Under the pieces are notes generated by a model, which saw only the letters and a list, made by a program, of their open reading frames with translations, had not been told where the DNA came from and did not search any database. Positions 1 to 20,000 of a stretch of 20,000 nt of DNA are shown one piece after another (the stretch's first letter is position 1; every line of letters starts with the position of its first letter). Position numbers and translations under genes: made by a program. This stretch comes from an uncultured virus (IMG/VR IMGVR_UViG_3300035162_000505) (lineage: Duplodnaviria; Heunggongvirae; Uroviricota; Caudoviricetes). The stretch is taken from the IMG/VR virus record IMGVR_UViG_3300035162_000505; one strand, 5' to 3'.

Positions 1-216
1 AGTCACGTGTGGATACTTTTTGCGCCATGCGTCCTCTGGTTGCTGTAACCATGTCCATCCATAACGTTCTACTAAAAAGTCTATACATCTATCGACTTGA
101 GCATATGCCCATAGACCCATACGTGTAGTGCTTAAGTATGCTAGACATACTGCGCCAAGGATACTACCAGCAATGCTAGTATAGATCCATGTTGTATCTG
201 AGAATAAAGACTCCAT
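1..216 (-). CDS. Hypothetical membrane protein, truncated by the window edge (MESLFSDTTWIYTSIAGSILGAVCLAYLSTTRMGLWAYAQVDRCIDFLVERYGWTWLQQPEDAWRKKYPHVT...)
   Basis: Translated by hand. ATG at 216 overlaps the upstream TAA (TAATG coupling), the frame is open to position 1, and the N-terminal segment is hydrophobic. Confidence 0.7.
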   Translation of the reverse strand, partial: MESLFSDTTWIYTSIAGSILGAVCLAYLSTTRMGLWAYAQVDRCIDFLVERYGWTWLQQPEDAWRKKYPHVT

Positions 217-353
217 TATTTTTTAACACCATTTCCTTTTTCAGCCGCTTCAACTTTACGTTCTTTTATCACCTTCAATATAGCAGTCCTCACTTCTTGT
301 GGAGTCTGTATAGGTGGCACTGCGTAATAAATGGCCCTAGAAGAATCTATCAT
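216..353 (-). CDS. Small hypothetical protein, 45 aa (MIDSSRAIYYAVPPIQTPQEVRTAILKVIKERKVEAAEKGNGVKK)
   Basis: Translated by hand. ATGA overlap with the upstream ORF and TAATG overlap with the downstream ORF fill the gap exactly. Confidence 0.6.
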   Translation of the reverse strand: MIDSSRAIYYAVPPIQTPQEVRTAILKVIKERKVEAAEKGNGVKK

Positions 354-535
354 TGCTTTTCTATATCTGCTAAATCTACTGATAAACATACAACAGATGT
401 ATTAGTATCTGCGACTAAGACTTCTGCCCTCTGTCTATATTGCTCACACATTGTTCTGTTTTCAAAGGTGTCCAACTGATAATGCTCAACAGGCATTCCA
501 GCATTGATCTGTAACCAAACTAATATCCAAGCCAT
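350..535 (-). CDS. Small hypothetical protein with hydrophobic N-terminus and two Cys
   Basis: ORF track; AAGGA SD upstream. Confidence 0.7.
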   Translation of the reverse strand: MAWILVWLQINAGMPVEHYQLDTFENRTMCEQYRQRAEVLVADTNTSVVCLSVDLADIEKQ

Positions 536-547
536 ATAAAAATCCTT

Positions 548-772
548 TTAAACTCCGTTATCCGATATCGGTAACCAACTAGTACATTTCGCATAAGCAA
601 CCTCATGACCATTAGTTGTCTCAGGATATCTTTCAAAATATAGAACCCTTATATTAATAGATGCCCAACAGGTCTCTTCTGTTTTATACTTCGCTTTGCC
701 ATAGGCAACACTACAAGTTTCAAAGGATCTTTCAACATCCATTAAACACATCATTATAGCGGCTGTAAACAT
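548..772 (-). CDS. Small Cys-containing hypothetical protein
   Basis: ORF track; AGGAGA SD and a late promoter upstream. Confidence 0.75.
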   Translation of the reverse strand: MFTAAIMMCLMDVERSFETCSVAYGKAKYKTEETCWASINIRVLYFERYPETTNGHEVAYAKCTSWLPISDNGV

Positions 773-789
773 AACATTCTCCTAATTGT

Positions 790-797
790 TATTTATA
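790..797 (-). promoter_or_regulatory. T4-type late promoter TATAAATA
   Basis: Exact gp55 consensus in the intergenic gap upstream of the 548..772 ORF. Confidence 0.7.
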
Positions 798-801
798 TAT
801 T

Positions 802-1296
802 TTATCCATACACACAACCAACAATATGAACTCTAGAGTTCTTCGAAGCATTAACTGCCGTGTGACGTAAGGTTGTATTTGTTAGATATACTTTTCCAAT
901 TTCAAGTATATAATTTTTATTGTCTATCACCATGAAGCAATCATCATTTGTGATAAGTGGTATGTGTATGCGTTTAGTCATGTCTTGATGTAATGTTAAA
1001 CACGTTTTAGGATCACTCTGCATAATCCTAGTACGTAACATTCCATACTTTTCCATCAACCTATTTATGATAGGTAGTTCGAATAAAGAATATTTGAAGT
1101 AGGTCTCAGGGTATTGTAGTTTATCTACTCTACCAATAGAAGATCCCCACTCTTTCAATGGATCTAAGTCTGGCTTGTGTCCTTGGATACCCACCTGACC
1201 TATGTTAGCCCAGCCTTTATTCAACATCACTTTAACTGTATTGGCTTCTTCTAAAACTTTTAGGTGGTCAATCTCTTCTAATACTTCTATATGCAT
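802..1296 (-). CDS. Fe(II)/2OG-dependent oxygenase, Asp/Asn beta-hydroxylase-like
   Basis: HQD (HxD) motif, RIHIPLITN, distal H in RHTAVN, and R in RVHIV. Confidence 0.75.
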   Translation of the reverse strand: MHIEVLEEIDHLKVLEEANTVKVMLNKGWANIGQVGIQGHKPDLDPLKEWGSSIGRVDKLQYPETYFKYSLFELPIINRLMEKYGMLRTRIMQSDPKTCLTLHQDMTKRIHIPLITNDDCFMVIDNKNYILEIGKVYLTNTTLRHTAVNASKNSRVHIVGCVYG

Positions 1297-1309
1297 AATA
1301 TTCCCTAAA

Positions 1310-1364
1310 GTAGATGGGGGCTAACCATGGCCCCCTACGCACCTATTTAGCGGTGAACCTATCC
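1310..1364 (-). other. GC-rich structured intergenic element (two hairpins, possible loop-loop pairing); candidate cis-regulatory RNA or atypical terminator
   Basis: CACC/GGTG and GGGGGC/GCCCCC stems; GCTAA and TTAGC are complementary. Confidence 0.4.
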
Positions 1365-1379
1365 AAAATATATTTTAGA

Positions 1380-1751
1380 TTAGAATGCGAATGACATACC
1401 GATAGTTGTGTCACCGAAATCTAGATCTCCATCAGAAGATATCTTACCAAAAAGAGACATACCATCAAAACCTAATGGGTAAGTTCCTTTTACGTCTACA
1501 CCTTGGAACACATCTACAGTTGAACCACCATCAAAACCTAATAGGTCGAAGTTGGATGTTACTGATGTGCCGATTCCCCAAACGCTTGTGCTCACTTTTG
1601 GCATTACTTTTAATGCCCAGATGCCTGAGTCAACGTTCATTGAAGTTTCAACTTCTCCACCAAAGTCTAGTCCCATGCTGGAAGAACCTTCGGCTGAAGC
1701 TTGGTTTGCAACTAGAAGTGCTGTTGCTGTTGCGATTACTGCGAGTTTCAT
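1380..1751 (-). CDS. Secreted small outer-membrane beta-strand (porin-like) protein
   Basis: Sec signal peptide (MKLAVIA...ASA|E), amphipathic beta strands, and a C-terminal GMSFAF beta-signal ending in Phe. Confidence 0.65.
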   Translation of the reverse strand: MKLAVIATATALLVANQASAEGSSSMGLDFGGEVETSMNVDSGIWALKVMPKVSTSVWGIGTSVTSNFDLLGFDGGSTVDVFQGVDVKGTYPLGFDGMSLFGKISSDGDLDFGDTTIGMSFAF

Positions 1752-1779
1752 TTATTTTCCTAATATGAAGTTTAAGTTA

Positions 1780-1949
1780 GTGTCACTTTTCTGTTGCTAG
1801 GTAAGTGACCAACCCCCTTTGTTAGGCCGCTATTGCGGTGTAACCAGATGGTGCAAAGTTATTGTTTGCGTTTAGTAGTTTGACTTATAACGAGGTCAAT
1901 CGGTAAACTCCACTTTCATCTTCACACCTGTCGATCCTATTTCATCCCC
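1780..1949 (-). ncRNA. ssrA: tmRNA coding piece of a permuted two-piece tmRNA; tag ANNNFAPSGYTAIAA* at 1869..1822
   Basis: Starts GGGGATGAAATAGGATCGAC (tmRNA 5' acceptor strand and D-loop-like region). Resume context TAAAC-GCA, alpha-type tag ending in AA, and a 3' GTCACTT/AAGTGAC hairpin enclosing CCTAGCAACAGAA. The 3' end is approximate. Confidence 0.92.
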
Positions 1950-2084
1950 ATCATAATGACACTTTTTTCCACAGTGAGTACAGTATAATTTTGTTGGCTT
2001 CCAGTCTTCCATAGTCGCAACTGACCACCACCCCTTACAATCAGTGCAAACTAAATGCCATATTATCTCTCTGTTTCGTTCCAT
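1896..2084 (-). CDS. 62-aa zinc-ribbon protein (CTDC...CTHC) starting in the tmRNA intervening segment
   Basis: AAGGA SD right after the tmRNA CCA, ATG at 2084, and two CxxC pairs. The last 18 codons (stop included) overlap the tmRNA coding piece. Confidence 0.65.
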   Translation of the reverse strand: MERNREIIWHLVCTDCKGWWSVATMEDWKPTKLYCTHCGKKCHYDGDEIGSTGVKMKVEFTD

Positions 2085-2095
2085 AAATGTCCTTA

Positions 2096-2157
2096 TGGTG
2101 GAGATGTCGGGTACCGCCCCCGAGTCCAGTATGTGTCCACGTTGCTTCAACGTTTAC
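2096..2157 (-). ncRNA. ssrA: tmRNA acceptor piece of the permuted gene, CCA encoded
   Basis: T-arm TCGGG-GGCGGTA-CCCGA (alphaproteobacterial-type T-loop), then CATCTCC-A-CCA, which pairs with GGGGATG at 1949 and gives the G3:U alanine determinant. GTAAAC and CACATACTG can pair with GTTTAC and CAGGTGTG in the coding piece. Confidence 0.92.
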
Positions 2158-2164
2158 AGATATA

Positions 2165-2193
2165 CTTATATCACAAAAGGGGAGTCTTGTCCA
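2165..2193 (-). promoter_or_regulatory. Sigma70-type promoter for the tmRNA (TGGACA-17-TATAAG, extended TG)
   Basis: The spacing places the TSS at about 2158, matching the inferred 5' end of the acceptor piece. Confidence 0.65.
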
Positions 2194-2202
2194 CCCCCCT
2201 TT
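2175..2202 (-). terminator. Intrinsic terminator after the Na/Pi transporter gene, overlapping the tmRNA -35
   Basis: AAAGGGGGGT/ACTCCCCTTT stem with a T-rich tail. Confidence 0.6.
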
Positions 2203-2235
2203 CGCTAAATTTTATATTGTGGTAAATATATCACT

Positions 2236-2718
2236 CTAGAACTTTCCAAGATACCTTGCAATATTTCCAACAAATGGTAGCAGGGCTACAGCCATTAATA
2301 GGTTCATACCCGTATGTGCTACAGCAATTCTTAAAGTATCACCTTTTGGCATACCATCAGATACTAATATTCCAGCCAACCAAATAGTTCCAGTTGTCCC
2401 AATGTTAGCACCAAGCACTGCCGCAATAGCCGCTGGTAATGGTACGGCTCCTGATGCAACTAATGCTATAATAGCAGTTGTTGATAATGAAGAAGACTGC
2501 CATAGCAGAGTCATCACTATACCGCCAACAAACATATAATATACGTTGCTGGTAAAATATGACAAGTGGTCCATGTTACCCATAGATTTCATGCCACCTG
2601 AGAATGTTTTCAAGCCAATGTAGAATATAACCAATCCTACAAGTGCTGTAATAACAGGGTTACCCATATCCATTTTTTTTACTTTCTTTGTTAGTTTCTG
2701 AATAGTAGTTTTTGCCAC
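2236..2718 (-). CDS. Na+/phosphate cotransporter family protein (single-repeat NptA/YjbB-like)
   Basis: WQSSSLST and LGANIGTT signatures, multiple TM helices, AGGAGA SD. Confidence 0.85.
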   Translation of the reverse strand: MAKTTIQKLTKKVKKMDMGNPVITALVGLVIFYIGLKTFSGGMKSMGNMDHLSYFTSNVYYMFVGGIVMTLLWQSSSLSTTAIIALVASGAVPLPAAIAAVLGANIGTTGTIWLAGILVSDGMPKGDTLRIAVAHTGMNLLMAVALLPFVGNIARYLGKF

Positions 2719-2739
2719 GACTCATTTCTCCTAAAATGA

Positions 2740-3609
2740 TTAATAACTTTGGGCTAGACGCCACATTAAATATTCTTTACTCTCTATTGGTTCGTATTTA
2801 TCCTTTGCTTCTATTAGGTTGCTTACTATAGTTCCGGGGGTTGGATCTACAAAGTGTGGCATAGAATATCTGTTTAGATGCATATGACTATTCACCACTC
2901 TATGCTTTGTGCTTTTAAAATAATCGTTGGTCCAACGTTGTAGTAAATCACCTATATTAACAACAACACCATTGTCAGCATAAGGGACTGGATGCCAAGC
3001 ACCACCAAGATCTTGAACTTGTAACCCCGGAACGTCATTAATCTGCCAAAGAAGCGTGATAGTTCCATAGTCGCTATGCTCTCCGATTCTTAATTGTCGC
3101 TCTTCAAATTCCTCTTCTAATTCAAAAACTGATGGATAATGAATAACTCTGGTAGTGTTGTATGGTTTTATATGTGCATCGACAAGAGTATTGCCAGTGC
3201 CAAGTATATCGTCAAACTTTCTTAAAATACGTAATGTCAATTTATCAGCAATGTCTATACTCTGAAGAGCACTTGCTTTAAAGTTTGGAAGATCTTTAGG
3301 CCAAAGGTGATCACCCATCCTAGTATTATTATAGTTAAAGCTTTCTTTTAAATCTTTAGGTGCAGTAGGATCTACATTCTCATCACCCACGACACTATAC
3401 CCCAAGTTGGTATCACCTTCATAGGGGTATTTCATTTTTGTCTCTAGGTCCAAGTCAAAGAATAGTTTCATTTCATCAAACCAGCAACTCATGTCACTCT
3501 GTTCGTTTGAACTCAAACAATTCGTAAAGACCGCAAAGCCCACTGTTGTGTAGGCTCTGCGTATCTGACCGAATGCGTCTCTTGCTTTCAAGTCTATTAC
3601 TGGTATCAT
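2740..3609 (-). CDS. Isopenicillin-N-synthase-family 2OG-Fe(II) dioxygenase
   Basis: IPVIDL N-terminus, HSDYGTITLL, VVNIGDLLQRWTND..KSTKHRV, RYS. Confidence 0.9.
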   Translation of the reverse strand: MIPVIDLKARDAFGQIRRAYTTVGFAVFTNCLSSNEQSDMSCWFDEMKLFFDLDLETKMKYPYEGDTNLGYSVVGDENVDPTAPKDLKESFNYNNTRMGDHLWPKDLPNFKASALQSIDIADKLTLRILRKFDDILGTGNTLVDAHIKPYNTTRVIHYPSVFELEEEFEERQLRIGEHSDYGTITLLWQINDVPGLQVQDLGGAWHPVPYADNGVVVNIGDLLQRWTNDYFKSTKHRVVNSHMHLNRYSMPHFVDPTPGTIVSNLIEAKDKYEPIESKEYLMWRLAQSY

Positions 3610-4676
3610 GACGGTGGTGTAGCCGTAATGCCTTCGACATAGAAGTCCATTGTGTCAAGTTGCATACGTGTTGCGACTTCACCAACTTCTAAGAATACTG
3701 AACCATCTTGCTTATTGATTGGTCCCGTAAATCCATGTAACGTTCCAGCCGAAATAGCATCCTTTACTATCTGTGCTTCTAATGCTACATTTGCTGGCAT
3801 ATTAGTAAACGGTGCCATTTGAACAGCACCCGTATTCATGTGACCAAAGTAATCACCTGTCTTCCATGTGCCATCTAATACTTGACCAACTTTGTCAATA
3901 TAGTATGGACCCCAATTATCAATAGTAGCAGTCAACTGTGCTTTAGGAGCAAACTTAAGTTGATCTGATGCCTGACCAAAACCAACCTTACCAGCCTTTT
4001 CAGCGGCAATCAGTGGTGCTGGTGAGTCTGTATGCTGTGCTACAACATCACAACCTTGTTCCATCATAGATTTAGCGGCATCACCTTCTTTGGCTGGATC
4101 ATACCAAGTATAAACCCACACGATACTTAACTCTACATCAGGGTTCATCTTCTTTGCGCCCAAGTAATATGTGTTAATTTCACGCATAACTTCTGGGATT
4201 GGGAAAGAAGCAACGTAACAAATCTTATTTGTTTTTGTCATCAACCCAGCAATGATACCTTGAACGTGGCGTGATTGATATAACTTCAATCCATAGTTCG
4301 CCGCATTCTCAGACTGCTTGTATCCAGTAGCGTGTTCAAACTTTACGTTAGGAAACTTTTTAGCCACTGATAGAACTGAGTCCATGTAGCCAAAAGAGGT
4401 TGCAAAGATAATGTCTGCACCTTTAAGAGCCATAGCAGTCATTACACGTTCTGAGTCTGGACCTTCTGGTACGCTCTCAACAAAGACTGTTTCAACTCTG
4501 TCTCCATAAGCTTCTTCAACTTGCTGGCGTCCAATGTCGTGACGGTATGTCCAGCCATGATCTCCTGTGGGTCCAACGTATATAAAGCCAACTTTAACTT
4601 TATCCTTTGCTACTGATGAAGTAGTAAGACCTACCATCAGTAATAGTGCAGTTAGCACTGTTGTAAATAGTTTCAA
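3606..4676 (-). CDS. BMP-family ABC transporter substrate-binding protein (purine/nucleoside type)
   Basis: Signal peptide; KVGFIYVGPTGDHGWTYRH, IFATSFGYMD, FPIPEV, WYDPAKE, QHTDS motifs. Confidence 0.9.
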   Translation of the reverse strand: MKLFTTVLTALLLMVGLTTSSVAKDKVKVGFIYVGPTGDHGWTYRHDIGRQQVEEAYGDRVETVFVESVPEGPDSERVMTAMALKGADIIFATSFGYMDSVLSVAKKFPNVKFEHATGYKQSENAANYGLKLYQSRHVQGIIAGLMTKTNKICYVASFPIPEVMREINTYYLGAKKMNPDVELSIVWVYTWYDPAKEGDAAKSMMEQGCDVVAQHTDSPAPLIAAEKAGKVGFGQASDQLKFAPKAQLTATIDNWGPYYIDKVGQVLDGTWKTGDYFGHMNTGAVQMAPFTNMPANVALEAQIVKDAISAGTLHGFTGPINKQDGSVFLEVGEVATRMQLDTMDFYVEGITATPPS

Positions 4677-4918
4677 TTTGTATTCCTTTTCGAGGGTGTT
4701 AAGGCAGGGTCGACTCTGCCGTTTGAGGTTTCTTTTTTGGCGTAGGCTTCCTTGAAGCCTTCTTCATGGACATAGTTTTCAATATTGCCCCATGCTCTTC
4801 TTAAATAACTATCGTGTGATGATAGTATTTGTTCTTCTGTAGTATCTAGGTGACCTTTGGTTATCCAATATAACCAGTGTGCTCTACGGTGGTTTTCCGC
4901 ATCCCATTCTACACTCAT
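4673..4918 (-). CDS. Hypothetical protein
   Basis: ORF track; overlaps at both ends suggest coupling. Confidence 0.65.
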   Translation of the reverse strand: MSVEWDAENHRRAHWLYWITKGHLDTTEEQILSSHDSYLRRAWGNIENYVHEEGFKEAYAKKETSNGRVDPALTPSKRNTN

Positions 4919-5049
4919 TTTGTTTTTCTTCTTATTTTTTTAAAAGTATTCTGAATACTATATATCACAGATTTTTGAGAGGTTATAATTATTACCATAC
5001 CATCATCTCCATAAAGAATATATTTTCTATTCTCTTTTAAGAGTTTCAC
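4915..5049 (-). CDS. Small hypothetical protein, 44 aa (MKLLKENRKYILYGDDGMVIIITSQKSVIYSIQNTFKKIRRKTK)
   Basis: Translated by hand. GTGA and ATGA overlaps with both neighbours fill the gap exactly. Confidence 0.6.
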   Translation of the reverse strand: MKLLKENRKYILYGDDGMVIIITSQKSVIYSIQNTFKKIRRKTK

Positions 5050-5228
5050 TTCCTAACTTCTTTTCTCGAAGTTCTTTTACCATAACCTAATCTCTTCATT
5101 ACTTTCTGTCTTTCATAATAAGACATTTTAGACCATTTAGAAATTTCTTTTCCTGTTCTTCCACACCCTATACAAACCTCAGAAAAAGGATCTATTCTAC
5201 ATATCTGTACGCATGGTGTTATATACAT
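5046..5228 (-). CDS. DUF1289-family small Cys-rich protein
   Basis: PCVQICRID...CIGCGRT..EI..W signature. Confidence 0.8.
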   Translation of the reverse strand: MYITPCVQICRIDPFSEVCIGCGRTGKEISKWSKMSYYERQKVMKRLGYGKRTSRKEVRK

Positions 5229-5434
5229 TAGAAGGGTGGTTGTTCATAATCAAATGTTGGTTTCCACGAATTAGACACACCAGTGCGTAATGCACGTGCG
5301 TATTCTGTTTCTTCTATGGGCCAAACAATATCTGGTTTTGCTGGCATATGTTCTATTGGCATAACACCATTCTTTAACATCCAACACTCTAGTTCAATCG
5401 GTATCTCTTTTATCATCATCGTCCCAAACTCCAT
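5228..5434 (-). CDS. Hypothetical protein (start may be a downstream Met)
   Basis: ORF track; TAATG coupling to the next gene. Confidence 0.55.
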   Translation of the reverse strand: MEFGTMMIKEIPIELECWMLKNGVMPIEHMPAKPDIVWPIEETEYARALRTGVSNSWKPTFDYEQPPF

Positions 5435-5918
5435 CCCATGTATAAAATAGATGATTTCCTATAACTTTCGATAAGGTCATTTCTTTTGCCCAATAAGGAT
5501 TCTTAATCCAGTTGGCATGATAGAATACTGCACCTTTTGTAGGGTCTACTACATTACCTATCAACACGTCTCTTGCTATAACTTGTGCTCTTTTCCAAGC
5601 CTTTGTTTCTTTGGGGGATTGATTTTTTATGAGGTGCGTCCAACTAAACTGTTTTGGCTGATAAACTACTTCGCATATAGTAGAAGGCCACTGAGTATGT
5701 TTCACTCGATTTATTGTGGTAAAGGCTACTGCGATTTGACCTTCCGCTCTCTCGCCACGACTCTCATGATAAATATTCATGGATAGACATTCATGGTCTT
5801 TTGAAACTAACTCAGGTGGAGCCATCATAGCCGCACCAACTAACGCCATACCTACTATACCCATTGTTATACCACCACTCGCTATATGTATTCCATTTTT
5901 TTTGATAAATTTATACAC
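5394..5918 (-). CDS. SleB-like cell wall hydrolase (Hydrolase_2) with N-terminal membrane anchor
   Basis: CLSMNIYHESRGE, NRV, ICEVVYQPKQFSW, GAVFYHA, IGNHLFY. Confidence 0.9.
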   Translation of the reverse strand: MYKFIKKNGIHIASGGITMGIVGMALVGAAMMAPPELVSKDHECLSMNIYHESRGERAEGQIAVAFTTINRVKHTQWPSTICEVVYQPKQFSWTHLIKNQSPKETKAWKRAQVIARDVLIGNVVDPTKGAVFYHANWIKNPYWAKEMTLSKVIGNHLFYTWDGVWDDDDKRDTD

Positions 5919-5973
5919 GAATCATTCCTTAATGTTCTATACAAATATACCCCACATTTATCATGATGTCAAG
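5918..5973 (-). promoter_or_regulatory. Early sigma70 promoter and leader, degenerate copy of the repeat (TTGACA-17-TATATT ... AAGGAATGATTC-GTG)
   Basis: -35 at 5967-5972, -10 at 5944-5949, GATAAA in the spacer, TGATTCG at the start codon. Confidence 0.7.
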
Positions 5974-5984
5974 AGCCTTTTTTT

Positions 5985-5992
5985 TATAAATA
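5985..5992 (+). promoter_or_regulatory. T4-type late promoter TATAAATA
   Basis: Exact consensus 25 nt upstream of the plus-strand ORF at 6018. Confidence 0.75.
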
Positions 5993-6017
5993 CTTGTAAA
6001 TATATAGGGTTATTGAG

Positions 6018-6449
6018 ATGTCTGATGATGATAATAAAAATTCGTTTGGAGTAGAAATGTCAACTAAAGAATCTAAAAATAAAGGGGGAAGCCTCACGCT
6101 TCAACCAGAAAGTATTTTCGCTCATTTAGATGCAGATGGTGATGGGATTATCACTGATGAAGAAATGGCACGTGCCAAAGAAATAGCAGAGTTTGAACAC
6201 ACTAAGAAACGTCATGAAAATGAAGATGCTAAAGAGGATCAGATCAGAGCCATGGCATGGTTTGCGCTCTGGGGAATGCTTCTATACCCCGGACTAATAA
6301 TGATCACATCTCTTTTAAAGATGGAAGGTGCCGCAAAAATAATAGGAGACATTGCTCCTACCTACTTTGTCGCTATTGCTGGTTTGGTGGCGGCGTTCTT
6401 TGGAGCACAAGCTTACTCTAAAGGTAAAAATGATACTCCAAAAAAATAA
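6018..6449 (+). CDS. Late membrane protein with an EF-hand-like loop and 2 TM helices (holin-like topology)
   Basis: DADGDGIITDEE EF-hand motif, two hydrophobic C-terminal segments, basic tail, late promoter. Confidence 0.7.
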   Translation: MSDDDNKNSFGVEMSTKESKNKGGSLTLQPESIFAHLDADGDGIITDEEMARAKEIAEFEHTKKRHENEDAKEDQIRAMAWFALWGMLLYPGLIMITSLLKMEGAAKIIGDIAPTYFVAIAGLVAAFFGAQAYSKGKNDTPKK

Positions 6450-6665
6450 CTAGGTTCCTAAGATCCTACGAATAGCAATAGGATCATCTGAATATAGATT
6501 GCCACCATTGTTGATATGCTCAACGATTTGTTCAAAGTAAAACTGTGCGTCACTATCTTCATCAACAACACTTGCGGCTGTGCGGAAGAAGTTGCGTAGT
6601 TTCATATCTGTGTTGCCATCGGGCATAGCCGCTGGTTTCCACTTACCTGATCTTTGATTGCTCAT
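6450..6665 (-). CDS. Hypothetical protein (start MSNQRS)
   Basis: ORF track; GAGG SD and ATGA overlap at 6665. Confidence 0.65.
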   Translation of the reverse strand: MSNQRSGKWKPAAMPDGNTDMKLRNFFRTAASVVDEDSDAQFYFEQIVEHINNGGNLYSDDPIAIRRILGT

Positions 6666-6757
6666 TGCATCAACCTCAACCATTCATTTATTTCTTTTGC
6701 TCTCTTTATCCGCAAGTTATATAATGCTTCAGCCATTCCTACACTCCTACTTCTCAT
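6662..6757 (-). CDS. Possible 31-aa peptide (MRSRSVGMAEALYNLRIKRAKEINEWLRLMQ)
   Basis: Fills the gap exactly between coupled ORFs; an internal AGGAG SD precedes the second Met. Confidence 0.4.
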   Translation of the reverse strand: MRSRSVGMAEALYNLRIKRAKEINEWLRLMQ

Positions 6758-6961
6758 TTACTGCAACCTAACTCTAACAACAGTATTAGTACTATTGTCT
6801 GTCAAAGTATCAACTGTTCTATTAACATTCCTAGCCAAAGACCAGCACTCCCACCAAGACTCTGCTTCAGCCCAAGTATCAACAGTCATACCATTAGTGT
6901 GCAGTTCTGTTGTACTTTCCCAAGTATACTCACTTTGTGTTGAATTTAATGTCCATGACAT
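6758..6961 (-). CDS. Early hypothetical protein (MSWTLN...)
   Basis: AAGGAG-TGATTCGT-ATG leader of promoter repeat copy A. Confidence 0.7.
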   Translation of the reverse strand: MSWTLNSTQSEYTWESTTELHTNGMTVDTWAEAESWWECWSLARNVNRTVDTLTDNSTNTVVRVRLQ

Positions 6962-7016
6962 ACGAATCACTCCTTGTTATTCTTATAGATTAGCACAAGT
7001 TTATCTTCATGTCAAG
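6962..7016 (-). promoter_or_regulatory. 55-bp early promoter/leader repeat, copy A (TTGACA-17-TAATCT ... AAGGAGTGATTCGT)
   Basis: 52/55 identical to 8431..8485 and 46/55 identical to 9834..9888 by manual alignment. Confidence 0.85.
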
Positions 7017-7018
7017 AG

Positions 7019-7052
7019 AAAAAAGGAGAGACCATTTCTGATCCCCCCTTTT
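7019..7052 (-). terminator. Intrinsic terminator after the 7068..8189 ORF
   Basis: AAAAGGGGGGATC/GGTCTCTCCTTTT stem followed by a T run. Confidence 0.7.
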
Positions 7053-7067
7053 AAATTTAGTAGCCTA

Positions 7068-8189
7068 TCAATACTTGTTAATAGGAATAAGCTTATTGCC
7101 TTTTATATCATGTTTTCCAATGATCTGAGGAACAGCCCCTTTTATAACATACCAGTCTGGTGGTATTTCTGAGGGCGGTACTTTCATTATTGCTTCATAC
7201 ATACGCATAATAATCTTATCAAGCCGCCCTTGAAACCCTTTAATGGCTTTAGTAGCATCACCAGAATTATCACTCGTTGTAAACAAAATAATCTCAACAG
7301 GATCGTTATAATGCTGATTACACATATTAGGTAATATATCCCTTGTAAGACAACGTGCTGGATCATCGGGATAGTCTGCACATACAATCACACGTTTTGC
7401 CGCTGTCAGTTTAATATTAAACTGGTCCGAACAGATTTTTTGCCATGTTTCTCTACTGTGTGTTCTGGTCTGCAAAATATCATTATTATTTTGCATATCT
7501 ACTTTTTTCCAGCATTCGTTAATAATTCTCTGAAGCATTCCACCCCTATCAGAAAACACTTTTGGCGCAACAGATACATCTTTAACATAATCACTGATGG
7601 CCCGTTGGGTAGGTTTAAGATCTTTGCTTAATATAAGATCCATCACTTCGTTAACAAAAGTATTTTTGTTCTGTATAGTATGTGGGGGCATTACATTCGC
7701 CGCATTATAGTATGCTTTTCTTTGTAGAGCGGTTACACCTTCACACCACTCATAAATACCGCAACCAATCCATCTAGTACCTTCAACTGTTTTCTCATCA
7801 TGGTAAATTTTTGCGGAAGCTTCTATACGAATCCTGCCGTTGATTATGTTTTCAGTGCCTATCTCAAGTGCTGGTAAAGGTATTTTATTATTATAATCAT
7901 ATCCGCTAAGACACAGACTATTCACCATTTCATCAACTTCTTTTTCAGCTTTATCACGCTGTTTCGTGCCTTCTTGTGAAAACTTTTCTGAATCAGGCTT
8001 TATGGTTTTAAGGTCCAACCATTCGTTTCCTAACCATTTGGCAATGACTTTTCCATTTAATGTTAGGTCGTTCTGTTCATGGACTTTGTTTGAGAGATTA
8101 ATTTCTTTGCTCTCTGCAGTTTCTATGCAGTATATTTCTCTGATCTTTTTTGTTCTATTTTGTTCTAAGTCTATTATATTTTCAGTCAT
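7068..8189 (-). CDS. 373-aa hypothetical protein, possible ParB/Srx-like N-terminal motif
   Basis: Long ORF with its own promoter and terminator. IINGRIRIEA weakly resembles the ParB IDGxHR motif. Confidence 0.7.
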   Translation of the reverse strand: MTENIIDLEQNRTKKIREIYCIETAESKEINLSNKVHEQNDLTLNGKVIAKWLGNEWLDLKTIKPDSEKFSQEGTKQRDKAEKEVDEMVNSLCLSGYDYNNKIPLPALEIGTENIINGRIRIEASAKIYHDEKTVEGTRWIGCGIYEWCEGVTALQRKAYYNAANVMPPHTIQNKNTFVNEVMDLILSKDLKPTQRAISDYVKDVSVAPKVFSDRGGMLQRIINECWKKVDMQNNNDILQTRTHSRETWQKICSDQFNIKLTAAKRVIVCADYPDDPARCLTRDILPNMCNQHYNDPVEIILFTTSDNSGDATKAIKGFQGRLDKIIMRMYEAIMKVPPSEIPPDWYVIKGAVPQIIGKHDIKGNKLIPINKY

Positions 8190-8273
8190 ATCATTTTCTT
8201 TCCGTTAATTGCCTAGTTGCTTTAACTAAAGAGAGAAGGTTTAGAATCATTCTGTTATCTCTCTTATATGACT

Positions 8274-8302
8274 ATTATATCATAATATACCTTTTAAGTC
8301 AA
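8274..8302 (-). promoter_or_regulatory. Sigma70 promoter TTGACT-17-TATAAT (extended TG)
   Basis: Near-consensus boxes; a TGATTC lies downstream at 8244-8249. Confidence 0.75.
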
Positions 8303-8322
8303 CATCATCTTTTATGATGTAT

Positions 8323-8423
8323 ACTGTTTACTGCTACACACCTATCAACGCTTCCTCTCTCACCTAGCCTTATTGACATTGCTAGTTACGTTTGGTTGCT
8401 CCTTGTGTGTAGTAGTAAACAGT
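8323..8423 (-). ncRNA. Candidate ~100-nt structured small RNA (19-bp closing stem, internal loops, apical hairpin)
   Basis: ACTGTTTACTACTACACAC pairs with GTGTGTAGCAGTAAACAGT (18/19). Inner AACGT/GCGTT and CTAGC/GCTAG helices. No convincing ORF; lies directly downstream of promoter copy B. Confidence 0.55.
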
Positions 8424-8430
8424 CCTTATA

Positions 8431-8485
8431 ACGAATCACTCTTTGTTACTCTTATAGATTAGCACAAGTTTATCTTCAAGTCAAG
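8431..8485 (-). promoter_or_regulatory. 55-bp early promoter repeat, copy B (SD mutated to AAAGAG, no ATG)
   Basis: 52/55 identity to copy A. Confidence 0.85.
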
Positions 8486-8495
8486 TGCCTTTTTT

Positions 8496-8503
8496 TATAA
8501 ATA
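8496..8503 (+). promoter_or_regulatory. T4-type late promoter TATAAATA
   Basis: Exact consensus upstream of the plus-strand ORF at 8526. Confidence 0.75.
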
Positions 8504-8525
8504 GTAGTAATAAAAGGAATAATAA

Positions 8526-9002
8526 ATGATAGATCCATTTACAGCTATCGGTTTAGCCACTTCAGCATTTAAAGGAATCAAATCTGCTATAGATGCTGGG
8601 AAAGATCTGCAAGATATGACTTCCCAACTTGGACAGTGGGGAAAAGCTATAAGTGATTTAGATTTCTCACATAAAAAAGCAGAGAAGCCACCTTGGTGGA
8701 AAAAGATGGGTGGTGGCGTGGAGGCCAATGCCCTTGAAGTGTTCATGCATAAGAAAAAGGCAGACGATATGCGTGAAGAACTCCGGGAATATATATCGCT
8801 ATATTACGGACCATCGGCTTGGCGTGAAATCGTGCATACTGAAAAAGAGATGAGGAAGCACCAAAAAGCCACAGTACAAGCCGCTATAGAAAGAAGAGAA
8901 GCAATGATTAACGCTATAATCATTGGGGCTATAGTTCTGACTGCGATAGGTATGGCATCAGGCGGTATCTGGTATGTCGGATCAGTTAACGGGAAGTGGT
9001 AG
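8526..9002 (+). CDS. Late hypothetical protein, helical with a C-terminal TM helix
   Basis: AAGGA SD, late promoter, MIDPFTAIGLA N-terminus, hydrophobic C-terminus. Confidence 0.8.
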   Translation: MIDPFTAIGLATSAFKGIKSAIDAGKDLQDMTSQLGQWGKAISDLDFSHKKAEKPPWWKKMGGGVEANALEVFMHKKKADDMREELREYISLYYGPSAWREIVHTEKEMRKHQKATVQAAIERREAMINAIIIGAIVLTAIGMASGGIWYVGSVNGKW

Positions 9003-9261
9003 GACGTTTCGGAGTCATTACTTTTGTCCTATCAGTTCTCTTGTCTATCACATAAGAACCTTCTGGTAACTGCCATGCTTTCATTAAAGCAAGATACATC
9101 TCTGAAGTTAACGTGACAATCTCCCAATAGTTTATACTTTGGTTCCATTGTCTTATGTGGCAGTAATCATCATAGAGTAAGATGTTAACGTCTTCAAGTT
9201 CACCTGTGTTATCTAACAAGGTGATACAAGTCTCATCATCATCAAACTCTATGGTGAACAT
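8986..9261 (-). CDS. Hypothetical phage protein
   Basis: ORF track; TAATG coupling. Confidence 0.75.
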   Translation of the reverse strand: MFTIEFDDDETCITLLDNTGELEDVNILLYDDYCHIRQWNQSINYWEIVTLTSEMYLALMKAWQLPEGSYVIDKRTDRTKVMTPKRPTTSR

Positions 9262-9833
9262 TAAGACCTTGCCTCTTCTATAATCTTTCTTTGAGCGGCT
9301 AGTTTTGCTGTTTTATAATCCAACTGGATTGCTGGTGTTTCTTCAACATCACTAGGTTTAAATAAGAATGTAAGATCATCAAAGGGTATATGTGCTTCAA
9401 TACCATCTGGCACTCCGACTAGCCAAGGTTGTACCTCTTTAAAGGATATAATAGCAATCGAGTCTTGCTGGCCTATCATATAAAAGTCGGCTGGATTAGA
9501 TATCTCAACACCCTTATTTTTACCAAGACTGTTCTTTAGTTTAACTTTAACTATATTCTTAGGTTGCTTACCTATCTTAGTAAACATACCATCAGCAACA
9601 TATTTAAATTCTAAATCAAAGCCAGTGTTTAAATCAGTATGATCCCTGCCTACCAAATCAACATACTTTAATCTATTATCCGAATAGACTTCTATACTTT
9701 GTTCAATGATATCACTTTTATCAAATCTGTCTTTAGGCGAATTTAGTTGTGTGCCTAAGTTAAACACTAGACTTGAATAGTCTTTAAAATTAATTGCAGA
9801 ACGTAGATCGTTAGCATATTCTTTAGTATTCAT
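9261..9833 (-). CDS. Early protein, possible PD-(D/E)xK nuclease fold
   Basis: Start follows the repeat leader. E...GRDH..x8..LEFK fits a D-(x)n-ExK pattern. Confidence 0.6.
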   Translation of the reverse strand: MNTKEYANDLRSAINFKDYSSLVFNLGTQLNSPKDRFDKSDIIEQSIEVYSDNRLKYVDLVGRDHTDLNTGFDLEFKYVADGMFTKIGKQPKNIVKVKLKNSLGKNKGVEISNPADFYMIGQQDSIAIISFKEVQPWLVGVPDGIEAHIPFDDLTFLFKPSDVEETPAIQLDYKTAKLAAQRKIIEEARS

Positions 9834-9888
9834 ACGAATCACTCCTTCTTATACTTACAGACTAACATATGTTTATCTTTAAGTCAAG
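9834..9888 (-). promoter_or_regulatory. 55-bp early promoter/leader repeat, copy C (TTGACT-17-TAGTCT ... AAGGAGTGATTCGT-ATG)
   Basis: 46/55 identity to copy A, same length. Confidence 0.8.
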
Positions 9889-10276
9889 AACTAAGTATAA
9901 ACTTTTTTAAGTACGCTACTGCACATTCAACACCTTCTAGAGTGTCGCCAAATTTACCTAAACCATGATTACACGGTTCGCATATCCATCCCCTAAACTG
10001 TAGAGACTTATGGCAATGATCAACAACTAAGCCCTTTGATGGTATCTCACCACAGCAATCACAAGCAATCGTCTTGAGATGGGCAAAGCGTTCTTTAAAA
10101 CTTTTCCTGAGTTTATTTTGTTCTTTTACGCATTCCCTGCATCTATTGTCAAGTCTAGTTTTAAACTGCCTATGATAATTAAATGCTGATGTTGGTTTAT
10201 CGACAGAGCATACCTTACATATTTGATAGCCCACTCTACTATCATAATCGCCAGTTTTCAAAAATAATTCATTCAT
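9884..10276 (-). CDS. Endonuclease VII-family (His-Me) protein, probably a free-standing homing endonuclease
   Basis: CDCCG...LVVDHCH...FRGWICEPCNHGLGKFGD, plus N-terminal CKVC...CREC zinc motif. Confidence 0.85.
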   Translation of the reverse strand: MNELFLKTGDYDSRVGYQICKVCSVDKPTSAFNYHRQFKTRLDNRCRECVKEQNKLRKSFKERFAHLKTIACDCCGEIPSKGLVVDHCHKSLQFRGWICEPCNHGLGKFGDTLEGVECAVAYLKKFILSS

Positions 10277-10285
10277 ACTTTTATA

Positions 10286-10651
10286 TTATAGTCTCAAATC
10301 AACGAAGGCTTTCAAGTCTGGTGGTCTCCAACCATCAGGCTTAAGAACTTTGCCATCTTCACGCTTGCGAACCTTTCCAGTATCAGGATCTATCTTAGCA
10401 AAGTTAGTATCCATGACTTCTTTCCATGCACCTTCACCATTCATGTTACCAGCACGAATAGCACCAATAGTAACAACAAGAATATCTACAAGAGCATCTA
10501 GTTGTTCTATAGGATCTTTTGCTATCACTGCTTCTACAAGTTCACCATACTCTTCATCAATAAGACCAAGGTACATATCATAGTTCTCAGCACTAGGTGC
10601 TTGATCACAAGCACTTTGAAATACATCTATATCTTTAAACACATTACTCAT
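10286..10651 (-). CDS. MazG-like/PRA-PH nucleotide pyrophosphohydrolase
   Basis: LIDEEYGEL...EQLDALVDILVV, EVMDTNFAK, REDGKVLKP. Confidence 0.85.
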   Translation of the reverse strand: MSNVFKDIDVFQSACDQAPSAENYDMYLGLIDEEYGELVEAVIAKDPIEQLDALVDILVVTIGAIRAGNMNGEGAWKEVMDTNFAKIDPDTGKVRKREDGKVLKPDGWRPPDLKAFVDLRL

Positions 10652-10875
10652 CGGTGTGTCTCTTTCCATCGTTCTTTCATTCTATTCAAATACCAGATGG
10701 CCTTATCAATATCTTCAAGACCATTCTTTCTCTCGCACCTCCACATATATTTTAATACATTAGCGGCATGAGGTGCAATGGCTCCACTCATAGTCTTTGT
10801 CATAGCTTCCATCGCATCAATACACTCAATGTCACCTGTGGCATAATGAACAGGTGAGTTTACCATGTCTGTCAT
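10648..10875 (-). CDS. DUF3310-family protein
   Basis: DMVNSPVHY..GDIECID...NVLKY.WR...KNGLEDIDKAIWYL. Confidence 0.9.
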   Translation of the reverse strand: MTDMVNSPVHYATGDIECIDAMEAMTKTMSGAIAPHAANVLKYMWRCERKNGLEDIDKAIWYLNRMKERWKETHR

Positions 10876-11117
10876 AATAAGGTTCTTTCATACATTATAT
10901 TATCATCTAGTTTCTTTATCCCCATAGTCCAGTTTTCTGCGGCATCTTCAACATATCTTAGTGCTTTGTTTCTAAATTCTTCAAGGTGAAAATACGCAGA
11001 TGATTCGGCCCTATAGTACTTAATATACAACAATTCTTCTTTCATGTCAATATGTACTTCGCAATAATCTCCGTCTGTAGTATCTCCACAGTAGTATGTT
11101 GAAAGTTTTTTGCCCAT
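10872..11117 (-). CDS. Hypothetical T4-like phage protein
   Basis: ORF track; abuts both neighbours. Confidence 0.75.
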   Translation of the reverse strand: MGKKLSTYYCGDTTDGDYCEVHIDMKEELLYIKYYRAESSAYFHLEEFRNKALRYVEDAAENWTMGIKKLDDNIMYERTLL

Positions 11118-11816
11118 TTAAATCTCCGATTCTATGTCTTCTATGAGTTGATCTTTCATAGCCAAAATTTGCTCTTTCATATGTGGTTTATCCCACCATC
11201 TGAACAGAGCGCAAATAGTAATACGGGGTACGTTAGTGTATGCAGAGTGCCAACAATGATCTTCCTTTTCTTCGCCAAAGTGATAGCATCTGACTTGCCA
11301 ACCAGCAACATCAGGTATCTTAACTATCTCTTCTTTTTTCTTATCATAATATTGAAAGTATCCATCACCTTTTTCAGACCAAGAAAAGATAAACTGGTAG
11401 CCTGAGTTATTCTGATTAGTGTGCCAACCAACACCACCACCTTTAGGATAATATGTAAAAACAGCATCAGAGTTTGCACCTAAGTTTGCTATAAAATCTC
11501 CTTTAGCAAACTTAACAATTTCTTTAAAGGCACCGTGGTGATCTAGACCACGATCACTGTGTTGATCTAGAGGATGTGCATAATATTCTATTGGAAACCC
11601 TATATGTTCGGGGTCACTCATATGTTTTTTAAGATATTCCTCACTCACAAATTTTTCGTTAAGTTTTAAATCCTCTCTGTTATAAGGCATTTTACTATCG
11701 ACATACTCAAAATGACCACCAACATCATTTAACAGATTCATCTTAGGATATACTGCGTCCCTAACTTTCTCTAAGTCAGCCAAGATATCTTTATTTCTTA
11801 GTATCAGTTCTGTCAT
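11118..11816 (-). CDS. Putative Fe(II)-dependent oxygenase/cupin-fold protein (start MTELIL)
   Basis: YPKGGGVGWHTN...HCWHSA..PR motifs; GGAG SD before 11816. Confidence 0.65.
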   Translation of the reverse strand: MTELILRNKDILADLEKVRDAVYPKMNLLNDVGGHFEYVDSKMPYNREDLKLNEKFVSEEYLKKHMSDPEHIGFPIEYYAHPLDQHSDRGLDHHGAFKEIVKFAKGDFIANLGANSDAVFTYYPKGGGVGWHTNQNNSGYQFIFSWSEKGDGYFQYYDKKKEEIVKIPDVAGWQVRCYHFGEEKEDHCWHSAYTNVPRITICALFRWWDKPHMKEQILAMKDQLIEDIESEI

Positions 11817-12495
11817 TACTAAACTCCAAGATTTGTGGGTATATTTTAGATAAGGCTTTGGCAATCTCAACAGCAATATCTTGATGCTCTTGCTGTGTGC
11901 CATTAGCAGATCTTAGTTCGATATAATGTATCCAACTACGAATAGTTCCATTCACATACATCTTAGAGACGGTATTACCTTCTGGTAAGATTACCCTTGC
12001 TTGCTCCTTGGCAATACCTTTGTCTCTTGCTTCTTTATATATCCTACCAACGTGTTCAATAATAAACTTCTGTTGAGCATCCCACCAAGCATCTAGTGCT
12101 ACATCATCATTTGGAATACTATTCTGTCTATTGGTTTCGTCTTGTAGACGTGCCTCACGAACAACAAACGCACTATCCATATCACTAGGATCTGCGTAAC
12201 GTTGTGAGAACTCTTGAAATGAGAATGAACGATGCCTTAGAAACTGTCTGGCAATGTCACGTGTTGTTTCAACTTCAAGACAAGCAGAGGCCATTTCGAA
12301 TGGAGACCAATGCTTGTGCTTCATCAGATAACCTAATAGTTTCTGTGTGGTTTTTGTGTTTGCTTGGTTACTAGGGTTGGATACTCTAGCACAGTATGCT
12401 ATAAGATCTTGGATATTCTCCAAGCCTCTTACACCGGATTCTCCAGCATGAACATGACGCACTGGCTGAGAGTGAGATAGTAACTTAACTTTCAT
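11791..12495 (-). CDS. thyX: Flavin-dependent thymidylate synthase
   Basis: HWSPFE and RQFLRHRSFSFQEFSQRY (RHRx7SxR) motifs; AKEQARVILP. Confidence 0.95.
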   Translation of the reverse strand: MKVKLLSHSQPVRHVHAGESGVRGLENIQDLIAYCARVSNPSNQANTKTTQKLLGYLMKHKHWSPFEMASACLEVETTRDIARQFLRHRSFSFQEFSQRYADPSDMDSAFVVREARLQDETNRQNSIPNDDVALDAWWDAQQKFIIEHVGRIYKEARDKGIAKEQARVILPEGNTVSKMYVNGTIRSWIHYIELRSANGTQQEHQDIAVEIAKALSKIYPQILEFSNDRTDTKK

Positions 12496-12617
12496 TACCC
12501 TTGGCCTCTATACTTTTTATAGTTGCGTCTCTTGTCTTTGTTCATAGAAGAGGTTTTAACATTACCTTTGCCTACACTTGTCTTCTTCTTATTTGTTATG
12601 CCTTTAACTGCCATCAT
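12495..12617 (-). CDS. 40-aa very basic peptide (MMAVKGITNKKKTSVGKGNVKTSSMNKDKRRNYKKYRGQG)
   Basis: Translated by hand. GGAG SD; abuts the gene 41 stop and overlaps the thyX start (TAATG). The YRGQG terminus is typical of small T4-like marine phage ORFs. Confidence 0.7.
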   Translation of the reverse strand: MMAVKGITNKKKTSVGKGNVKTSSMNKDKRRNYKKYRGQG

Positions 12618-13991
12618 TTACTCCATTTTAAAATCTTTAAATCGTTCTGCCGTATCAGACTTATCGAAGGTAGGCGTGTCATCTATCAAGTTACCTAGAG
12701 CATCATCTACATCAAACAGTTTCATTCTAGATCTATCGACACCAACCACAAACCTCTTATTAGCACTAGGATCGTTATATCTATTCTTAAGTTGTTTGAT
12801 CATAATCTGTCCAAGTGCTTCTAGTTCTTCACTTGAAATCAAAGCAAACATCAAGTCGGCTGTAGCGGGTAATCCAAAAGACTCACTCGTATCTTCAAGC
12901 CCAACATCTGAGTTACCATAACCACTACGAGTCGTTTGCGTTGCAGTGACAATCGGAACTTCGAACTCGACTGCGAGTCCACGTAGTTCTTCCGCAATAG
13001 ATTTGATATAAGTGTACGAATTGATTGATCCCCCCATGCCCTTCATTCGACTAGATGCACATATGTTGAGATAGTCTATAAAGATCATCTCAGGTATAAA
13101 GTCTTTCTTTAGTTTAAGTTCATTCAGTAATGCTCTAAAGTGACCCGTGTGCGCTGAACCAGTTGGGTATTCCTTAACAATAAGTTTACCATTATTCTTA
13201 CCCGCAATGTTGTGAACCTTATCGGTTAACATCTCTTTTGATAGCGTCTCTAATTGATCAAGCGGTATGTCTAAAAGGTTTGCGTCTATACGTTCAGCAA
13301 TACGTTCCTCTGCCATTTCCATTGTAATATATAGCACATTTCTACCTTGGGTCATAGCGTTAGCCGCCACGTGACACATGAATAATGATTTACCCACACC
13401 AGTGCCAGCAAGTGCCACGTTCAGTGTTTTGTTAGGTAGACCACCTTTGGTAATTCTATTCATATATTCAAGATCAAATGGAATGCGTTCTTCTTGAGCA
13501 TGATAGAAGTCATAACGTTCTGACACATTGTCAACATAATCGTGACCAATATTCGCATCAAAAGAAACTGCCAAGGCTTTGGTCAATAGATCAGGGAGAG
13601 CGTTCTTAGTAAGATCTCTGTGCTTACCATCAATAATGGAGATAGACTCCATAATAGCATTATGTATTGCTCTATCTTGACACCACCTCTCAGTAGTGTC
13701 CTCTAACCACTTGTCATTTGCCTTGACAGTTTCTTTATCGAATATGTTTGGAAGTATCTCAAGTACGGCTGTATATTGATCGTCTGTGAACTTTTCACTC
13801 AGATCTATCTCAATCTTAAAAGCCTCTTGAGTTGGTAGCTTGTTATACTTGGCTACATACTTCGCAATCTGATTAAATATTTGATTGTAGACTCCTTGAA
13901 AGTATTCTGGTTTCACAAAGGGAAGAACCTTACGCATATAAGGTTCATCGATTAATAGGTGTCTTAATATGACTTGTTCTACATTGCTCAT
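12618..13991 (-). CDS. 41: T4-like replicative DNA helicase gp41
   Basis: AGTGVGKS Walker A, YITMEMAEE, IVKEYPT, IFIDYLNI, SESFGLPATAD, KQLKNRY. Confidence 0.95.
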   Translation of the reverse strand: MSNVEQVILRHLLIDEPYMRKVLPFVKPEYFQGVYNQIFNQIAKYVAKYNKLPTQEAFKIEIDLSEKFTDDQYTAVLEILPNIFDKETVKANDKWLEDTTERWCQDRAIHNAIMESISIIDGKHRDLTKNALPDLLTKALAVSFDANIGHDYVDNVSERYDFYHAQEERIPFDLEYMNRITKGGLPNKTLNVALAGTGVGKSLFMCHVAANAMTQGRNVLYITMEMAEERIAERIDANLLDIPLDQLETLSKEMLTDKVHNIAGKNNGKLIVKEYPTGSAHTGHFRALLNELKLKKDFIPEMIFIDYLNICASSRMKGMGGSINSYTYIKSIAEELRGLAVEFEVPIVTATQTTRSGYGNSDVGLEDTSESFGLPATADLMFALISSEELEALGQIMIKQLKNRYNDPSANKRFVVGVDRSRMKLFDVDDALGNLIDDTPTFDKSDTAERFKDFKME

Positions 13992-14009
13992 TTTATTATT
14001 ATACCATAA

Positions 14010-14306
14010 TCATTTAGGAGACACAACCCCTTCAGCGTCTTTTTCTACTCGTTCAGCCTGTTGTTCTAGGATATCATACAAGATATCTCCAGTAGTATGA
14101 TGCCAATCAAGATCATCATGAGCAATCCAATCATCACCAAGCCCCCCTGATATTACTGTAGATGTAAACTTTATAGTCTCGCCATCTTCTGCAACCCTTA
14201 GTTCACCAAAGTTAAAAACAGTTTCTACATATTTTCCTGTTTTAATTCTAATATTCCAGTGATCGTTATCACCGGGGGTTAGTTCATAATCTTCATTTTG
14301 TTTCAT
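14010..14306 (-). CDS. Acidic hypothetical protein at the syntenic position of T4 gene 40
   Basis: ORF between uvsX and 41; homology not verified. Confidence 0.7.
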   Translation of the reverse strand: MKQNEDYELTPGDNDHWNIRIKTGKYVETVFNFGELRVAEDGETIKFTSTVISGGLGDDWIAHDDLDWHHTTGDILYDILEQQAERVEKDAEGVVSPK

Positions 14307-15361
14307 TCGTCAACTGCCTCAACTATAGCATCCATGTCTACCACAGACCTATGCCCTATCTGATACTGTTTCTTTAAGAACTCTTTAAAATCTGTACCAG
14401 AAAGGATTGGACTCCAGAAGGATTCATCAAGAGTGGCATCGTGCCGTACTTTAGATCCAACTTCTCCAGTGTCCTGATCGACCACAGCATACCAGCCATT
14501 GGAAGGCTTAGTAACATAACCGCCAGCAAGAGCGCAATCGAGAAGGCCAGAGTAATGCTTGACACCACCATCCCAAGACACAGTAATAGGTATTTTTGAC
14601 TTCTCTTTAACAAATCTACTTTTTTCAACATTAATAACAAAATGATATCCTTGTATTTCAGTTCCCTTTTTATCTTGTTGCCTTCCAACAATCCAAACAG
14701 TATCGGCTGAATAGGTTATACCAGTGCCACCGCCGACTATATCTTTAGGGAATAATCCGATTTCTTTGTAAGTATGATTAACTGCAATCATAGGTATATT
14801 CTTCATGCTTAAGTATGGTGTTACCATACGGAACAGACTCTTAAATGCTTTGGCACGAGACATATCTGCCACAGACTTTTCGTCCTTTGCATCTTCTAGT
14901 TCTTTCTTAGATGCTAGATTACCAATAGAGTCGATGACAATCATAATGTTATCTTTTTCATCCATAGCCTCTAACTGAGAAATAAGATCAAACTTTAACT
15001 CTTCTACATTAGTAATAGGAGTATGTAGTACTCGACTTGTATCAACATCAAACTGATCAAAGTACGCCTGAGGTGATCCAAACTCTGAATCGTAAAAAAT
15101 AATTACAGCATCAGGTTTTGCTTTTAGCCATGCTGAAGCCATCATTAAAGCAAAGGATGTTTTGAAATGCTTTGATGGACCAGCAAGAACTGTTAGACCT
15201 GATGATAACCCACCATCCACATCACCAGATAGTGCCACATTCATCATAGGCACATCCGTAGGAGTCATCTCCTTATCGTTAAAATACTTGGAATCAATCA
15301 GGACTTCCGTTGTCTTTATCTTGCTGTTCTGTTTCAGTTTGTCCATTATCGAAGTTGACAT
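14303..15361 (-). CDS. uvsX: UvsX RecA-like recombinase
   Basis: AGPSKHFKT Walker A, FYDSEFG, IDSIGNLASKKE, DMSRAK. Confidence 0.95.
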   Translation of the reverse strand: MSTSIMDKLKQNSKIKTTEVLIDSKYFNDKEMTPTDVPMMNVALSGDVDGGLSSGLTVLAGPSKHFKTSFALMMASAWLKAKPDAVIIFYDSEFGSPQAYFDQFDVDTSRVLHTPITNVEELKFDLISQLEAMDEKDNIMIVIDSIGNLASKKELEDAKDEKSVADMSRAKAFKSLFRMVTPYLSMKNIPMIAVNHTYKEIGLFPKDIVGGGTGITYSADTVWIVGRQQDKKGTEIQGYHFVINVEKSRFVKEKSKIPITVSWDGGVKHYSGLLDCALAGGYVTKPSNGWYAVVDQDTGEVGSKVRHDATLDESFWSPILSGTDFKEFLKKQYQIGHRSVVDMDAIVEAVDE

Positions 15362-16232
15362 TTTGTTCTCTTTCTCTATCGTTTAAATCGTATTCACTTC
15401 TAATTTCATTATTAAGCGATTGCACAGTCTTCCATATCGCTGAAGACTGATCAGTCTTAGTATCCACAAAGTTTATAAATGCGGATAAGTCTTTTGGAAA
15501 GCAAGCCCCACCAAATCCATCTTTACCATCAGGTCCGGGGATCTTCATATGACTATGCCCCATACGAGGTTCAGCCATTAGAGCACGTGACAACTGGTTA
15601 TAACTACCACCAAAGTCATCCATAACTTTCTTAAGTTGGTTCATAAACGTTACCTTCATAGAAAGGTAGTTGTTCACTGTATACTTAAAGAAGGATGCTT
15701 CAACAGGAGACATAGTAACAATCTGTGTAGGGTTAGCCAAAGAAAAATGGTTATACAGTCCTTCTAGGTGTTGAGCGGCCTCTTGTTGATGTACACCAAA
15801 GACCCTAAAACGTGCTTCTATCATATCCTGTTTAGAATTACTCTCTTGTAGAAACTCAGGTTCGTATACAATACGACCATCTATACGAGATAGACGATCA
15901 ATAGCATCAGGTGGAACAGTTGACTTGATAACAATAAAAGATTCTGTTAGGTTAACCAACCGCATCACTGCATCATCAATGTCTTTAGTATCCACACCAC
16001 CACCATCTTTTGCTGGAGTTGGGAGACAGATGAATACACACTGAGGTTCCCAATCACAAAGGTCTTGTAGAGTATTATCATTTTCTTTAGGGTCAATTAT
16101 AAACTTGGTAACACCTTGAGTAGAAAAACAGTAGTCCACTGCTTTACCGACAAAACCATGACCAATGATCCCTAGCCTAAAGTTCCTTTCCCTACGTTTA
16201 ACTACGGGTTCTAGTGTCGCTTCTTCAATCAT
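15294..16232 (-). CDS. UDP-glucose/GDP-mannose dehydrogenase family protein, short form
   Basis: GIIGHGFVG Rossmann motif, FICLPTP, IKSTVPP, PEFL, GFGGACFPKD. Confidence 0.9.
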   Translation of the reverse strand: MIEEATLEPVVKRRERNFRLGIIGHGFVGKAVDYCFSTQGVTKFIIDPKENDNTLQDLCDWEPQCVFICLPTPAKDGGGVDTKDIDDAVMRLVNLTESFIVIKSTVPPDAIDRLSRIDGRIVYEPEFLQESNSKQDMIEARFRVFGVHQQEAAQHLEGLYNHFSLANPTQIVTMSPVEASFFKYTVNNYLSMKVTFMNQLKKVMDDFGGSYNQLSRALMAEPRMGHSHMKIPGPDGKDGFGGACFPKDLSAFINFVDTKTDQSSAIWKTVQSLNNEIRSEYDLNDREREQNVNFDNGQTETEQQDKDNGSPD

Positions 16233-16674
16233 TTGAAGTGTCCTTTTCTGCTTCTATATCATACACTCTTTCTCGCAAGTCGCTAGATGAGAATCTATGA
16301 TCTCTCTTATTGTAACGAATTTCTATACCTCTTTTGGCACAGATCTTTCTTCCTGTGAATGTAGTATGCTTATACTCTTCACCTATTATTCTAACATGAA
16401 TCTCAAATAATTGCAAGATATCTTCTACATCTTTTTCGTTTTCATAGGGAATTATTTCATCTACATAACTTACACCTTGTAGTTGTGTCCATCTCTCGAC
16501 CAGAGATTGCACAGGTGCTTTCTTGTCTTTACGGTCTATAGATGGATTTACTTGTAGACCACATATAAGGTGATCACATTTAGTCTTTGCTTCTCTCAGC
16601 ATAGCAATATGCCCTGCGTGTAGTAGATCAAAAGTGCTAAAGGTTATCCCTACAACCCTTTCAGTGCTTTCCAT
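16225..16674 (-). CDS. Glycerol-3-phosphate cytidylyltransferase-like (TagD family)
   Basis: FSTFDLLHAGH (HxGH), YVDEIIPY, RDHRFSSSDLR. Confidence 0.85.
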   Translation of the reverse strand: MESTERVVGITFSTFDLLHAGHIAMLREAKTKCDHLICGLQVNPSIDRKDKKAPVQSLVERWTQLQGVSYVDEIIPYENEKDVEDILQLFEIHVRIIGEEYKHTTFTGRKICAKRGIEIRYNKRDHRFSSSDLRERVYDIEAEKDTSND

Positions 16675-17360
16675 GTATCTTTCCAATCTCTGACATGGAG
16701 TGTAGCCCCATGCTCATATTCTTCTAATGCTTGAGCCAGTAAGAAATCATTCCCACCAACACCCACTTTATCGCCAAAGAAAAATATTCTGTCTCTATCA
16801 TCAAAGTCTTTCAATATCTGTGACTTATCATTTCCTTTAGCAGATATATCCATTCCAGTTTCGCCAGCAACACTAGCAAGTAAATCTGGAAACATAGTAT
16901 TAAAAGCCTTTGCTATCTTAACTCGTTCTGAATATATCTTATCATATTCGTAATATGCTTTACGATCAGTGCTATCAGCATTACGCCCTACAACACTGAA
17001 GTTTATCATACCACATCTTTCTTCAATATGCAACCCCGTTAATGTAGGCCAATCAGATTCATATAGGCATTGATCAAGAAAGTCTCTTGCCATGTCAGGT
17101 AAGACCCATGAACTACTTCTTACATTGCGGTCACCTTCATACACGTCACAACCAGAACAGTTATACACACGTTTACATACGTGGTATATTGGTTCTCCTA
17201 TCTGTTCTATAGTCTTAGGTCTATCGCTTCCCGTAACTAGATACACATCGTGAGTAGGCCATTCACAAAATTTGTGAAACCATGCACCAAATTTCTTGTC
17301 TATTTTACCTCTACTAGGAGTTAAGGTTCCATCTACATCAAAGATAAACTTATCAGCCAT
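16650..17360 (-). CDS. HAD-IIB phosphomannomutase (PMM/Sec53-like)
   Basis: FDVDGTLTPSR, VTGSD, IEERCGMINFSVVGR, FFGDK..GGND. Confidence 0.85.
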   Translation of the reverse strand: MADKFIFDVDGTLTPSRGKIDKKFGAWFHKFCEWPTHDVYLVTGSDRPKTIEQIGEPIYHVCKRVYNCSGCDVYEGDRNVRSSSWVLPDMARDFLDQCLYESDWPTLTGLHIEERCGMINFSVVGRNADSTDRKAYYEYDKIYSERVKIAKAFNTMFPDLLASVAGETGMDISAKGNDKSQILKDFDDRDRIFFFGDKVGVGGNDFLLAQALEEYEHGATLHVRDWKDTWKALKGL

Positions 17361-18399
17361 CTCCGTATACTCTGTTGTGAGTATTGTTCACTCTAACGAA
17401 TGTAGTACACTTAGGTAAGTCTTTTATCTTAGCGGCTCCAACATATGTAGAAGCCGATCTTATTCCACCAAGAATGGCTTGTATAGTAGTTCCGACTTGT
17501 CCTTTGTATGGTAAACTAACCTCTTTACCTTCTGAGGCTCTATAGTCTTTCAGTCCACCAAAGTGTTTGTCGTTGGCAGTCTCTGAACTCATGCCATAAA
17601 AACTGATCTTGTTGTCCACTACTTCTCCACCACCTTCATCATGTCCAGCCAACATACCGCCAAGCATCACAAAGTCTGAACCAGCACCAAAAGCTTTGGC
17701 TATGTCACCAGACGTAGTACAACCTCCATCAGCAATAATATGGCCTGAGAGACCGTGAGAAGCATCAGCACATTCAATAACCGCTGAGAGTTGAGGATAA
17801 CCAACACCTGTTTGTATACGAGTCGTACATACACTGCCCGGTCCAATACCGCATTTAACAATATCCGCACCATTTAAGATTAACTCCTGTGTCATATCTC
17901 CTGTCACAACATTACCCGCTATGATAACTAGATCAGGATAGTTAGAACGTAAATCGTATATAAAGTTACTGAACATCTCTGTGTAACCATTTGCTACATC
18001 TACGCATAGGTATTTAAGTATACCATCAGTAAGTTTGTATACCTTTTTAAACTTTTCTAAATCACTATCTGATGTTCCAATAGACATGGCAACATTCTGT
18101 TGACGATGTATAGTATTCTCTATATCAGATTGGTTAAAGAACTTTGCTAGGTCTTCTGCGCTATATGTCTTTACCAGACAAGTGAAGATATCTAATTTAG
18201 AAAGTGCGTCTGCCATTTCAAACGTGCCGACACCATCCATGTTAGCCGCCATGATAGGAACACCTTGATATATGCGTTCACTATTTCTAAACTTCATGGG
18301 TCTTAACAGATCAACCTCTTTACGAGATTTTAAAGTAGACCTCTTTGGTCTAATAAGAACATCCGAATAGTCTAGTTTTATATCGTCACTAATCAGCAT
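17353..18399 (-). CDS. guaC: GMP reductase
   Basis: DVLIRPKRSTLKSR, AANMD, DVANGY, GIGPGSVCTTR, FYGMSS, YRASEGK. Confidence 0.93.
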   Translation of the reverse strand: MLISDDIKLDYSDVLIRPKRSTLKSRKEVDLLRPMKFRNSERIYQGVPIMAANMDGVGTFEMADALSKLDIFTCLVKTYSAEDLAKFFNQSDIENTIHRQQNVAMSIGTSDSDLEKFKKVYKLTDGILKYLCVDVANGYTEMFSNFIYDLRSNYPDLVIIAGNVVTGDMTQELILNGADIVKCGIGPGSVCTTRIQTGVGYPQLSAVIECADASHGLSGHIIADGGCTTSGDIAKAFGAGSDFVMLGGMLAGHDEGGGEVVDNKISFYGMSSETANDKHFGGLKDYRASEGKEVSLPYKGQVGTTIQAILGGIRSASTYVGAAKIKDLPKCTTFVRVNNTHNRVYGDG

Positions 18400-18736
18400 T
18401 GGTTCCTACCGTCTCTCTTATAATATCATTATGATTAAACTCTGCCCAATATAACTCAAACGCTACACCATCTTCAAGACATTCAAACTGATGATACACC
18501 CCCGGCTTGACCTTAGTATACATCCCAAGTTCAAGTATAGTTTCATCAACCAAGTCATAATCATTTTGCCATACACGAATAAGCATACGTCCAGATTCTA
18601 CATAGAAGCCATTCCACTTAAACTCATGTAGATGTTTTGAACAAATACCGCCTCTATTCATTTCAATACGATGGAACTCTAACGCTCCATTGGCCTCTAC
18701 AAGTTCTGTAGATCCCCATACTTTACCAGCAATCAT
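18389..18736 (-). CDS. Cupin protein (mannose-6-phosphate isomerase-like)
   Basis: KVWG, CSKHLHEFK, PGVYHQF cupin motifs. Confidence 0.75.
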   Translation of the reverse strand: MIAGKVWGSTELVEANGALEFHRIEMNRGGICSKHLHEFKWNGFYVESGRMLIRVWQNDYDLVDETILELGMYTKVKPGVYHQFECLEDGVAFELYWAEFNHNDIIRETVGTNAD

Positions 18737-18745
18737 GTCACTTTC

Positions 18746-19078
18746 CTACTCATAAGTTTCACCAGTGTTGCGAAAGAAGTCTTCACTCCAAAAGGCTTTA
18801 TCATCAATCCAAATATCGTAGTGTTCTTTCTTACCCACACTCAGTTCGTGGAATCTCGCACCCCATTGAATAAGTTGATTGTTGGTTAGCCTATAGTAAT
18901 CAATACCACTTACGACCCCACGTGCAGTCATATATTTAATAGTATGACCAGCATCATACAATGCGTTGACTTTTGCGATACGATCCATCATAGGTTCGTG
19001 TGCCGCATAATCTTTAGTGCCATCTGAGTTCTTGACTTCATTACAAATGGTGCCATCAATATCAATTACATATTTCAT
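18746..19078 (-). CDS. Small capless HAD phosphatase
   Basis: IDIDGTI, MTARG, K..YDIWIDDKA. Confidence 0.8.
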   Translation of the reverse strand: MKYVIDIDGTICNEVKNSDGTKDYAAHEPMMDRIAKVNALYDAGHTIKYMTARGVVSGIDYYRLTNNQLIQWGARFHELSVGKKEHYDIWIDDKAFWSEDFFRNTGETYE

Positions 19079-19079
19079 A

Positions 19080-19259
19080 CTATCTCTCCGCTAACGGCAC
19101 TGATTCTGAAGTGTCATGGTAATCACCATTTTTATAGTAACTTCGGAATGCGATTTCTTTTACTATGCGACCATCTTTCTTCCTATAAGTGATGATCTCT
19201 CTACGCAGAACTCCATCTGTGTCTGCTTCAAATGCGGCCTTAAATGGTCCTTCTGTCAT
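19080..19259 (-). CDS. 59-aa hypothetical protein (MTEGPFKAAFEADTDGVLRREIITYRKKDGRIVKEIAFRSYYKNGDYHDTSESVPLAER)
   Basis: Translated by hand; GAGGA SD; fills the gap. Confidence 0.7.
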   Translation of the reverse strand: MTEGPFKAAFEADTDGVLRREIITYRKKDGRIVKEIAFRSYYKNGDYHDTSESVPLAER

Positions 19260-19269
19260 AATATTTCCT

Positions 19270-19953
19270 CTATCTTATATTCCAACACTCAGCATCTTCT
19301 GGTGTGTTGATTTCAATCCCATCAAACTCAACTTCACGAACATTAATTTTTTCGCCCATTGATATCCATCTAAGTTGTTCTAAGCCTTCATGCTCTTCAT
19401 ACTTGTCTTGAACAGTCCCATACTTCTCAAGCATATTTCTAGAGTATCCATAGACACCTAAGTGATGAGAACCCATGGTTAGACCTCTACCAAACCAATG
19501 TGCTTCTGTATCATTATGAACCATCTTAACACAGTTCTCATCAGATTGCAAGTGCTTTTCCATTTTAGCATAGAGTGTAGATACACCCCCACTATAATAG
19601 ACACCTCTACTCATGTCATTTATTTCGTTTATCATTTTTCCAGTAACATCAGGCATATCGCCTTGCACGTTAATAAAGGTATCAAACTTCTTTAAGAAGT
19701 CTGTTTGAATTGCCCCAGCACATCTCTCTGTGCCATTGTTAAACTCTCTTTTATCTATAATAACTGTACACTTATCGTTGACTGCATTAGCAACCCTAAC
19801 ATCATCTGTAAGAACAAATGTAGGTATTTTAGAAGCCGCACATATATCATGCACTCTTCTGATCATAGGCAATCCATCTAAATCGCATAACGGTTTGCCT
19901 TCAAATCTTTTAGATCCCCATCTAGCGGGTATAAGAATAGCTGATAATGTCAT
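19270..19953 (-). CDS. kdsB: CMP-KDO synthetase (3-deoxy-manno-octulosonate cytidylyltransferase)
   Basis: IPARWGSKRFEGKPL, GTERC, INVQGD, HLGVYGY, LEQLRW, INTPED. Confidence 0.9.
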   Translation of the reverse strand: MTLSAILIPARWGSKRFEGKPLCDLDGLPMIRRVHDICAASKIPTFVLTDDVRVANAVNDKCTVIIDKREFNNGTERCAGAIQTDFLKKFDTFINVQGDMPDVTGKMINEINDMSRGVYYSGGVSTLYAKMEKHLQSDENCVKMVHNDTEAHWFGRGLTMGSHHLGVYGYSRNMLEKYGTVQDKYEEHEGLEQLRWISMGEKINVREVEFDGIEINTPEDAECWNIR

Positions 19954-20000
19954 CTACGACTCCTTCAAAATCTTCTAGTTTTAACATATTTGGTCCATCT
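19922..20000 (-). CDS. kdsA: C-terminus of probable KDO-8-phosphate synthase (partial: ...DGPNMLKLEDFEGVVDDIISYSYTR*)
   Basis: DGPN motif characteristic of the KdsA C-terminus; adjacent to kdsB. Only 25 residues are visible. Confidence 0.65.
   Translation of the reverse strand, partial: DGPNMLKLEDFEGVVDDIISYSYTR

Follow-up and report, generated by a model that had tools for sequence, protein, structure and literature searches.

A zinc-ribbon gene in the intervening segment of a permuted phage tmRNA gene, probably translated from the tmRNA precursor

A marine, T4-like phage carries a permuted (two-piece) tmRNA gene on the minus strand whose intervening segment holds an ORF for a small zinc-ribbon protein. 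We consider it likely that this ORF is a genuine phage gene, captured in the loop of the hairpin that the intervening segment forms and translated from the pre-tmRNA. The window analyzed here is a 20,000-nt stretch of an uncultured virus (IMG/VR IMGVR_UViG_3300035162_000505), and all positions refer to it. Its gene context is like that of the pelagimyophages and of the cultured phage Melnitz, with UvsX, a gp41-like helicase, ThyX, and MazG, and a megablast search of the whole window against the GenBank phage collection returned no match.

The tmRNA is a genuine permuted alpha-type tmRNA, with the cut-offs of both covariance models exceeded: RF01849 scored 99.5 bits over 1779-2197 (Rfam gathering score 50) and RF04321 scored 111 bits over 1822-2157 (Rfam gathering score 47), and an Rfam scan of the locus retrieved no models besides the tmRNA ones. 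ARAGORN called a permuted tmRNA at 1731-2189 on the minus strand. By itself ARAGORN undercounts, with Rfam adding two tmRNAs among 20 ARAGORN-negative loci. The parts of the gene are as follows.

1779..2197, minus strand: permuted (two-piece) alpha-type tmRNA, entire gene (Rfam RF01849 and RF04321, ARAGORN)
2096..2157, minus strand: acceptor piece, with the T-arm, the 3' acceptor strand CAUCUCC, the discriminator A at 2099, and the encoded CCA at 2098-2096 (RF04321 alignment and sequence)
1950..2095, minus strand: intervening segment (spacer), 146 nt (sequence)
1779..1949, minus strand: tmRNA coding piece, with G1 at 1949 and the expected RNase P site at 1950/1949 (ARAGORN, Rfam)
1822..1869, minus strand: tag reading frame GCA...GCC TAA, encoding ANNNFAPSGYTAIAA and a stop (ARAGORN gene positions 321-368)

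The tag frame opens with an alanine resume codon and closes with ..AA and a stop. A 7-bp acceptor stem joins GGGGAUG (1949-1943, of which the GGGG of the coding-piece 5' end is 1949-1946) with CAUCUCC (2106-2100) and includes a G3.U pair; in the relative L121 the stem is compensatory, GGGCCAG/CUGGUCC. By analogy with other RNAs of this tRNA-like architecture, RNase P would be expected to cleave at 1950/1949. A blastn search with the tmRNA against GenBank phages retrieved only Melnitz and three roseophages, all as partial matches.

Within the spacer begins an ORF that runs on into the coding piece.

1896..2084, minus strand: nested ORF, 62 codons plus TGA, with the ATG at 2084-2082 and the TGA at 1898-1896 inside the tmRNA coding piece (translation, homologues)
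1962..2084, minus strand: zinc-ribbon domain, codons 1-41, with Cys13 at 2048-2046, Cys16 at 2039-2037, Cys35 at 1982-1980, and Cys38 at 1973-1971 (family alignment, AF2, dN/dS)
1899..1949, minus strand: ORF tail, codons 46-62, within the 5' part of the coding piece (dN vs dS, frameshifts)

The translation of 2084..1896 is MERNREIIWHLVCTDCKGWWSVATMEDWKPTKLYCTHCGKKCHYD, then GDEIGSTGVKMKVEFTD, then TGA. The Shine-Dalgarno (SD) sequence AAGGA occupies 2094-2090, such that SD and AUG lie 2-14 nt past the CCA and the gap from CCA to ATG is only 12 nt. An earlier sequence-only reading of this DNA had described the layout, and on the minus-strand sequence its 146-nt spacer, AAGGA, ATG at 2084, and TGA at 1896 are exact to the base; its statement that the frame has no stop in the spacer and continues into the coding piece likewise agrees with the translation. 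In 500 shuffles of seven other viral spacers of at least 120 nt, a mean of 0.16 of the 7 held an ATG-started ORF filling the spacer, or about 2% per spacer, and on the strength of these shuffles and of its homologues the nested ORF exceeds chance expectation.

The nested layout is present in the window and in 10 other contigs (L121, which equals L162, along with L122, L123, L124, L161, L163, L164, L165, and L166). In the window and six of these loci ARAGORN calls a tmRNA that encloses the ORF, and every nested relative that it calls has a spacer of 146 nt; the remaining four loci are truncated by contig ends, yet alignable. Among the relatives, the zinc-ribbon part of the ORF is 92-100% identical at the nucleotide level, the acceptor piece 63-98%, and the coding piece 47-91%, the lowest coding-piece values being partly due to alignment gaps. 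Over the 45 codons compared, in sequences that are related and not independent, dN/dS is 0.08-0.35 in most pairs and 0.47 and 0.64 in two. For the ribbon domain, dN is 0.02-0.07 versus a dS of 0.20-0.43, and the variable sites of codons 5-41 number 4, 4, and 12 at codon positions 1, 2, and 3. Relatives retain the start codon as ATG, or as TTG in L122 and L164, and have AAGGA or AAGGG after the CCA. The frame, start codon, and four cysteines are intact in 7 of the 8 distinct nested sequences with tmRNA divergence of up to ~50%, while in the eighth, L165, the frame is interrupted by a TGA at codon 21. Conservation of the SD and the four cysteines across homologous loci, together with dN/dS, had been proposed earlier as a check on this ORF, and the outcome was favorable. 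These comparisons indicate that the nested ORF is a conserved protein-coding gene under purifying selection.

The tail behaves differently from the domain. Among the relatives its dN roughly matches or exceeds dS, its frame is shifted in L123, L124, and L165, and the D47P change in the L121 tail is the acceptor stem's compensatory change. Judged by dN versus dS and by the frameshifts, the tail is conserved as RNA and shows no constraint at the protein level. Selection on the protein would be expected to set domain and tail apart in just this way. Among relatives the ORF differs less than the tmRNA does, which raised the idea of a recent horizontal transfer of the cassette; this idea was dropped as unnecessary because synonymous divergence resembles acceptor-piece divergence (0.26 and 0.29, respectively, for the window versus L124).

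The nested protein is predicted to be a C4 zinc ribbon of ~40 residues with its CxxC knuckles on beta-hairpins. The AF2 model consists of beta-hairpins with strands at residues 6-13, 19-24, and 32-34 and a pLDDT of 81-87 over residues 11-40. Across 49 aligned members, E6, H10, C13, C16, C35, C38, and G39 are invariant, and the family signature reads E-x3-H-F-x-C-x2-C-x-G-W-W-S-I-A ... W-K-P-K-K-L-Y-C-P/T-H-C-G. By profile similarity the ribbon is a member of a numerous family of small phage proteins: the search retrieved 964 cluster representatives with an E-value of 1e-3 or lower, 131 of them at E<=1e-10, with homologues reaching down to ~32% identity. The family consists mostly of free-standing ORFs, 45-134 aa long, and several members directly precede a tmRNA gene (alpha-type or beta-type) or a tRNA gene (tRNA-Pro). 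The longer members, of 83-131 aa, matched no additional Pfam domain, and a search for longer proteins found no fused forms of the ribbon, which is weak evidence.

Across the members, the matches listed to named families were all below threshold, as the Pfam zinc-ribbon families Zn_ribbon_8, DUF5817, DUF7573, and Zn_ribbon_10 gave only scores under their gathering thresholds; the best for the window protein was DUF7573, at 17.6 bits versus a cut-off of 30.2. A PHROGs search returned nothing, a tblastn search of the 62-aa protein against the GenBank phage collection gave no match, the ESM Atlas returned only unnamed viral clusters, and the best match of a PDB profile search was an RNA-polymerase zinc ribbon (E=2e-4). 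The structural comparison that the sequence-only reading had suggested came back empty, as Foldseek found no match at E<=1e-3 in the PDB or BFVD. With no named family or fold matched, function lends no support to the reading of the ORF as a gene, and our guess is that the ribbon binds nucleic acid or protein during host takeover.

We also considered and rejected an obligatory partnership between the ribbon and tmRNA. A T-arm pattern scan listed 120 viral tmRNA loci, 80 of them with 1.5-kb flanks, and the ribbon occurred in 0 of the 120 among the matches listed. Conversely, only 10 of 40 viral contigs with the ribbon had a tmRNA anywhere, two of them at 23 kb, and ribbon contigs of 79-127 kb had no tmRNA.

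Upstream of the acceptor piece, one further feature bears on how the ORF might be transcribed.

2165..2193, minus strand: promoter-like site, TGGACA (2193-2188), 17 nt, then TG-n-TATAAG (2173-2165) (by eye)

The tmRNA model starts ~8 nt downstream of this site, which overlaps with a G-rich hairpin and T-run 3' of the upstream Na/Pi-transporter-like gene. In the matching alignment columns, relatives have TTGACA/TTGACT-17-TATAAA/TAATAT-like hexamers. A consensus scan of the minus strand over 1600-2400 listed no sigma-70-like sites, and the promoter-like site of the window was left out because its second hexamer ends in G. Since there is a promoter-like site upstream of the acceptor piece and none was found inside the gene, the locus is best read as proposed earlier, with the pre-tmRNA serving also as an mRNA. 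RNA data came from six runs with part of 1700-2300, of which four were inspected, as assembled contigs rather than reads. The deep contigs align only to the conserved ends of the tmRNA, ~1930-1951 and 2094-2127, and have 8-26 other letters where the 146-nt spacer would stand, which identifies them as different tmRNAs whose spacers are short. The coding piece of the source phage or a near relative is spanned by three shallow contigs, with the spacer lying outside them.

The two ends of the spacer can pair with each other.

2085..2094, minus strand: spacer helix, 5' strand (AAGGACAUUU), which includes the SD AAGGA (covariation, folds)
1955..1964, minus strand: spacer helix, 3' strand (AAGUGUCAUU), which overlaps ORF codons 41-44, K-C-H-Y (covariation, folds)

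Between the 3' strand and G1 stand the 5 nt AUGAU (1954-1950). Across 66 distinct viral spacers, the helix register was paired in 87% of cells versus 61% with shuffled partners, and the helix is found in both the MFE and centroid folds. This covariation indicates that the spacer ends form a 10-bp helix with the ORF in its loop, and because the SD is one strand of this conserved helix, it would be occluded in the folded precursor.

In the reading that we favor, the intervening-segment hairpin took up a zinc-ribbon gene in its apical loop. Lacking its own promoter, the gene would depend on the one upstream of the acceptor piece and be transcribed within the pre-tmRNA. Ribosomes would load at the SD and AUG, most likely during transcription, when the helix's 3' strand has yet to be made. 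They would then translate the ribbon, pass over the position where RNase P is later to cut, and terminate at the first stop codon in frame (UGA, 1898-1896), this read-through appending a tail with no relevance as protein. A given precursor molecule would serve as an mRNA only until it is processed, with the RNase P cut at G1 ending its state as a complete mRNA. The co-transcription, the timing of ribosome loading, and the competition with processing are what we infer here.

A more elaborate account, which we regard as unlikely, is that the pre-tmRNA is bifunctional, with ribosome traffic on the spacer timing the folding and cleavage of the acceptor stem and with cleavage yielding a self-tagged non-stop message. 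The phage would in that case sense the host's translational state or its capacity for trans-translation, and it would time its tmRNA supply together with a set of small host-takeover proteins. The position of ribbon family members beside tmRNA and tRNA genes would then reflect this coupling or a direct role with tRNA-like RNAs.

We are distinctly doubtful of a feedback loop, in which the cleaved spacer with its SD and ORF is a non-stop mRNA, tmRNA rescues the ribosomes stalled on it, and the ribbon is tagged and degraded, so that the yield of stable protein would report tmRNA maturation or activity. The spacer-encoded part ends ...HYD, and the read-through product would end ...HYDGDEIGSTGVKMKVEFTD. 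The position of the stop fits this idea, being 51 nt past the predicted RNase P site in the window and beyond G1 in 8 of 8 distinct nested zinc-ribbon ORF sequences, in Melnitz, and in 5 of the 11 other ATG-started spacer ORFs. The family member L141 (also L143 and L233) likewise crosses an RNase P site, that of a tRNA-Pro gene, and ends 10 nt into it. However, the missing stop is explained by the reading frame: at the conserved 5' boundary of the tmRNA, UGAU followed by GGGGnnGAAAUAGG, two of the three frames meet a stop, at -4 and +10, and the zinc-ribbon ORF has none in the spacer because it uses the third frame, which has no boundary stop. In addition, 6 of the 11 other ORFs stop within the spacer, the free-standing zinc-ribbon relatives have ordinary stops, and the tails, of 48 to 75 aa, vary in length through tmRNA indels. 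As is known from tRNA processing, the spacer after cleavage is a 3' trailer open to exonucleases, and because of this exposure it may be too short-lived for translation.

Small ORFs are general in long phage spacers. Among tmRNAs chosen without regard to ORFs, ATG-started ORFs fill 7 of 7 spacers of at least 120 nt, 10 of 14 of at least 100 nt, and 11 of 19 of at least 90 nt, against shuffle means of 0.16, 0.88, and 1.68, respectively, and 0 in an antisense control. The spacers of 106 cellular alphaproteobacterial tmRNAs are as short as had been supposed, at 3-88 nt with a median of 28 nt, and 0 of the 106 reach 100 nt. In three further families of spacer ORFs dN is well below dS, with a dN of 0.13 versus a dS of 0.63 (L009/L034), 0.018 versus 0.20 (L003/L080), and 0.044 versus 0.44 (L079/L067), and the spacer ORF of L016 has free-standing homologues that adjoin a free-standing zinc-ribbon gene. 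The cultured OM43 phage Melnitz carries a two-piece ssrA (PMC9004378), whose 142-nt spacer has an SD and a 41-codon ORF with the frame open beyond G1. Only the tmRNA ('SsrA') is annotated over this SD-led ORF in the GenBank record, and the words 'intervening', 'spacer', and 'zinc' are absent from the Melnitz paper's text (PMC9004378). The GC-rich roseophage spacers, of 109-111 nt, hold hairpins only and no ORF. Two further ideas about these spacers were rejected, as the glutamine riboswitch of Melnitz is located 3' of the tmRNA (L362, 1393-1441) and not inside the spacer, and the likeness between the spacer ORFs of Melnitz and G001 is a mere 7 of 12 residues. The housing of unrelated small ORFs in long spacers is apparently a wider, undescribed habit of phage tmRNA genes.

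This habit could point to a frame that acts in cis, with ribosomes on the spacer holding the helix and acceptor stem open and the peptide being secondary; an abundance of free ribosomes would then hold back tmRNA maturation, whereas scarce or stalled ribosomes would favor it. We give this account little credence. It fits the SD and last ORF codons being the two strands of a covarying helix beside the acceptor stem, the unrelated ORFs at the same position in many phage tmRNAs, and the turnover of cassettes between near-identical flanks (a 40-nt spacer with 7 codons in L117 versus a 140-nt spacer with 45 codons in L003). Nevertheless, there is purifying selection on the protein in four families, and the zinc ribbon and the L016 ORF also occur as free-standing genes, which argues that the proteins matter in trans, although an additional cis effect may exist.

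It is very improbable that the ORF is an untranslated passenger, that is, a piece of a small-gene region recombined into the discarded spacer loop, tolerated there, and slowly decaying. The in-frame stop of L165, the sequestered SD of the folded precursor, and the ORF-less roseophage spacers would suit a passenger, but the intact frame, start, and cysteines of the other seven nested sequences despite the divergence of the tmRNA, the excess of variable third positions, and the contrast between domain and tail do not. Finally, a sigma-70 scan does not cover the middle and late promoters of T4-like phages, but for the mRNA and the tmRNA precursor to be different molecules, through a promoter inside the acceptor piece or separate transcription of the coding piece, is extremely unlikely given the absence of a sigma-70-like site in the region scanned and the mere 12 nt between CCA and ATG, upstream of which is highly constrained T-arm and acceptor sequence.

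The intervening segment of a permuted tmRNA is conventionally seen as disposable, non-coding filler, and tmRNA finders and annotators pass over it. If the spacer ORFs are expressed, there is a class of small phage proteins that has systematically gone unnoticed, and the pre-tmRNA, as translated in our favored reading, would be a new type of dual-use transcript whose coding and structural roles are mutually exclusive per molecule. Cultured Melnitz on OM43 strain H5P1 would then be a natural system for competition between ribosomes and RNase P and would also suit the idea of a tmRNA gene that generates its own non-stop substrate. The spacers additionally offer a comparative handle on the reason marine and freshwater phages carry tmRNA.

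Two-piece tmRNA genes of Alphaproteobacteria, such as Caulobacter ssrA, were reportedly described by Keiler et al. in 2000. The gene of the source phage shares with Caulobacter and Melnitz ssrA the order of acceptor piece with CCA, intervening segment, and coding piece, and with alpha two-piece tmRNAs the alpha-type Rfam match, the G3.U pair, and an ANxN...AA tag. In contrast to cellular alpha-type tmRNAs, with their spacers of 3-88 nt, its spacer is 146 nt long and protein-coding.

The intervening sequences (IVS) in the 23S rRNA of Leptospira and Coxiella contain ORFs for 'S23p' IVS proteins. There, too, a protein gene sits in a precursor segment that is excised without ligation, leaving a fragmented mature RNA. 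The phage case differs in its tmRNA host, in encoding a C4 zinc ribbon rather than the S23p four-helix bundle, and in a nested ORF that extends past the processing site into sequence of the mature RNA; no 23S-rRNA IVS-protein family was among the Pfam matches. Some group I introns of tmRNA and tRNA genes bear homing-endonuclease ORFs. Group I introns in tmRNA genes are described in the available portion of PMC11915505, and they resemble the spacer as additional removable sequence in a tmRNA gene that is able to hold a gene. Unlike them, the spacer has no intron fold, splicing, or ligation, it is a natural gap in the gene, and its ORF does not encode an endonuclease. The same portion of PMC11915505 reports intervening sequences of permuted tmRNAs with a tRNA-Ala gene and a repetitive element in cellular MAGs, which likewise tolerate insertions of functional or mobile DNA; that cargo is RNA or repeat, protein-coding cargo going unmentioned in that portion, whereas the phage spacer encodes a protein.

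Generic C4 ribbons (Zn_ribbon_8/FmdB, DUF5817, DUF7573, and the ribosomal eS27/eL42 type) have the same two CxxC knuckles ~18 residues apart, whereas the phage family has a signature of its own and matches them below curated cut-offs. SgrS/SgrT, RNAIII/hld, and SR1/SR1P each combine a riboregulator with an mRNA. As in these, a single transcript would have an RNA role and code for a small protein, but in SgrS-type RNAs it is the mature RNA that is translated, whereas the coding part of the pre-tmRNA would be a by-product removed in maturation, and because of this removal the two roles would exclude each other in any one molecule.

The sequence-only reading placed a small four-cysteine zinc-ribbon gene in the spacer of a permuted tmRNA, i.e., the intervening segment between the acceptor-piece CCA and the tmRNA 5' G (G1, 1949), and all of its coordinates match the minus-strand sequence. 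ARAGORN finds a permuted tmRNA at 1731-2189(-) with the tag ANNNFAPSGYTAIAA followed by a stop, and the Rfam scores are far over threshold for both tmRNA_permuted (111 bits) and alpha_tmRNA (99.5 bits). The acceptor stem, GGGGAUG/CAUCUCC, contains a G3.U pair. The features of the locus are as follows.

2099, minus strand: discriminator A (sequence)
2098-2096, minus strand: terminal CCA of the acceptor piece (sequence)
2095..1950, minus strand: spacer, 146 nt (sequence)
2094-2090, minus strand: AAGGA, Shine-Dalgarno (SD) motif (sequence)
2094-2085, minus strand: 5' strand of the spacer helix, AAGGACAUUU (comparison and fold)
2084-2082, minus strand: start ATG of the zinc-ribbon ORF (sequence)
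2084..1896, minus strand: zinc-ribbon ORF, 62 residues plus TGA at 1898-1896 (translation)
1964-1955, minus strand: 3' strand of the spacer helix, AAGUGUCAUU (comparison and fold)
1949-1946, minus strand: 5' GGGG of the tmRNA coding piece (sequence)

The peptide first proposed is exactly residues 1-45 of the 62-residue translation, and past the spacer the frame does read on, via GDEIGSTGVKMKVEFTD, to the TGA.

A protein search returned six relatives, three of which share residues 1-45 and then diverge completely, as expected from frameshifts in non-coding tmRNA sequence. Scans with a family alignment gave, among the matches listed, 40 loci in IMG/VR and 80 in metagenome contigs (numbered with the prefix L). 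ARAGORN places the ORF within a permuted tmRNA in the window, L121 (the same contig as L162), L124, L161, L165, and L166; in L122, L123, L163, and L164, contig ends interrupt the locus, yet the same junctions align. The nested layout is thus kept in homologous phage ssrA loci, and the spacer is 146 nt wherever complete. Nucleotide identity across these loci is 92-100% in the ORF, 63-98% in the acceptor piece, and 47-91% in the coding piece, and the tags vary (ANNNFAPSGYAALAA, ANNNYNLAA, ANDNYAPEMALAA). Over the 45 spacer codons, pairwise dN/dS is mostly 0.08-0.35 (two pairs have 0.47 and 0.64), and variable sites in codons 5-41 number 4/4/12 at codon positions 1/2/3. In the ORF tail, in contrast, dN is about equal to or greater than dS, L123, L124, and L165 have frame-shifting indels, and L121 replaces D47 with P through two changes that, with changes in the 3' strand, preserve acceptor-stem pairing. 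This contrast argues that selection acts on the ribbon at the protein level and on the tail at the RNA level. The exception to conservation is L165, whose ORF, otherwise 92-98% identical, is interrupted at codon 21 by an in-frame TGA (TCA in every other copy); it is either a dead copy or a contig or assembly error.

Across 49 aligned members of the protein family, E6, H10, C13, C16, C35, C38, and G39 are invariant, the consensus is K-E-x-I-W-H-F-x-C-x2-C-K-G-W-W-S-I-A-x6-W-K-P-K-K-L-Y-C-P/T-H-C-G-K, and the C-terminal tails are unrelated. When 1.84 billion cluster representatives were searched with a profile, 964 matched at E<=1e-3 and 131 of these at E<=1e-10; almost all are 45-150 aa long. 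AlphaFold2 with the family alignment predicts a zinc-ribbon-like set of beta-hairpins (mean pLDDT 73.5; core 81-87, tail ~60). Neither the window protein nor its relatives reached a named Pfam family, PHROGs gave no match, a fold search of PDB and BFVD returned nothing at E<=1e-3, and the Atlas neighbours are unnamed viral clusters only. One locus (L147, 2669-3387) carries a tandem pair of zinc-ribbon paralogues of 105 and 134 aa with a 4-nt overlap.

Small ORFs also occupy other phage tmRNA spacers. A T-arm pattern scan of IMG/VR gave at least 120 loci, and the 80 examined with 1.5-kb flanks contain 66 permuted tmRNAs (ARAGORN), whose 59 distinct spacers measure 5-164 nt. To be counted, an ORF had to start with an ATG at most 30 nt from the CCA and to have no stop ahead of the last 20 nt of the spacer.

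Viral spacers with an ORF, by minimum spacer length
At least 120 nt: 7 of 7; mean of 500 shuffles 0.16; antisense 0
At least 100 nt: 10 of 14; mean of 500 shuffles 0.88; antisense 0
At least 90 nt: 11 of 19; mean of 500 shuffles 1.68; antisense 0

The spacer ORF is real, and the phenomenon is wider in scope than first supposed. These ORFs are preceded by SD-like motifs (UAAGGA, GAAAGG, UGAGGG, UGGAG, UAGGAG), and the proteins of different spacer ORFs are mutually unrelated. Three more ORF families with two or more members have dN well below dS: 0.13 and 0.63 for L009/L034, 0.018 and 0.20 for L003/L080, and 0.044 and 0.44 for L079/L067. Free-standing homologues of the L016 spacer ORF (53% identity) occur in L168, L170, and L171, ~250 nt upstream of a free-standing zinc-ribbon gene within a run of small genes. 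Cargo differs among closely related tmRNAs tagged ANNNFAPSGY..: the zinc ribbon, the L043 ORF, or the L003 ORF. In L117, the L003 spacer appears in a 40-nt, 7-codon version with near-identical flanks. Long spacers are not always coding, since four of the 14 of at least 100 nt lack an ATG ORF, and the permuted tmRNAs of two roseophages, Rhodobacter phage RcXuper (L363) and Ruegeria phage V10 (L364), have GC-rich spacers of 109-111 nt that are plain hairpins. The GenBank records of these two phages annotate no feature over the permuted tmRNA genes. Cellular alphaproteobacterial spacers are short, as the sequence-only reading had held: the same pattern scan over one genome per prokaryotic species gave, among the matches listed, 106 permuted alphaproteobacterial tmRNAs with spacers of 3-88 nt (median 28) and none of 100 nt or more.

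A parallel comes from the OM43 phage Melnitz (L362, MZ577097.1), which is in culture. Its 142-nt spacer has UGGAG, an ATG, and a 41-codon SD-led ORF (MFKWLSK...SVYDGGELGSTGRNRKV, then stop) at 1091-1252, within the annotated SsrA at 979-1431. This ORF runs into the coding piece in the frame that the zinc-ribbon ORF also uses. The record annotates just the tmRNA over it, and the glutamine riboswitch of Melnitz is outside the spacer, 3' of the tmRNA. This ORF offers a culturable test system.

Comparison among related viral tmRNAs revealed that the spacer ends are mutually complementary. In 66 distinct spacers of at least 23 nt, spacer nt 2-11 pair with the 10 nt ending 5 nt before G1 in 87% of cells, versus a shuffled-partner mean of 61% (maximum 65%), with several pair types at each helix position, and in the window the helix is present in both the MFE and centroid folds of the precursor. 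With the ends paired, the ORF would occupy the apical loop of a hairpin in the precursor, and this hairpin would stack close to the acceptor stem. The 5' strand of the helix is the SD itself, and the 3' strand is ORF codons 41-44. The SD is thus predicted to be occluded once the precursor folds, and it would be accessible only until transcription has advanced about 130 nt further to make the 3' strand, or when a ribosome keeps the helix open.

We consider it probable that the ORF is a captured small gene expressed from the pre-tmRNA, with a promoter immediately 5' of the acceptor piece driving the precursor that carries it. In relatives, TTGACA-17-TATAAA-like hexamers occupy the same alignment columns; the promoter-like site in the window, TGGACA-17-TG-n-TATAAG, was not accepted by the scanner's rule. 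Reaching the stop would require translation of the unprocessed precursor, and RNase P cleavage at G1 would end full-length translation. A purely cis-regulatory role, with translation acting on precursor folding, would fit the arrangement of helix and SD, but it is at odds with selection on the protein sequence and with the free-standing homologues, and we regard it as unlikely.

The sequence-only reading had also proposed a loop in which the non-stop spacer yields a product tagged by the tmRNA. The conserved boundary (..UGAU, then GGGGnnGAAAUAGGAUCGAC from G1) places a UGA at -4 in one frame and a UAG at +10 in another; the third frame (D-G-x-E-I-G-S-T-G) is open and is used by the zinc-ribbon, L016, and Melnitz ORFs. 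The zinc-ribbon ORF has no stop in the spacer because it uses this open frame. The 11 ATG-started spacer ORFs stop at -18, -15 (three), -4 (two), +10 (three), +27, and +87 relative to G1. With six stops inside the spacer and five beyond, a stop past the processing site is frequent though not universal, and needs no special selection. The loop is superfluous for explaining the anatomy, and we likewise give it little credence. That the ORF is a dead passenger seems still less likely. A separate transcript is very improbable, a consensus scan having found no minus-strand promoter site within the tmRNA gene.

The majority of family members are free-standing small genes, and a notable share of the family adjoins stable-RNA genes on the same strand.

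L240: zinc-ribbon ORF directly upstream of a permuted tmRNA, its end overlapping ARAGORN's span
L205, L206, L217/L218: ORF about 110-115 nt upstream of a permuted tmRNA
L178, L225, L189, L202: ORF 0.27-0.84 kb upstream of a permuted tmRNA
L139: ORF 2995-3162, its end overlapping the start of a beta-type permuted tmRNA model at 3120-3453 (Rfam; missed by ARAGORN)
L141 (also L143; L233, in the metagenome set, is the same contig as L141): 45-aa ORF 2995-3132; tRNA-Pro 3123-3199

The ORF beside tRNA-Pro ends 10 nt inside the tRNA gene, thus crossing an RNase P site. Rfam found tmRNAs in two of 20 ARAGORN-negative loci scanned (L139 and L176), and the L139 case implies that phage tmRNA surveys by ARAGORN alone undercount. 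The permuted tmRNA of L217/L218 (3265-3852) has a predicted 33-residue tag (ANANTTGTVKVTMGKNFRFGRQAANDSAVLLAA, then stop), and its 159-nt spacer shows no clear ATG ORF. An obligatory link between ribbon and tmRNA was rejected: just 10 of 40 viral contigs with the ribbon have a tmRNA match anywhere, in two of them 23 kb off, contigs of 79-127 kb have none, and the ribbon is absent from all of the at least 120 viral tmRNA loci picked by T-arm pattern. We read the placement as probably a shared neighbourhood, a region of RNA genes and small ORFs, with repeated tight packing. The adjacency of zinc ribbon and stable RNA may be more than this.

The tmRNA of the window neighbours genes for UvsX, a gp41/DnaB-like helicase, ThyX, MazG, endonuclease VII, endolysin, and a heptose/nucleotide-sugar cluster, and these surrounding genes mark the window as that of a T4-like marine myophage of the pelagimyophage/Melnitz kind. 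The GenBank phage set contains no near-identical record. A 160-aa ORF at 2236-2718(-) partially matches the Na+/Pi-cotransporter family (PF02690; one repeat only) and resembles a truncated or minimal phage version; its 3' end has a G-rich hairpin and T-run overlapping the tmRNA promoter-like site. At 2740-4676(-) are a 2OG-Fe(II) oxygenase and a Bmp/PnrA-like ABC substrate-binding lipoprotein homologue (PF02608, E=3e-48), likely auxiliary metabolic genes. A sugar-nucleotide run at 15294-19953(-), comprising a UDP-glucose-dehydrogenase-like gene, two cytidylyltransferases, a PMM-like phosphatase, an IMPDH/GMP-reductase-like gene, a cupin, and a phosphoheptose-isomerase-like gene, suggests a phage-encoded heptose or nonulosonate-type pathway. 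The nearest of the virus records searched, G001 (L241), is a close relative, carrying 2OG-oxygenase genes of 86-90% identity as two tandem copies and no PF02690-type ORF at the corresponding position. Its region 1400-1746 has a tmRNA coding piece that looks intact and is preceded by an SD-led 27-codon ORF. No T-arm/CCA acceptor piece is recognisable upstream (RF04321, 32 bits only), and this tmRNA may be degenerate or have its acceptor piece elsewhere.

A tRNA-Ala gene and a repetitive element have been reported in permuted-tmRNA intervening sequences (PMC11915505); the main-text passages of that paper around "intervening", "permuted", and "phage" do not mention protein-coding cargo. The main text of the Melnitz paper (PMC9004378) does not contain the words "intervening", "spacer", or "zinc". 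We found no description of protein genes in tmRNA intervening segments in the openly available full-text literature searched, and within that coverage they appear undescribed. Their kin among known systems are genes housed in the excised parts of stable-RNA precursors and dual-use transcripts.
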